DNA of 64,000 bases. Origin: Scenedesmus sp. PABB004 (lineage: Eukaryota). The DNA lies in contig JABVCE010000009.1 in NCBI GenBank assembly GCA_014905635.1, forward strand, positions 434,001-498,000. Reading direction: 5' to 3'. Under the pieces are notes generated by a model that was not told the DNA's origin, searched no databases, and worked only from the letters and a program-made list of their open reading frames with translations. Both the position numbers and the translations under genes were made by a program. Below are positions 1 through 64,000 of the stretch, piece after piece; positions within the stretch are counted from its first letter, which is position 1, and the number at the start of each line of letters is the position of its first letter.

Positions 1-208
1 GCGCCGCGCACTGGAAGCGCCCGCTCTCCAGCACGGGCAGCAGCGGCACGCGCGGCTCCTCGCGGCGCATGTGCTGCAGGAAGCGCGACAGCGCGCCCTC
101 GGCGCCGCCCGGCGCCGCGGCGTCGCCGCCGCGCGGCAGCACCTTGACGCGGCCGTGCGACGCAAACACGAGCTCCAGCAGCAGCTGCGGCTGGGCGCCC
201 CGCTCGCT

Positions 209-244
<36 letters not shown>

Positions 245-1658
245 GCCGCCGCCGCTCCAGCACACGCGGTACTGCACGTGGCGCAGCCCCGACGGCGCGG
301 CCGCGGACGCGCGCCAGCGCGGCGGCGCGTCCTTGCCGCCGCCCGGCGTGAGCGCGGCTGCGGCGGCGGCGAGCGGCCAGGCCGTCAGCGCGAGCGCGTC
401 GAGCAGCAGGTCCTCGCACGCGCTGCTTGCCATGTCGGCGAGCTCGTTCAGCAGCGCCGTCGGCGCCGCGGCCGCGCTGCACGCGACGCGGCACGCCGTC
501 GCGAGTGCGTCGCCCGGCGACAGCGGCGCGCCCGGCAGCCAGCCGGCCGCGGCGCCCGGCCGCACGTCGACCCGCGCCGGCGCGACGCTCGCGCTGCCGG
601 CGCCGGCGCTGGCGCCGCCGCCCGGCGCGGCGGGGCCGTGCGCCGCGAAGTCGTAGCGCGGCTGCCACTCGAGGGCAAACTGCAGGTGCGGCCGCTCGCC
701 GCCGCTGGCCTTGGTGGCCGGCGCCAGCGGCGCGCCGCACTCGAGCACCGCGGTGCAGCTAGTGTAGGCTGCGAGCCTCACCAAGCCCGTGCCCTCCCAG
801 TTGAACAGCAGGCCGCAGGGGCTGGCGCCCGCCGCGGCCGGCGCGCCGTTGGCGAGGCCGTTGGCCGGCGGCGGCGCGGCGCCGCCCGCCTGCCGCGCCC
901 GCTTGGCCGGCGGCGAGGCGCCGCCGTCGCCGTCGCAGCCGTTGGCGGCGGCGGCCGCGCCGGCCGCGGCGGGCGGCGCGGGGCCGGGCCACATCGGCTG
1001 CCCCACCTCGACCACGGCCAGGCGCTGCCCGCCCCAGGCCAAGGCCTCGAGGCGGTGCAGCAGCGCCTGCATGTGCACCAGCCGCGCCAGCTGCAGCAAC
1101 GCGTCGCGCACGCTGTGCCCCGCGCGCAGGTCGTACTCGTGGCTGCTCTGGGGGCCGAGCCGCTGCTCGCCGTCGCCGCCGCCGCCGCCGCCAGGGGCCG
1201 CCGGCGGCTGGTGGTACACGCGTCCGTGCAGGACCATGCGCCACTGCCCGTACCCCGGGCCGCTGGTGAGCCAGACCTCACGCAGGCCGACCGCCGGCGG
1301 GGCGCAGCCGAGCTCGCGCGCGAGCGCCTGGAACAGCTGCAGCCCCGGCACGCCCAGCAGGCGCACGGCGGGCGGCCGCCGCGCGTGGACAGCGGGCTGG
1401 CCCGGCAGCGGCGCGACCTCCTCGTAGGACACCTGCAGCGCGTCGAGCTCCAGCAGCAGCCGCTCGTGCGTGAGCCGCGCCTGGCACCAGCGGACCGCCG
1501 CGGCGAGCTCCGCCGCGTGGGCCTCGGGCTGCAGCAGCCAGCCGCGCTGCCGCGGCCGCGGCGGCTGCGCGCCCGACGACTGCCGCTCGGGGGGCGCGGC
1601 GCCGTCCGCCGGCTGCTGCTGCCCGTCCGCGCCCTGTTCCAGCGGCTGCTCCTCCTGC

Positions 1659-1701
<43 letters not shown>

Positions 1702-4700
1702 GCTGCTGCAGCTCCTCCTGCTGCTGCCCGTCCGCGCCGGGCTGCTGCTGCTCGTCGTCCCGCTTGCGCTTGCGCTGCTGCGCGGCCGCCGCGGGCTCGG
1801 CGCCCGCGGCGTCGCCCCCGGCGCCGTCAGGCGCCGGCGCGACACCGGCGTACACGCTGACTGGCAGCCGCACGCGCTTGAGCACGGGGCCGGCCAGGCC
1901 CTGCGCGTCGCAGAGCACCAGCAGCAGGCAGTCGCGCGCCTCGCCCGCGACGCGGCGGCGCGGGAAGGACATCGCCAGCGTGGGCGCCAGCGCCGCCGCG
2001 CCGGCGCGCACGCCGCCGCCGGCGCCGTCGCCCGGCCCCGCCGGCGCTGCTGCGCCGCCAGGGCCTCCGCCGCACCAGGCGCCCGCCGCGAGCAGGAGCA
2101 TGTGGGGCGGCAGCGGCAGGTGCGGCATCGACAGATACATCACGTGCTGGCTGGAGCTGCGCACCGCGGCCGCAGCGTCGACGCTCGGCGCGCCGGCGGC
2201 GGCGCCGCCCATCGCCGCCGCCGCGGACGGCAGGCTGAGCAGCGCCGGCGCGCGCGGCAGGCCCCGCAGGTGGTGGCTGCTGTTGTGCAGCGCGAGGCTG
2301 CGCGCCGCGGACAGGAAGCTGCTGAGCTGAACCTTCATCCACAGCTCGCTGCAGAGGTCGGTCAGCCCCAGCGCGACGTCCTGCAGCGCCGCGAGCGCCG
2401 CCGCCGCCTCGCCCGCGCCGCCGCGCTGCGCGGCCGCGGCCGCGCGCGCGTCCTGCTTGGCCTGCAGCGCCTCCTGGTGCTGCGCGCGGCGCGGGCGGCG
2501 GCGGGCACGGGCGCGGCTCGGCGGCGCCCCGCCGGGCGCTGCGCCGCCGCGGCCGCCGCGGCCCCGCGCTGCCGGCGCGCGTGGCGCGGCCGCGCACCTG
2601 GTGCAGCGCAATGCCGACCTCCATGTTGAGCTCTCCGCCGTACGCGCCGCCCGGGCGCAGCACGACGCGGCCCGACCAGGGCTGGAACGAGACGCTCACC
2701 AGCGCGTGCCCGTCCAGCACGAGCACGAGCGCGTCGGGCATGCCCACGGCCACGCCCGTGGCGGGCGCTCCGCTGCTGCGCTCGGCTGGCTCGTCGCCGC
2801 CGTCCGCGCCGCGCTGGTCGTCGGCGTCCGGCAGCGCCGGCGGCCGCCGCGCGCCGCCCGCGCCGCCGAAGCTGCACAGCTCGAGCGCCACGAACGCCTG
2901 CAGCCCGCGCTGGCGCAGCACCTGGGCGAGGCCCTTCCGCAGGATGTGCAGCTGCGTGCTCGCGGTCACAGCGACCGCCTGCAGCAGCAGCCCCTCCACG
3001 TCCACGGTGTGGCTGTCCAGCGCCAGCGCCGCCTGCTCCAGGCCGCCCGGGAGGCGCAGCGGCGGCAGGTGCATGACCGCGACCGTGCCGTCGCTGCCGA
3101 GGCCCACCTCCACCGCCGGCAGCGCGCGCGCCGCGGCGCCCCCGCCCGCGCCGCCGCCCGCGTCGGCGCCGGCGCGCCGCCGCCGCCGCCCGGCTGCGCG
3201 GCGAGCATCACGGGCACCTGCTGCCAGTAGCTGAGGCGCAGCCCCGGCGAGAGCACCTCCGCCTTGCTCAGCCGCAGGTGCCCCGCCCAGCGGCCGCCGG
3301 GCGCGGCGAGGCGCTCCGCTGCGAGCCGCGCCTCGTGCAGCAGCACCTGCGCCGCCACGTCGCGCAGCACGCCGTGCATCACGCGCAGCGGCAGGCTGAC
3401 CTCGTCCGCGGCGTAGCGTTCGAGGTCGAGCCCCCGCCCCGCGTCGGCCGCGGCGGCGGCCGACACGCCGCTCACGCCCGTCGCGCCCGTCGCGGCGCTC
3501 TCGCCGCGGCTCGCGCCCGACGCCGTCGGCGCGGCCTGCGCCGAGCCCGCAGGCGCGGGCGCGTCGCCGGCGGGCGCGCCGCCGCGCGCCGCCGCCGCGA
3601 CCGCCGCCGCGTCGGCGGCGTACCACATCCGCTCGCGCAGCGCGCGCAGCAGCTGGTCCAGCTGCACCTGCCGCAGCGGCGGCTTGCCCGCGGCGCCCGG
3701 CAGCAGCACTGCGTGCGCGAGCGTCCACTGCCACCGCACTTCCGGTGCGCCGGCGCCGGCGGCGTCCTGCGGCGGCGCTGCCGCTGCAGCGTCCGCTGGG
3801 GCGCCACCGCCCAGCTGCCCCGCGCCCGGCTGCTGCTCCTCCGCGCCCGGCTGCTGCGCCGCGGCCTGATCCGCGCCCGGCTGCGCCGCGGCCGGCCGCG
3901 CCGCGTCCTCCCGCGCCTCGGCCAGCTGCGGCGGGTAGGGCTGCTGGAAGAGGGAGAGTTGCACCTCATACAGCCCTCGGCACGCCAGCACCGCGTAGCC
4001 GCCCCTCACCGCCACCAGCTCCAGGCACGCCGGCAGGTGCGCCTGCGGCGCGGAGGGCGCGGCGGCTCTGCGGCGGCGCGGGCGGCGGCCGGGGGCACGG
4101 GCGGCGGCGCGGGGGGGGGGGGGGGGGCGCGGGGCGCGCCTGCAGCAGGTGGGCATAGAGCAGATGGTCCAGGTGCGCCACGAGGCGGCGCTGCTGCGCG
4201 GCGGGCAGCTCCCGCGGCCCGCGCAGGTCCTGGATTGCCGCCGGCAGGCTGCTGTACGTGCCTGCGGGGCGCCGCCGGGCGCCGCGGCTGAGCTGCCGCG
4301 CCAGCGCGCGCCGCCGCCGCTCGTCGCGCGCGCCGCTCGCCGCGCGCCGCCGCCCGCAGCGCCGCGCGCGCACAGAGCACGCCGCGCCGCACCCGTGGCG
4401 AGCACGTCGAGCGCGCATGGGACGTTGAAGAGCGGGACGCGCTGGAAGCGCAGCTCCGCGTTGGCGCGCACGAGCTCGTCCGCGGCCGACTGCAGCGCGC
4501 GCGCGTGGCTGCCCGCTCGATCGAGCGGGCCGCCGGGCGCGACGAGCTGCGCGAGCGGCGGCAGCTTGCGCGTGTCGTGCAGCAGCGTCGCGCAGCGCAG
4601 CAGCTGCTGCCGCGCGCCGTGCACGTAGCCCAGCAGCGCCTGGGGCCTGCGGAGGCGGCGGCGCGCGGCAGCAGCAGCGGCGCCGCGCGGCGGCAGCGTG

Positions 4701-5104
4701 AGCGTGCGGCTTCGCGCCCGCGGCGCGCGCGGCCGGCGCCGGCGAGGAGTCAGGCCCCCGGGGCCGGCGAGTGGGGGCGGACGGGCGCCCAGGGGCGCGC
4801 CTGCCCCCCCGCCAACCACCGGCGCGAGTTGCGAGGCCCCTGCCCCGGCCAGGGCGCCGGGCGCACGCGGCCGGCGAGCCCCGATCCAGCCGCGGGGTCT
4901 CTGCTGTGCGAATCGGGGCCGCGCGCGCCGCGGCGCCTCGCCCACGCACCTCTGCGCCGGCTCCGCGCTCGCTTGATCGGCCAGCAGCGCGCCAAACTGC
5001 GCCTGCAGCCGGTCCGCGACGGCCTGCAGGACGCCGCCGAGGTTGGACAGCGGCTGGGCGCCCGCGAGGACGCCCTGCTGCGGCCCCTGGTCGGCGTCGG
5101 CCAT
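1..5104 (-). CDS. MED14: Mediator of RNA polymerase II transcription subunit 14; multi-exon, 3' end runs off the window
   Basis: ATG at 5104. Spliced N-terminus ...RFQRVPLFNVPCALDVLATG|TYSSLPAAIQDL... matches the Med14 N-terminal motif (P-x-F/Y-x-V-P-x-A-x-D/E-V-L-x-T-G-x-Y-x-x-L-P). A long exon from about 2480 to 1 appears stop-free and carries a polyQ tract. Apparent 1-nt frameshift near 3175. Confidence 0.8.
1661..1700 (-). repeat. (CAG)n microsatellite encoding polyQ in MED14
   Basis: Run of ctg repeats on the + strand; reads QQQQ... on the - strand. Confidence 0.85.
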
Positions 5105-6195
5105 TCTGCCTGCTGCTGCTGCCGACTGCCCGCGCTCGCGGGCGCGGGCGGGCCTCACGCCATGCCGCTGCCACCCGCGTGCGGGCCGGGATCACGGCGC
5201 CGCGCCAGGCGAGCCAGCAGACGCACAAGCGCAGGCGATGGGGCGGCGGCGGAGCTGCCGCAGCGCTGCTGCGTTCGACTCTTTTCTCGGTCGGCTCGCG
5301 GCGCGGCTGCTCCGCTGCGCGCGTGTGCGGCCGAACGACCGACTGGGGGCACGGCGAGGGCGGCTCCAGCTTCTCCGCTGGTTTAACGCGACGAGCAACG
5401 ACGCTCTGAACTCGACAAACTCGACACCGGCGACGCGCACCACGAGACCGCGCGCGCATGCTTTGCAGCACCAGGACGCCCTCTCAGTGAGGCAGTGAGG
5501 CAGTGAGACAAGCGATCATGAGAACGACACGACGACGACCAGAGCACAAACAGGCGGCACGGCACTGCACCACGACGACCCGACCACCAACGACTCAGCA
5601 CAACGACCACCAGCGGCACGGCACCGCTCCAACCAACAACGCTCGCTCACCACCACGCTCTCGACGACGACGCCAAACACACGCACAAACGGGGGCCGCC
5701 GGAGGGCGCCGCCACGCGGCGCTCGGCAAAACAAGGAGGGCCCCGCCCCGCGGGCGGGGCTGCGGGCAGGACGGTGCCTCCTGCGGCGGGCCTGGCGGCG
5801 GCGCGGGCGCCCGCGGCGGGCGCGCGCGCGGCCAGCCCCGCCTCGGCGCAGCGCGCTGCACTGCTCTAAACAGGAAAGAAAGGAAGGACGCCCACCCATC
5901 ACAGCGGCGCACGCACACGCATGCAGCCCCGGGCTCGGCACACGCGCGCGTTTCTGTTGCTCCAAACACACGAGACCTGGGCAGCCAGTGACAGCAGCGC
6001 CACGCAAACCTGAGACAGACAGAGCTACAAGTGGCCGCGTGTGTGGTACCGTGTACACGGCGGGGGGCGGCCGCGCTGGGGCGGCCGCCTGCGCGCCCCC
6101 AGGGTGAGGTTGAGTCAAGTCCTGCGACGCCGGGGGCCAGGGCGGCCAGCGGCTGGGCCAGCAACCCAGCCAGGCAGAGCTCTGGTGGCTCGCGC

Positions 6196-7959
6196 TCAGA
6201 ACGCGATGACCGCGGCCGAGGTGTTGTCCGCGTCGGCGTCGGGGCTGCACTCGGCGAGCATGACCGCGTCGGCCACGAGCTGCGCCGCCGCGTCGGCCGC
6301 GCTGCCGCCGCTGGAGAGCACGTCCATCACGCGGTTCGCCGCCTCGCGCGCGTCCATCACCTCCCACACGCCGTCGCTCGCGACGATCTGCGCGGCGGCG
6401 GCGCGGCCGGCGGCGTCGCGGCGGCGCGGGGGCGCGCGGTCGGCGGCGCGCCGCGCGTGCGGCGCCGCGCCGCGTGTGCGGCGCCCCTTCAGCGCCGCGC
6501 CGCGCCGCGCCGGGCGCCGCGCACCAGGCACGCGTCCTCGGGCGCGAGCTCGACCCGCGTGACCGCGGGCTCGGCGAGCACGCCCGCGGCCTCCAGGTTT
6601 TTGTGCCCGAGCGCGCGCGTGACGCTCAGCTCGTAGCCCGCCCAGAGGCCCGAGAAGACGGACAGGTAGCCGCGGTCGTCGGAGATGCTGCAGCGGCGCG
6701 CGGCGCGGCGCGTGTGGGCGACCGCACGCACGAGCGCGGCGCGCGCAGCGGCGGCGGCGGGGCGCGTGCGTGGGTTGCTCACCGCGCGGTGTGGCCGTAC
6801 TTGGCGGCAATGCGCGCCGCCTCGTCCTCGTTGCGGCCGTTGTGGTCGGTCGTGAGGAAGCGGACCACGACGTCGCCGTCGGCGTCGAGGCTCACGAGCG
6901 CCGCGGCGCTGTCGCCGACGTTGGCCACCGCGAGCGCGCCGCCCTGCACCGCTGCGAGCGTGGCGGTCGTGCCGCACTCGAGCAGCCGGTCGCCCACCTG
7001 CGCCGCCGCGGCGGGGGCGGGGGTCGGCAGGGGCGCGCGCGGGGCGCGCGCGCGTGGGGCGCGCGGGGCGCGCACGCAGCGCGGCGCTCACGCAGCGCGA
7101 GTCGCCGTCCGCGCGGTAGATGGGCAGGCCGTGGGGGCGGTACAGCGTGTAGCGCACCCTGGGCCTGGCGGGGCGCGCGGGGCGGCGGCAGGGCGGCCGG
7201 GGCCGGGCGTCAGGGGCGAGAGGGCGAGGGGGCGAGGGGGCGAGGGGGCGAGGAGGGGCGGCACGGCGCGGCCGGCCGCCCCGGGCGCCGCCTCACATCG
7301 CGCCGCAGGGGTAGGTGATGGCGGGCGGCGGGTCGTCGTACACGCGCAGCGATGCCTCGTGCGCGCGCTCGAACGCGGCGCGCAGCGCGCCCACGAGCGC
7401 GTCGGGCGGCTGCGCGAGCAGGCCGCCCGCGCCGGCGGCCTTGCGCGCCCGCGCGCAGACGTCGTCCGCGAGCGCGCGGCCCGCCTGCGCCGCCGCGAGC
7501 TCGCCGAGCATGCCGTGGCCTGCGCGCGGGCGTCGCAGGTTTGTGCGCGGTTGTGTGCGCGCGCGGGCGGGGCGCCGGCGCGCGCGCGGGCGGGGCGCCG
7601 GCGCACGCGCAGGCGGGGCGGCGCCAACTGCTGCGCACCGTCGAGCACCGCCGCCACGCAGCACTGGCTCAGCTCCGGCCGCGCGCGCAGCTCCTCCTCG
7701 CTCCAGGCACTCTGCAGGACCTGGAGGCGGCGGCGGCGGTGCGCGTGGGCCGGCGGGGCGCGCGGGCCGCGAGCAGCGCCAAGGGCGGCGCGGCGCTGCT
7801 CGCGCCGCCGCCGCGGCCGCCGGGCGCGCGCGTGGGGCGCCCGCATGCCCCGGCCCCGCGCACCACGACGTCCTGGTTGAGGTCCGGGCCGTATCTGTTG
7901 CCGGGCAGCGTGGCGGAGCCCATGGATGGCCGCGCCGCGGGCGCCTCCTGCACGCCCAT
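6196..7959 (-). CDS. Protein phosphatase 2C (PPM family), about 7 exons
   Basis: Spliced motifs NQD, VLDG|HG, CGTTATLA, ANVGDS, TTDHN, LSVTRALG, IVASDGVWE and DNTSAAVI give the full set of PP2C motifs. Stop TGA at 6196-6198. Confidence 0.9.
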
Positions 7960-8298
7960 CGCTGCGCCGCTTGCCCCGGTGCGGGGACGCCCTCAGCTCG
8001 AGATCGCAGGCCCTGCTAGTCCACACGGCGCGTGTTGGGGGCGCATGCGCGCGCTCGAGGGCGGTCCACCCGGCGAGTGCCTGGCGCGCCCCGCGGACCA
8101 CCGTGAGAGCTGGCGCGGCGGACTTTGTGAGCGGGCTGAGCCGCCCAGGGCCGCCGAACGAACTGACCGAGACCGCTGCCTTTCTGTCTGCCCATCTCCT
8201 GCTCCACCCGCAGTCCCGGCCCGCACACTCACACTCATTAGCATGACGCGCCCTAGTAGCCCCTGGTAGGCGGCGGCGCGCCATAAAACAGAGCAGCA

Positions 8299-11200
8299 AT
8301 GGCCGCGCTGGCGCCCTGGCGCTGGCCGGCGGGCGGCCTGAGCGCTCCCCGGGAAGGGGGCGGCTGGTGGAGCCTGCACGGCCTGGCGCTGCTGGCGGCG
8401 CTGGCGCTGGGGTGCGGCGCGGGCGGCGCGCCATTCGCTGCTGCCTCCCGCGGCCCCCGCGCGCCGCGTGCCGGCCTCGGCCCGCCCACCCTGCCCCACC
8501 CGCGCGGCGCGTCCCGCAGCTACTCCTACGTCGTCCCCACGCTGGCGGCGGGCGGCTGGCTGGTGCGGGGCGGCCAGGGGTGCCAGCTCGGCCGGGGCGC
8601 CCTGTGTGGACACACGATGGCACGCCGCGCCGCCCCCGGCCCCCCAACCCCGCGCGCCCGCCGCCGCAGGCCTCGCCCTCGCTCGCCGTGGCGCTGCTGG
8701 GCCTGGCGGTCGTGCAGCGCGCCCGCCTGGCGGCGGCCCCGCCCGGTGCGGCGCCGCGCGGCGCCCAATTGCCCGCGCCGCAGCCGCCGCCGGGCGCGGG
8801 CGGGCCCCAGCGACCGCCGGCCCGCGCGCGGCGCGGCGGCCGCGCCCGCGCGCGCCGGCGCGCCGCGGCCCGGCCGGCGCGATGCTGCCGAGATGCGCGG
8901 CGGCGCCGGATTGCGCGCGCGCCACGGCCCCGGCGCGCGCCGCCGACGCCCCCGCGCGCTGCCAACGCGCCCCGCAGGCTGCGGCAGCGGCCGCGGCGCC
9001 GCGGCGGACTGCGGCGGCGCGGCGGCGCGACCGCGCGGCGGCGCTGGCGGCGGCGGCGGTGGCAGCAGCGTGCAGTCGTTCCGCCTGGCGCAGGGCAACT
9101 TTGCAGACCTGTCGTGCGGCATCGCGCCCAGCTCCACCAGCACGGCTAGCTACGGATGCGGGGGGAGGGCGCGCCGGCGGCGGCTGCCGCGCGTCTCGAT
9201 CGAGGTGCGTGGGCCGCAGCTCCGCCCCCGGCTCCCCGCGACCTGCGGCGCCCCCAGCCGCTAGCGGCGGCGCTAGCGCCGGCCGCGGCGCGCTCACGCG
9301 CCGCCGGCGCCCGCCGCCCGCCCGGCGCCGCCGCAGCTCACGCCGCTGCCGCGGCTGTCGCTGGAGTTCCAGCAGCACAGCGGCGGCCGCGCGCGGCGCC
9401 TGGGCGGCGGCGGCCCCGACGACTGCGCGCTCTTTGGCGCGCGCTGGCAGCCGAGCATGGTGCGCATCCGGTCGGGCCAGGACCTCCAGTCGCTCGGCGA
9501 GGCCTGCGACGACTGGGCGGCCGCGCGCGGCGCCGGCGCCGGCGAGGAGGCTCCGCCCTGCGCGTGCGAGGCGACCGAGTCACTCGGCCGCGGCGCGCTC
9601 GCGCCGGAGCACGCACACCTGGACGAGGTGCGGCGCCGCGCTGCGAGGCGCCGGGGCCGGGCCGCCGCCGGTGCCGCCGCCGCTGCAGCGGTCGCGCAGG
9701 CGGCCGCCGCTGGCAGCGCCTGCGCGCCGCGCCGGCGCGCGTTTGACCGCCCGCCGCCCGCCGCCCGCGCGCGCCGCCGCGGCGCAGGTCATCAACGAGG
9801 CCCACCTGCTGCAGGTCGGCGCGATGCTGGGCGAGGCGTCGAGCCGCGCCGCGCTCGCGGCGCGCGAGGCGGGCGGCCCGGTCGGGCACCCGGGCAGCTT
9901 CTACGGCAGCGCCGACACCGACGCGTGCCTCGGCCCCTGGGACCTGCTCGTCGCCGAGGCGAGCGCGAGCGTGCTCTACTGGGCGTGGCGCCGCCCGCTG
10001 CGCAAGGGCCTGCACATGTACATGACCCGCAGCGTCTTCCTCGGCGCCAGCCCCGCCGAGCTGCGCGCGTTCATGGCGGACGACGCCTTCCGCGTCGTCT
10101 GGGACGCCGCGATGCTCGTGCTGCGCCCGGTCGGCGGCGGCGCGGGCGCCGGCGGCGGCAACGCGAGCGTCGAGGCGATGGCGGCGGCGGCCGCGGCGCG
10201 CGCGTCGTCGTCGGGCGGCGGCGGCGGCGGCGGCGGCGCCGCCGACGGCCCGGCGTCCCCGTTTGCGGACGCGGCGGGCGCGGCCGAGGCGGGGCAGCGG
10301 CCGGAGGCGGTTGCGGCGCTGCTGCAGACGGAGGTGCTGCCGCACGAGAACGGCGTGCTGCAGGCGCTCGTGCAGTTCCCCAAGCCCATGGCGAGCCGCG
10401 CGTACCTCTACGCGCGCCGCGTGTGGCCCCGCCCGTCCGACGGCGGCTGCTACTGCCTCTCCAAGGCCTGCGCGCCGCCGGGCGGCGGGGCGGCGCCGGC
10501 GCTGCCGGCGCGCGGCGTGTCGGTGGACGACTACGTCTCGGGCTGCGTCGTGCGCGCGCCCGCGCCGGGGCTGCTGCCGCGCGGCTACGCCGGCCCCGCG
10601 GCCGAGGTGTTCATGGTGTACTTTGAGGACAGCCACGTGCGCCCCGGCCTGGCCAACCTGGGCATCAAAAAGGGCCTCTGGCCGCTCGTGCAGCGCACCG
10701 ACAAGGCCCTGCGCGTGTACCAGGCCGGCGCGGCGGCCAACGCGCACCTCGCGGCGGGCGCCGGCGCCGGCGCCGGCGCCGCCGCGGCGCGCGCGCCGAC
10801 GGAGGCCGGCGACGCGGAGCGGCCGGCGCCGGCGGCGCCGCTGCGGCGCAGCGTGTCGATGCCGAGCCCCAGCGCGCTCAGCCGGCAGGGCTCGCTGCAG
10901 GCCGGAGGCGCGGCGGGCAGCGCGGCGGGCGCGGCGCTGCCCGCCAGCCCCGCCAAGCCGGCGCCCGCGTCGGCGGCGGGCGGGGGCGCGGCGGCAGGCG
11001 CGCGCGCGACCACCGACGGCCAGCGCGGCGGCAAGGCGGCGGCGTCCGCGTACGCGGCGGCGGACGCGGGCGGCTGGTGGGGCGCGCCTGCGCGCGCCCT
11101 GGGCGGCGCCGTCAGGGGCGCGGGCCAGCTGCTCGCGGCCGCGTCGGTCGCGCTGTGGCGCCTGCACACGCGGCTGGCGCTGATGGTGCCCGCCCTGGAG

Positions 11201-12067
11201 TGGCGCCTGCTCCGCTGGCTGCTGCGCACCCTCGCCGCGCCGGGGCGGCTGCTGCTGGGCGCGCCGGCGGCGGCGGAGCCGAGGGCGCTGCGCGGCGTGA
11301 GCAGCCACCCCATCGGCGACTGGGCGCACCCGGGCGCGCTGCCGCGCCTGCAGGCGAGCAGCGCGGGCCCGTCGCTGCTGCGCGTCGCGTCGCACCCGCT
11401 GGCGGCGGAGGAGCTGCAGCGCGCGCTGGAGGAGGCGCCCGCCTGCGCGTCGGGCGCCCGCGCGCCCGCGCCGTCGCGGCTGTGGAGCAGCGGCGGCGGC
11501 AGCGCGCGCGACGCGCCGGCGCCGCCCGGCGTGCGCGCCCACCACTGCGGCAGCTGCCCCGGGGCGCTGCGCGGCGGCGGCGACGATGCGGCGCCTGATG
11601 CGGGCACGCCTGCGAGCAGCCGCTGCGGCTCGCTCGGCTGCGCGAGCGCAGCGTCGTCGCTGCGGCACTGCTGCGGCAGCGCGAGCTGCCGCACGTGCGC
11701 CGCCAGCCTCGACGCGCTCCGCGCGACGCACAGCGCGGATCCGCCCCGTGGCGGCGCAGCCAGCGGGAGCAGCGCCGGCGGCTGTTCCTGCTCCTGCTCC
11801 TGCTCTGCGGCGTGGGAGGCCGCCTCGCTGACCGGCAGCGACGCCGCGGCGGCGCTCGGCGCGAGCGCGAGCGCCTGCGGCAGCGCCTGCTGCGTCGGCG
11901 GCCGCGGCGCGGGCGTGTGCCTGCGCAGCAGCTGCGGGGGCGGCTGCGGCGGCAGCCTGCGCGTGAGCGCGGGCGGGCGCCGGCAGCGCCGCCTGGTCGT
12001 GCGGCTCGTGCAGGCCGCCGGCGCGCGCGTGGCGCACAAGCTTCTGTCGGCGCTGGAGCAGCCGTGA
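8299..12067 (+). CDS. START (lipid-binding, STARD2/7-like) domain protein with hydrophobic N-terminus and Cys-rich C-terminal tail
   Basis: Main exon (about 9788-12067) encodes YWAWRRPLRKGLHMYMTRSVF..ASPAELRAFMADDAFRVVWD..VQFPKPMASRAYLYARRVW..CYCLSKAC..FMVYFED..GIKKGLWP, typical of plant/algal START proteins. 5' exon structure is approximate. Confidence 0.8.
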
Positions 12068-13148
12068 CCGCGGCGCGCCGGTGCGGCGCCGCGAGGGGGG
12101 ACCGCACGTACAGACGTTCTCATGTCGCGGCCGCGCCCGAGAGAGACCCCCCGGGGCGCGCCCGGCCACAGCGGGCCGCGCCGCGGTGGTTGTTGCTGGG
12201 AGAGTGGGCCCGCGCGAGAGGGCAGCACTTGACTGCAGCGGCGGGGGCGCCGCGGCGCTCGCGGTTTTTTCATCCCGCCGCACCGTGGCAGTGGTTTTCG
12301 AATTGTTGGGAGGTACTCGGCTGCAGGCTGGTGTGGCCGCTGCTGTGCGCCGCCGGCCGCCTGCCGCCCCGGGCGGCGGCGGCCGGCGGGCGCGGGCGCG
12401 GCCGAGGGGGCGCACGCCCCCGCCTGCGCCGGCCCCCTTGCGCGGCATGCAGCGCGGCGGCTGGCCGCCTGCGGCGGCGCGAACGATGACGACACACCCG
12501 GCGGCCGCGTTTTCATCGCTGCGGCGCGCGCGGAGCGTGTGTGCTGTATGCGGCTGCGATTTTTCGCTGCAGCTGCGCGGGGGCCTCGCTGCCCCGAGTC
12601 CTGATTTTGCTCTTGGATCCCCCTGTGCCACGCACACACCTAGCTGGATGTTTGCCGTGCGCCCAGCACGCAGCACATAAAAAACAACAAGGCAGCGCGA
12701 GAAAGGACGGGGAGCGTGGCGGCGCGAGGCAGGGCCAGGCCGCAGGCAGGCGTTGTCGACGTAGGTCCGAGTCAAAACCAGCGAGGAGAGGCCGCCCGCG
12801 TGGCACACGCGGCGGGCGGCGACCGCCCACGTCCTGTGGCGGGGGCTGCGCCGGAGGGCGAGGCGGCGCGCAGTTGTTGTTGCCGCCGCGCACGAGGTCA
12901 TAAACGCGAATTCGCCGCGACGCGTCATCGTCCGCGGTTCAGCTCAACCGCATCAGGTCGCCTCGCTCGCGAGGCGCTCCCGGCCGGCCCCCACATCCAC
13001 CGCAGGCGGCCGCCAGCACTCAGGCAGCCGGGCGGCATAGTGACAGCGCGCCGCCGCCGGCGCGCAGCAGCGGCGCGCGCCGCGGTCTGCCCCGCCCAGC
13101 AGCAGCGCTCCCGTCTCACCCCCGCGCCCGTCCCTGCGCCTGCTCGCG

Positions 13149-15531
13149 ATGGTGGCGCTCACCTACTCGCTGCGCGTGGCGCGGCGCGGCCCGGCGGGGC
13201 CGCAGGCGGCCGGCGAGGCGCGCACGTCGCTGCTGGAGCTCTCTGAGCCCGGCGCGACCGTGGAGGACCTCAGGAAGCGCGTGGCCGCGAACCTGGGTGC
13301 GGTGGCGGGGCTGGGGCGCGTGCGCGCTGCCAGCTGCAGGCCGGCGGTGTCCGCACGCCGCCGGCGCAGCGCACAGCAGCAGCGCGGCGCGCCGCCAACT
13401 TGCTCCCCGCTCGCTGGCGCAGGCTTCCCGGCCCTGATTTACGCGGTGGGGCCCAGCCTGGACACGTCTGACCACCTTTCCCTCAACCCGTACGAGCGCG
13501 TGTGCGGCGACAAGTTTTACGTGCTCGACGGCCAGCTGGCGCGCCACCGCGGGCGCGTGCGCAGCATCCACTACGACGGCAGCCTGCGCAAGCTCGCCAC
13601 GTTTGCCGAGGTCACGGCCGCGCCCGTCGCGGTGGAGCTGGAGGCGGTGGAGGTGCCCGCGGCGGCCACGGGCGCGCCGTTTGAGGTGCACGCCAAGACG
13701 CTGATCGGCAAAGTCATCCCGCTGAGCGTCAGCGCCGACACGACGGTGCTGCAGGTCCAGCAGATGATCCAGCAGCGCGAGGGTGCGTGCTCGCTGCGCC
13801 GCGCCGCGCTGTGCTTGCAGGCTGCGGGCGCACACCAAACGGCCGCGCTGCACCGCGCCGCCGCGCCGCACTGACTGGGTAGGGATTCCTGTCGGCCAGT
13901 CGCGCTACATCTTTGCCGGCAAGCAGCTGGCGGACGAGCAGACCCTCGGCGATCTGGGCCTGCGCCCGCCCGCCGTGGCCTCTGCGCACGCAGCGGCGGC
14001 CGCCGGGCTGCCCTGGCTCGCGGCCGCGCGCACCGGGGCGGAGCGCGACGCGCCGCCGCCTGCCTCCGGCGCCGTCCCAGTCATCCACCTGGTGTCGCGC
14101 CTGCGTGGCGGCATGTTCCATGTGACCAGCGGGCGCGCCGACAACCACGTGCCCCTGCCGCTCGCCGAGACCCAGGTCACGGTCGTGCTGCCGAGCGGCG
14201 CCGAGGTCGCGCTGACCGTGCCGCCCGAGATCACCGGCGGCGCGCTGCTCGCGCGCGCGCTCGCGCCGGCGGCGGAGCAGCCGCCCGGCGCGCGCGCCGG
14301 CGACGCCGACACAGCGGCAGCGGGGAGCCCTGGGCAGCAGCAGCAGGACGATCTGGCGCGCCTGCTCGCGCGCGTGCGCGAGCTGCGCATGCGCGCGGGC
14401 GGCGGCTTCAGGGCCTGGGGCAAGCGCGAGTGGGCGGCCGTGCTCGCGGCCGAGGACGCGCTGCGCCTGTGCCCCGAGACGCAGGCCGCGTACGCGGCCG
14501 CTGAGCAGCAGGACAGCGCCACGGACTGGCTGGAGGTGACGGAGGGCCTGCAGCGCCGCGTGCTGGCCGAGGCGGGCGTGGACGGCGGCGCGATGCACGT
14601 CGCGCTCGCGGAGCTCCGCGCCGCGCCGCACCGCCACGCCGCGCTGAAGCCACTGTGCCTCTACCACCGCCACCAGCGCGCGTGGGACGGGCCGCCCGTG
14701 GGCAGCGCGGTGCCGCCCGAGCTGCGGCTCGCGCCGCCGGGCGCGCCGGGCGCGCGCGTGCGCCTGCTGGACGCCTTCACCAGCCCCCGGCACGAGCTGC
14801 TGGTGGTGTTTGCCGGCAGCCACTCCTGACCCCCGTTCCGGGCCATGGTGCAGCCCATGGCCGAGCTGGCGGAGGAGTTTGGCGGGCTCGTGAGCTCGGT
14901 CGTGGTCTACATCGCCGAGGCGCACGCAGGTGTGCGCTGCGCGCGCTGCGCGCCGCCGCGCCGCGCCGCCGCGCTCGACTCGGCCTCGCCCGCGCCCCCG
15001 CCCCACGCGCGTGCGTCGCCCGCCGCAGAGGACGAGTGGCCCATCAAGAGCAGCCGCTTCAACGGCGGCCGCGGCCCCGTGTGCATCCCGCAGCACGCGA
15101 CGACCGCGGCGCGCTGCGTGGCCGCCGCGGCGTTTGCGGCAGCGTTTGGGCTCCGCCTGCCGCTGCTGGTCGACCCCGTGCCGGGGGAGGAGCGCGGCGA
15201 CGGCAGCGACCCCGGCGCCTGGCTCGCCGCGCCCGCGCCCGCGCCCGCGCCGGCCCAGCCACCCGCCGCCGCCGGCGCCGCAGCGCCGGCGGGCGGCGCG
15301 CCGCGCAGCTGCCTCGGCGGCGCGTGCGCGGCGCCGCCGGGCGCGCGGCGCGGCTACGTGGGCCTCGGCCGCAGCGGCCCCTTCGACGCGGCGCTCGCGC
15401 CGTGGCCGCTGCGCTTCTACGTGCTCGACCGCCGCGGCGTGCTGCGCTTCAGGGCCGACCCACGCGACTGCGCGTACGACATCCTCGAGCTGCGCGCGTT
15501 CCTGCAGGGCGCGGCGGCGCGGCCCGCGTAG
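13149..15531 (+). CDS. Ubiquitin-like domain / iodothyronine deiodinase-like selenoprotein fusion (Sec at TGA 14827-14829)
   Basis: Exons 13149-13296, 13423-13782, 13883-14929, 15029-15531 (all GT-AG). Ubl part: FEVHAKTLIGKVIPLSVSADTTVLQVQQMIQQRE|GIPVGQSRYIFAGKQLADEQTL...IHLVSRLRGG. Deiodinase part: LLVVFAGSHS-U-PPFRAM..VVYIAEAHA|EDEWP..QHATTAARCVAA..LLVDPV..APWPLRFYVL. SECIS in the 3' UTR. Confidence 0.88.
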
Positions 15532-15590
15532 CCGCGCGCGCGCGCGCGCGGGAGCGGGGGCGGCGCGCCAGCGCGGCGGCGGCGGCGGCG

Positions 15591-15674
15591 GCGGCGGGCT
15601 GCCATGACGGCGGGGCCCCCACCCCGGGCGCGCGCGCCCGGGCGGGCCCCGCCCGACCCCCGCCTGCCCGCCGC
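15591..15674 (+). promoter_or_regulatory. SECIS element (form 2, C-rich apical motif)
   Basis: Helix I GCGGCGGGC 15591-15599 / GCCCGCCGC 15666-15674. Core ATGAC 15604-15608 / CGAC 15654-15657. Perfect 10-bp helix II 15609-15618 / 15644-15653. Apical mini-stem 15623-15630 / 15635-15642. Lies 60 nt after the stop of a gene with an in-frame TGA. Confidence 0.82.
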
Positions 15675-15818
15675 ACGCCGCACGCCGCCCGCGCTGGCGT
15701 GCTTGGCTCCCCCTGCGTGCTGCTGTGTGCTCGACCCAGTTGAACGCGCGAGTTGACCCCACACGCGCCGCCCGCGGCCCTCGCGCGACGGCACGCCACT
15801 CGGCAGCGGCGCTGCGCA

Positions 15819-16066
15819 GCTGATGGTCGCCGCCCATGGCGCTGCGCTGCGCCCGGGCCAGGGGCGCTCGTCGCGCTCGTCGCGTCGACAACCACGTGCC
15901 CCTGCCGCGGCGCGCTGCCCACTCGATCGCGCACGGCCAGGGCGGTGCTGCCCCCCGCGTGCCGGGCGGCGGCGCCGCTGCCGGCGCGGCGGAGCTGGGG
16001 CGGGCGCCTGGCGCGCCCTGGCCCGGGTCCTGCCTGCAGTGCGTGGTGGTGGCGCCCGGTCTGCAG
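15819..16066. repeat. Diverged inverted copy (about 250 bp) of 24396-24657
   Basis: Colinear reverse-complement similarity, including a 38-nt exact match (16029-16066 vs 24396-24433) and a 22-nt exact match around the ARID gene ATG (15819-15840 vs 24636-24657). Confidence 0.9.
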
Positions 16067-16335
16067 GCGCGCCATCGGGGGGAGGGGGGGCGCAGCGTTC
16101 GAGCGGCGCTCGAACTCGCAACGGTCACCGGCGGCCCGAGCCCTGCCCCGCGCCCCAGCGGCTCAGCGCGCCGCGCCGTCCGGTGCGCGCCGCTGTTTCC
16201 GCCCGCATCGGCGTCCTCGCCGAGCCCCTCCGCCCGCATCGGCGCTGGTCAACTCAGCCCTCCGTCGCCCGCCCCCCACGCGCCGCAGCCGGGCCGCTTC
16301 GCCCCCGCGCGTGCGCCGCCGTGAAGCGCGACAGC

Positions 16336-19300
16336 ATGACGCGCCTCCTCCTGGATCGCGCCGTCCCGCGCCTGTTTGCCAAGCGCGCCTCGAAGGCCGC
16401 GTACTCGAAGGCCGAATTTCTCGAGGACGCCGCGCCGCCTCGCGACTCGGAGCCCCAGATCCTGGACGGGGAGCTGGCGGAGGCTGATCAGGGGGAGCAG
16501 ATCACGGCGGCCGAGCCCCCGGCGGCGGCCGAGCCGGCCGCGGCGGCCGAGCCCATGGATTCGCTGCTGCCCTGCGGGGAGCCCGCCAGCGACGCGCCGG
16601 CGGCGGCTGCCAGCGAGGCTCCCAAGAAGCGCAAGGGCCTGCTCGAGCTGTTCCACCTCACCAGGGCCCGGGACAAGCAGGCGGCGGAGCAGGGCGCGCC
16701 GGCGCCGGCGCGCTACAAGGCGATCCTGCGCCGCCTCGCGCGCAAGGCCAGGGCGCCCGCGCCCGCGCCCGCGCCCGCGGCGCCCAGGCCGGCCAAGGCC
16801 GCCAAGGTGCGGCGGCGAGCGCGGCGGCGGTGCGCGCACGCGCGCGCGCATCGGCTCGGTGCGGGCTCAGGCCGCCGCGCGCGCCCCGCCCCCGCCGCCC
16901 ACGCTGCGCGCAGAAGAACCCGCACGCCCTGCACGCCGCGGCGTGGCGCACCGACGTCGCCGAGCTGGGCGCGCTGCTCGATGCCGGCGGCGACACGTCG
17001 AAGCGCGACCGCGCCGGCCTGACCGCGCTGCACTACGCCGCGTGGCAGGGGAGCGTCGAGGGCGTCGAGCTGCTGCTCGGCGCCGGCGCCAAGGCCGACG
17101 CGGCCGACCCGGAGGGCATGCTGCCGCTCCACTTTGCGGCGTGGTTCAACCGCCTCGACGTCGCGGCGCTGCTGCTCGACCGCGGCAGCGCGCTCAACCC
17201 GCCCGCGCGCGGCGGGCAGTGGCCGACGACGCCGCTCATCTACGCGGCCAAGATGGGGCACGCCGACATGGCCGCGCTGCTCATGGAGCGCGGCGCCGAC
17301 GTCGCGGCGACGTACAAGGCCGCGAGCAGCGCGCTGCACGAGGCCGCGTGGGCGGGGCACGCGGCGGTGGTCGCCGAGATGCTGCGCCGCGGCGTGAGCC
17401 ACGACCTCGCGACCTCGGTGCGGCCGCGCGCCGCCGCCGCCGCCTCCGCCGCGCGCCGCCGCCGCGGCCAGCCGCGCGCCGGGGCTTGCTTGCACGCGCG
17501 GCCCACCCCGCGGCCCACCCCGCCCCGCCCCTCCCCGCCGCCGCCGCCCGACCCGCCGCGCAGAAGAGCAAGTACCGCCCGCTGCACCTGGCGGCGATGA
17601 GCGGCAGCACCGCGGTCGTGGCCGAGCTGCTCGCCCAGGGCGCCTGGGTCGACGCGCGCTCCCAGGCGCGCCCGGACGCGCGCGCGCCCGATCACGGCGG
17701 CGCGGCGCGGCACACGGCGTGGCCGCACCGCCCTCCCTCACACGCGCCCGCCGCCCGCCGCCGCCGCGCGCGCAGATGGGGCGCACGCCCCTTCACCTTT
17801 CTTGCGAGAAAGGCCACGTCGGTGCCGCGGCCGCGCTGGTCGCGGGCGGGGCCGACCTGCTCGCCAAAGACAGGGTGAGGAGCAGCGCACGCGCGCGGCA
17901 CGCGCCGCGCTGCACCCAGACCGCGCGCGCCGCGCGCCGGCTCGCGCCGCGCGCCAAGCTGACGCCGCGCGCCTCCGCGCGCGCGCGCGCGCGGCGGCCG
18001 GCCGGCGCAACCCCCCCCCCCCCCGCCCCCCAGCACGGCTTCACGCCGCTGCACCTCGCGGTCGACAACAACCACACCGCCCTGGCCAAGCTGCTCCTGG
18101 ACAAGGGCGCCACGCCCGACGCGCCCGACGCGGTGCGCCGCCGCCCGCGCCGCCGGCCGCGCCGCGCGCGCGCCGTCGCCGGCCCACCGCCGCGCGCCGA
18201 CGCTCACCCGCTCTCCCCGCCCGCCCCCGCGCCCCCAACCTCCCAGCACGGCGCGCTGCCGCTCAACTTTGCTCACGACCCCGACTTCTTCAAGCTCCTC
18301 CGCGCCGTGCGCTGGTACGGCGCCGCGAGCGTGCCGAGCGGCAACAACGCGCGCAGCCGGCGCTACGTGAGCGCGTTCGAGGCGGCGGCCCCCGTGGGCA
18401 CGGCGGCGGCGGGCGCGGGCGCGGGCGACGCGCTGCGCGCGTCGACATCGAGCGAGGCGGCGGGCGCGGCCATCGCGGCCGCGGCGCAGGCCGCGCAGGC
18501 GCGCGCGGGCGGCGGCGGCTGGCTTAAGGCGCTGCGCTCGCGCCCCGCCGCCGTGGCGGCGGCCGCCGCGGCGCCGGGCAGCAGCGCGCTGACGGCGCCC
18601 GAGGACCGCGCGGCGCCCGCCGCCGACGGGCCGGCGGCGGCCGAGCCGCCGGCCGCCAGCCCCGCCGGCAGCGCGCGCAGCGGCGAGAGCGCCGCCGCGC
18701 ACGCGGCGGCGGTGAGCATGGCGCACCAGGCCGTCCAGGCGGTCGTAGAGCGCGCCGCGGTGGAAGCGGCGCTGGAGCAGCTCAAGGCCAGCCAGGGCGG
18801 CGCGCAGGGCGAGACCGCGGCGATCGGCGGGCCGCCACCCGCCGGCGCGCCCGCCGCGGCGCCTGGCGCGGCGCGGCTGAGCGCCGACGACGCGGCGCTG
18901 CTGCAGCAGATCCGCACCGCGCTCAGCGCCGGCGGCGACGACGTGGCCGCGTCGCGCCGCGGCAGCTCCGCCGCCTCGCCGCTGCCGGCCACGGCCGCCG
19001 AGGTCGACGAGGAGGAGGTGCGCGGCGCGGCGCGGCACGGCGGGGGGGGGGGGGGGAGCAGGAAGGGAGGGGCGGCGGGCGCGGCCGCAGCCCGGCTCCA
19101 GTCCAGTCGCTGGCCTGCGTGTGCGCGCGCCGGGCCGAGCTTAGCGCCGTGCTGCGCCGCGCCGCCGGGCACGCGCGCGCAGGTCCGGCTCGAGCAGTTC
19201 CTGCGCCAGCCGGCGAGCATCAGCTGCGACGCGCCCGCGCCCGCGCCCGCGCCCGCAACCTCGGACGCGGACGAGGGCGCGGGCGACGTCCAGGGCAGCT

Positions 19301-19572
19301 GCGCCGCCGGCGACCAGGCGGCCAGGCCTGCCGATGCGCGCGCGCCGCCCGGCGCCGGCGACGACGCCGCGGCGGGCGTCGCCGACGACGCGCCCGCCGC
19401 CGACGCCCGGGCGGCCGCGCCGGCCGCCGGCAAGGCCCCGCGCGGCGGTGCCGGCGCGGACGGCGCCACGCCGCCCAAGGCGCGGCCGAGCTACAAGAGC
19501 GCCACCAAGGCCTCTGCCGCAAAGCGCAAGCTCAAGGCGGGTGCCCCGCACCAGGCGCCCGCGCGCGCGTGA
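16336..19572 (+). CDS. Ankyrin-repeat protein with low-complexity Ala/Pro-rich termini
   Basis: Spliced exons give repeated ankyrin cores: HALHAAAW, GLTALHYAAWQG, GMLPLHFAAWFN, TTPLIYAAKMGH, SALHEAAWAGH, RPLHLAAMSG, GRTPLHLSCEKGH, GFTPLHLAVDNNH. Confidence 0.9.
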
Positions 19573-20089
19573 CCAGCGAGCGCGGCGGCACGGCACGCGC
19601 GCGGGTGACAGACTCAGTCCGGGGGAGGTGTGGAGCTGGTCCGCAGTTGAGGGGGCGGCTGCACGTGTGTCGAGATCAGCCGTCGCGCCGCGTGCTGGGT
19701 CGAGACTCAGGCGCGCGTGTCAGAGAGGTGCGGCAGGTAGCGTTAGGAGCGTGGGTTCGATCCGGCTGGGTAGTTAAAGGCTGCGGGGGCCGTCGTAGGG
19801 CGGCGGTCAGATGTGTGGCGGCGGCGGCACCACGGAAGCAGCGCGCGCGCGCACGCGCACAAGAGTGAGCGCTTCCTGGTGCCGCGCGAGGTGCCCCGAT
19901 CGGCGTTCTACGACGCCGCCGACACCTCCCATCACACAAATCAGCGCGGCTGCTCACCGCGCCACAAAGCACTTCGCGAGGCTGGCCGCCCCGTCAACAG
20001 CTTCGCCCGCCGCCCCAACCTTCTCCGCTGCAGAGCAGGCCAGCGAATACACGAGAAAATCAGCCGTGCGATCGTCTAACCGCGCGAGC

Positions 20090-22879
20090 ATGGCCGCAGG
20101 CCGACCGCGCGCGCCGCGCCGGGCGAGTCACGACGCGATCCTCTCCGCCGCGCTCTTTCTGCTGCTCGTGACGGCGAGTGCGGCAGCCGGACGCGGTCCT
20201 CTGACGAGGCGTGAGTCTTTTTCGGGTGCGGCAGCAGGATCACTCCTGCGCGCCGCCCGGCGGCACCCGTCGCGCGCGCGCAGCTGCTCGCCGCCTGCTG
20301 TGTCGTCGCCGCCGCTCGACGCTGCCCGCGCACCTCAACACACCGCACCCGGCTCCCCCGCAGGCGCCCGGCGACTGCAGCAGGTGCCGGCAAGCCCCGC
20401 GCCGAGCGTGCAGCCGGTCGGCGCGGCACTTCTGGAAGTGCGGCCCGCCGGCCCACTGGCCGCGGCCGCCATCGCGCCGGCGGGAGCCGCCGACGGCGCC
20501 GGCAACGCCACGGCTGCGTCTCCCACCCCACTGGCCGCGGCCGCCGTCGCGCCGGCGGGGGCCGCCGACGGCGCCAGCAACGCCACGGCTGTGTCGGCCG
20601 CCCCACTGGCTGCGGCCGTCGTCGCGCCGGCGGGGGCCGCCGACGGCGCCGGCAACGCCACGGCGGTGTCGCCCGCCCCACTGGCCGCGGCCGTCGTCGC
20701 GCCGGCGGGGGCCGCCGACGGCGCCGGCAACGCCACGGCGGTGTCGCCCGCCCCACTGGCCGCGGCCGCCGTCGCGCCGGCGGGGGCCGCCGACGGCGCC
20801 GGCAACGCCACGGCCGTGTCGCCCGCCCCGGGCGAGCCCGACGAGCCCGACCCGCCGGCGGGGCCATATGACGTCGTGCCCGACCCGCCCGATAGCAGCG
20901 CCGCCACCCCCGGCACCCCCGGCAGTGTCACTGCCGCCGGCGCGGTTGCTCACGCCAATGCCACCAACGCTACGAGTGCACCTGCTGGCGTCGCGGCTGT
21001 CACCGCCACGACCACCGGCGCGGGCGCCAACGCCACGAGCACCCCCGCCACCACAGCGGCGGGCGGCACCGGAGCGCTCGGCGATGGACGCCGCGCAGAC
21101 AACGCAAGTGCTGCCGGCGCAGCGCCTGCAGCGCCGAGCGCCCCTGGTGGGCCTGCGCCTGCCGCCGACGCGGGCGCCGGCGCGGCAGCGCCCGTTCAGG
21201 AGCCCGCCGGCGACGCCACTGCCAGCAGCCGCCCCACCGCGGGCGCGCCCGCTGCGCCGCCGTCAGCCACCGCCGAGCTGCAGAAGCAGCGTGAGTGCGC
21301 GCGGGGGCGGGGCCCCGCTGCCGGGCCCCTCGCATGCCTGCGCGCTGCCTCGCTGGCGCCGCGCACGTGCCCATGCGCCCCTGCCGCCGCCGCCGTCGCC
21401 GCCGCCGCCGCCCGCGGGCAGTGCTGCTCGCGACCGCGGGCGCGCTCGCTGGCACCAACCCCCTCGCGCTCGCGGCGTGGCGCGAGGACGCGCCGATGTG
21501 CAGCTGGCCGGGGATCAAGTGCGACCCCGCGGAAGGCCTCGTGCGAGTGATCAGCATGCCGGGCGCGGGGCTCGCGGGCACGCTGCCGGTGGCCTGGAGC
21601 GCGCTGACCACGCTGCGCGTCATCAGCCTCGGCAACAACGCCCTGCTCGGCACGCTGCCGGCGAGCTGGGGCGCGCTGACCGGCCTGCGCGTGCTGGGGC
21701 TGCGGAACAACGGGCTCATCGGCTCCCTGCCGGCCACCTGGGGCCAGCTCGGGGGCTTGACGAGCCTCTACCTCTCCGGCAATAGGCTGTCGGGGCTCTT
21801 GCCTGATGAGTGGGGCGGCATGAAGTCCCTGGCGCTGGCGTACCTCGGCAACAACGGCCTCTTTGGCGCCGTGCCCTCGGCCTGGGCGGCGCTGCCGAGG
21901 CTCGTCGGCATGTGAGCCGCGGCGCGCGCGCGGCGCGCGCCGGGTGCCGCGGCGCTGGGCGCCGCGCCGCGCTGGGCGCCGCCGTGACCGCCGCCGCGCG
22001 CGCGCCGCAGCGATCTGTCGTCCAACAGCCTGTCCAGCACGTTCCCCGCGTCCAGCTGGTCGAACCTCCCCGCGCTGAGCTGGGTGGGGCTGCACGACAA
22101 CCCGGGGCTGCGCGGCTGCCTGCCGGCGGCGTGGCGCGACCGCACCTTCAGCATGCTCACCGCGGACACGGGCAGCGAGGCCGGCGTGGCGGGCGCGGGC
22201 AGCGAGGACGGCACGGGCCCTGCCGAGCCGGAGCCCAGCGTGCGCGTGCCGGTGGGCGTGCGCGCCGGCGGCGACGCGGGCGCGCAGCTCGTGCCGGGCG
22301 CGGGGCCGCTCGCCGGGACGGCGATGACCGGCTGGTGCGCTGGCAGCGCTGCGCCCCTGCCGGGGGCCGGGGCAGGTGCGGCTCCCGTGGTGCCGGGCCC
22401 GCTGGCCGGCGCGGCGGGCCCCGCCGTGCTGCTGTCGCCGGCGGCTGCACCCGGCTCAGCTGAGCCTGCGGCGGTGGAGCCTGCGGCGGCTGTGCCAGCG
22501 AAGAGTCCGTTGCCGCCGGCTCCGGTGCCCCCGGCTCCGGTGCCGCCGGCTCCGCAGCCGGGCGCGACTGAGCCGGTGGCGGCTGTGCCGGCCGAGGCAG
22601 AGCCGGCCGTCGCTGAGCCGGCGGCTGCTGAGCCTGTGGCAGCTGTGCCTGCGGCGGTTGTGCCAGCGGCGGCTGAGCCGGCGGCCGCTGTGGAGCCGGT
22701 GGCGGCGGGGCGTTGGGTCCGGCGCCAGGGTCGCCGCTGCCCGTGAGCCTGGCGCCAGGGTCGCCGCTGCCCGTGAGCCTGGCGCCAGGGTCGCCGCTGC
22801 CGTGAGCCCAGCCGACGTGCCAGTGGGAACGGCTGACGCCGCCGCCAGCGGCGAGAACGCGGAGAGGTCGCTGGTGTGA
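20090..22879 (+). CDS. Secreted plant-type leucine-rich repeat protein flanked by Ala/Pro-rich repeat regions; 3' end uncertain (22746 as read, 22879 if a 1-nt indel is corrected)
   Basis: Signal-like ILSAALFLLLVTASAAAG; LRRNT cap CSWPGIKC; about 6 LRRs of type LxxLxLxxNxLxGxLPxxW at about 21500-22130; C-cap GLRGCLP. Confidence 0.85.
20453..20829 (+). repeat. Coding tandem repeat, 5 x 75 nt (PLAAAxVAPAGAADGAGNATAVSPA)
   Basis: Units start at 20453, 20528, 20603, 20678 and 20753; near identical, no spacers. Confidence 0.95.
22721..22809 (+). repeat. Tandem repeat, about 3 x 30 nt (ggcgccagggtcgccgctgcccgtgagcct)
   Basis: Directly visible; the third copy differs by a 1-nt deletion. Confidence 0.9.
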
Positions 22880-23148
22880 GGGGAAGTGCGGCGGTTTGAG
22901 GAAAGCAGAGGGGGGTCCGAGGGAGCAACGCGGCGCCGCGGACGCAGCTCAGGGGAGGTTAACCGGCCGGAGCCCCTCGCCGCGCCAGCCCTTGCGCAAG
23001 GGCTGGCGTATGCGCTGCCCGCCGCTCGCTGCCTGGGGCTCACGAGTCTAGCGGCGGCGCCCCTCGCCGCCGCGCGCCGCGGCTGCAGCTGCAGCCGCGG
23101 CCCTCGCGCTCGTGCCTCCGAGCCGCCTCGTCGCCGCCGCCGCTACCG

Positions 23149-24042
23149 CTACGGCCCGCCCTGCTGCTGCTGCTGCTGCTGCTGCGCCTGCGCCTGCTGC
23201 CCCTCGCCCTGCGCCTGCTCACCGTCGGCGTGCTGCAGCACGCTCTGCGCGGCTGCGACGTCCTCGGGCGTGCGCCGCCCGGGCTGCTGGCCGTACTCGG
23301 CGTCGAGCGCCTCCCACGCGCGGAAGACCTTGGACTGCAGGTAGAAGCTGCCAAACTTGTTGTTGACCTCCATCATGTGCGCGTACCGCTGCGTGAAGGG
23401 CGGGTGTGCAGGGGGGTGCAGGGGTGTGAAAGGGTGCGGCGGCGGCGCGGCGGCGCGGCGCGCGGGGCTGGCGAGGGGCGTCGCGCGGGGCTGGCGAGGG
23501 GCGCGGCGCGCGGGGCTGGCGAGGGGCGTCACACGCGGGGCTGGCGCCCCCGCGCGGGCTGTGGCGAGGGTCGGCGCGCACCTTTGTGACGTCGACCCAG
23601 GAGGCCGCGGGGTCGACGTCGAGGATCATGCGCGCCTCGGCCGGCGACATGCCGCCCGTGCTGGCCTTGACCGTGCTGGCCGCCTCCTGCGCCACGCCCG
23701 ACTTGTGCGCGTCTGCGTGGCGGGCGGCGGGCACGCGCGTCGGCCGCCGCCGCGGGCGGCCGAGCAGCGCGGCGCCAGCCCGCCGCGTCCGCCGCCGTGC
23801 GCGGCCGCCGCTGCAGCCGCTGCTGCTGCCCTCGCCACGCCCCCGCCGCGCCCTGTCCGCACTCTGCAGCGCCTTGTGCCAGGCCTGGCTGGCCGCGCGC
23901 AGGACGGTCGTGGCGCCCGCCACGAGCAGCTGCGCCACGATGCGGCTCTGCGCGCGCGCGGCGGGACGCGCGAGGGTGGGGTCACGGGCCCCAGAGCGCG
24001 GAGCGCCCGACGCAGGGGCGCGCGGGCCCGCCAGCGCACCAT
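23149..24042 (-). CDS. PAM16: Mitochondrial import motor subunit Pam16/Tim16 (J-like domain)
   Basis: Spliced product M|SRIVAQLLVAGATTVLRAASQAWHKALQ|NAHKSG..GMSPAEARMILDV..|RYAHMMEVNNKFGSFYLQSKVFRAWEAL; GSFYLQSKV is the Pam16 signature. Confidence 0.93.
23461..23546. repeat. Intronic minisatellite in PAM16, about 4 copies of cgcggggctggcgaggggcg
   Basis: Directly visible units of about 23-26 nt. Confidence 0.8.
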
Positions 24043-24638
24043 GGCGCCCGCGCTCGCGAGGGATGCGCGCCCCCGAGCTGCCCGCGCGCTCAGCAGGCGC
24101 CGCGCATGGCCGTGCGGGGCGCCGGGGAGGAGGTAGGCACGACGCGGGAGCCAAGCAGTCGCGATTGGCTGCTCTGCCGCCGGCAGCAGCAGCAGCCAGA
24201 ACGCAGAGAGGTGCCTGCGCGATCCGTGGTGCGTGGGGGCCGCTGCTGGTGGTGTGAGGTGAACGAGGCGTCGCCTCAAGCTCCAGGGCGGCGTCGCAGA
24301 TCGCAGAGAACCGCCACTTTCCCCGCCGCCCACGCCGGCGCGACGCTTCCGTCGCGACGACGACTGCTGCGGGCCCGGCCCCGGGCGCGCCCGCGCTGCA
24401 GACCGGGCGCCACCACCACGCACTGCAGGCAGGCCAGGGCCTGGGCGCGCCAGGCGCCCGCCCCCGCTCCGCCGCGCCGCGCCGCGCCGGCAGCGGCCGC
24501 TGCCGCGGCGCCGCCGCCCGGCACGCGGGGGGCAGCCAGACGCGCGGCAGCGCCGCCCTGGCCGTGCGCAATCGACGGGGCAGCGCGCCGCGCAGCGACG
24601 AGCGCCCCTGGCCCGGGCGCAGCGCAGCACCAGCGGCC

Positions 24639-27156
24639 ATGGGCGGCGACCATCAGCAGCAGCAGCAGCAGCGCGCGGCGCCGCGCGGGCGCGCCGAGGC
24701 GGGAGGGCCGGGCCCGGTGTCCCTGGACGCGACCACCGCTGACCCGGGCCGGCACAAGCTTGCGCCGTCCGCCGCCGCGCCGGCAGCGGGGGCCGGCGGC
24801 GACGGCGCCGCTGCTGCCGGCGCCGGCGCGGACGCCGCGGGCGCCGAGGAGGCCTGGGTGATGCCGGACGCGTTCCTGCCGCTGCCCGCGGGCTTCGAGC
24901 CGCGCGGCAGCCGCGTCGACCTGCGCAGCCTCAGCGCCGCCGCGGTCGCGGCGCTCGCGGCGCAGCACAACGCCGCGGCGGGCGTCGCGGCGGACCCGTT
25001 TGCGGCGGTGCTGCGCGGCATCCCGGAGCGCGCCGTGCTGCGCCCCGACGCGCGCGAGGCGGACACGCACACGATGCTGGGGCCGGGCGCGCCCGTGCCG
25101 CCGGGCCCGTACGCCAAGGCGTGGCGCACGATCCGCAAGCGCTCGCAGGCCAAGGCCGCCGTCGCCGCGGACGCCGCTGCCAGGGTGCGCGGCGGCGCAG
25201 CGCGCGGCGCGGCGCGCGGGGGTCGGCACAGCGCGCGTCGCCGCGGCCGCGGCTGCTCACGCGCCCGTCCCCGCCCCCGGCCGCCCGCAGCGCGCCGAGG
25301 CGGCCGCGACCGCGGCGCGCCTGGCCCGCCTGCAGCGCGGCGCCGCGCACGGCGGCGGCGGCGGCGGCGACGGCGGCGACGGCGCCGCGCCGCGGCCCGC
25401 GCCGCCGCCGCGGCAGCAGCTGGTGGTGCCGCCGGAGCAGGCGCTGTGGCGCGCCAAGCTCGCGGGCTTCCTGGGCCGGCCCGTGGAGGTGCCCCAGCTG
25501 GCGCGTGAGGCGCCGGTGCTGGACCTCAATCGCCTGTTCATAGACGTGCGGCGGCGGCGGGCTTGCGTGCCCGGGGGGCGCGCGCGGCGCGCAGCGCGCC
25601 CGCCGGCCGCCCGCGCAGCCGCAGACCCGCGCCGCCCGCGGGGCCGCCCGCAGGTCATGGCGCAGGGCGGCAGCGACGCCGTGGCGCGCGCCGGCGGCTG
25701 GCGCGCGCTCGCGCTCGCGGCGCAGCGCGACGCCGGGCTCGCGGCGCCGCTGGCCGCGGTGTATGAGACCTACCTGCACCCGCTCGAGTGCGACCTGCCG
25801 CCGGGCGTGCGCCCCGGGCGGAGCCGCGACCACCTCGAGGGCCGCACGCAGCAGCGCGCGGGCCTCGGCGTCCGCGCGGGCAGCTACGAGGCGGCGCGCT
25901 TTGCCGTCGAGCGCGCGGCGGCGGCGGCGGCGCGCGCGCTGCCGTGGGCGGCGCAGCTCGTCGAGCAGGAGCAGGGGCAGGAGCAGGAGCCGGAGCAGGA
26001 GCAGGGGCAGGAGCAGGGGCAGGGGCGCGCACTGCGGTCGCCGGAGGGGCAGCAGGCGGAGGAGCAGGCGCAGGGGCAGCAGGAGCGGCAGGGGCAGCAG
26101 CACGCGCGCCGGCGCGCGCCACGCTCGTTGCTGGGGGCCGCCGCGCTGCAGCTGCTGCGCCAGGCGGCGGTCGCGCCGGAGGGCCTGGTGGGGGAGCTGG
26201 CGCGGCACGGCCTCGCGCCGGGGCTGCACGCGCCGTCGCACGCCGCCTGCATCGCTGCCATGCAGCGCGCGCACGCGAGGAGGAGCGCCGTGGACGAGTG
26301 GGCGGAGTGGGACGAGCAGCAGCTCGCCAGCGTGGAGCAGGAGCTGCGCGAGGACGCCGCGGCGGGCGCCGCGGCAGCCGGCGGCGCAGGGCGCGCCGCG
26401 CCGGCGGCAGCCGAGGGCGACGAGCAGCAGCAGCCCGCGGGCTCGGCCGGCGAGCGCGCCTCGGCGTCGGAGGCGAGCGGCAGCCCGCCCGCCGCCAAGC
26501 GCGCGCGCGCCGGCCCGGCCGACGACAGCCCGGGCGGCGGCGGGCAGCCGCGGGACGGCGGCGCCGCAGCGGCGGCGGCGGCGGCGGCCGACGCCAGCGG
26601 TGCCGGTGGCACGGCAACAGCAGCGGCGGCGGCAGCGGCAGCAGCCGGTGCCGGCGGCGGGGAGGGCGCCGCCGCTGCCGCTGCCGCGGGCGGGGGCGCC
26701 GCGGCGGTGGGCGCGGCGCAGCAGCTCGACGCGGCGCGCTGGCTGCTGCTCTCGCGCCGCGCGCTGCTGAGCGGCCCGCCCGGCTGCGACAAGGCGCCGC
26801 TCGCGCTGCCGGGCATGCGCGGCAGCGACGCGGGCGGCCCGCGGCCGCCGTCGGGGCGGCTCTGGCGCAGCAGCGGCGGCGGCTCGACCGGCGTCGGCGG
26901 CGACGCGGGCGGCGGCCCGCGCGGCGCGGCGCGGCGCGCGTTCAAGGGCATCACGCCCAAGTGCGGGCGCTGCCACACCTGCCAGCACCCGAGCATGAAA
27001 AAGGCGTGCGTGCTCAACCGGGAGCGCATCGCGGCGGGCCTGCCGCCCGTGGTGCCCGGCGGCGGCGGCGCGAGCGGCGCGAGCGGCGGCGCGAGCGGCG
27101 GCAGTCGCGGCGGCGGGAGCGACGGCGGCAGCCCGAGCGACGGCGCGAGCGGGTAG
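24639..27156 (+). CDS. ARID-domain chromatin protein with a C-terminal CxxCxxC-x7-C (CXXC-like) motif
   Basis: VPQLAREAPVLDLNRLFID|VMAQGGSDAVARAGGWRALA..LAAVYETYLHPLE fits ARID; KCGRCHTCQHPSMKKACVLNRER near 26958-27026; PPAAKRAR is NLS-like. Confidence 0.78.
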
Positions 27157-27894
27157 CGAGCGGGTAGCGCGCCCGCGTGCGCGTGGTCGGCGTCCAGAGT
27201 TTGTGCGCGGTGCGCGCGCCGCGCGGCTGTGACCACCGCAGGTGCACTCCGTGAACGGCATGGGCGCGGCTGAGCGGGCCGGCCCGGCGCTCGATCGCCG
27301 CGCGGCCGCGGGCGCGCGTGGCGGCAGGCGCGGCGCGACGCCGCGTGCGGCCGGCGGCGCGGCGCGGGCGGCGGGCTGCGGGCGCGGCCTGGGCCGGCGT
27401 GAGCCGTCGCCCACGCGCGCTGGCGCCACGCCGCCACCGCCCGCGTGCGCGCGCCGGGGCTCGGGCGGTGGGCAGTCACGCCGCCCGCCGCCCCGGCCGG
27501 CGCGGGCGCGCAGAGCGGTCCCGCCACCCGCGGCACACACGGCACCTCCGACCCCGCCCGCACCGCGTGCGCAGCGAGCTGCACGAACCTGACCCAGCAG
27601 CGGCCCGCGCCCAGGCTGGAGCCAGGGTCAGGGCGCGAGGCCCCGCCACAGCCACCCTCGCCGCCGCGCGGTGGCGCTGTGAGGCGCGCCGCGGGGGCGC
27701 CCCGCTCGCGCATGCCCGCTCTCTAGGCGCTCGCTCTCCCTGGGCGGCGCTCGGGGCGCCCGGCGCAGCACAGCCAGGCGCGGGGGAGCGGACCGAGCGT
27801 CACCATGGCGCGGCTGCGCGCCGCCTGAGGCGCTGCGCGCTCGGCAGCAGGCCCCCAGGCATCGGCGCCCCGCCCGGGGCGCCCGCGGGCGGCC

Positions 27895-30800
27895 ATGGCA
27901 TCCACGCGGGCGCCGCCGCCCATGGCGCGCTGCCTGGTGCGCAACGACACGACTAGCCTCGGTGAGCAGCGCCCCGGCACGCGCGGGCGCAGTTGCCGCG
28001 CGCCGCGGGCCCCGCGTGGGCCCCCGGGTGGCGCCCGCGCCCCGCCACGGCCGCAGCGCGGGCCGCGGCGCGCCGCCCCGCCCCGCCCGCGGCGCGCGGG
28101 CGGGCCGGGGGTCGGCATGCGTGCCCGCCCGCCCCGCGGGGCGCCGCGCGCGCCCGCCGACGCCGCGCCGCCCGCCCCCGCAGACCCGGTGGGCTGCTGC
28201 CTCGCCCTGGAGGGCCGGCTGTCCAGTGCGGAGGCGCGCAGCGACCTGCCGGGCGCCCTGCGCTCGGCGAGCCAGTGCAGCGACCAGCAGCAGCTGGCGG
28301 AGCAGGGGCCGCAGTCGCAGCCGCAGCAGCGGCCGGAGCAGGCCCCCGGGCCCGCGCCGGAGGCCGCGCCGGAGCCGCGCGGCGGCGGCGGCGGCGCCGC
28401 CGCCCCGATCGCGGCGCCGCGCTGCCTCAGCTCGCAGGCGCACGAGCTGCCCGCCGACCTGCTGGACGCGTTCCAGGGCTGCAGCGGCGGCGCCGGCGGC
28501 GCGGAGCCCGGCGACGGTGCCGGCGCCGGCCGGAGCAGCAGCGCGAGCGGCCTCTCGCAGCAGGACAGCCTCGTCGCGCCGCCGCCGGGCAGCCACTTCG
28601 CGTGCGCGGCCGGCGCGCTGTCGGGCTCGCCGCCGGCGCGGCCGCCGGTCGCGACCGCGATCGAGCGCACGAGCACGGCGACGCTGGACGCCAACGGCGG
28701 CGTCGACCACGGCGCGGGCGTGCACGACCCGAGCTGCACCTGCCCGCCCTACGCCGTCAAGTCGACGTGCGGGAAGCGGCCCAACATGGAGGACACCTAC
28801 GCGCTGTGCCCCAACATCTGCGCGCTGCCGCTCTCGCCGCTCGCGCACGAGTACGCCGACAAGCTGCCGCACCGCATCGCGGTGCAGTTTGAGAGCCACT
28901 GCATGTACCTGCCCGCGCCGGGCGCGAGCCCGCCCGGCGCCGACGCGCAGCACCACCAGCCGGGCGCGGCGCAGCCGCGCCCGCCGGGCGCGCAGCGCCA
29001 GGACTCGGTGGACATGCAGCTGCTGGCGCCCGGCGCGGCCGCGGCCGTGCCCGCGCCCGCGCCCGGCGCGGCCGACACCGCCGCGGCGTTTGCCGTCGGC
29101 GCCGCGCTGCTGCCGGCGCCGCTCGCGGCGGCGCCGGACGCCGAGGCGAGCGTGAGCAGCCTCGCGTCGTCGTCGGACGGCGGCTGCGTCGAGAAGCTGC
29201 ACTTTTTCGGCGTCTACGACGGCCACGGCGGCATCGAGGCCTCCCAGCACTGCGCGCAGCGGCTGCACTACCACCTCAGCAAGGCCGTGGCCGACATGGC
29301 CGCGAGCTGGCTGGAGAGCGCGGCGGGCGACGAGGCGGCGGGCAGCTGGAACCCAGAGGTGCGCGCGCGGGGCGGCGGACGAGGGGCGCGCCGCGCGCGC
29401 GCTGCGCGCGCGCTCGGCCGCCCGCTCTGCTCACGCGCGTCGCGCCGCGCCGCCGGGCGCGCCGCAGGCGCGGTACGTGCCGCTGGACACTGTGCGCGTG
29501 GGGCAGGGCGGCTCGGGCGGCTCGGGCGAGGCCAGCCCCGGCGCGTCGCCGGGCGACGCGGGCGCGTCGCCGGTGACGCCCGGCGAGGCCGACTGCAGCC
29601 CCAGCAGCGCGTGCAGCTCTGGCGCCGCCGCCGCCGCCGCGGTCGCCGCCAGCAGCAGCGCGAGCAGCAGCGAGGGCCGCGACCCCGAGCTCGGGCGCAG
29701 CGTGAGCTCGACGAGCACCGGCGCGAGCGGCGGCGCGCCGCCTGACAGCAGCGAGGCCGACAGCAGCAACGACAGCGCGGAGGGCAGCGAGGGCCCGCCC
29801 GCGTCGTCGTTCTGCGGGCTGATGGAGGACGTGCTGCGCGACGCGTTCCTCAAGACGGACGAGGAGTTCAGCAACAGCGGCCTGCAGGCCGGCCTCGTCG
29901 GGAGCACCGCGGTCGTCGCGCTCGTCGGCACGCACCGCGTGTGGATCGCCAACTGCGGTGCGGCGGCCGCGCGCGCGCGCGCGCGCGCGGGGCGGCGGGC
30001 AGGGCGCCCGGCATGCGCGCACGCGCGCGCGCGTTCGCCGCGCCGCCGCTCACGCGCCCGCCCGCCGCCCCGCCAGGCGACTCGCGTGCGGTGCTGAGCC
30101 GCGGCGGCGTGGCGGTGCAGGTCACGGACGACCACAAGCCCGAGCGCGAGGACGAGGCGGTGCGTGGCCGCAGGCGCAGCGCCGCTGACGCAGCGGGCGG
30201 CGGGCCGCCGCGGCGCCGCGCGCGCCCCGCGCGCCGCGCACCGACCGCCGCTCGCTGCTCGCGGCTCGCCGTGCGCAGGAGCGCGTGGAGAAGGCGGGCG
30301 GCCAGGTGCTGTACTGGAACGGGCACCGCGTGATGGGCGTGCTCGCGATGAGCCGCGCGATCGGCGACCACTGCCTGCGCCCGTACGTCATCCCGGAGCC
30401 CGAGGTGCGCCGGCGGCGGCGGCGGCGCGGGGTCGGGGGCGGGCCCTGCGCAGGCCGCGGCCGCACGCCGGCCCGAGCCCCGCGCGCCGGCACGAGCCCC
30501 GCGCGCCGGCCCGAGCCCCGCGCGCCGGCTCGAGCCCCGCGCGCCCGCCGCGGCGCCGCAGATCTCGGTCTTTGCGCGCCACGCGCGCGACGAGCTGCTG
30601 CTGCTCGCGAGCGACGGGCTGTGGGACGTGCTGAGCAACCAGGAGGCGACCGACCTCGCGCTGCGCAGCATCAAGCGCGCGCGCGAGAAGGGCGCGTCGC
30701 GCAAGGCCGCCGCGCGCGTCGCCGCGACGGTGCTGACCAAGGCCGCCGTCGACCGCGGCAGCCGGGACAACATCACCGTCGTCATCATCGACCTCTCGCC

Positions 30801-31565
30801 GCCCAGCACCGGCGGCGAGCGCCCGTGCGGCGAGCGCGGCGCGACGAGCGGCGGCGGCGGCCCGCCGCCATGCGCCGAGGCGGCGCCGGCGGCGCCGCGC
30901 GGCGGCGGCGGCTGCGGTGACGCGGGCGACGCGGGCGCGCCGTGCGGCGAGGCGGCGCCGGCGCCGCCGCCCGGCGGCGGCCGGCCACCGGGCGCGCGGC
31001 CCAGCAGCAGCGGCAGCAGCAGCGGGCGCGCCGCGCCGCGGCCCGGCAGCGGGCGCAGCGGCAGCGGCACGTCCAACCCCTTTGCCGCGGCGGCGGCCAG
31101 TCCCTTCAGCACGGCGGCGACGGGCAGCAGCGAGCTGCCGCTGCCGTGCGGCTCGGGCGCCGGCTCCAACACCGACCTCGCCGCGGTCGCCGCGGCGGCC
31201 TCGGCCGCGGTGGAGCGCAGCAACCGCAGCAGCGCGAGCAGCGGCGCCGCGAGCGGCCGGCTGCGCGTGTCGGGCGCGGGCAGCGCGTTCGCCGCGGCCG
31301 CGCCCGCCAGCGCGGGCGCCGCGGACCGGCTCGCCGGCGAGCTCGGGGGCTGGACCTGTCGGGCGGCCGCGCCGGCGGGCGCGGCGGCTCACTGCCCAGC
31401 ATCGACAGCGCGGCGGCCGCGAGCTCGGCCGCGGAGGGCAGCGCCACGTCCAGCAGCCTCGAGGAGCAGCCCACAATTGTGGACCCGCCCCCGGCGCTCG
31501 TGCGGCAGGCCAGCAGCTCGCCGTTCTCGGCGTTCCAGGGCGGCGCGCCGTTCACCGACGCGTGA
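27895..31565 (+). CDS. Protein phosphatase 2C, clade A (ABI1/HAB1)-like; 3' end uncertain (31565 if a 1-nt indel is corrected, 31749 as read)
   Basis: [97 protein letters not shown]. Confidence 0.93.
30471..30546. repeat. Intronic minisatellite, about 4 x 19 nt (cgagccccgcgcgccggc)
   Basis: Directly visible in the last intron of the PP2C gene. Confidence 0.8.
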
Positions 31566-32178
31566 GTACCTAGGCCCCCCCCTGCCGGGGCGCAAGCAGT
31601 CGAGCCAACAGCTCGTTAACTATCAGCGGGCGCCGCAGCTGGCGGCGGCCCGCTGCGGGCGCGCGCGCGCCGCAGCAGCAGCGCCGCGCGGGCGGCGCGG
31701 GACCTATGTACCGCCCCGCGCCGCTCCGCCGGCCCGCTGCTCTCTTTGATTGGCGCCGCGCGCCCGTCCCTGCGTGCTGTGGCAGCGGCAGCGCGCGGCG
31801 CGCCGACCGCCGCGCGGGATGGGGCGCATGGGTGTGTGGTATGGTTTTACGGTTGGTTCAGGCGCCGCGGCCGCGGCGCCGCGCGGCGCTGCAGCTGCAG
31901 TGCCGCCGCGCCGCGGCCGCGCGCGCGGCCCTCGCCGGCTGCGCGTCCGCCTTTTGACACTCGACCCCGACGGGCTCTGAGCCAGGCTGCGCCTGCGACG
32001 GGCGCGGGCCGCGCGCCACGAACTGCGCGCCCCGCCCGGCCGCTGCGCGCGGGCCGCGGCGCCCATGACCGCCGCGCCGCTGCGCCAACGCGCGCAGCGT
32101 GCGCGGCGGGGCGGCGCGGCGGGGCGGCTGCGGGGCGGCCGCGCGGCAGCGCGCGCCGCCCACAATGCATGACCCGCC

Positions 32179-32183
32179 TGTAA
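32179..32183 (+). promoter_or_regulatory. Candidate TGTAA polyadenylation signal for the upstream PP2C gene
   Basis: TGTAA is the established chlorophyte poly(A) signal; it is rare in this GC-rich DNA and lies between PP2C and IFT80. Confidence 0.35.
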
Positions 32184-32484
32184 ATCCTGCACAGACAGCT
32201 GTATTTCGCGGGCTGCGGGGCGGCGGAAATGATGGGGACGGGACGGGAGTCCAGTAAAGCGCGCCCGGTCAAACCGCTGCCGCCGTCGGTCAAACGCCGC
32301 CGCCCGCGATCCGCAGCGTGCGCGCAGCAGCACCCCCGCAGCAGCATCGGGCCAGCCTCGCGCAGCGCGCCCCGCTGCACGGAAGCAGGGGGAGTCGAGG
32401 CCGGGCGCAGCCCTCGCTTCTGCCGCCGCCGGCCCGTCCCCGCCACCGCACGCCCCTGGCGTGGCGCCCACGCGAGGTCCCTGG

Positions 32485-35400
32485 ATGCGGCTGCACCTCC
32501 TGCCCGCGGCGGGCAAGCCCGCGCACGGCGAGCTGGCCTGCGCCGTGGGCTGGGCGGCCGTCGGCGACCTGCTCACCGCCGCGGACGACCAGGCCCTTCA
32601 CCGCTGGGGCCCCCGGGGCGAGCCACAGGGCAAGGCGCGTCTGCTTGCACGCTGCCGGCGCCCGGAGCGAAGCGCAGCCGAGCCGGCGCCGCGCTGACCG
32701 CGTGCGCGCCGCCGCTGCTCGCGACGCAGGCGGCGGTGCTGGACACGCACCTGGCCGACCTGCACTGCTTCCCGGGTGGCTCCCGGCGCCAGGCCGCGCC
32801 CGGCAGCGACCTGGTCGCGCTCGCCTGCACCGACGGTGCGCGCCAGCCCGCCGGCAGCGCGCGCCGAGGCTGCGGCCCGCGCCGGCGCGCCGTCCCACGC
32901 GCGGCGGCCGGCGCGCAGGCACGCTGCGGCTCGTCGGCGCCAACGGGCGGCAGGAGAAGAGCGTGGAGGCGCACCGCGGCGCCGTGCTCTGCGTGCGGTG
33001 GAGCCCCGACGGTGCGCGCCGCCGCGGCGCGCGGGGGCGAGGTCGCGCCGTGCGCGCCGGCGCGGGCGCCGACAGCGCACGCCACGCCGTGGCGCGCGCA
33101 GGCAGCGCGCTCGCGACGTCGGGCGAGGACGGGCAGGTCAAGGTGTGGAGCCGCGCCGCGATGCTGCGCTCCACGCTCGCGACGGCGGACGCGCCCGCGC
33201 ACGCCGTGGCCTGGGGCGGCGCCGACGGCGGCGCGCTGCTCTACGCGTCGGGCTGCCACATCACCACGCGCGCGCTGCAGGCGGGGCTGCCCGGCGGCGC
33301 GCACGCGGCGTCGGCGAGCTGGCGCGCGCACGAGTCGCTCGTGCTCGCGGCAGACTGGAGCGGCACGACCGGCCGCATCGTGACGGGCGGCGAGGACTGC
33401 CGATACAAGGCGCGGCCCGGCCAGGGCGGGGCAGCGCGGCGGCGAGGCGCCGGGCTGGCCGCCGGCGCGGTGCCACGCCTGCCCGCGCCGCCCGCGCTCG
33501 CGCGAGCCCCTCCGCGCGCGGCCCCCGCCGCCGCGCCGCGCAGGTCTGGGACGCCCACGGCCGGCTGCTGTACGCGGCCAGCCCCTGGGAGCAGCCGGTC
33601 ACGGCGGTCGCGTGGAGCCCCGACGGCGGGGTCTTTGCGGCGGGGTCGTTCAACCGCCTCGCGCTCTGCGACCGGCAGGGCTGGCCGCACAGCCAGGCGC
33701 GCCCGGGCGTCGGCTCGCTGCTGGGCCTCGCGTGGAGCCCCGACGGCACGGCGCTCGCGGGCGTCGGCGGCGGCGGCGGGCTCGTGCTCGCCGCGCTGCT
33801 CGAGGCGCGGCTTGACGACGGGCGCGTGACGGCGGTGCTGGAGGGCGAGCGGCTCATCGGCGTGGCCGACCTGCGGACCGACACGCGCGAGGCGCTGGAG
33901 TTCCGGGACCCCGTCGTCAGGATGAGCCTGGGTGGGTGCGGCGCGCGCCGAGCGTGATTGCAAGGGCCGCGGCGGCGCCGGCGGCCTCACGGGTGCCCCC
34001 GCGCGCGCGTGCCGCAGGCTGCCGGCACCTTGTGGTGGCGACCGCGAGCCAGTGCCACATCTTCTCGACGGCCAACTGGAACACGCCGCACATCTTTGAC
34101 CTACGCGAGGCGGTGCAGCTCGTGCTGCAGTGCGGGCGCGGGTTTGCGCTGCTCGACGCGGCCGGCGCGCTGCAGGCACGCGCGCGTGCGCGCGCGGCGC
34201 TGGGGCGCGCAGCGCGGGGCCGCTGCGCCCACGCCCGCGCCGCGGCTCACGCACGCGCGCCCGCGCCCGCGTCGCCAGGTCTACACGTACGAGGGCCGCG
34301 CGGTGTGCGGCATCAAGCCGCAGGGCCTCGCCGCGCAGCAGCCGGCGGCGCTGATCAGCCTCAGCGCCGACACGCTCGCGGTCGCGGCCGGCGGCGCCGT
34401 GCGCTGCTACGAGACCGCGCAGGGGCGGCCCGCCGGCGAGCCCTTCGCGCACGGGCAGGAGGTCAGGGCGGTGTGCCTGAGCCAGGTGCGCGGCGCGGCG
34501 CGCACCTGGGGGGAGGGCCTCGGCCAGGTCAGGACTGCGCGCGCGCGCGTGCACAGGCTGGCGGCGCGCCCACGCGCCCGCCCGCCGGGCCGCGGTCGCA
34601 GTCGGGCACCGCCGCGGAGCGGCTGCTGGCGCTGCTGGACGCCAACGGCGACCTCTACCTGGTGCGGCCGCTGGCCGGCGGCGACGGCGGCGGCAGCGCG
34701 GCGCCCAAGGCCGCCGCGGGCGCGGCCGGCCAGCCCCAGCCGCAGCAGGGCGGGCAGCAGCTGCAGCAGCAGCAGCAGCAGCAGCAGGAGCAGCAGCGGC
34801 AGCAGCGGCAGGGCCGCCTGGTCAAGCTGGCGAGCAACGTGTCCGGCGCGCCGGTCTGGCACGACACGGCGCCCATGCTCGCGGCGCTCGTCGACGGGCA
34901 GCTCGTGGTGTGGACGCACCCGGGCGCGGCGTTTGTGGACGGCGGCCTGCTGGAGGCCACCAAATGCGTGCAGGCAGACGGGTGCGCGGTCGGGCGCCCC
35001 CGCCGGCACGGCCGCCCTGCAGCGCCGGCTGACCGGCGCCGCCGCCGCCGCCGCGCAGGGCGTTTGGCGCCGGCGCCACGCTGGAGCTCTTCGCCGGCAG
35101 CGCGCTGCTGCTGCGCCGCCGCGACGGCGCGCGCGTGTGCGCCGCCATCACGCCGCAGCCGGCGCTGCTGCACGACCTCGCGCGCCAGGGGCAGTGGGAC
35201 AAGGCGCTGCGGCTGGCAAGGTGGGCGCCGCGCTGGCGGCGCCGCGTGCCGCGCGCCGGCGACCCGGCGGCGCTCACTCCGGCGCGCGCCCCGCCGCCGC
35301 CGCCAGGGTGAGCGCCGAGGCGCCGCTCTGGGCCTGCCTCGCCGCGCTCGCGCTGGGCGCGGGCGAGCTGGCTGCGGCCGAGGCGGCGTGCGCGGCGGTC

Positions 35401-36024
35401 GACGCGGTGGACAAGCTGCAGTTTGTCCGCGGCCTGCGCGACGGCGGCGCCGGCGCGGCCGGGGACGTCGTCGTCGCGGCGCAGCTCGCCGCGGCGCGGC
35501 GGCGGCCGGACGAGGCCGAGGCGATGCTGCTGCAGGCGCGCGGCGCGGCGCTGCGCGGCGCGCACGGCCGGTCCCTGTGCGCGGCCGCTCAGCGCACCGG
35601 CCGCCGGCGGCCGGTCCGCGGCTCGGCGAGCGCTCGCACCGCGCCCGCGCGCCGCCGGCAGGCCGGGCTGACCTACCGGGCCATCAAGCTCCACGTGCGC
35701 CTGCACAACTGGGGCCGCGCGCTGGAGCTCGCCCAGCGCAGCGGGCAGCACGTCGACACCGTGCTCCTGCACCGCCGCAGGCACGCCGCCGCGCCTGCCG
35801 CGGCGCCTCGCTGTGCGCACGCGTTGTTGGGGCGCGGCGCTGAGCCCCGTGCCGCGCCGCCGCCGCGCAGGCACCTCGCGGCGGCGGGCCAGGCGCAGGA
35901 GGTGCTGCCCGCGTACGCCGCGCTCGCGGGCGAGGCGCTCGACGAGGCGTCGATCCGGGAGCGCGTCGCGGCGGACAAGGCGCGCGAGGCCGCGCTGCGC
36001 AGCAGGGGCGCACAGCGGCGGTGA
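32485..36024 (+). CDS. IFT80: Intraflagellar transport protein 80 (WD40 + alpha-solenoid)
   Basis: [102 protein letters not shown]. Confidence 0.95.
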
Positions 36025-36293
36025 CGCGGCGGCGGCCCGAGCGGGCTGCGCGCCCAGGGCGCAGCGGGCTGAGCCGCGGCCGTGCGCCGCCGCCGCCGCC
36101 GGTCGTGGAAGGTGGGCGCGCTCGCCCGGCGGCCAGTGTGTGTCACGCTCGCGCCTGCGGCCTCTCGGCGGACCAGCCACGCGCCCGTGGCTCGCCCAGC
36201 TGCTCGCGGCCATCGACCGCTCCAGCAGCGCGCCCCCGCAGCCCATTGGCTCCGCACCGGCGCCGGGACATCGTGCCGTGAGCCCCGGTCGCC

Positions 36294-36719
36294 ATGCAGG
36301 CCCTGCGGGGCGGTGGCGCGGCGCTCCGGGGCGGCAGCAGCAGCAGCAGCAGCCGAGCGCGATGCCGCCTCGGCGCGGCGCGCCCGGGCGGCTGCTGGCG
36401 GCGGCGCGCCATCGAGGAGAAGCGTGACAACAACGCGGGCAGCTCGGTGTCGTCGTCGCCCGACACGCTGTCGCCGGAGCAGCTGGCCAAGCTCGCGGAG
36501 CTGCGGCGGCAGCGCGCCGAGGCGGGCGCGGCGCCGGCGCCGAGCGGCAACGTGGTGCAGGGCGCGCTGGAGGAGGCGCAGCTCATCAGCTGGCCCACGC
36601 CGGGCAAGGCGCTGCTCGACACGGTGCTCGTGCTCGCGATCGTGGCGGCGACGGGCGCGATGCTCTTCTCGCTGAACGTGCTGCTCGCCGACGCGAGCGG
36701 CTGGTGGTACAGCCACTGA
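36294..36719 (+). CDS. SECE1: Plastid preprotein translocase subunit SecE, intronless
   Basis: Transit-peptide-like N-terminus, then GALEEAQLISWPTPGKALLDTVLVLAIVAATGAMLFSLNVLL (SecE W-P motif plus a single TM helix). Confidence 0.88.
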   Translation: MQALRGGGAALRGGSSSSSSRARCRLGAARPGGCWRRRAIEEKRDNNAGSSVSSSPDTLSPEQLAKLAELRRQRAEAGAAPAPSGNVVQGALEEAQLISWPTPGKALLDTVLVLAIVAATGAMLFSLNVLLADASGWWYSH

Positions 36720-36925
36720 GCGCGCGCGGGTGGCGGCAGCAGCAGCAAGCGGGGTGGGGCGCGCCCGCGTGCGCGGGCGGCGGCGGCCGGGGCGCCCGTG
36801 CGCGGCGAGCAGCGTCTAAATCATGAGAGAGCGCGGGCGCGGGCGAGCGGGGGCGGCGCGACCCGCGGTAATCGAGCACATGCACACCGCGAGCGCCGGC
36901 GGGCGGTCGGTCAGCGAGGGGGCCG

Positions 36926-36930
36926 TTACA
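36926..36930 (-). promoter_or_regulatory. Candidate TGTAA polyadenylation signal for the DUF3067 gene
   Basis: TTACA on the + strand, 40 nt downstream of the stop at 36970. Confidence 0.45.
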
Positions 36931-36969
36931 GCCGGGCGGGCGCGCGGCGCGCCGCTCGTGGGCGGCGCG

Positions 36970-38212
36970 TCAGCTGTAGCCGCTGCCAAACCACTCGTCG
37001 ATAACTGGCTGCGGGAGGTCGAAGCGGATGGTGATGGCCGTCCCGACGACCGGCCGGCGCGGGAGGCCGTTCTGGCTCTTCGCGGGCGCCGACAGGAACG
37101 CGCGCACCTGCACGCGGCGCGGCGGCGCCGCGCCGTCAGCCGGGGCGCGCGCGCCGGCGCGGGCGCGGGCGCGGGCGGGCGCGGCGCGGCGGCGGCGCGC
37201 GTGCGCGCCTTGTCCGTCTGCCCGAGCGCGTTGCAGAGCGCGGCGACGCCTTCGAGTTTTTCAGCGTACTGGGAGGGCGACATCTTGAAGCTCCGCTGCT
37301 CCGCGTGCAGCCACATGATGTTGAGGCTTGGCGCGGTGCGGCGCCGGCGGCGGCGCAGGCGAGCGGTCGGCGACGCGGAGCAGCAGCGGCGCGGGCAGCG
37401 GCTGGGGCCGCGGGCGCCGGCGGCGGTGGCGCACGGCCGCCGCGGCGCGCTCACCTCACAAACGTCTTCATGCCCGGGACCTCCCGCTTGACAAAGCTCA
37501 GGTCGTACTGCTTGCCGTACCTGCACGGCCGGCCACGGCGGCGCGCGGGGGCGCTCGCGCTCGCGCTGCCGCGCGCGCCCCGTTGCGCGGCGCGGCTGGG
37601 CCGCGCGCGGGCGCGGGAGACGAAGGCCGCACCCTCCCGCCCACGCCCGCGCGCGCCGCACTTGGTGAGCAGCAGCGAGCGGATCTCGGGCCCCGTGAGC
37701 GGCGCGGCCGCGGCCGCCGCTGCGGCCGCGTCGTCGCCGCCCGCGTCGCCGCCCGCCGCGACGGCGAGCTGGCTAATGCGCGACCCGAGCGCGGCGCTGA
37801 TCTCGTCGTCGTCGCTCTCGCTGAACGACCGCGACGCCGCCTCGCCCAGCAGCGCGCTGCTGCTGGAAGGCCCGCCGCCAGCGGCGCCCGGGGGGCTGCC
37901 CGCACGCAGCTGGCTTATGCGGTCCGCGAGCGCCGCCGCCTCGGACGGCGGCGCGCCAGGCTCCCGCTCCTCACGCGCCGCGGGAGGAGGGTCGTACTGC
38001 TGCAGGCGCCAGATGCGCGCAGACTTGGGCGCCCAGGCCTCAAAGTCAAACATGCTGCGCAGAAAGTCGCCCACGCCGCGCGCGGCTATGCTGCCGCGCG
38101 CGACCACGGTGCCGGCCAGGCTGCCGCGCGGCGCCGCCGGCGCGGCGCGGCGCGGCGCGGCGCTCCACTCCCGTGGCTGGCATGGCCTGCTGCCGCCCCG
38201 CCGGGGCAGCAT
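36970..38212 (-). CDS. DUF3067 family protein (cyanobacterial/plastid type)
   Basis: LTGPEIRSLLLTK|YGKQYDLSFVKR..|SLNIMWLHAEQRSFKMSPSQYAEKLEGVA..LGQTDK|VRAFL..RPVVGTAITIRFDL..DEWF; Arg/Ala-rich transit-like N-terminus. Confidence 0.8.
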
Positions 38213-38569
38213 GGCGCCGGCGGTGCGCTGCCGCAGGGCGGTGCGCTGCCGCAGGGCGGCGCGGCAGCAGAGCGCGTGGCCGGGAGCGCTCGCGGGGGGC
38301 GGCGGCGCCGCGGGGGCTTGGCGGCGGTCGCGGAGGAGGCGCAGGGTCAACACTGGACAGGGCAGGGCGTGGGCGCTCAAGGCAGGCGCAGGAGCCTGAA
38401 CCGCCAGCGGCAGCGCAGCGCGGGGCAGCCGGCGTGCTTCTCGTCCGGCCTGGCCCGTCGCGCCGTCTCCGCGCGTGTTTTCCCAACTCGTTCGTGGCTC
38501 GCGCGCCGCGCGGCGTCGCTCCCCCCGCCCGGCCCGCGCCCGCCCGGGCGGCCGAGGCGCGAACGCGGG

Positions 38570-41262
38570 ATGGGGTGGCGCCTGACGGCGCCCCCGGGCG
38601 TGCTTGAAGCCGTGGCCGGCGGCGGCAGCGGCCTGCTGGTCGCCGCGGTGGACGGCGCGTCGAACGCCGCGGCGCTCGTGGCGGCGCTGCCCGCGCCGGC
38701 CGCCGGCACGCTCGCCGATGCAGCAGGTGCGCCTGGCACGGCGGCTGGGCGCCTGTGCCGCTTCCGGCGCCGCTGCGGCCGCCGCGCGGCATCGGGATCG
38801 GGCGGGCGGCGCCGCAACCGCCGCCGCCCGCCCCGCGCGTGCGCCGCCGCCGCGCAGAGGCGCTCGCGCCGCTGCTGCCGCAGGGCCTGCGGGCGGTGGG
38901 GAGCTACGGGGCGTCGGTCGGGGGCCTGTGGGCTCCGGCCGCGAGCCCGGCGGTGACCGCCGCCGGGGGCTCGTGGCGCGTCGACGGTGCGCCGGCGCCG
39001 GCGCCGGCGGCAGCAGCAGCAGCGGCGCCGCCGGCGGGCGGCGACGGCGACGCGACGCTCGACGTCGCTGCTGGCTTCGTGCCGCTCAGGTGCGGGCCGG
39101 CCGCGCCGGCGGCGGCAGCCGCACCACCCGTCCGTCCCTCGCCCACCTACGCGCCCCCGCGCCCCCGTGCCGCGTGGCCCAGGTGCCGCCTGGACGTGCA
39201 CCTGCAGGTGCTGCACCCGGCGGGCGGCGCCGGCGGCGGCGCCGCGCTGCCCGCGGCGGCGATCGCGGCAGCGTTTGAGCAGCTGGAGCAGAGCCTGCTC
39301 ACGCCGCAGCTCGCGCTGGTCAGCGACCCGGCGGCCGGCGGCGAGCAGCAGGCGCAGCTGGCCGTGACCAGCAGCAGCACGGGCACCGTCGGCGAGCTGC
39401 TGAGCGCGGCCGCCGCCGCCGCCAGCCCCTGCCTCAGCCTGCTGCCGCTGCAGCGCACGGGCGGCGGTGGCGGCGGCGGCGGCGGCGCGCCGCCCGCGCC
39501 GCAGTTTGAGTTTGAGCCCGCGGCGGCGCCGCAGCAGCTGACGCGCGTGCCGCTGGGGCTGGACGTGCTGTGCTACGCGCCGGCCGGCCTGCCGGCGGGC
39601 CAGCTCGCGGCCGCGCTCGTCGCGCCCGCGCTGCGGCGGCAGCTCGCCGCGCTGCGGCGCGACGCGGAGGCCGCGGCCGCGGCGGGCACGGCGCCGGCGC
39701 CGCTGCGCGCGCACCACTTCACGCCGCCGCCGCTCGGCGGGCTGGCGGTCACCCTGGCCTACCCGGAGCTGCCGGGCGGCGCCGAGGCGGCCGAGGCGAA
39801 GCTGCTCCCGCGGCGCCGCGCGCTGCACGCGGCGCTGGGCCTGCCGGACGACGTGCCGATGCTCAAGCTCGCCAACGCGCTCTCCTGGGCGCGCCGCGAC
39901 GGCGTGCCGCGCAGCCTACGCCTGCGCAACGTGCACGAGGGCCTCGCCCCGCCCGGTGCGCCGCGCCGCGCCGCCGCGCCTCCGCCGCGCGGCCCGCCGC
40001 CGCCCTGCCCTCTCCAGGGCTGGCCGTGCAGACGCGCGCCGCCGGCGCGTCGCTGACGGGCGGCGGCGCGGGGCGCAGGGTTTGGTGGCCGCCTGTACCT
40101 CGTGGACGGGGCGTACGACTACCACCACTACATGCAGGCAAGGGACTGTCGCTTGGTTGATCTGCTTGGTTTGTTTGTTTGATCGTGTTTGTGCAACTGT
40201 GCCTGCGTGTGTGGCGGAGGAGCGCGGGGCGAGAGCTGGGCGCGAGGGCTGAGCGCCGGGCGGCCCCGTGGGTCTGCCGGGGCGCCGTCGACCGGGCCGC
40301 GCCGCGACCCGCCGCCGCCGCCGGCGCCGCGGCTTGCAGGACAAGTTCAACGACAGCGGCTGGGGCTGCGCCTACCGCAGCCTGCAGACGATCGTGTCGT
40401 GGTTCCGCGCGCAGCGCTACACGAGCAAGCCCGTGCCGGGGCACACGTGCGTGTGCCACGCGCCGCGCGCCGCGCGCCGCTCGCCACGCCGCGCCGCCGA
40501 CGCGCGCGCGCCGCGCCCGCCGCCTCGCAGGGAGATCCAGGAGCTGCTCGTCGCGCTGGGCGACAAGGAGCCGTCGTTCGTGGGCAGCTCCAACTGGATT
40601 GGAGCGATCGAGCTGGGCTACGTGCTGGACGAGTACCTCGGCGTCACCTGCAAGGCGCGCCCGCGCAGCCCGCCGCGTCTGCTGCCGCCCGCCGCGCCCG
40701 CCGCCGCCCGCGCCGCCCGCCGCGCCCGCCGCTTCGCGTGCGTGGGCGCGTCGCCGCCGCCGCCGCCGCCAGTGAGTGCGTTGCCGACGTGTGCGTCGTC
40801 GCCGCCGCCACGTGCGCAGGTGCTGACGGTCAACCGCGGCGCCGACATCCCCAGCCACGCGCGCGCGCTCGCCGCGCACTTTTCGAGCCAGGGCACGCCC
40901 GTGATGATCGGCGGCGGCGTGCTCGCGTACACGCTGCTCGGCGTCGCGTGGGACGAGGGCACCGGCGAGGCCGCCTTCCTCATCCTCGACCCCCACTACA
41001 CCGGCGGTGAGCGCGGGCGCTCGGGCGCCGCCGCGCCTGGGCGCCGCCGCGCCCGGGCGTGCCCCGTGGCGCGGCTGCGTTTGTCCTCACGCCGCGCGGC
41101 GCGCGCGGCGTGGCGCGCGCAGGCGAGGACCTGCGCAAGGTGCAGGGCGGGACGTGGGTCGGGTGGAAGCAGCTCGGCGACAGCGCCGCCGCGGGCGGGC
41201 CCCTGTTCGTGGCGGACGCGTTCTACAACTTCCTCTGCCCCCAGCGCCCGCGCAGCGTGTGA
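38570..41262 (+). CDS. UFSP2: Ufm1-specific protease 2 (peptidase C78)
   Basis: [66 protein letters not shown]; the long N-terminal domain is present. Confidence 0.95.
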
Positions 41263-41809
41263 GGCGCAGCGGCGGCTGCGGGGGTGCTGCCGTCGTGCGC
41301 GGCGCGCGCCGCCGACCCGGCGTCGGGTCGGGGCACCGCGCCGCGGCGGCGGCGGCGGCGGCGGCGCGGTGTGGTGGTCAGGCGCGGTGCGTCTGCTGCC
41401 GAGCCTCGAGCACGTGCCATCCTCGCGGCGGGGCGTCACGTGCGGCGGCGGCGCCGCCGGTGACTCTGTGCCGCCGGCGCTGGGCCGCCGTTCCGGTCGC
41501 CGCGTGATTCAGAGAGGGCGCCCCCGCGCGCGCGGCAGGCGGCACGGCACGCAGCGGCGAAGCGGAGGCGCCCCGAGCGCCGCGCCCCGTGCCGCTCGTG
41601 ACGACGCGCGTGCCGCGGCGTCGCCGCCAGCCGACGGCCGACGCGCGCAGGGAGCGCGCCGGCAGCGCGTGCCGCGGCCAGATCGGCGCCCGAGCCCTCC
41701 CCAGCAGACATGGCGCCCGTGCTCGAGCACCAGCGGCGCTTTTCCTGACGACGGGGGCACACCGGCGCCTCCCGAGCCGCTCCAGGGCACAGCGGGCGGG
41801 CGGCGGGCC

Positions 41810-44800
41810 ATGGCGGCAAAACGCAGCGACGGCGGCGACAAGGGCTGCGCCGCGTGGGCGGCGGCGCTGCGCGCCAAGTTCAGCTCCAGGGCCGCCAGCG
41901 GTGAGCGCGGTCGCTGCACGTGCCCATGTCCGCCCGCCAAGCCGGCGGCCAGGCGTGCAGGGCGTCGGCGGCACCGCCGCGCGCCCACCCCGCTGCTGCC
42001 GCCGCTGCTGCCGCTGCCGCAGCCGTCGACATGAGCCCCGGCGCGTTGATACTGGGACTGGCGGTCTACTGCGGTGCGCGACGGCGGCGGCGGCGGCGGC
42101 TCGTGCCAGTGCGGCGCACGCCCGAAGTGAGCCGCGCGGCAGCTCACCCCGCGCGCGCCGGGCGCGCACGCCCGCGCAGGCCTCTGGTTCGGCGCGCCCG
42201 AGTCCTGGGCGCCAGGCGGGCCGTGGTTTGCGATGCTCGCGCTCTGGGCCGCGTCGCTGGCGGTGGCGGAGGTGGCGTCGTGGGTGAGCGCGCGGCGGGG
42301 CGGCGCGCCAGCCGCGGGGGTGCCAGCCGCGGGCCCGCCGCCCAACCCCGCCGCCGCCTGCCCGACCCCGCCGCCCTCCCCCCCCCCCCCCCGCAGTTCA
42401 AGATTCCACGCGCGCCGGCCATGGTCCTCACCGGCATGGCGCTCGCCCAGATCCCCAACTCGGCCACGCTCGCGCTGCCAGAGTCGTGGGCGAGCATCAT
42501 CCGCGCGCTCGCCCTCGCAATGGCGCTGCTGCGCGGCGGCCTGGAGCTCGACCTGGGGGTGCGCGCGCGCGCGGCGCGCGCGGCACGCGCGGCGCGCGCA
42601 GCACGCGCAGCACGTGCCGCGCATCGCGCGCGCGCGCCGCGCTCGGGGGCGCGGCCGACGCCCGCGCCCGGCCGCGCGCCGCCGCCGGCGCCCGCCGCGG
42701 CGCCGCGGCGCAGACGATCTGGCGCCTCAAGGGCCCCGCGCTCGCGTACACGATCGGGCCGATGGTCTGCGTGGTGCTCGCCGTCGCGGGCGTGAGCGCC
42801 GCGCTCGTGCGCATGCCGGTGATGCTGGGGCTCGCCTTTGGCTTTGTGCTCAACGCCACCGCGCCGGGCATCATCGTCCCCCAGATGGTCATCCTCGCGG
42901 GCCAGGGCCGCGGCATCAAGTCGGGTGCGGATCGCGCCGCGCCGCGCCGCGCACCCGACGGCCGCCCCGCACCGCACCGCCCCCGGCGGCGCAGCGGGGC
43001 CGACGCCGCCACCGCTCCGCCGCCGCGCCGCCGCCGCACTACTCGCGCGTGCCGCCAGGCGCGACGATGATCGCGATCGTCGGCTCGGTGCTGGACCAGG
43101 TGGCCAACATCACGGGCTTTGCGGTCGTGTTCAACATCGCGCTGCCTGCGGGCGACTCGTCGCTCGCGTGGACGATCTGCAAGGGCCCGACCGGCATCGT
43201 CGTCGGTTTTGTCGCGGGCATCGTGCTCGGCGTCGTGTGCGGCTGCACGCGCGTGTGGAACTCGACCGCCAAGCGCTGCGGCGCCGTGGTCCTGCTGGGT
43301 GCGGCGCGGCGGCGGCCGGGGCGGGCGCCGCCCGTGCGCCGCCGGCGCCGCGCGCGCACGCCGCGGCCGACGCCGCGCGCCGCGCCACTCCCCGCCGCGC
43401 TGCCGCAGTGCTGATGCTGATGCTTGTCATGCGCAGCAGCTTCCTGCAGGTGGGCCGGCGGCCCCGCGCCCGCGCCGCCGCCGCCGCGGGCAGCGCCCGC
43501 CCGCCGGGCCAGCGGCGCCGCGGGCCGGCGCGCGCGCGAACGGCTCGCCGAGCGCGCCGCGCCGCCGCCGCGCCGCGCCGCGCCCGCAGTCGGTGACCGG
43601 CGGCGCGATCGGGTCGCTCGTGGTCGGGCTGCTCGTCCCGGTCATGTGGGAGCGCGGCTGGCCGCGCTGGCTGTCCGAGGGCGCGCGCGATCACTATGCT
43701 CACACGGTCGAGTACGCCGTGCGCAAGACCTGGGCGTGGGTGTTTGAGCCGCTGCTGTTCGGCACGATCGCGTACGACATCGTCTTTGCCACGATGGAGC
43801 GCTCGCTCGCGGCGCTCGCGCTCGCCATGGTCTTCATCTCCCAGGCCGTGCGCTTTGCGAGCGCGGCGCTCACGATGCTCGCGCTGCGCTTCTCGTGGCG
43901 CGAGTCGCTCTTCTTTGCCATTACCTGGATGCCCAAGGGCGCCGTGCAGGCCGCGCTGGGCTCGGCGCCGCTCGCGGTGATGCAGCACACGCTGATCAGC
44001 ATGGCGCAGGGCGGCGCCGCCGGGCCGGCGGTGTATGGCGAGCGCGACCTCGCCTGGGGGCGGCTGATCAAGACGAGCGGCACGCTCGCGATCGCCATCT
44101 TCACCGCGCTCGGCGCGCTCGGCATCGAAAAGGTCTCCCCGCTCCTGCTCGCGCCCGAGGTGCGGCGGCGCCGACGCGCCGCGCAGCCCGCGCGCCGCGC
44201 GCGGCGGGCCCGCGCGCCGACGCGCGCCCGCCGCGCCGCGCCCGCGCCCGCGCTCGCCAGAAAACCACGATCGAGCAGCTCGAGGAGGAGCTGGAGACGC
44301 TGGAGCAGGCCGAGGCCGAGCTGGCCAAGGACGACTCGCTCTACGCCGGCAGCCTGCCCGGCGCGCCAGACGGCGACGGCGACGGCGACGGCGACGCGCC
44401 GGCGCCGGCGCCGGCGCCGTCGGCGGCGGCCCCCGCCGCGGCGGCGACGCTCGCGGCGATGCGGATGCGCGGCACGCTGCCGCGCCTGCAGCGCATACGG
44501 AGCCTGCGCAGCAGCTTCCGCGACAGCGGGCGCTTCGACGTCGACCGGCAGCTCGCGATCTGTGAGGAGGCGGAGGCGGAGGGCGGCGGGCTGCCGGGCG
44601 CCACGCTCAAGTGCGCCGGGCGCCGGCCCGCACGCTGCGCCGCGCGCGGCGCAGCGCGCGGGCCTCGGCACGCGGGCGTTGGCCCCAGCTCGGCCTCACC
44701 CGCCCCGCCCGCCCGCCCGCCCACGCCGCCTCGCAGGCCGGACGACGCGCTGACGCAGGAGCTGCTGTCGCACCCGCACAAGCTCAAGTCGTACTTCCTC

Positions 44801-45325
44801 GCCGTGCATGACCTGCTCGACCTGCTCGGCCGCAACCGCGACCAGCCGCTCTCGGCCCTGCCCAGCGCCGAGCGCCTGCTGCGCAGCATCGCGCACTACG
44901 AGGAGGTGCGGCGGGGTTTAAGGGTCAAGGCCTAAACCTAAACCCCGCGCGCGCGCGGGGCGCCGCGGGGCGCCAGGGGGCGCGGGAGGGCCGCGCGCGC
45001 GCGCGCGCGCGTGCGTTCGCGGGGCAGGAAGGCCGCGCACACGCGGCGCGCCGCGCGCGACGCCCATGCGCGTCTGCCACCGCGCCCGCAGGGTCTGTAC
45101 ACCGCGGAGCAGAGCGACGCGCGGCAGCTGCTCAAGGCGTACAAGGAGCTGGGGCAGCTGCGCGCGCTGCGCACCGCGCTCGTGCCGGGCCCGGGCCCGG
45201 CGGCGCCGGGCCCGGCGGCGGCGCAGCCCGAGCACGGCATGCACCGCCACCGCAGCACGAGCATGCCGGTGCGCTTCGGAGGCGCGCCGGGGGCGGCGGC
45301 GGCGCTGCGGAACAACATGGTGTGA
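41810..45325 (+). CDS. Cation/H+ antiporter, NHA/SLC9B-like, with a long cytosolic C-terminus
   Basis: [91 protein letters not shown]; many TM segments. Confidence 0.87.
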
Positions 45326-45745
45326 GCGCGCCGGCGCGCGCGCCGCACCGGGTTCCGTTGGCGCGCGCACAGCCAGTGCCTTGCCAGCGCCTGCTGGGCC
45401 TGGGTGTGTGCGGGCATGCTAGTCGGGTATGGAACACATGTATTGCTTGCCATGACAATCACCTGCATAACGCGTGGCCGCGGCGCACGCGCGCGGGGCG
45501 GCCCCTGACAGGCGCTTCGTCAGACTGGGGCTTAGGGTGCCGCGCCGCGGCAGGCTTGCTGCGCCGCCGCTGCGGCCGGCCACACACGCACGGGCCTCTG
45601 AATCCCAACTCCCTACACACAAACCCTCGCACTCGGCCGACGGCCGCCGCGTGGCCGCCGCGCGGCGCCGCCGTCGACGGCAAGCACGCGCTTTGCCCAG
45701 CTCATTCAAATTTAATTCGCACTTCCTGTCCTCCTCCCGCGCGAC

Positions 45746-46492
45746 ATGGCCGCGTCCCTCGCGCGCGGCGCGGCACACACGCGCGGGGCCGCTCGAGCCG
45801 CGCCCGCCAGCTCGCGTGGAGCCCCGCGGCCGCGCGCCGCGCTGGCGAGCATGCGCGCTGGAGAGACCAGCAGCCGAGGCGCGAGCGGCAGCAGCAGCGG
45901 CGGCAGCGGCCGCCACGCGGCGGCGGCGGCAGCAGCGGCGGCCGCTGCGCAGTCGGCGGCTGGCGCGCGCCGGTGGCTGGGGCGGAGCTGGCCGCGCGCA
46001 GTCTCCGCGCACGCTGAGCAGACAGACGCGGTGGCGGAGCTCGCCGCCGATGACGGCGACGACTCCCGCACCTTTGCTCTCGCTCTGGCCAGGGCGGCGG
46101 ACGACACGAAGGCGGCGGATATTTCCGTCCTGCACGTTGAGCCGCTCGTGAGCTGGTGCCGCTATATGGTCCTCGCGAGCGTGTCGAGCCGGCCGCAGCT
46201 GCTCGCGTGCCTCGGCCGCATGGAGGACGCGGGCGCGGCGGCGGGCCGGGAGAAGCTCGGCACGCCCGGCAAGAGCCAGTGGGAGGTGCTCGACTATGGC
46301 GACGTCGTCGCGCACGTCTTTGCCGACGAGCAGCGCGCGCACTTTGATCTGGACAGCTTCTACGCCGCCGCGGAGGAGGTGGAGCTGCCGTTCCTGCCGG
46401 GCGGCGGCGCCGGCGGCGGCGCGGGCAGCGGCCGCAGCGCGGGCGCGCCGCCGCCGCCGCCGGGCGGCGGCGTGTGGTCCAAGGCGCTGTGA
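45746..46492 (+). CDS. IOJAP: Iojap / ribosome silencing factor RsfS, probably plastid; intronless
   Basis: ADDTKAADISVLHV..YMVLASVSSRPQL..WEVLDYGDVVAHVFADEQRAHFDLDSFY. Confidence 0.92.
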   Translation: MAASLARGAAHTRGAARAAPASSRGAPRPRAALASMRAGETSSRGASGSSSGGSGRHAAAAAAAAAAAQSAAGARRWLGRSWPRAVSAHAEQTDAVAELAADDGDDSRTFALALARAADDTKAADISVLHVEPLVSWCRYMVLASVSSRPQLLACLGRMEDAGAAAGREKLGTPGKSQWEVLDYGDVVAHVFADEQRAHFDLDSFYAAAEEVELPFLPGGGAGGGAGSGRSAGAPPPPPGGGVWSKAL

Positions 46493-46784
46493 CGGCGCCA
46501 GCGCGGCGCTGGTCGCGGCCGGCTGGTAAGCGGGAACGCAGGCGTGTTGTTGCCGGCCCGACGCAACGTCGCGCGCCCGCGCCCCCACAACCCGCCGCTC
46601 GGCCGGCAGACGCCCGTCAGCTCGCGCGCCGCTCCGTAAAAGCTCTGGTGTACACGCCGCACGGTCGCCGCGCCGCGGTGGTGGTACAGGGCAGCACGCG
46701 CGCCGGCGCAGCCCGGCGGCCAGCCCGGCCAGCCCGCGCGCCCAGCTCGGCCCCGGCCGCCAACAGAGAGGTCGGCAGCCGCCC

Positions 46785-49700
46785 TCACATACGGAACACA
46801 CCATAGCTGCTGTCCCCGACCGGCGCGTTGAGCGCGGCCGCCAGGCTCATGCCCACCACGCGCCGCGTGTCGGCCGGGTCGATCACGCCTGCGCGCGGCG
46901 CGCGGCGCGGGCCCGCACGGCTCGGGCGAGGGCGCGCACGCACTGCCGCTGCCGCCGCGGCCGCCGCCGCTCCGCACCGTCGTCCCAGAGGCGCGCGCTG
47001 GCAGCGTAGGGGCAGCCCTCGGCCTCGTAGCGCGCCACGATGCGCGCCCGCAGCGCCGCCGCCTCCTCGGCCGGCCAGGGCCGCCCCGCCCGCGCCGCCT
47101 TGTCCGCCTCGACCTGCGCGGCGCGCGGCCGGCGCCGACAAGCGTGTCGCGACGCTGGGCAGCACGCCGCGCGCCCCGCCGCGCGCGCCCGCGCCCCCGG
47201 CCGGCCGACTCCGCGCGCGCGCCTGCGCGAGCACGTCGGCGGCCTGCTCCCCGCCCATCACGCTGACGCGGGAGTTGGGCCAGGTGAACAGGAAGTGTGG
47301 CGACATGCTGCGCCCGCACATGCCGTAGTTGCCTGCGCCGCGCGAGCAGGCGTTTGGCACGAGCACGGAGCGAGCTCGGGAGCGTTCGCGGTGCCGGCCG
47401 ACAGAGCGGGGCGCGACAAAAGCGCGGCATATCAATCATCACCCGCGCCGTGCGAGCCGCCGATGATGACCGTGACCTTGGGCACCGCCGCGTTGGCGAC
47501 GGCCATGACCAGCTTGGCGCCGTCCTTGGCGATGCCGCCCGCCTCGGCGCGCCGGCCGACCATGAAGCCTGGACGCGCACGGGCGCGGCGGGCAGGACCG
47601 CAGGCGGCGGCGGCGGCGGCAGCGCTGGGATGCGCGCGGCGCGGCTAGGCCGGACCGGCGGCCGCGGCGGCGCGCGGGCGGGGCCAGGGTTCAGGAGGGG
47701 CGCGGCCGGCGCGCCGCGCCCACCGGTGATGTTCTGCAGGAAGAGGAGGGGGATCTTGCGCTGCCCGCACAGCTGCACAAAGTGCGCGCCCTGCGGCCGC
47801 GGCGGCTCGTGGGCGGGGAGCGCGCGCGGGCGGGGCGGCCACGGCACGGCCGGCGGCGCGGCGCGGCGCGGCGCGCCTTGAGCGCCGCCTCTGACACGAG
47901 CACGCCCTGGTTGGCCAGCACGCCCACGGGCTGGCCGTAGATGCGACCAAAGCCTGGCGGCGCACGCGCGCGTGCGGCGCCTCGCCCGCGGGCGCCACTG
48001 CGCGCCCCGCGGCCGCGCGCCGCGCCGCACCCGTGACGAGCGTGGGGCCGTAGTTGCGCTTGAACTCCTCCAAGCGGCTGCCGTCGAGCACGCGGCCGAG
48101 CACGGCCCGCACGTCGCCCCACGGCGCGCGCGCGTCGGGCGGCGCCGCGCCGCGCAGCTCCTCTGGATCATACAACGGCTCCTCCCAGCTGCCCCCGCCG
48201 TCACCCGCGCTGGCGCCGCCGCCGCCGTCCGCGCTGACGCCGCCGCCGCCGCCGGCGCGGTCGCCGAGGTTGGCGAAGATTGCCCGCGCGACCGCGAGCG
48301 CGTGCGGCTCGTCCTGCGCGACGCGAGCAGCGCGGGCGGCGCGGGCGTGCCCGTGCGCGCGCGTGCGATTGCGCAGGCCGCGCCGCGCCGCGCCGCGGCG
48401 CGGCGCGGCGGCCGCCCACCTCGGCAAAGTGGTCCGCGACGCCCGAGGTGGTGCAGTGCAGCGCCGCGCCACCGAGCTCCTCCGCGCTCACGGTCTCCCC
48501 CGTCGCCGCCCGCACCAGCGGCGGGCCGCCCAGGAAGATGGTGCCGTTGCCCTGCGGCGCCGCCCGCGCCGGGCGCCCCGCGGTCGGCCCCGCCGCGGCC
48601 GGCGGGCGCGCGCGGGGCAGGGCGCGCGCGCGGCGGCGGGGGCGCCGCCGCCCCTGGCGCGCTGGGCCCTGGGCCCTGCCCGGCCGCGCGCTGGGCCCTG
48701 CCCCGGCGCCCCACCTTGACGATGACTGCCTCGTCCGCCATGGCCGGCACGTAGGCGCCGCCCGCGGTGCAGCTGCCCAGCACGACCGCAATCTGAGGGA
48801 TGCCCGCCGCCGACATGCGCGCCTGTGGGGCGGCGCCACGCGCGCCCGGCGCGGCGCCACGCAGCGCGGCGCGCTCGGCGCAAAACGTGGCGCCCCGCCG
48901 TCCGAGCGCCGCGCGGCTCAGCGCAGCCACGGCGTGCGCGCAGCGCAGCGCGTCACACAGCACGCGCAGCGCGGCGCGCCTCGTTGTAGAAGAGGCGTCC
49001 GAAGTGGTCGCGGTCGGGGAAGACCTCGGCCTGGCGCGGCAGGTTGGCGCCGCCGCTGTCGACGAGGTACACGCACGGCAGGCGGCACGCCTGCGCGATC
49101 TCCTGCAGCCGCAGGTGCTTCTGCGCGGCCGCGCGCGGCGCGGTGTCGCGGGGCTGGCGGGCGCAGGGCGCCAGGCTGGGCTCGGGGCCGGCCAGCGCGG
49201 GAAACCAGTCAGCCCACCTTGACCGTAATTGGGTAGTATGTGCCGCCCTTGACCTGCGCCACGCCGCGTCAGTGCATGGCATGGCGGCGGCGTGCGGGCG
49301 TGTGCCCCGGGCGCGCCCGCCCGCCGCGTCGCCTGCCGCGACCGCCGCGCCGCGCGGCGCCGCACCGTCGCGTCGTTCGCGACGACCGCCGCGAGGCGGC
49401 CGTGGATGAGGCCGATGCCGGTCACGACGCCCCCCGCCGGCACGTCCTCGTCGCCGTACAGCGCCCGGCCCGCGAGCGGCGAGAGCTCCAGGAAGGGCGA
49501 GCCGGGGTCGAGCAGCGCCGCGACGCGCGCGCGCGGCAGCGCCTTGCCGCGCGCTGCGTGGCGCGCTGCGGCCGCGGCGCCGCCGCCCTCGCGGACGGTG
49601 GCGAGCGCTGCGGCCATCGCCTCGAGCAGCCCCGCCATGCGCGCGGAGCTGGCGGCGAAGCCGTCGCCGAGGGCGTCCAGCACGCGCGGGAGCGGCGCCA

Positions 49701-49842
49701 CCGCGGCGCTCGACGCAGCGGCGCCACGCCGGCCCGCCAGCGCAGCGCTCGCGGCAGCCGCGGGGCCGCCACGCCGGCCGCCGCCGGCGCCACGCCAGCC
49801 CGCCGCGGCCGCCTCCAGCGCCGCTCGGGCGGCGGACCGCAT
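46785..49842 (-). CDS. MCCB: Methylcrotonoyl-CoA carboxylase beta subunit, mitochondrial
   Basis: [107 protein letters not shown]-stop. Confidence 0.96.
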
Positions 49843-50172
49843 CGCCGCGGCCTGCGGCTGCGGCAGGGAGCAGCTTTCGGCTGCTGACGCAGTCTGCTGT
49901 CCCGGAACTCGCCCAGCAGCGCGCCAACGTGGTCAGCGCATGCGCGAGAGGGAGCCTGTGCGCCGATGAGAGCACGGGTCGAGCTCGGTCGGGGCCGCGA
50001 TGCCACCTGGCGGTGGCAGACGCGCGGCCATCTCAACGCCCCGCCCCTCTTGACCGTCGGCTCGCGCCTTCCCGTGCATTGCTCACCCCTCGCTCGTGCG
50101 TTGCAACTCCAAGCCGCACGACCCTCCACGCCGCGCTCAGCGCGCCCCCTGCAGCAGAGCAGCGCCCTCGCG

Positions 50173-51725
50173 ATGCGCTCCTTCGCGCTCTCCTCCACGC
50201 CGCGTGCGCCGGCCGCCGGCGCGCGCTGTCGCGCTGCCCTCGCGCCTGCGCGTTTGTCGCGGCGGCTGGCGGCGATCACGCGCGCCGCGCTGGTGGTGCG
50301 TGGCCGCGGCGCTGCCGCCGCGCTGCTGCCGCGGCGCCGCCGCCGCCCACAGCCGCGCGCGTGCTGCCGCCCTCAGGAGCCCGGCGACAAGGTGCTGGTG
50401 GTGGGAGCCACCGGGGGCGTGGGGCAGCTGGCCACCGCAAAGCTGCTGGAGGTGCGGCGACGGGGCCCGTGCCTGGGGGCCGCTCGCTGCCGGCGCCGCC
50501 GCTCGCTGTGGGCGCGGCGCCGACCGCGCGCGACCCTGCGCCGCAGCGCGGCTACAAGGTGCGCGCGCTCACGCGCAAGCCGGACGCCGCCAAGCAGCTG
50601 TTCAGCAACCACCCCAGCCTCGAGGTGACCGCGCGGCGGCGGAGCCACGCTGCCGCGGCGCAGGCCGCCAGGCCTCTGCGGGCGCGGCAGCACGGGCAGC
50701 GCGCGCGTGAAGGGGGCGAGGGCGCTGCCGCCCCACGCGCTGCCGCCGCCTGCCACGCTGCCGCCGCCGTGTCGCGCCGCGCTGCACAGGTGGTGAGCGC
50801 CGACCTGCGGGACGCGAGCACGCTGCCGCCGGTCGTGGCGGGCGTGGACGCGGTGTGCTGCTGCACCGGCACGACGGCGTTCCCCTCGGACCGGTGCGCT
50901 GGCGCGGCGTTCCCCTGACCCCCCGCCGCGCCGGGCCCCGCTCACGCCCGCGGCTCGCGCGCGCCGCCGGCCCGCACGCAGCTGGAAGGGCGACAACGGG
51001 CCGCGCCCGACCGACTACGACGGCCCGCGCAACCTCATCGCCGCGTGCCCCAAGACCCTCAAGCGCTTCGTCTTTGTCACCTCGGCCGGCGTGGAGCGGC
51101 GCACGCAGATGCCGTGGGCGATCCTCAACACCTTTGGTGCGCCGCGGCGGCGCGCCGCCCACGCGCACGCGCCGCGCTGCTGCGCTGCTGCCCTCTCTCT
51201 GCCTACGCCCCGCCCGCCCACGCGCCCGCCCACCACGCCCCCCGCCTGCTCGGCCAGGCGTGCTGAAGTTCAAGCGCGAGAGCGAGCAGCTGCTCGAGGC
51301 GTCGGGGCTGCCCTACACAATCCTGCGCCCCAGCCGGCTCACCGACGGGCCCTACACGAGCTACGACCTCAACACGCTGCTGCAGGCCACGAGCGGCAGC
51401 CGGCGCGAGGTCGTGCTCGCGCCGGACGACAGCCTGCTGGGCGAGGCGTCGCGCATCGCGGTCGCGGGTGCGCGCGCGGCGGCGCCGGCGCCGGCGGCGC
51501 CTGGCCGCGGCGCGCGCGTCGCACCCGCTCACGCCGCCGCCGCGCCCGCGCCGGCCGCCGCGCGCAGAGGCCGCGGTGCAGGCGCTGCAGGCTGCCGCGA
51601 CCGAGAACCGGGCGTTTGCGCTGGAGAGCGTGGAGGGCGAGGGCCCGGGCCAGGACGCGGCCAAGTGGGCGGCGCTGTTTGCGGGCTGCTACGGCGAGCC
51701 GGCGCGCAGCAAGGTGCCGGCGTGA
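50173..51725 (+). CDS. ROQH1: Atypical NAD(P)-binding SDR, plastid; ROQH1 (At4g31530)-like
   Basis: VLVVGATGGVGQL, CCTGTTAFPS, PWAILNTF|GVLKFK, ILRPSRLTDGPYTSYDLNTLLQAT, GEASRIAVA|EA, closely matching my recollection of the ROQH1 sequence. Confidence 0.82.
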
Positions 51726-52340
51726 GCGCCGCCAGCGGCGGCGCGGCGGCGCGCGCGCGGCTGGGGGGGCCGCATGGCCCCCGGCGCGCCGAGCGGCGGG
51801 GCATGAGTTGGAACCGCTGGAAACCACGGCCGATCCCTGCTGCAATGGCGGCGCCCCGCTCGGAGGCCTGCCCGGCGGCCACCGCGCGGCAGCGGCACAG
51901 GCGCGCTCTCTGGCGGGGCTCCATCGCGGCGGCGGGCAAGGCGGCGGGTGGTGGATGGGCACGGGAGCGACGTTGAGGATGTGTGGGGCAGAGAGGAGCA
52001 GCTCCGGGGGCCGTACGGGAGCGCGTTCGAAAAAGGCGGGCTTTCGTCGCAGGCCTCAGCGCGCAGCCCCCCGCTCCCCGGCGGAGCCGCGACGCCTCCC
52101 TTTCTCCCCGAACGACCGCAGACGCAGCCCCGCGGCGGCACGTCGCCTGCAGCGCGCACACGGGCATCAGAGCCGCTGCCTCGCGCGCCGGTGCCGCCGC
52201 CGCCCCCTGCTCCTGGCCCGGCGCCTGAACACGCTCCTGTGCCCGCCCACCGCGCTCGGGGGGCTGCTTGACGCGCACGCAGCGCCGCACGCCGCGCCGC
52301 CGCTGCTCGCGGAGCGCAGCAGCGGGCCGGGCGTGCCAGC

Positions 52341-53439
52341 ATGGCGGACAGCGACGACGGTGCGCCGCAGCAGCAGCTGCCCGCGCCCCACGCGCCTCCA
52401 CGACGGCACCGCCGCCGCGCTGCGTGCACGGGCGCACGCACGCGCGGCCTGCCCGCAGACGCGCCGCCGCCGCTGAGCAGCCTCGCGGACCAGCGCCACG
52501 CGGCGAGCCTCGCGGGCGGGCTCGTCGGCACGGCGGGGCTCAAGGCCGCCGGCGAGCTGCGCGTGGCGGCCACCACCCCGGGCGGCACGCCGGCTGCGCA
52601 GCCGGCGGCGGCGGCCAAGCCGCTCCGGCGGGGCTTCCTGGACGCGAAGCCCGCGCGCGCCGCGCAGCAGCGGCGACGGCCGCCGCAGCAGCAGGAGCAG
52701 GTGCGGGCGCCCGCGGGGCATGCGCGCCCCGCGCCCTCCCACCCCGCGCGCATGCACGCGCCCGTTCCTGAGCGCCGCCGCCGCCGCCGCCGCCGGTGCC
52801 AGGCGGTGATCGAGGTCAAGCCGGCCAGGCAGCGCGGGGGGCCGCCCATCCCCGCGATGTTCCAGCTGGAGCCCAGCGAGCAGGCGCGGCGCTACGAAGC
52901 GGCGCGCAAGCAGCTGCTGCAGACGCTCGCGCCGACGCCCGAGACCGTCGCGGCGGTGGGCCAGGACCCGACGCTCGCCGCGGGTGCGCACGGGGGCGCG
53001 GCGCTGCTGCGGCAGGGCGCGGCCGCGCGCCACCCACGCGGCCGGCGCACGCCACATCGCCTGCCCCTGCCGCCCCGCCGCCGCCGCCGGCGCGTGGCGC
53101 AGGCTTTGACGACCCCGAGGTCATGGCGGCGGTGGCGGAGGTGGGCCGCGACCCCGCGGCGATTAAAAAGTACGCGCGCAACGCCAAGGTGCGGGCGGGG
53201 AAGGGGCGCGCCGCTGCCGCCCGCGCGCGCGCTGCCCGCCGGGCGGCGCCCCCCGCAGCGCCGGCCGCACGCCGCCGCGCACGCCGCCGCTGTCCCCGCC
53301 GCCACCGGCGCAGGTGCAGGCCTTCTACGCCGCCTTTGGGAAGCTCATGGGCGCGAAGCTCGAGGCGGCCGGCACTGACGGCGCGCGCGCCGCGGCCGCG
53401 CCGCCGCCGCCGCCGCCGCCGGCCAACTATTTGGCGTGA
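52341..53439 (+). CDS. STI1/DP-repeat domain protein (co-chaperone-like)
   Basis: QDPTLAAG|FDDPEVMAAVAEVGRDPAAIKKYARNAK|VQAFYAAFGKLMG; LRRGFL motif upstream; stop TGA 53437-53439. Confidence 0.68.
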
Positions 53440-53692
53440 GCGGGGGGCGTGAGTGGCAGGAGGGAGCGCGTGCAGCGGCGGAAGCGGCGCAGACGCGCCC
53501 CCGTTGGACCGCCGTTGACCGCCGCCGGCGCTCCCGACCGCCCGCGCCGGCTTGCCCGCGGAGATCGGGCCTCGTCACACGCCAGCAATGGCGCCCGCCG
53601 CGCCCAGCGCCGGCCGGCCGTCGCGCCGCTCGCAGCCCGGCCTCGCGCAGCGCTGAGCCATCTCGCGCGCCAGCGCGCCCACGAGTAGCGCC

Positions 53693-56600
53693 ATGGAGTT
53701 CCACCCGCGTTCGCAGGCCTTCACGGGCCACGAGCTCGCGGAGCTGGTGGGCATCGCGCCGGAGGATGGCGCGATGAAGACGGTGCGCCCGCCGCGCGGC
53801 ACGGCGCCCCACGCCCGCCGGGGCCGGACAGTGCGCTTGAGCACATCCCGGGACAGCGCCTTGAGCCGATGCCAGCCCGTGCAGGCGCCGCCCTGCCCCG
53901 GCACGGCGCGCCAGCAGCGCGCAGCGCGCTGCTGCGCCCGACACCGCGCCGCCGCGCCGCCGCGCGCCACCGTCGCGGTCCCTGCGCCGCCCTCCTCTCC
54001 TCCCCGCCAGGGATTCCGGCTGCAGGACCCGGAGGTGGACGACGTCGTGCGCGCGGCGCGCGACCTGGAGGCGGGGTGCGTCCAGCCCGACGCGGCGCTC
54101 TCGGCGGAGGAGAACGTGGAGCTGCTGCTGCGCGCGACGCGCCTGCTGCAGCTGGGCCTGGAGGTGCAGTACGCGGAGGCCGAGCACCTGCTGGGCGAGA
54201 ACAACGGCCTGCGCGACGACCTGCGGGTGCGACGGGCGCGCGCCAGCGAAGCGGCGGCGGCAGCAGCAGCGGCCGCTCATACCCTCGCCGCCGGCGCCGG
54301 CGCGCCAGGCGCTGGAGGACCAGAACCGCGGCCTGGACGCCGAGCTGGGTGAGCTGCGCGAGCTGCGCGACCGCGAGGGCACGCCCGGCGACGTGCGCGA
54401 GCTGGAGCTGGAGCTCAAGGTGCGGCGGGGCGCGCCGCGGCCGGGCGCCCACCGCTGCCAGCGCTGGCAGCGGCGCCCACCTGAGGCGGCGGCGGCTGCG
54501 GCGACACGTGCGCCGCGCTGTGGCGGCCGCGGGCTTGCAGGAGCTGCGCCACGAGTACGAGGAGGAGCGCAAGGCGAGCGACCGGCTGATCGAGCAGTCG
54601 GACCGCGACAAGCAGACCATCGACGCGCTGGAGGCGAGGTGAGGCCGCCGGCGACTGGCGGCGGGACTGCCGGCTAGGGCTGAGAGGCCGCACCTCGCGG
54701 CGGCGCAGGCGCGCGCCCGTGCGAGCGCGCCGCCGCCGCTGCCGCCGCCGCGCCGCGCCCCGTCCAGGGTGGCGCGCGGGGACGAGCTGCTGAAGCTGAA
54801 GGATGGCGAAGCGCAGGACCTGCGCGAGCAGCTCGGCCGCCTGCGCGACGACTTTGACGAGCTGCGCGCGCAGTACGCCGCGCTCACCGCGGCGGGCGGC
54901 GGCAAGGACCAGCAGCGCGAGATGGGGGTGCGCGGCCGTCGCAGCGGCGCGGCGGCGCCCCGGCCGGCGGCGGCCCGCCGCAGCCGCGCGACGGCGCCGG
55001 GCGCCGACTCGTACGCGCGCAATGCCGTGCGCCGCAGGACACGATCCGGCAGCAGGAGTGGAAGATTGAGCGGCTCACCAAGGACAACCGCGCGCTGGAG
55101 GCCTCCAATTGCGAGCTTCGGGCGCAGCTGGACGCGATACGCGAGGAGAACCTGCAGGCGCGGCGCCGCCCGGCGCCGCCGCGGCCTGCCTTGCGCGCCA
55201 CCCGGCGCGGGGGTGTGCGCGCGCAGCTCCGCCCCTGCCGCACCCGCAACCACCGCACCCACACCGCGCCCGCGCCCGGCGCAGGTGTCAGAGAATATCT
55301 TGATGCTGGACGGCGAGGCGCGCGCGCTGCGGCTCGCGGCGGCCCAGGTGCGGCGCCGCCGCGCGCGCCGGCCCCAGCGCGCGCGCCGCGGGGCGGCCGG
55401 CCGCGGGCCTGAGACGCCGGCCGGCCCCGCCCGTGCGCCGCGCGCGCGCGCGCGCGCAGGCGGATGACAAGGCTGAGGTGCTGGCGCGCGAGAAGGGCGT
55501 GCTCGCGGCGGCGGCGGACGAGCTGCGCGCCGACGTCGCGGCCAAGATGGCGCTGCTGGACGAGTTTGAGGACCGCTTCAACCGCCAGTTCAGGTGGGCC
55601 GCGGAGGAGGCTTTGTTGAGCGGCCGCGCCGTCGCTTGCAGGCCGCGCGGGTGCCGAGGCGGCCGCGCGCGCCTGCCCGCGCGCGCGCCCGCAGGTCGTG
55701 GGAGGAGGAGCGCGGCTCGCTGACCGCCCAGGTTGAGGCGCTGCGCATGGAGGCGCGGCTGGCCGCGTCGGCCACGTCGAGGGGCGGCGGCCGGCACGGC
55801 GGCGGCGGCGGCGCTGACGACGGCGGCGGGAGCGAGGCCGGCGACGCAGCCGACGGGGCCAGCCCCGAGGCGCAGCTTGCGGCGGTGTGGCGCGCGCTGG
55901 ACGAGGCCAAGGAGAATGAGGTGGGCTGCCGGGGAGGGCGAGGGGCTGGCAGCCGCTGAGCCTGCGGGTGAGGCGGCGCGCGATCATCGACGGCGCTTGC
56001 GCGCGCGCGCCAGGTGCTGCTGCTGGAGGCGTACGAGCAGCTGGAGGCGGACGTGGGCGCCGAGGTGGACCGCGCGCTGGCGCGGCAGTCCGAGGAGCTC
56101 GGCCGCCTCGGGCGGCGCGTCGCGTTCCTGGAGGGCCAGCTCGAGGCGGAGCGCAAGCAGACCGCGACGCTCGGCGACGAGGCTGCGCGGCTCGAGGGCG
56201 CGCTGGGCGACGCTGCCGCGCGCAACGCGCAGTACGAGAGCGGTGTCTATGGCCTGCCCCAGGTGCGGGCGCAGGGCGGGGGGGGGGGGGGCGTGCGCCA
56301 CGCTGCGCGGCGCGGGGCGCGCGGAGAGCGCGCCGCCGAGCTCGAGCCGCGCGGCGCCTGCGTCGGCCGACCGCGCCCGCTGCTGCGCCGCGGCCGCAGG
56401 CGGCGCAGGAGATCCGGCAGCTCAAGGAGGCGGCCGCGGGCGGCGAGGCGCGGGTCAAGGAGCTGGTGCTGCAGGTGCGCCGCGGGCTGGCCCTGGGGTT
56501 TAGGGGCGGCCGGGCCGCACTGCGTCGGCGGTCCGTGCTGCGGAGGCCCTGCGCGGGCCGGGTCGACCGAGGAGCGCCGCCGCGCCCCACCCGCCGTGCG

Positions 56601-59600
56601 GCGCAGGTGAACCACCTGTCGGCGGCGCTCGAGGACGTGTCGGACGAGGCGGTGCTGCTGCGGCGCAAGGCGGGCCTGCCCGACGGCGCGCGGCTCGACA
56701 CGGCGGGCGTGAAGCTGGCCAAGGAGGTCACGATCGCGCAGCTGCGCAGCGTGAACGCGCTGCTGGAGCGCCAGGTGCGGTGCCAGGGCTGGCCGTGCTG
56801 CGCGCGCGCGAGCGGGCGGCCGGGCCCTGATGCCAAGTCGCCGCGCAGGTCTCAGACCTGGAGGAGGAGCGGCGCAAGCTGCGGCTGGAGGTGAAGTTCA
56901 GGTGCGGCGCCCGCGGCGGCGCCCGCGCGCGCGCGGCGTGGCCGCCGGGCGCAGCAGGGACCACCGGCACCGCCGCGACGCCCGGCGCCGCCGCCGCCGC
57001 CGCCGCGCGCGCAGGGCCAAGTACCACGGCCGCGCCGCGCTGGAGATGGGGCTGTCCTCGGAGCAGCTGCTGCTGCTGGAGGAGTATGTGGAGAGCCTCA
57101 AGGGCGGCCGCCAGCCGGAGGAGCGCCTCGTCACGCAGCTGCAGCAGCGGGTGCGCCGCCGCCGCGCGCCGCCGTGCGCCGCCGCGGGCTGGCGCAAAGG
57201 CGCGGCGGCGTGGCGGGCGCCGACTCCTCCCTCTCTCGCCCTCGCCCGCCCCACGCGCGCGCGTGCGCCCCAGATCGAGTTCCTGGAGGTACGCCTGGCC
57301 GAGGTGATGGCATATTCTGACATCCCCATCAACATGCGCCCAGCCATCACCGAGCTCAGCGCGGGCGGCGGCGGCGTCGTGCCGCCGCCGGGCCTCGCCG
57401 CCGTCGCAGCGGCGGGCCGCGGCCAGCTGCTCGGCGCGGGCGGCGGCGGCCCGGGCGCCGACGGCGGCGGCGGCGTCGCGGGCGGCATCATGGCCACGCA
57501 GGTGGAGCTCGTGCGCGGCGCGCTGCTGGGCTGCCTCAAGATGCTGCGCCAGATGAGCGAGGCGCTGGGTGAGCGCACCTCGTGCGCGCGCACCGCCGTC
57601 GGGCGGGCCCGGCCCGTGGCTGGCGCGCGCGCGTGGGCCGCCGCGGCAGCGTGCACACGTGGCCGCCGCCGCCGCCCGCAGCGGAGCACCGCCAGGTCAG
57701 CGATGCCGAGTACAGCCAGTTCACGGAGGGCGTCATAGAGAAGCTCATGGACGCGGAGCGCGTGGCCAGCCTCATTCTGCGAGACCTCGCCGCGGCGCCC
57801 GGCGGCGGCGGCGGTGCGGCGGCGGAGCGCGGCGAGGAGGCGCGGCGCGCGCAGCGGCGCGCGCTGCTCACAGGTGCGCGGCGCGGCGCGGCGCGGCGCG
57901 GCGCGGCGCGGCGCGGCACAAAGGGCGCCGCCCGGTCGTAAACTGCGGCGACGCACCACCGCTGCCCTGCCACCGACCGTGCCGTGCGCAGACGACTTTG
58001 TGGCCGACGCGGCGGCCGAGGAGCTGCGCGACCGGCTGCGCCAGCTGGCGAGGCAGGTCGTGGAGCTGCAGGTCTCGCTGGCTCAGAAGGACGCGCAGCT
58101 GGGGCAGCTCGCGGGCGTCAAGGCGGCGCTTGAGGCGCGCTTCGGCCTCGCCGACGGCGAGGGCGGGCCCGACGAGGCGCCCGCCGCGCCCGCCCCGCCG
58201 CGGCGCGGCGACTACGTGCCGCGCGAGCAGCACGAGGAGCTGGAGCTGGAGCTCGGGTCGGTCAAGGAGCAGCTGCTGGAGAGCCTGGAGGAGCTCAGCG
58301 CGCGCGAGCGCGAGCTCAGCGAGGTGCGCGCGCCGCCGGCCGCGCGCCGCCGCGCTCGCGACTGGGAGCGCCGCCTGACACCCCCTCTGCTTCTGTGCAG
58401 GTCGGCGCCGCGTGCAGCCGCTACCAGTCGAGCATGGCGGGGCTGGCCGGCCAGGTGCAGCTGCTGTACAAGGAGTACGCCGCCAGCGCGGCCGCGTGGC
58501 GCCTCGAGTGCAGCAGCGCGGAGAAGCAGGTGTGCGCGGAGAAGCACGTGTGGTGCTGGGACTGGAGCCGTGCGTCCGCGCGCATCGCACCGGGACGGCC
58601 CCTCACCACCGCTGCCCCTGCGCGCGCCCGCAGCTCGACAAGGCGCGTGCCGAGGCGGCCGACGCGACGGCGCGGCTGCGCAGCCTCGAGGCTGCACTGG
58701 CGACACTGGAGGCGGGCGACCTGGGGGCGATGCAGCGCTCCTACGTCGACGCAGTGCGCAAGGCGGCGGTGGTGCAGGTGCGCAGGCGCGCCGGTGCCGG
58801 CGGCAGCACACACGCCGCGGCGGTCAGAACGCCGCCAGCCCGCGCTGACAATCGTGGCTGCGCGGCCGGGCGCGCAGCTCAAGCATGCCAAGCTCGCGCG
58901 CCAGCTGGAGGCGTCCACGGCGGCGGAGAAGGCGGCCGGCGAGCGGGTGGAGGAGCTGCAGGAGGAGCTGCAGGACTGCACGAGCACGTGCCGCAGCCGC
59001 ATTCGCTGGCTGGAGCAGGCTGCGGCCGACGCGGCGCGGCGCACGCAGACGCTCTACCGCTGCCTGCGCGGCGCGGCGCCAATCGAGGTGCGGGGGCGCG
59101 GACCAGGGGGCTCTGCCGCCTGCTGAGCTGGCCAGCTATTTGCTGAGCCGCGAGCTCAGCGCTCCTGCGATCTGGTCCACCCGCCGGCGCAGGCCTACCA
59201 GCACCTGGTGGAGAAGCACAGCCAGCTGGCGCGCGAGCACCGTGCGCTCGTGGAGCAGGTGCGACGTCCGTCAGTGCGTTTGGCTGTATCGGCGGCCTGC
59301 ACGCCAGCCGTTGACCGCGCGGCCGCCGCAACGCCCGCCCGCCCGCAGATGGGCGACGCACCCTGCAGCGAGCAGGCTGAGGAGCTGCTGGCGGCGCGGC
59401 GTGAGCTGGCGGAGCTGCTGCCGCGCTACGACGACGCGTGCAACACCGTTGCGGAGCTCAGGTGGGCGCGCGCCCGGCGGCAGCACTTGGGGGGAGGTCT
59501 GGTGCACCCCGGCCGTGGCGCTCACTCACGCCGCGCTGCGCCTCGTCGCAGGGAGACGCTGCGCCAGCTGGAGCTGCCCGCCAAGCTGCGTGGCCGGCAG

Positions 59601-62600
59601 GGCAGCAGCTTCATGTCGCCAGCGGCGCAGCCGGACGGCGGCGCAGCGGGTACAGCGGGCGGGCCGGCGGCGCCAGCAGGCGCCAGCAGCGGCGCCGCCG
59701 AGGTGGCGCTGGCGCTGAACCAGGACCTGGTGGCGGCAGCGGTGAAGTTGGAGGGCCTGGCGCGGCGGCTGGAGCTGGCGGAGCGTGAGAAGGAGCGCGT
59801 CGGCGCGAGCCTGGCGGAGGCGCAGGTGCGGCGGCCTGGCGGCGCGCTGCGAGGGCGGCGGCTTGCACGAGGGGGCTGGTGCAGGAGGAGGGGGGCGGAG
59901 GCTCGCAGCTCACCGGCTGCCTGCGGTCGCGACACGCGCTGGCACCCACGCCGCGTGTGGCGCCGCCTGCTGCCACGCAGGCCCACAACGCCGAGCTCGA
60001 GCAGCGCCTCGCGCAGGTCAGCGCCGAGCTGTCCACCAGCCGCGCGCTGGAGGGCTGCCTTCAGGCGCGCCTCGCGGCTTCGGTTCCTGCGGCGCAGCTG
60101 GAGGACGCCGTGGCGCGCCTCGAAGCGGCCGAGGCGGCCTCGAGCCAGCAGGGCGGCGCGGCAGCGGCGCTGCTGGCGCGCGCCGAGGACGCGGAGCGGC
60201 GGCTCGCCGAACTGGGCGGCCGCAAGCAGCGGCAGCTCGCGGACATCACCAACCTCAGGTGGGCAGCCAGCCTCGCCGCTCGCCGCTGGCCGCTCGCCGG
60301 CGGGGCCGCCCCGCGCAGGCGCGCGCGCGCGCGCACGCGCTCATGGCCCGCGCCGCGCCCGCCGCCGCTCCAGGTCGGCGGTGTGCGAGCTGTCGAGCGG
60401 GTCGGACGCCGCCGCGGCGCTGGGGAAGCTGCACGGCGAGCTGGACCACGCGCGCGCCAAGGAGTCGCTCGCCCGCAGCGCGCTCAACCGCAGCGAGGCC
60501 GAGCGCAGCGAGCTCGAGCGCCAGGCGCGCGGGCTGCGGCAGCAGGTCGCCAGCCTCGGCGCGCAGCTCGCCGTCGCGCAGGACCACGCGCGCTGGGCAG
60601 AGTCGGAGCTGCTCGACTCGCTCACGCGCCTGGAGCTGGGCCTCGCGAGCGGCGTGGAGGGCTGGAAGGCGAGCCGCTGGGCGGCCAAGCTGGAGACGCT
60701 TAAGGCGCGCAACGACGGCCTCGCCACGGGCCTGGCGGCCGCGGTGCGGCGGCTCGCCAAGCTCGAAGACGCGGCACAGGAGGGCGAGCTGCGCGCGGAG
60801 CTGGCCGAGGTGGGTCGCAGGGCAGGGGGTGGGCCAGGCGGGCCCCGGCTGCGCGTGCCGGCGGTGGGGCCGGCCAGCGCGACGGGCACGCTGCGCGCCC
60901 GCGCGCCGCCCGCGCGCGCCGCAGGACGTGCAGTCGCTGCTCGCGCGCGGCGCGTCGGACGTGCAGCGCGAGGCGGCGGCGCTGAAGCAGCAGCACGTCG
61001 CGCTCCGGCTCGAGGCGGGGCGGCTGGGCCGCGCCGAGCTGCTGCTGCGCCAAAAGGTGGCCTACCTGGAGCGCGTCAACGCGGAGCTCTGCGAGCTGCT
61101 CGAGCGCGGCGACGCCGAGGCGCTCGCCGCCGCGGGCGGGCTGCAGGCGGAGAAGCGGGAGCTGCTGGCGCGCATGCGCGCGCTGCAGGAGGAGGTGCGC
61201 TTGCGCGACGCGGCCGCGCGCTGGGGCTCCCAGCGCGGCAGCCTCTGAGCGCCGACCGGCGCCACCGCAGGTGGTGCGGCTCCAGGACCGCAGCGGCAGC
61301 CTGCTGGCGGAGCTGGAGGAGGCCAAGGCCGCGCGCGGCGGCAGGGCCGGCGCCAGCGCCGGCGCCGGCGCGCCCGCCGCCGGCGCGCAAGGCGGGCGCG
61401 ACGCGGCGTCGCTCGCTGCGGTCACGCACGCCGCGGTGGCGGACAAGGAGCTGCTGCTGGCGCAGATCGACAGCCTCAAGGAGGTGCGCCCCTGTTTTGA
61501 CGCTGCGTCGGCGGCGCTGGGCCGGCGGCCCGCGGCCAGCCAGGGGAGGCCTGCGCTGCGCGCGCTGACCGCCGCCGCCGCACGACCACAGGCGCGCACC
61601 GAGGCGGAGCACATGCGCCAGGAGTGCCGCGACCTGCAGGCGCAGCTCGAGCGCCAGCAGGCGCAGCTGGAGGACCTGCAGGTGTGCGCACGCGGCCGCT
61701 CAGCGCCGGGCCCCGTCGCTGGCCCTGCCGCTGGTCGCCGGCGCGGCCGCCCAGCCTTGCCTCTCCCCCCTCTCTCCCCGCTGCTGCAGTCCTCCTATGA
61801 CGACGTCCTGGAGCGCCTCAAGGGGCAGAGCGCCTCGCTGCTGCACGCGCTCGGCAGCGAGGGCGGCGCGACGGGCGCGACGCACGACACGGCGCTCACG
61901 CAGGCGCGCGGCGCGCGGGCTGGGGCGCCCGGCCGCGCACACCGCGGCGCCGCGCTCACCGCCCCCCGCGGCCGCCGCCGCGCCGCGCGGGCTCGGCCCG
62001 CAGCTGCGCTCCGTGGCAGAGGCGGCGACGCGCGAGCTGCATGCCAAGGTCGCGGACCGGGAGGCGCAGCTCGCGGCGCTCGCGGGCCGCCTCGCGGAGC
62101 ACCAGGCCGCGTACCTCGCGCAGCACGCCAAGGACCGGGCGGAGATTGAGGCACTGAGCAACAAGCTCTTCGACAGCGGCGCCGCGAGCATCGCGGGTGC
62201 GTGGCGGCGGGTGGCGTGTGTTTGGGTTGGTTGGCTGGTGTTCGAGGGGAGGGGCGCTGCGGCGCACGGCGCGTTGAGCCACTGTCGCCACCGCGGCGCG
62301 CGTGCGCCGCAGGGCTCAAGGCGAACCTCTCGCGCACGACGGCGGCGCTCGCGGCGACGGGCAACGGCCGCGAGCAGGTGCGCGCGGTGGCGCGGCGTGC
62401 CGTGCTGCGCACGCCTGTGCTGCTGCGCGCCGCCTGAGCCCCGCTGCCGCGCGCCCTCCGGCCGCAGCTGCCATACGAGCAGCTGCGCCTGCTGCTGGAG
62501 GAGCGCTCCAGCGAGGCGGAGGTGCTGCGCAGCCGGCTGGAGCAGCGCGAGGCGAGCCTGGAGGTCATGCGCAAAAACTACGAGGCGCAGGTGCGCGGGC

Positions 62601-64000
62601 AGGCCGGCAGGCAGGCAGGCGGGCCGCGGCTCCTGCGGTGTGTGCGTGCCGCGCTGGCGCCGGGCGACACGCGTGCCCGCGCCGCCCGCCTGCGCGCGCG
62701 CGCGCGCGCGCGCGCGCTGCCAGGCTCAGCGCCAGGACGCGGAGGTGCAGCGCCTGACCGCCGCGCTCGCGGCGGCGCCGCGTGAGGACCCCAACGCGCC
62801 CAGCGCGCGCCAGGCGCTGCACAAGCTCGCTGCCGAGGTGCGGGCGGTCCCTCCCGCGCGCGTCGTGGGCACGGGCCGGGGCTGCGCCGCCGCCGCCGGC
62901 TCAGCTGCGCGTGCGCGCGCTTCGCAGGCGCGCCTCAAGGACGAGCGCCTGCGCCAGCTTCGCGCCGCGATCAAGGCCCTGGAGGGCAAGCTCTCCCAGC
63001 TGCTGAAGGACAAGACAGACCTGTGAGGCGCCCCGGCGCGGCGCGGCAGGGGCGCACCGGCTGCGCTGCGGCAGCTTGGCCACAACCCCCGTGCGCTTGC
63101 TCACCCTCGCAGCGTGATGCAGGCGAGCAGCTGGGTGGAGCAGGAGCACCTGGACGAGCGGCTCGCCGAGCTGGAGGCGCAAAAGGCGGAGCTCGCCGCG
63201 CAGCTCGCGGAGGCGCAGGCCGAGCTCGCGGCGGCGCGCGCCGCGGCGGCCGCACAGGACGCGGCACTGCGCAAGCAGCGCGAGCAGCTGCTGCACGAGC
63301 GCGAGGCCGCGGCGCGGCTGCGCGCGGCGCTGGCCAAGGAGCAGGGCCTGGTGTCCGCGCTGCGCGCCAAGGCGGCCAAGGTGCGGCGCCGGCAGGCTTT
63401 GGGGGGCGGGGGGCGGGGCGGGGCGGCCACCTGAGGCCGCCGAGCCGGCATCAACGCCGCGCGCGCGCTGCGCCGCGCGCAGGCCGCCGCCGACGCGCCG
63501 GCGGGCAGCCAGGAGGCGCTGGCGCTGCAGGTCGCGGCACTGCAGGGCCGCGTGGCCGAGCTGGAACTGGAGGTCCAGCGCCTGACCGCGCAGCTGCGCC
63601 GCCAGGCCGCGCTTGCAGAGCCCAGCGGCAAGGCGCCGCGCGGCGGCGAGGGCCTGCCGGCGGTGCGCATCGGCAAGGCCAGGCCCAGCCTGGGTGAGGG
63701 CGTGTCGTCGCCGGGCACGCCTGACATGGGCCCGCCCGCACCCGGCGGCGCCGCGCGGGGGCTGCCCAGCAGCGATGGCGGCGGCGGCAAGCCCAGCCGC
63801 CTGTCGAGCGCCACCGGCGCGGCGGGCAAGGCGGGGCCGGCGCCAGATGCCAGCCGGCCCGGCAGCCCAGGCGGGAGCGCCGCGGGCGCGCAGCCGAGCG
63901 CGGACGGCGGCGCGAGCGCCTCTGCCCCGGGCGGCGTGAGCTACGCGCCGCAGGCGTGGGAGGAGTCCAAGCAGCAGCAGGCGCGCATCGAGGCGCTCAG
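53693..64000 (+). CDS. CEP290: Centrosomal/transition-zone coiled-coil protein CEP290; more than 30 exons, runs off the window end
   Basis: Long coiled-coil exons with the diagnostic block YESGVYGLPQ|AAQEIRQLK..LLRRKAGL..LRSVNALLERQ|VSDLEEERRKLR..GRAALEMGLSSEQL, and ALGKLHGEL. Confidence 0.88.

Follow-up and report, generated by a model that had tools for sequence, protein, structure and literature searches.

A ubiquitin-like domain with a conserved Gly-Gly-Met junction in a deiodinase-like selenoprotein gene of Scenedesmus sp. PABB004

A predicted gene of Scenedesmus sp. PABB004 encodes a ubiquitin-like domain (Ubl) that ends in LRGG, followed directly by a methionine and then by a deiodinase-like enzyme with an in-frame UGA codon. 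A sequence-only reading of this DNA had taken the LRGG-Met junction for a site at which deubiquitinases could release a modifier and a free selenoenzyme. The questions are whether the junction is likely to be cut, what would be released there, and why it has been kept. The window, meaning the whole stretch of DNA that was analysed, comprises 64,000 nucleotides with a base composition of ~80% G+C throughout; all coordinates below are those of the window, and the gene lies on the plus strand.

The gene has four predicted exons (13149–13296, 13423–13782, 13883–14929 and 15029–15531) and three introns, all GT-AG. Joined, the exons give a frame of 685 amino acids that is open across all four, its sole internal stop being the UGA at 14827. 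The first exon starts with ATG, has its GT donor at 13297, and encodes the first part of a 135-residue N-terminal extension, possibly a very divergent beta-grasp; the extension runs to 13679 in exon 2, where the first half of the Ubl begins at 13680. A 100-nt intron within the Ubl (13783–13882, GTGCGT...TAG), absent from the earlier reading, is predicted to be excised, joining the exon 2 segment that matches positions 4–32 of the Pfam ubiquitin family to the segment that matches positions 34–61. The second half of the Ubl (13883–14112) ends in HLVSRLRGG. The LRGG at 14101–14112 and the ATG at 14113 were confirmed, and the frame reads HLVSRLRGG/MFHVTSGR (the slash marks the predicted cut), with the cut site and the conserved motif after it spanning 14101–14136. 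Downstream lie a strand-strand-helix segment (14170–14260), a linker helix (14329–14397), a family-specific helical domain of no Pfam family (14422–14655, pLDDT about 75–92), and the deiodinase-like core, which begins at 14677 and continues through exon 4 to a TAG stop. Among the matches listed, the closest named homologues of the protein are green-algal.

Several features of the neighbourhood were also recorded. A 28-nt sequence at 15881–15908, 350 nt beyond the stop, is a 96% identical copy of 14134–14161, just past MFHVTSG; similarity continues more weakly past this copy, and the whole resembles a decayed partial duplicate. The next gene downstream on the plus strand (16337–17600) encodes ankyrin repeats. 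A long upstream frame on that strand (8342–12067) resembles, by eye, a START-type lipid-transfer domain, and the raw frame has no Pfam match.

Joined across its intron, the Ubl is 111 amino acids long, 35 more than ubiquitin, and is identical to ubiquitin at 37 of 76 positions (49%). The residues kept are K6, L8, K11, R42, I44, K48, H68, V70 and R72 to G76; those changed are K27, K29, K33, K63 and L71, the last to serine. In ubiquitin, R72, R42 and the L8-I44-V70 patch have roles in E1 recognition, and all of this surface is kept in the window Ubl, with Ser in place of L71. The Ala/Pro insertion of about 35 residues noticed earlier is present (at about 13966–14070), and it is probably coding because the green-algal relatives P0055, P0129, P0130 and P0131 have shorter insertions at the same place. 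An intron was also considered here and is unlikely, since the GT and AG dinucleotides checked by eye are out of phase and relatives carry insertions at this site. The matching loop of ubiquitin may be contacted by USP enzymes. With this identity, the insertion, and the loss of K27, K29, K33 and K63, the domain falls outside canonical ubiquitin and polyubiquitin; as a beta-grasp ending in LRGG and followed by a residue other than proline, it has the form of a ubiquitin-fusion precursor.

The partial Ubl-like segments previously described on both sides of this domain are doubtful. The upstream 135 residues match the N-terminus of a Hariotina protein (E 6e-10) and did not match the family Ubl profile (E 0.25); the exon 2 part matches Hariotina P0005 with E 8e-12. 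The downstream segment is common to green-algal relatives and was modelled as strand-strand-helix, a possible partial beta-grasp, with pLDDT under 50. By eye, MxHxTSGR resembles the worn first hairpin of a second ubiquitin. The model of the whole exon 3 protein was of low confidence (mean pLDDT 55), and neither the fold search with it, at E < 0.001, nor a word-based homologue search with the exon 3 protein returned a match.

In the enzyme part, the first section of the core (14677–14929) contains S-H-S-Sec-P-P and Y-I-A-E-A-H; excision of a predicted 99-nt intron (14930–15028, GT...CAG) restores the conserved motif EAH-x-x-D-E-W, and exon 4 (15029–15531) encodes motifs common to full-length homologues. 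The core matches Pfam T4_deiodinase with E 9e-6, which is below the curated cut-off, and the Dio2 chain 9h48 with E 8e-6. By sequence, the UGA at 14827–14829 (residue 485 of 685) is read as selenocysteine (Sec), because homologues end exactly at this position (49 of the 150 listed), homologues in Glomeromycota have Cys there, and a SECIS-like hairpin lies 73 nt past the stop. This element (15585–15675) has two helices and an AUGAC...CGAC core at 15604, with CC replacing the usual AA. Its stability has a z of −2.98 (3 of 200 shuffles were as stable), and its helix II has 10 of 11 pairs, as did 1 of 2000 shuffles. Of 11 homologous genes examined, 6 are followed by a similar AUGAC hairpin in which 8 or more of the 11 pairs form; three of those that lack one have short 3' ends. 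An Rfam search gave no SECIS family match and three matches at chance level. Judged on sequence and folding, the gene thus belongs with the deiodinase-like selenoproteins, having both a catalytic UGA and a SECIS-like element.

A fungal homologue, P0051, gave a confident model (mean pLDDT 85). Its enzyme part superposes on Dio3 (4tr4) with Z 21.6 and an rmsd of 2.5 Å over 167 residues, and on Dio2 (9h48) with a TM score of 0.80, which makes it a thioredoxin/peroxiredoxin fold bearing the deiodinase insertion; the fold searches barely covered the helical domain. Its Ubl is about 76% identical to ubiquitin chains, with an rmsd under 1 Å. Residues 74–80, at the junction, have pLDDT under 50 and are disordered between two well-folded domains, so that in this model the junction appears flexible and exposed. 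A complex prediction of the Ubl-tail with the enzyme part of P0051, made without alignments, scored 0.11 against a mark of 0.34. Of the catalytic relay residues named for deiodinases (PMC11592359, in the part of the article available), three in the active-site loop (Glu, His and Trp) do not vary among the 13 full-length rows. The second relay His is found in 6 of the 13 rows and is present in the window protein.

Conservation of the junction was assessed in DNA with a pattern in which H68 and M[FY]HxT[ST]G[RS] were fixed and residues 70–72 and 74–76 were free. Two viral and 84 metagenome loci were found; after removal of three chance matches outside Ubl domains and merging of duplicates, 70 distinct junctions remained. 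Both glycines are kept in 68 of these, the two exceptions (L058 and L080) each lacking one, and all four glycine codons are in use. By residue, the counts were 53 for V70, 55 for L71, 60 for R72, 65 for R74, and 69 each for G75 and G76; L73 was kept in 69, a count partly fixed by the scan pattern. By comparison, a terminal GG is found in 6 of the 59 other Ubl domains of the same proteins, a redundant set. On these alignments the GG/M junction is under strong, junction-specific conservation, and the expectation that LRGG-MxHxTSGR would be kept in homologues was borne out. The same pattern matched three times in prokaryote genomes, never in a Ubl.

An exhaustive protein search had 315 matches, of which 150 were listed, many of them polyubiquitins; among those listed, the complete domain order is found in Chlamydomonas sp., Edaphochlamys, Hariotina, three Glomeromycota and metagenomic records. 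GG/M is found in 11 of 12 rows of the enzyme-bearing alignment, and in P0049, which also bears the enzyme, the Ubl-like repeats lack GG. A profile search for longer proteins gave 4 matches, and a word-biased search added 119 proteins, those named being from Rhizophagus, Paraglomus, Klebsormidium, Adineta, Pavlovales, Chromera and Alexandrium. Many members have a near-ubiquitin domain, with a median identity of 67%. Conservation extends beyond the predicted cut to M-[YF]-H-x-T-S-G-R and covers a total of about 11 residues past GG; the tails can be as short as 14–15 amino acids (L009, L016). An N-terminal Xaa-Xaa-His forms an ATCUN metal site. Exposure of such a site by cleavage was rejected as a general explanation, since His occupies the third position past the cut in 49 of the 74 proteins of the word-biased set (Asp in 12, Gln in 10, Asn in 3); the window protein has His. 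The linker after the motif takes varied inserts in P0062, P0088, P0171, L008, L039 and L093, including ZZ zinc fingers (Pfam) and, by eye, Tudor-like and SAM-like segments. The Chlamydomonas sp. gene model P0004 has two complete Ubl-enzyme units in tandem, with the Sec codon region skipped in both.

The Ubl and the enzyme are not always one uninterrupted frame. In the metagenome loci, the enzyme is usually downstream in the same frame, behind one stop codon in a variable linker ahead of the helical domain. Twenty-four of the 70 junctions continue in frame past a stop into enzyme-type sequence, 42 are of a terminal type, and 4 run off the contig. The terminal type means that the enzyme gene is absent from the available DNA, and some of these loci are on short contigs. 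Of the 24, 17 were detected by profile with exactly one stop, and 7 by a recognisable continuation, one of them a broken copy. None of the 70 is a stop-free fusion; such fusions are found elsewhere, in the window gene, whose linker helix (14329–14397) has no stop, and in the ORFs P0031, P0043, P0064, P0068, P0278 and P0279. The eukaryotic gene models P0004–P0006 could conceal a stop behind a called intron, and a hidden intron may likewise remove the stop in individual metagenome loci.

The linker stops are 21 TGA, 2 TAA and 1 TAG. CAR follows 15 of the 24 linker stops, compared with 3 of the 42 terminal stops, and 6 of the 24 match CARYYA exactly. No Met lies between the stop and the enzyme in 16 of the 17 profile-detected loci. 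Half of the 24 loci (12) are paralogue-like members of a single rotifer-like group, and the whole set represents about nine lineages; the loci thus lack independence, and P values calculated from them are inflated. In that group (L023, L028, L032, L034, L045, L065, L070, L074, L076, L077, L079 and L086), all three stop codons occur in a CAA-stop-CAA type of context, and many sister copies end at the stop without an enzyme. CARYYA has been described as a readthrough signal, and the relatives share the contexts of programmed readthrough, CARYYA or UGA-C (PMC4132726, in the part available); the comparison applies to these relatives and not to the window gene, which has no linker stop. One mRNA in the leaky-stop relatives would appear to need both readthrough and Sec recoding. 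The alternative that the linker stop is purely a second Sec codon is disfavoured, as TAA and TAG occupy the same context, an argument that leaves the TGA cases compatible with it.

A third arrangement is found in viral DNA. A search by enzyme sequence alone gave three viral loci, and the Ubl gene adjoins in all three; the two genes are about 800 bp apart in L001, and L103 has two copies of the Ubl gene. The same adjacent pairing occurs on low-G+C, gene-dense metagenome contigs (L037, L042 and L067), and in partial form at contig edges (L052 and L027). No enzyme gene lies near the Ubl gene of L002 or of three other viral loci, and searches with single viral proteins returned the query locus alone. 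In the viral-type genes, GG/MxHxTSG[RK] is kept with about 14–60 residues following, the enzyme being a separate gene. Past the enzyme stop, L001, L037 and L042 have AUGAC hairpins with AA-rich loops, which resemble eukaryotic SECIS elements in viral or virus-like DNA. Tandem Ubl-tail genes are present in L022, L082 and L103, each with an N-terminal domain common to virus-like members. The parts of the family thus recur in three arrangements: fused, joined via a leaky stop, or as adjacent genes.

These arrangements bear on the purpose assigned to the junction by the sequence-only reading. Since GG/MxHxTSG[RK] is kept where the enzyme is a separate gene, with only about 14–60 residues following it, freeing the selenoenzyme cannot be its general purpose; the Ubl with its tail is often made on its own. 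An excess of Ubl over selenoenzyme, as the sequence-only reading proposed, agrees with the family, in which an extra leaky stop precedes the enzyme in many relatives. The proposed link between selenium status and product ratio is less secure in the window gene itself. Nonsense-mediated decay may blunt the link here, the UGA being 100 nt upstream of the last intron. By its conservation, cleavage after GG is likely in the family, and for the window junction itself it is quite probable that cutting occurs at all. Conjugation is less supported by the alignments than cleavage, because R72 is kept in 60 of 70 junctions and each glycine in 69 of 70; that the released Ubl of the window gene would be conjugated is rather doubtful.

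The reading favoured here, which is probable on balance, is that the family consists of a processed Ubl-tail precursor and a dedicated, usually scarcer Sec enzyme partner, the two being permanently fused in the window gene. The first part would be a ubiquitin-like precursor of the form Ubl-LRGG/M[YF]HxTSGR-tail, and the second a soluble selenoenzyme of deiodinase fold that carries a helical domain of its own. A deubiquitinase-type protease would cut after Gly76, as in ubiquitin-ribosomal-protein precursors; ubiquitin precursors are cleaved fast (PMC8122580, in the part available). In the window gene the predicted products would be a 246-residue extended Ubl ending in GG and a 439-residue Sec enzyme part starting MFHVTSGR, and in this fused form, unless translation stops at the UGA, cleavage would be the sole route of separation. 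What matters functionally is probably the new N-terminus, serving as a signal for recognition, and the Sec enzyme, at low stoichiometry, probably acts on the Ubl-tail module or together with it. Some observations weigh against this reading. The window Ubl is divergent from ubiquitin, with L71 changed to Ser and the insertion in a possible USP-contact loop; P0049 has repeats without GG, and two of the 70 junctions have lost a glycine. For many Ubl-tail genes (the 42 terminal-type loci and L002) the DNA examined contains no enzyme gene, and the 24 readthrough loci represent about nine lineages.

The strong conservation past the scissile bond is a further difficulty, as it is not expected with generic cutting enzymes, and it would fit an uncleaved motif equally well. 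On that account RGG-M[YF]HxTSGR would be one continuous binding motif, its glycines kept for recognition and not for release, for example by imitating a linear ubiquitin linkage and thereby trapping or recruiting a deubiquitinase, an E2 or an E3. The conservation is unbroken across the bond, a free peptide as short as the 14–15 residue tails would vanish quickly, and the divergence of the window Ubl also suits an uncleaved module. However, a near-ubiquitin domain with Met at P1' should be cut by generic enzymes (PMC8122580), and the P0051 model has no ordered fold-back of the junction; an uncleaved module is considered unlikely. Two-sided conservation, tight gene linkage and a low enzyme-to-substrate ratio set by readthrough would all be explained if the selenoenzyme were itself the processing or transfer enzyme, its Sec attacking the Gly76-Met bond of the partner with the help of the conserved His and Glu and with recognition of both sides of the bond, and the Ubl being released or transferred via a selenoester. 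The invariance of the Glu, His and Trp of the active-site loop in all 13 full-length rows agrees with this, and there is a recorded case of a peroxiredoxin-fold protein that bears a Ubl (Ahp1-Urm1, chain 7q5n, among the fold-search matches of P0051). Against it, both fold and residues match a reductive dehalogenase or peroxiredoxin, and many Ubl-tail genes have no enzyme gene nearby; we know of no protease with a deiodinase- or peroxiredoxin-type fold, and this account is very improbable.

A self-contained Ubl system, in which the Sec enzyme would recognise, cut or transfer its own Ubl at GG/M[YF]HxTSGR without E1 or E2, in protists, algae, fungi, rotifers and giant viruses, with the ratio of the two set by readthrough and selenium supply, is a speculative reading and quite improbable. 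It is also very unlikely that the Ubl is a simple leader that aids folding or expression, is cut off to free the selenoenzyme, and is then conjugated like ubiquitin. R72, R42, L8, I44, V70 and K48 are kept in the window Ubl as such a role would suggest, and ubiquitin-enzyme fusions such as that with NiSOD exist in algae (PMC6332867, in the part available), but a leader leaves the same junction in passenger-less genes unexplained, and R72 is more variable than the glycines. The preferred reading of a processed Ubl-tail with a dedicated Sec enzyme can also be set beside known systems.

Ub-eL40, Ub-eS31, FUBI-eS30 and polyubiquitin (PMC8122580) are likewise a Ubl ending in LRGG with a passenger, for which a cut after Gly76 is expected, and FUBI is, in the part of that article available, a divergent Ubl in which GG is retained and for which no conjugation has been reported. 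Unlike these precursors, the window Ubl is internal, behind its 135-residue extension, and is divergent with an insertion; the residues after GG are a family motif that does not depend on the passenger, which is either the selenoenzyme or a short tail. The algal fusions of ubiquitin with NiSOD, IMP and actin (PMC6332867) are likewise patchy ubiquitin-enzyme fusions beside stand-alone enzymes, but neither a leaky-stop nor a viral two-gene form is described in the part of that article available, and its main text does not contain 'deiodinase' or 'selen'. With Dio2, Dio3 and the DI-like selenoproteins (PMC11592359; bioRxiv 10.1101/314781, both in part), the family shares the fold, as judged by the homologue P0051, and the window protein has the Ser, Sec, Tyr, Glu, His, Trp and second His. 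In contrast to Dio1–3, no transmembrane anchor is seen in its sequence or models, and it has instead a Ubl module and a soluble, family-specific helical domain. By these sequence tests, the window protein is neither a canonical ubiquitin nor a vertebrate deiodinase, and it does pass as a ubiquitin-fusion precursor.

The two-part Ubl-selenoenzyme system is apparently undescribed. A search of the main texts of open-access literature gave no description of the fusion or the motif. In the parts available, the preprint that names DI-like proteins (bioRxiv 10.1101/314781) leaves ubiquitin unmentioned, the algal selenoproteome PMC7539508 lists other fusions (its supplements or database could hold such genes), and PMC6627142 has nothing on a Ubl-deiodinase fusion. 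Databases label some members as ubiquitin- or deiodinase-domain proteins. In the leaky-stop relatives, double recoding would hide the fusion from annotation, its halves being listed separately as 'ubiquitin' and as hypothetical proteins.

Few ubiquitin precursors combine a new N-terminus that is conserved with an enzyme partner dedicated to them. The giant-virus contigs with both genes and SECIS-like hairpins suggest a role in host-virus conflict. The link between the ubiquitin system and a deiodinase-like selenoenzyme is a lead to the role of such enzymes outside animals.

Follow-up and report, generated by a model that had tools for sequence, protein, structure and literature searches.

A putative selenoprotein gene of Scenedesmus sp. 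PABB004 predicted to join a ubiquitin-like domain to a deiodinase-type fold

The window analysed here, a 64-kb stretch of DNA (64,000 nucleotides) from Scenedesmus sp. PABB004, includes a locus that is best explained as one four-exon nuclear gene for a 685-residue selenoprotein, in which a ubiquitin-like (Ubl) head precedes a deiodinase-type fold and an in-frame UGA is read as selenocysteine (Sec) 485. We put the probability of this reading at about 85%. The encoded protein would consist, in this order, of a beta-grasp-like N-terminus, a divergent Ubl ending in RLRGG, the motif MFHxTSGR, a short beta-hairpin followed by a low-complexity linker, a helical domain of about 85 residues, and a deiodinase-type thioredoxin fold carrying Sec 485. 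The features of the locus, in window coordinates, are the following.

13149..13296, + strand: exon 1, with ATG at 13149 and a GT donor at 13297; first part of the beta-grasp-like N-terminal region.
13297..13422, + strand: intron 1, 126 nt, GT..AG, in frame and open.
13423..13782, + strand: exon 2, remainder of the N-terminal region and, from about 13680, the first ubiquitin-like half.
13783..13882, + strand: intron 2, 100 nt, GT..AG.
13883..14929, + strand: exon 3, second ubiquitin half, RLRGG, junction motif, linker, helical domain and the start of the deiodinase part with the TGA.
14098..14136, + strand: RLRGG end of the Ubl (14098-14112), then MFHVTSGR (14113-14136), from the sequence; the motif is conserved.
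14422..14670, + strand: putative helical domain, ~85 residues, from the predicted model; conserved in relatives.
14725..15528, + strand: predicted deiodinase-type thioredoxin fold, from Pfam PF00837 and Foldseek; broken by intron 3 and by a low-complexity loop at ~15190-15370.
14827..14829, + strand: TGA, almost certainly read as selenocysteine, residue 485 (AGSHS-U-PPF), from alignment to 9h48/4tr3, to relatives and to the metagenome loci L001/L002.
14930..15028, + strand: intron 3, 99 nt, GT..AG, in frame and open.
15029..15531, + strand: exon 4, ending in the stop TAG 15529-15531.
15591..15674, + strand: candidate type-2 SECIS element, with helix I, an AUGA/GA internal loop, a 10-bp helix II, an unpaired CCAC and an 8-bp mini-stem.

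When joined, the exons (13149-15531, + strand) make 2058 nt, that is 685 codons plus the TAG, and this frame contains a single internal stop, the TGA at codon 485. The four exons had been proposed in a preliminary description of this DNA, and they stand, since GT..AG borders were found at all three introns and the TGA is the only internal stop. Read-through of the TGA also yields, where they had been placed, the peptide motifs quoted there: LLVVFAGSHS-U-PPFRAM, YIAEAHA followed across the exon border by EDEWP, QHATTAARCVAA, LLVD and PWPLRFYVL. The frame of exon 3 is continuous from 13768 to 14829 and goes on beyond the TGA from 14830 to 15531. The G+C content at the three codon positions is 0.78/0.57/0.98 in exon 1, 0.72/0.43/0.94 in exon 2, 0.76/0.42/0.94 after the TGA and 0.81/0.68/0.96 in exon 4, and past the TAG at 15529 this periodicity is lost and the profile becomes flat.

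Neither intron 1 nor intron 3 shifts the frame or contains a stop, and their excision is therefore not forced by the sequence; we infer it from homology, from their flat codon-position composition (0.81/0.81/0.81 and 0.85/0.88/0.91, respectively) and from the low confidence of the predicted model over the intron 3 stretch, where residues 281-283, 285-289 and 295-304 have a pLDDT below 50. The Hariotina protein P0003 has no insert matching intron 1, and removal of intron 3 restores YIAEAHA-EDEWP as it is found in relatives; the relative P0022 has an insert at the position corresponding to intron 3. Intron 2 must be removed because the two Pfam ubiquitin half-matches that flank it are in different frames. 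The joined protein is colinear with P0003 (residues 13-569), P0002 (64-683) and P0132 (105-569); its residues 13-316 align with residues 15-286 of P0003, and the alignment with P0131 covers residues 164-484, where P0131 ends. An additional intron was considered within the Ubl insert at 13960-14076, where the codon-position composition is ambiguous (0.90/0.79/0.92); the sole in-frame GT..AG pair would remove 69 nt and was not compelling, and the insert was kept as coding. The polyadenylation signal TGTAA was not found near the gene, which is uninformative. The genome has a G+C content of about 80%, and at this composition open frames and stable hairpins are common.

Sequence comparisons and predicted models together place the putative gene product in the deiodinase family, and chance does not account for the match. 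The HMMER search with the Pfam T4_deiodinase profile (PF00837) that had been proposed gave matches of 28.3 and 28.8 bits around the TGA (E about 1e-6), barely above the gathering score of 27; since intron 3 breaks up the fold, the match is confined to its first part, and the intact relatives P0014, P0119, P0122 and P0132 score 62-98 bits with the same profile. A phmmer search of the PDB identified Dio2 (9h48, E 2e-6) and Dio3 (4tr3, E 3.5e-3), and the TGA falls on the residue that had been engineered from Sec to Cys in these crystallised mouse enzymes, AGSHS-TGA-PPF being matched with GSATCPPF in 9h48 and GSCTCPPF in 4tr3. YIAEAHA is matched with YIDEAHP and YIEEAHP of the two structures, and the E, A and H of this EAH motif are invariant or nearly so in the 22 family members compared. 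In Foldseek searches with AlphaFold models of the window protein and of the relative P0155 the top two matches were Dio2 and Dio3 in both cases: the former gave E 1.3e-7 with 9h48 (TM 0.78 by target) and 2.4e-7 with 4tr3, followed by a third-ranked match at 4e-4, and the latter gave E 6.8e-13 with 9h48 (TM 0.82 by target). The PDB alignment, the Pfam match and the Foldseek results therefore agree with the earlier claim that the TGA lies on the catalytic Sec column, and the EAH motif kept in the alignment with 9h48 and 4tr3 bears out the claimed retention of the catalytic Glu and His. Exon 4 shows 50-66% identity to the C-terminal halves of P0004, P0006, P0008 and P0151. The low-complexity loop at ~15190-15370 is shared with close relatives and is variable in length.

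The vertebrate enzymes Dio1-3 have in common with the predicted window protein the thioredoxin/peroxiredoxin-like fold, the Sec site G-S-x-[ST]-U-P-P-F, the motif Y-I-x-E-A-H and the order of the later motifs, and would also share with it UGA recoding through an element in the 3' UTR. Unlike them, the window protein has a Ubl, the MFHxTSGR motif and a helical domain of ~85 residues before the fold and a long low-complexity loop within it, no N-terminal membrane anchor is apparent in its translation, and its identity to them is 16-17% in the structural alignment. Thyroid hormones, the substrates of Dio1-3, are not expected in an alga. The helical domain corresponds to the helices at residues 104-186 of the window model (pLDDT about 72-92); it is conserved in relatives and appears particular to this protist, algal and fungal subfamily. 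A Pfam search of this domain gave no match, no model covering this part, and the corresponding part of P0155, N-terminal motif plus helical domain, gave no usable match in the ESM Atlas.

From sequence comparison, TGA 14827-14829 is almost certainly a selenocysteine codon in an enzyme active site. Among 151 relatives, 26 have as their last residue the one immediately preceding this column, and others have there W (8 proteins), Cys (3) or Ser (1); the Cys forms of the family include P0034, P0132, P0139 and proteins of Rhizophagus. Two metagenome relatives, L001 and L002, have a TGA in their DNA at the same column. These loci were retrieved by a related-locus search with the N-terminal alignment; the search with the C-terminal alignment returned no confirmed locus. 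In L001 the Rfam model SECIS_1 matches 137 nt after the stop (27.2 bits, E 0.013). At this column, for which a check of Sec and Cys alternation had been suggested, both TGA (in L001 and L002) and Cys (in 3 of the 151) occur, and gene finders fail here much as had been anticipated, since existing models of relatives stop at the TGA or splice around the Sec stretch.

The recoding of the UGA would depend on the type-2 SECIS-like stem-loop downstream and on the usual eukaryotic machinery (tRNA-Sec, eEFSec, SBP2). In the candidate element, AUGA (15604-15607) lies opposite GA (15655-15656), 73 nt after the TAG. Its predicted fold has a minimum free energy of -66.2 kcal/mol (z -3.4), and 0 of 200 shuffled sequences folded equally well. 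It is the only such site between 15500 and 17600; over 128 kb SECIS-like sites numbered 4 in a strict scan, which missed the L001 control, and 9 in a scan tuned to recover that control. Rfam SECIS models found no match in 13000-17500, in 15532-15800 or in the 96 nt of 15585-15680 searched alone with E values up to 10, and the unpaired AAR motif is absent, with CCAC in its place. Green-algal SECIS elements are reported to have, typically, a long mini-stem, and for the Dictyostelium DI-like gene a type II element is described in which the mini-stem is very long (PMC2375036); the candidate at 15591-15674 is likewise of type II with a long mini-stem. Nearly pure G+C and AAR-less, this element would, if functional, test the limits of SECIS drift at 80% G+C. 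Another SECIS-like site, at 63694, lies inside a coding-like coiled-coil frame and was taken as chance. A tRNA scan of the 64-kb window found no tRNA gene.

The Ubl is split by intron 2, and the Pfam ubiquitin profile (PF00240) matches its two halves at profile positions 4-32 (E 0.028) and 34-61. In the ubiquitin search that had been suggested the halves, taken separately, scored 14.6 and 19.1 bits, each below the cut-off of 25.4; the joined protein can be aligned with ubiquitin domains of relatives that Pfam confirms, residues 134-432 matching a stretch of P0001 that contains one. The window Ubl is divergent and has an insert of ~33 residues before the last strand. Its second half, with RLRGG, is encoded together with the enzyme part in one exon (exon 3) and one frame, and Pfam ubiquitin and T4_deiodinase both match one translated stretch of this exon, in line with the earlier claim of a Ubl domain upstream in the same frame. 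Of 275 family proteins, 14 contain the junction motif M[FY][HQ]x[ST]xG[RK], with 15 occurrences in all. In 9 of these 15 occurrences it directly follows the GG of a Ubl, GG thus preceding it in 9/9 Ubl-fused instances, and the junction GG-MF[HQ]x[ST]xGR was found 9 times in 8 other proteins. The motif also occurs inside two F-box proteins, where no GG precedes it.

Could the TGA be something other than a Sec codon? Were it a true stop, as a TGA ordinarily is, the gene would encode a protein of ~484 residues with a Ubl and a helical part, and the downstream deiodinase-like frame would be a decaying remnant or untranslated. The failure of Rfam to find a SECIS and the ease with which open frames arise at 80% G+C speak for such a stop, but the downstream frame is 50-66% identical to relatives and keeps the EAH and WPLRFYV motifs, its coding periodicity persists to the TAG, it is modelled as the second half of the Dio fold, and the TGA recurs at the same column in two loci and, by implication, in the 26 truncated relatives; we consider a true stop very improbable. 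That the TGA arose by sequencing or assembly error, or recently by mutation from the Cys codons TGC or TGT, so that a Cys-type deiodinase-like enzyme is or was encoded, would agree with the existence of Cys forms. It is nevertheless extremely unlikely in view of the closest relatives (about 40-67% identity), which stop at this column, of the TGA present there in two independent contigs, and of the SECIS-shaped element 3' of the stop. The chance that the organism reads TGA as an ordinary Trp or Cys codon, with no selenocysteine involved, is next to negligible: the W found at the column in 8 relatives would fit a TGA=Trp code of their source organisms or of the gene caller, but the 685-codon gene has a single TGA, placed on the catalytic column, TGA bounds 10 of the 16 window frames whose composition is coding-like, and Trp, judging from the chemistry of the family, could not serve as the catalytic nucleophile.

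A different objection concerns the fusion itself, which might be an artefact of a long open frame over two separate genes, with the Ubl and the deiodinase part on separate mRNAs and proteins. The stand-alone enzymes P0155, P0156, P0157 and P0119 begin at the MFH motif or two residues earlier, and an ATG stands exactly at 14113, as such a division would have it. Against it, RLRGG and MFHVTSGR are adjacent codons of one exon, so that no stop or splice signal need be supposed between them, the coding periodicity is unbroken over the junction, and the same junction is uninterrupted in 9 instances in 8 green algal and Glomeromycota proteins as well as in the short contig protein P0131. Separate genes are very unlikely on this evidence.

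The preliminary description did not recognise this architecture, but it is not confined to the present gene. The same Ubl-deiodinase fusion is found, unnamed, in three green algae, Chlamydomonas sp. UWO 241 (KAG1680116.1), Edaphochlamys debaryana (HYH03_007430) and Hariotina reticulata (EukProt P001421), and a Cys form is found in Glomeromycota (Ambispora gerdemannii CAG8580994.1 and Rhizophagus P0270-P0273). These fusions have the same order of parts, with a Ubl ending in GG, MF[HQ]x[ST]xGR, the helical domain and the PF00837 fold, and all of them are unnamed or mis-modelled in databases. Unlike the window gene, the three algal models are without the GSxxUPPF stretch, around which the gene finder appears to have spliced, and in the fungal proteins Cys occupies the column, ubiquitin is repeated several times and a ZZ zinc finger is present in addition. 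Selenoproteins of the deiodinase type are known in print from algae and protists, including a Dictyostelium DI homologue (PMC2375036) and an algal 'DIO' family (PMC7539508), and are likewise Sec-containing PF00837 proteins of non-animal eukaryotes. The accessible parts of these two papers make no mention of a ubiquitin-like fusion in DI/DIO proteins; the fusions named in the available text of PMC7539508 are SELENOM-pVHL, SELENOM-ShKT and GST-MSRA. A literature search, in which that paper was covered by passages of its text, returned no Ubl-deiodinase fusion. The enzyme family is known, and its Ubl-fused form is, as far as this search reached, undescribed.

By analogy with known enzymes, helix alpha1 would carry at its N-terminus the selenolate that attacks an electrophilic substrate; the retained EAH residues Glu and His would assist, and thiols would afterwards re-reduce the enzyme. 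The candidate target may be the halogen on a halogenated phenolic substrate or, if peroxiredoxins are taken as the model, a peroxide or oxidised sulfur.

Polyubiquitin, the ubiquitin-ribosomal protein fusions and FUBI-eS30 are made as ubiquitin-fusion precursors. As it is the case for these, the window protein has a ubiquitin-type domain ending in GG that is followed directly by Met and the partner, with the differences that the partner here is an enzyme instead of a ribosomal protein and that the Ubl is divergent. We prefer, at slightly less than even odds, to consider the Ubl a cleavable head that is removed after GG; alternatively, it may stay on as a docking domain. The idea of cleavage is weakened by the two F-box proteins, since the presence of MFHxTSGR in them without a GG indicates that an exposed N-terminus is not required.

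The same enzyme module, made up of MFHxTSGR, helical domain and Sec/Cys deiodinase fold, has different partners: Ubl domains in green algae, ubiquitin repeats together with a ZZ finger in the Glomeromycota, and F-box domains in two further eukaryote proteins. These associations suggest a conserved, undescribed link to ubiquitin-dependent regulation. That the selenoenzyme is made as a Ubl fusion precursor and acts within the ubiquitin system is a doubtful extension; it could be, for example, a redox-sensing substrate adaptor, or an enzyme whose release or turnover is governed by Ubl cleavage. If true, a Sec/Cys redox or dehalogenating enzyme would be tied to ubiquitin-dependent regulation.

If read as predicted, the gene encodes a further, previously hidden selenoprotein of green algae of the chlorophycean type. 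As an observation on current annotation, the three annotated green-algal relatives are without this active-site stretch. Among the deiodinase-like enzymes of non-animals there is a distinct subfamily, marked by an N-terminal motif and a helical domain of its own, and the fusion of this subfamily to ubiquitin-system domains in more than one lineage offers a testable lead on deiodinase-like function outside animals. The helical domain is also present in P0163 (a Reticulomyxa 'deiodinase') and in many unnamed metagenome proteins.

The gene on the plus strand between nucleotides 13149 and 15531 of the window has the four-exon structure with one internal TGA put forward in the preliminary description. 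All three introns showed GT..AG borders on inspection of the sequence, and the spliced exons comprise 2058 nt, that is 685 codons and a TAG, the sole internal stop being codon 485. Every peptide string quoted in that description was found in the translation. The features are:

13149-13296, 13423-13782, 13883-14929 and 15029-15531 (+), exons 1 to 4
14098-14112 (+), RLRGG, end of the ubiquitin-like domain (Ubl)
14827-14829 (+), in-frame TGA
15529-15531 (+), TAG
15591-15674 (+), candidate SECIS stem-loop

The G+C content of the window is 79.6% overall (0.75-0.83 for each 2-kb block) and long open frames were seen in all six frames of its translation; because such a G+C-rich genome has long open frames in all six, an open frame alone is weak evidence. 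Codon-position composition clearly told coding from non-coding DNA in the window. The exons showed GC2 of 0.42-0.68 and GC3 of 0.94-0.98, and the introns a flat or almost flat profile (GC1/2/3):

intron 1, 0.81/0.81/0.81
intron 2, 0.79/0.71/0.82
intron 3, 0.85/0.88/0.91

The coding pattern persists past the TGA (0.76/0.42/0.94, then 0.81/0.68/0.96 in exon 4) and is lost 3′ of the TAG (0.84/0.83/0.83). Comparative evidence underlies the reading of the whole gene as a single mRNA, the predicted borders of both in-frame introns and the base call at the TGA. Coding frames across the window have GC3 of 0.91-0.98, and introns are short, about 100-126 nt. The next gene 3′, at 16488-17600 (+), appears from its translation to encode ankyrin repeats, which would limit the 3′UTR of the selenoprotein gene to less than about 900 nt.

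With the TGA translated as U, the sequence flanking it matched the Pfam profile T4_deiodinase (PF00837) at E about 1e-6 (28.3-28.8 bits, above the cut-off of 27), which upheld the proposed membership in the deiodinase family. A phmmer search against all PDB chains returned mouse Dio2 (9h48, E 2e-6) and Dio3 (4tr3, E 3.5e-3) as the only matches. In these alignments the TGA coincides exactly with the Sec-to-Cys position in GS(A/C)T-C-PPF and YIAEAHA lies opposite YI(D/E)EAHP, in agreement with the earlier placement of the TGA on the catalytic Sec column and the retention of the Glu/His motif. The AlphaFold model of 14113-15528 had a mean pLDDT of 73.9, with the helical and thioredoxin parts mostly >85 and values <50 at residues 281-283, 285-289 and 295-304, within the residues that a retained intron 3 would specify, and likewise at a low-complexity loop. 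The two best Foldseek matches of this predicted structure were Dio2 (E 1.3e-7) and Dio3 (E 2.4e-7), the next having E 4e-4. They were again the best two (E 6.8e-13, TM by target 0.82, and E 9.5e-12, TM by target 0.76) for the cleaner model of a relative, P0155 (pLDDT 88.7).

When 1.84 billion representative proteins were searched exhaustively with phmmer, 276 relatives emerged at E <=0.001, 56 of them at <=1e-10; the best matches came from chlorophycean green algae. A profile search also yielded numerous half-length proteins, about 120 residues long. The alignment column of the TGA was surveyed in 151 proteins, the 150 matches listed and one more:

ending one residue before the column (...AGSYS-end), 26/151
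spanning it with W, 8/151
spanning it with Cys, 3/151
spanning it with Ser, 1/151
spanning it with a gap or unrelated sequence, 9/151

The last group includes three annotated green-algal proteins whose gene models lack the GSxxUPPF stretch; these models and the 26 early ends bear out the expectation that standard annotation mis-models such genes. Sec/Cys alternation, for which a check had been suggested, is seen as Cys in some relatives and a protein end directly before the column in others. Tryptophan at a catalytic nucleophile would most simply reflect a gene caller that renders TGA as Trp. TGA also occupies the column in L001 (59% GC) and L002 (70% GC), two metagenome contigs that encode relatives. 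L001 also holds the remainder of its gene and, 137 nt 3′ of its TAG, a match to Rfam SECIS_1 (27.2 bits, cut-off 35; E 0.013) with a GUGA core and an AAA motif. The column census, the TGA in both contigs and the L001 SECIS_1 match argue that this is a selenoprotein family with Cys variants, of which the window gene is a predicted Sec member. That the host has the Sec machinery is likewise a reading from comparative evidence.

The candidate SECIS includes AUGA at 15604-15607, 73 nt past the TAG. The 86 nt around it fold with -66.2 kcal/mol (z -3.4; 0/200 shuffles as stable) into a helix I of 9 bp, an internal loop of CAUGAC opposite CGACCCCC, a helix II of 10 bp, unpaired CCAC, a mini-stem of 8 bp and a loop of 4 nt. 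This layout is that of a type-2 SECIS, but the AAR motif is absent. According to Lobanov et al. (PMC2375036), SECIS elements of Ostreococcus and Chlamydomonas typically have long mini-stems, as does that of the Dictyostelium deiodinase-like gene. Rfam SECIS models gave no match, whether 4.5 kb, 269 nt or just 96 nt around the candidate were searched. A pattern scan ([AG]TGA-N, helix II, N-GA, helix I) of both strands, 128 kb, found four sites at a strict setting, which misses the L001 control; the candidate was the best of them, and it was the sole site in a looser scan of 15500-17600. The setting tuned to recover L001 gave nine sites per 128 kb, a rate at which chance would place one <=150 nt from a given stop in about 1% of cases and <=500 nt in ~3.5%. 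The candidate is probably, if unproven, the SECIS of the window gene. The other loose SECIS-shaped sites, which indicate the background rate only, are:

17661-17695, 17162-17239, 51463-51532 and 5866-5902 (-)
19605-19704, 21912-22012 and 22773-22883 (+)

Another in-frame TGA, at 63432-63434 (+), lies between coding-like frames 63027-63431 and 63435-63998, with a SECIS-like GTGA...GA hairpin at 63694-63723 (+), 260 nt 3′ of it. This TGA is probably intronic, and the hairpin, which lies inside a coiled-coil-like frame, is probably due to chance.

The ubiquitin domain is cut in two by intron 2, its halves matching Pfam ubiquitin positions 4-32 and 34-61, and about 33 residues are inserted in frame ahead of its last strand. 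MFHVTSGR starts at the codon right after RLRGG. Because RLRGG, MFHVTSGR and everything up to the TGA share one exon and frame, the fusion needs no splice, and the Ubl does lie upstream in the frame of the enzyme, as had been stated. The joined protein is colinear over its residues 13-569 with P0003 of Hariotina reticulata, over 64-683 with P0002 of Edaphochlamys debaryana and, in one alignment, over 105-569 with P0132 of Ambispora gerdemannii; a further relative, P0131, matches residues 164-484 and stops there. The fusion, an architecture that the preliminary description did not recognise, is supported, but it also occurs in P0002, P0003, P0132 and Chlamydomonas sp. UWO 241 (P0001), in all of which Pfam confirmed both ubiquitin and T4_deiodinase. 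Four Rhizophagus proteins have the active-site Cys and an additional ZZ finger according to precomputed domains. Among the 275 proteins collected, 14 contain the motif M[FY][HQ]x[ST]xG[RK], with 15 occurrences in all:

directly after the Ubl GG, 9/15
after an N-terminal MG, 3/15
as the very N-terminus, 1/15
inside F-box proteins, 2/15

The enzyme module therefore occurs by itself or behind ubiquitin-system domains. Two eukaryotic proteins, P0274 and P0275, have an F-box joined to an MFHxxNxR motif and the helical domain, one of them also with ZZ and other zinc-binding domains; both stop exactly at ...GSYT, the Sec column.

In the proposed mechanism, UGA-485 of the mRNA would be decoded as Sec with the aid of the 3′UTR element, placing a selenolate where helix alpha1 of the peroxiredoxin-like thioredoxin fold begins, next to the retained Glu and His of EAH. 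By analogy with deiodinases, the selenolate would attack the halogen of an aromatic substrate; alternatively, as in peroxiredoxins, it may attack a peroxide or oxidised sulfur. The enzyme would afterwards be re-reduced by thiols. The Cys of P-x-D-C-x-Y near the C-terminus, kept in 9 of the 13 aligned members reaching that site, is, speculatively, a candidate resolving residue. With its conserved GG-Met junction the Ubl resembles ubiquitin-fusion precursors, and we tentatively consider that it might be cleaved off after GG, a view tempered by the F-box forms, whose internal motif shows that an N-terminal position is not essential.

Non-animal deiodinase-like selenoproteins are already known: PMC2375036 describes a Dictyostelium homologue, and PMC7539508 an algal ‘DIO’ family with about 80% Sec forms. 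The Reticulomyxa ‘deiodinase’ (P0163) belonged to the subfamily of the window gene in the profile search. In full-text literature searches and in passages of these two papers, no ubiquitin-like fusion, MFHxTSGR motif or helical domain was found. In public databases the fused proteins are named ‘hypothetical protein’, ‘Ubiquitin C’ or ‘Iodothyronine deiodinase’. The 943-residue model of P0001 includes the whole Ubl-plus-deiodinase-like unit twice in tandem, which points to tandemly duplicated genes that the gene finder joined into one, or else to a genuinely double protein.

Follow-up and report, generated by a model that had tools for sequence, protein, structure and literature searches.

A predicted, GC-rich type II SECIS element with an unpaired CC apex behind a deiodinase-like gene of Scenedesmus sp. 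PABB004

In eukaryotic selenocysteine (Sec) insertion, the kink-turn of the SECIS element binds SBP2, which recruits eEFSec together with Sec-tRNASec. The core of the element follows the consensus UGAN/KGAW, and the conserved bases at its apex are typically adenines and, in a few cases, cytosines, as stated in excerpts of the SECISearch3 paper (PMC3753652). Among the cases described in the relevant part of PMC3316567, CC takes the place of AA in SELENOM of placental mammals and in SELENOO of mammals, and within the vertebrates these CC forms evolved specifically in mammals. The SECIS element of human TXNRD3 also has a CC apex and, like that of SELENOO, is listed among the six weakest human recoders in the sections of PMC2761289 that deal with them; one more CC apex, in DsbA of Ciona savignyi, is given in an excerpt of PMC2874816. 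Portions of PMC3316567 and PMC2792357 call the function of these unpaired bases unknown, and their mutation was reported to abolish Sec insertion (PMC2792357). Long mini-stems above these bases are typical of the SECIS elements of Ostreococcus, of several of those of Chlamydomonas, and of the deiodinase-like SECIS of Dictyostelium, according to the passages of PMC2375036 on these organisms. In the full texts searched, no alga or protist was described as having a CC-type SECIS, an absence that carries little weight.

Here we describe an element that combines a CC apex with a long mini-stem. It lies in a window of 64,000 nt, the whole stretch of DNA that was analyzed, from Scenedesmus sp. PABB004 (GCA_014905635.1, JABVCE010000009.1:434001-498000). 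The window has a G+C content of about 80% throughout and contains genes with GT..AG introns; the gene families represented, according to Pfam, include MED14, PP2C, ankyrin and LRR proteins. The Pfam scan covered table-11 ORFs from 1 to 23.6 kb (140 of the 399 ORFs of at least 100 aa), in which the deiodinase domain discussed below is split by a TGA and an intron. A tRNA search of the whole window found no tRNA and hence no tRNA-Sec. The features of the locus are compiled in Table 1. Taken together, they make it very likely that the 84-nt element is a working eukaryotic type II SECIS in the predicted 3' UTR of the mRNA of a deiodinase-like selenoprotein.

Table 1. Features of the predicted SECIS element, of the gene upstream of it and of a homologous metagenomic locus (positions refer to the window unless stated otherwise)
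Feature	Position	Strand	Basis or remark
Predicted SECIS element, whole	15591-15674	+	sequence, RNAfold
Helix I, 5' strand GCGGCGGGC	15591-15599	+	tail of a (GGC)n tract; partner 15666-15674 in the 84-nt fold
5' internal loop UGCC, then core AUGA + C	AUGA 15604-15607, C15608	+	sequence
Helix II, 5' strand GGCGGGGCCC	15609-15618	+	10 perfect pairs with 15644-15653; also called as inverted repeat
Apical bulge CCAC at the usual AAR position	15619-15622	+	unpaired
Mini-stem CCCGGGCG / CGCCCGGG, 8 bp	15623-15630 / 15635-15642	+	fold, inverted repeat
Loop of the mini-stem, CGCG	15631-15634	+	sequence, fold
Bulged C between mini-stem and helix II return	C15643	+	
Helix II, 3' strand GGGCCCCGCC	15644-15653	+	fold, inverted repeat
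3' core CGAC, GA opposite the GA of AUGA	15654-15657 (GA 15655-15656)	+	sequence
3' internal loop CCCCGCCU	between CGAC and helix I return	+	
Helix I, 3' strand GCCCGCCGC	15666-15674	+	84-nt fold, 9 bp
Extended hairpin around the element, about 200 nt	15534-15730	+	basal stem of about 60 pairs with few bulges; inverted repeat
Exon	13768-14929	+	stop-free 13768-14826 (table 11); GC by codon position 0.81/0.53/0.97
In-frame TGA, motif GSHS-U-PPF	14827-14829	+	DIO2/DIO3 alignment, coding signature, locus L002
Intron, 99 nt, GT..AG, inside the deiodinase-like domain	14930-15028	+	CAG|GTGTGC ... CCGCAG|AG
Last coding exon, C-terminal half of the deiodinase-like domain	15029-15528	+	block SGPFDAALAPWPLRFYVLD; GC by codon position 0.81/0.68/0.96
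TAG stop codon	15529-15531	+	end of frame; downstream GC flat
SECIS-type hairpin of locus L002	L002 5845-5940		identical in L001, L003-L005, L007-L009

An earlier reading of the same DNA from the sequence alone had proposed an AUGAC/CGAC core, a 10-bp helix II, an 8-bp mini-stem closed by CGCG and a 9-bp helix I. All of these are present in the sequence, and the folding check that this reading had suggested returned exactly the proposed structure as the RNAfold minimum (−64.8 kcal/mol for the 84 nt, z −3.64), with none of 200 dinucleotide shuffles being as stable. The four apical bases CCAC, which had been said to be unpaired, have unpaired probabilities of 0.93, 0.99, 1.00 and 0.93, respectively, in the partition function, calculated in the 84-nt and 202-nt contexts. 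The pair probabilities of helix II range from 0.57 to 1.0 in the 84-nt fold and from 0.83 to 1.0 in the 202-nt fold, and helix II, bulge and mini-stem are the same in both. The register of helix I is ambiguous, with a slip of 4 nt along the (GGC)n tract in the 202-nt context. The 202-nt fold has an energy of −169.2 kcal/mol (z −4.87), which none of 200 shuffles reached, and it places the element at the tip of a hairpin of about 200 nt, with one arm made of (GC)n/(GGC)n and the other of (GCCGCAC)-like repeats. AUGA and GA border helix II with a single N.N position in between (C15608 and C15654), a juxtaposition that suggests tandem sheared G.A pairs in the core. The element has a G+C content of 92%, and its seven A or U bases among 84 comprise the four of the invariant core (A, U, A and A), the A of CCAC, and two U in or beside the internal loop.

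With type II (form 2) SECIS elements (the clan of SECIS_1, RF00031, as characterized in excerpts of PMC3753652 and PMC2375036), the element shares AUGA facing GA in an internal loop, about 10 bp of helix II, a bulge with unpaired bases that is topped by an additional mini-stem, a helix I below, and a location in the predicted 3' UTR behind an in-frame UGA; the 8-bp mini-stem above the bulge is what assigns it to type II. It differs from them by CC(A) instead of AAR, by CGAC instead of KGAW, by its base composition and by a basal stem that can be extended to about 200 nt. An unpaired AA(R) is absent, A15621 being the sole A within 15609-15653. The AA position is instead occupied by the unpaired C15619 and C15620 (probabilities 0.93 and 0.99), as in the CC-type elements. 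In the 3' core, C stands for G/U before the GA and for A/U after it, so that KGAW is not matched. The sequence-only reading had called the apex non-canonical, which is correct relative to AAR, whereas CC itself is an already known variant; its statement that CC apices are the exception, found in mammalian SELENOM and SELENOO, agrees with the part of PMC3316567 cited above, and TXNRD3 and Ciona savignyi DsbA are further cases.

The four CC-type elements of SELENOM, SELENOO, TXNRD3 and Ciona DsbA have in common with the present one two unpaired cytosines in place of AA in an otherwise standard SECIS and the NTGA__CC__GA spacing; what differs is the gene family, which is deiodinase-like here, and the host, a distant and extremely GC-rich unicellular-type eukaryote. 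The elements of Ostreococcus, Chlamydomonas and Dictyostelium with long mini-stems are likewise of type II, and that of Dictyostelium even belongs to the same protein family, as a deiodinase homologue of a microbial eukaryote. However, in the passages of PMC2375036 that describe them, the Dictyostelium elements have unpaired AAA, where the bulge contains CC(A) here, and UGUA before the core, and those of Ostreococcus mostly have G before UGA, which is A here. Both the CC apex and the long mini-stem are known features, and the element is an example of a described signal, not a new kind of signal. Unusual are the CGAC 3' core, the near absence of A and U, and the very long basal stem.

The element starts 60 nt past the TAG and ends 660 nt before the ATG of the next gene (genomic positions), which encodes an ankyrin-repeat protein on the + strand with its start codon at 16336; in the predicted spliced mRNA, the UGA lies about 675 nt ahead of the SECIS core. 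The region between the two genes lacks codon periodicity (GC by codon position is flat), and its table-11 ORFs gave no Pfam match on either strand. Between the TAG and the next start codon, ATGA occurs only at 15604, the ATGA at 16336 being the start codon itself, and a relaxed NTGA scan revealed no other SECIS candidate there. AATAAA, ATTAAA and TGTAA are absent from 15532-16340, the 3' region of the gene, a point against a working SECIS. Because the usual poly(A) motifs are absent and TGTAA is so rare (once per strand in the 64-kb window), the polyadenylation signal of the organism appears not to be of the usual kind.

The rival explanation that survives best, though we consider it improbable, is a chance GC-rich hairpin that contains ATGA and GA, in which case the real SECIS would lie elsewhere or the gene would no longer be expressed as a selenoprotein. 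When 84-nt windows of the real sequence were folded (both strands, step 7; mean −42.8 kcal/mol, sd 9.9 kcal/mol), 222 of 18,262 (1.2%) reached −64.8 kcal/mol or lower. Thus, equally stable hairpins are common in this genome, and low energy alone is no evidence for a SECIS. The sequence-only reading had counted an abundance of equally good folds in shuffled 3' UTRs against the element; with regard to stability such an abundance exists in the real sequence, but not in shuffles. A chance origin would also be in line with the derivation of helix I from a (GGC)n microsatellite with a slipping register, with an apex and a 3' core that are both off consensus, and with the lack of an Rfam SECIS match. 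Against it stands the rarity of the architecture as a whole. The search pattern for it consisted of ATGA-N, an uninterrupted helix II of 8 or more perfect pairs, N-GA and a helix I of 5 or more bp; of the 95 ATGA sites on both strands of the 64-kb window, one matched, namely the element of Table 1. Dinucleotide-shuffled windows (n = 200) contained a mean of 0.14 matches, with any match in 27 of them; at the quality of the element (helix II of at least 10 and helix I of at least 9 bp), the mean was 0.005, with a match in 1 of the 200. Since shuffling destroys real hairpins, 23 decoy cores (permutations of ATGA with GA or AG) were added as a control on the real sequence, and they yielded 1 match in 849 sites, that is, about 0.1 expected per 95 sites. 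Shuffles and decoys alike therefore lead to an expectation of about 0.1 such architectures per window (128 kb of strand), and of less than 0.001 in about 800 nt on the correct strand behind a Sec gene. In addition, the spacing rules of CC-type elements are followed exactly, and nothing else between the TAG and the next start codon qualifies as a SECIS candidate.

The gene upstream of the predicted SECIS has the composition of coding sequence in this genome, in which GC by codon position is about 0.81/0.55/0.97 in exons, and becomes flat after the TAG (0.84/0.83/0.81). The first exon of Table 1 contains the C-half of a ubiquitin-like domain (ending with LRGG), a linker, and the N-terminal half of the deiodinase-like domain with the Sec codon. 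When the TGA is read through, Pfam T4_deiodinase (PF00837) is found with an E-value of 4.3e-7 and 29.9 bits, compared to a cutoff of 27. TGA 14827 aligns with the catalytic Sec position of DIO2 (9h48, E 1.8e-6) and DIO3 (4tr3), which are Cys-substituted crystal constructs: GSHS-U-PPF faces GSAT-C-PPF of DIO2, followed by VYIAEAH versus VYIDEAH. The motif of the deiodinase family, S-x-(S/T)-U-PPF and then (Y)I-x-EAH in a thioredoxin-fold domain, is present as GSHS-U-PPF and VYIAEAHA-EDEWP. The intron splits AEAHA|EDEWP and would add 33 read-through residues if unspliced; it is supported by four of ten database homologues (P0002, P0003, P0005 and P0009), which run AEAHA-xDEWP without these 33 residues, as does the metagenomic homologue L002. 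In a ranking of the 380 in-frame TGAs of the whole window that have 30 stop-free codons on each side, based on a codon-position likelihood model, TGA 14827 had the top two-sided coding score (8.1 versus 4.7 for the runner-up). The sequence statistics thus favour a reading frame that is translated before the TGA and carries on unchanged behind it.

The runner-up TGA (62435-62437, + strand) is followed by a coiled-coil-like sequence (LRLLLEERSSEAEVLRSRLEQREASLEVMRKNYEAQ); it has no Pfam family, and no SECIS candidate was found between it and the end of the window. It more likely marks the edge of an exon or intron than a Sec codon, and since it lacks a family match, no second selenoprotein gene is seen in the window by this ranking.

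The selenoprotein itself appears as a fusion, with a ubiquitin-like domain that is divided between two frames, presumably by an intron (13044-14929, + strand). The N-half (Pfam ubiquitin, 0.0032) falls within 13044-13871 and the C-half (6.7e-5) within the following exon; neither reaches the cutoff. The C-half ends with LRGG|M, and the stop-free exon that holds it also encodes the linker and the deiodinase-like domain. It is unusual for a deiodinase-like selenoenzyme to be preceded directly by an LRGG that looks cleavable.

A protein search retrieved ten homologues (P0001-P0010), all of them from metagenomic or other assemblies. The C-terminal half is conserved, and the block SGPFDAALAPWPLRFYVLD is essentially invariant and the most conserved of the family. 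The Sec column contains no trustworthy residue in any of the ten: most models begin just past the Sec site, for example P0005, which starts with MVPAMA immediately after it. P0009, which has Q in the Sec column, was rejected as a Gln homologue, because a low-complexity N-terminus is joined just before PPF, a gene-model artefact. Around the Sec codon, the public gene models of all ten look wrong, being either truncated or given invented N-termini, and mis-annotation of the deiodinase-like family by public gene callers seems to be systematic.

A metagenome scan uncovered at least nine loci (L001-L009) with a homologue that is 40% identical in protein; the closer homologues P0001 and P0004 (JGI) are not among the loci listed. 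The nine loci are identical over the stretches aligned, including the SECIS region (L006 ends inside the element), and they therefore represent one independent lineage, with no covariation to count. The homologue of L002 has a TGA at the same site (SYS-U-PPA), matches T4_deiodinase with 4.1e-8 and shares the linker as well as the N-terminal extension (W-[ML]-EVTEGLQR); no ubiquitin-like domain was seen in the part of L002 examined. About 170 nt after its stop codon, L002 contains a SECIS-type hairpin that has in common with the Scenedesmus element the AUGAC core, a perfect 10-bp helix II, a location in the predicted 3' UTR behind a U site in the same protein family, and an apex other than AA. 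It differs by a consensus-like UGAU, by AUAU (neither AA nor CC) at the AAR position, by an apical part of about 60 nt with a (CU)9 tract, and by a much lower G+C content; judged by its primary sequence, neither of the classical SECISearch patterns would match it. Thus, the two family members inspected both carry a 3' SECIS-type hairpin without the canonical AA.

These data also bear on the view that TGA 14827 is a true stop codon or a pseudogene lesion, with the downstream part untranslated and the hairpin devoid of a recoding role. The public gene callers would side with it, having truncated or re-modelled 10 of 10 homologues around the TGA. However, a GC3 of about 0.96 and the same frame are maintained on both sides of this TGA, which ranks first of 380; the part behind it includes the most conserved block of the family; the TGA coincides exactly with the catalytic Sec of deiodinases; and it is kept in the 40%-identical homologue, which has a SECIS-like hairpin of its own. 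A stop or lesion is therefore highly improbable. To an organism-wide reassignment of TGA as a sense codon, which would make a SECIS unnecessary, we give next to no credence, as nothing specific speaks for it and reassigned TGAs would show inside many exons of the gene-dense 64-kb window, whereas one of 380 has a strong two-sided coding signature and the next best (62435) is much weaker and without a family. Decoding of the TGA as Sec, by contrast, is supported by a SECIS-type element in the right place. The sequence-only reading had regarded the element as independent support for Sec decoding, and this view gains from its rare architecture, from its position 60 nt past the stop codon, from the TGA on the Sec site of DIO2 and DIO3, and from the first rank of that TGA.

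Beyond the sequence, fold, rarity, distance from the stop codon and Sec-position TGA, all of which were computed directly, knowledge of Sec insertion in eukaryotes suggests how recoding would proceed. The AUGA and GA strands would fold into a kink-turn containing tandem sheared G.A pairs, to which SBP2 would bind. SBP2 would then bring eEFSec with its Sec-tRNASec to the ribosome paused at UGA 14827-14829, so that translation would continue past this codon with selenocysteine placed in the active site GSHS-U-PPF. In the bulge that separates helix II from the mini-stem, the unpaired CC(A) would replace AAR, as CC does in mammalian SELENOM and SELENOO. Because two of the three human CC-type SECIS elements are among the weakest recoders in the sections of PMC2761289 cited above, the element may be inefficient.

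The changes from A or U to C, at the apex (CC) as well as immediately before and after the 3' GA, would most likely result from the extreme GC pressure in this genome on positions that tolerate change. The earlier interpretation as a GC-adapted variant is plausible, and seven A/U bases in 84, four of them in the invariant core, fit it; with a single SECIS from this organism, such a variant is not separable from a quirk of this gene. A more far-reaching possibility, which we regard as rather unlikely, is that the whole SECIS consensus has drifted in this eukaryote of about 80% G+C, from AAR to CC(A) and from KGAW to CGAC in most or all selenoprotein mRNAs, with a concomitant change of the reader of the apical bases. 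As the L002 lineage is also without AA, the consensus derived from animals may greatly overstate how constrained the apical motif is in these microbial eukaryotes.

The sequence-only reading had further expected that default search patterns may miss the element, which is true for Rfam, but not for the classical SECISearch pattern. In Rfam 15, no SECIS family was found at the gathering score or at E ≤ 10 in the whole window, and none at E ≤ 10 in a 401-nt region, an apparent difference from type II SECIS elements in general. As a control, the less GC-rich SECIS of L002 was equally without a match, pointing to a low power for such algal-type elements. Thus, the CC apex is not the cause of the miss, and the failure of Rfam says more about its models than about this apex. 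The primary pattern of the classical SECISearch, as given in excerpts of PMC2375036 (Lobanov et al., 2007), comprises NTGA__AA__GA as well as NTGA__CC__GA with spacings of 10–13 nt and 15–39 nt. With 11 nt from NTGA to CC (15608-15618) and 34 nt from CC to GA (15621-15654), the element fits the latter and would pass the primary pattern of this standard tool.

For annotation, these results mean that the in-frame TGA of the deiodinase-like gene should be annotated as selenocysteine and not as a stop codon. With this element, the CC type would also be represented in a gene family and a lineage remote from the mammals and tunicates of the literature cited, and it illustrates how rich in G+C a SECIS can become. 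If this apex and this 3' core recur in the other selenoprotein genes of the organism, the truly required SECIS positions could be defined with the help of the lineage, and covariance models trained mostly on animals would need retraining for such genomes. If the consensus has indeed drifted, a natural series of mutants would be available for finding the partner and the role of the apical unpaired bases.

Two weaker matches elsewhere in the window were rejected. The relaxed NTGA scan with one mismatch allowed returned, apart from the element, a single weaker match at 38604, which was attributed to chance (1.2 expected), and an ATGA match near 17239 on the minus strand, whose helix II has 6 bp, was discarded because 0.98 such matches are expected. 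Very stable local hairpins are abundant in the window, with energies down to −79.8 kcal/mol for 84-nt windows; examples are found at 42560 (−), 31865 (+), 18606-18627 (−), 12321-12349 (both strands), 8792 (−) and 29960 (both strands).
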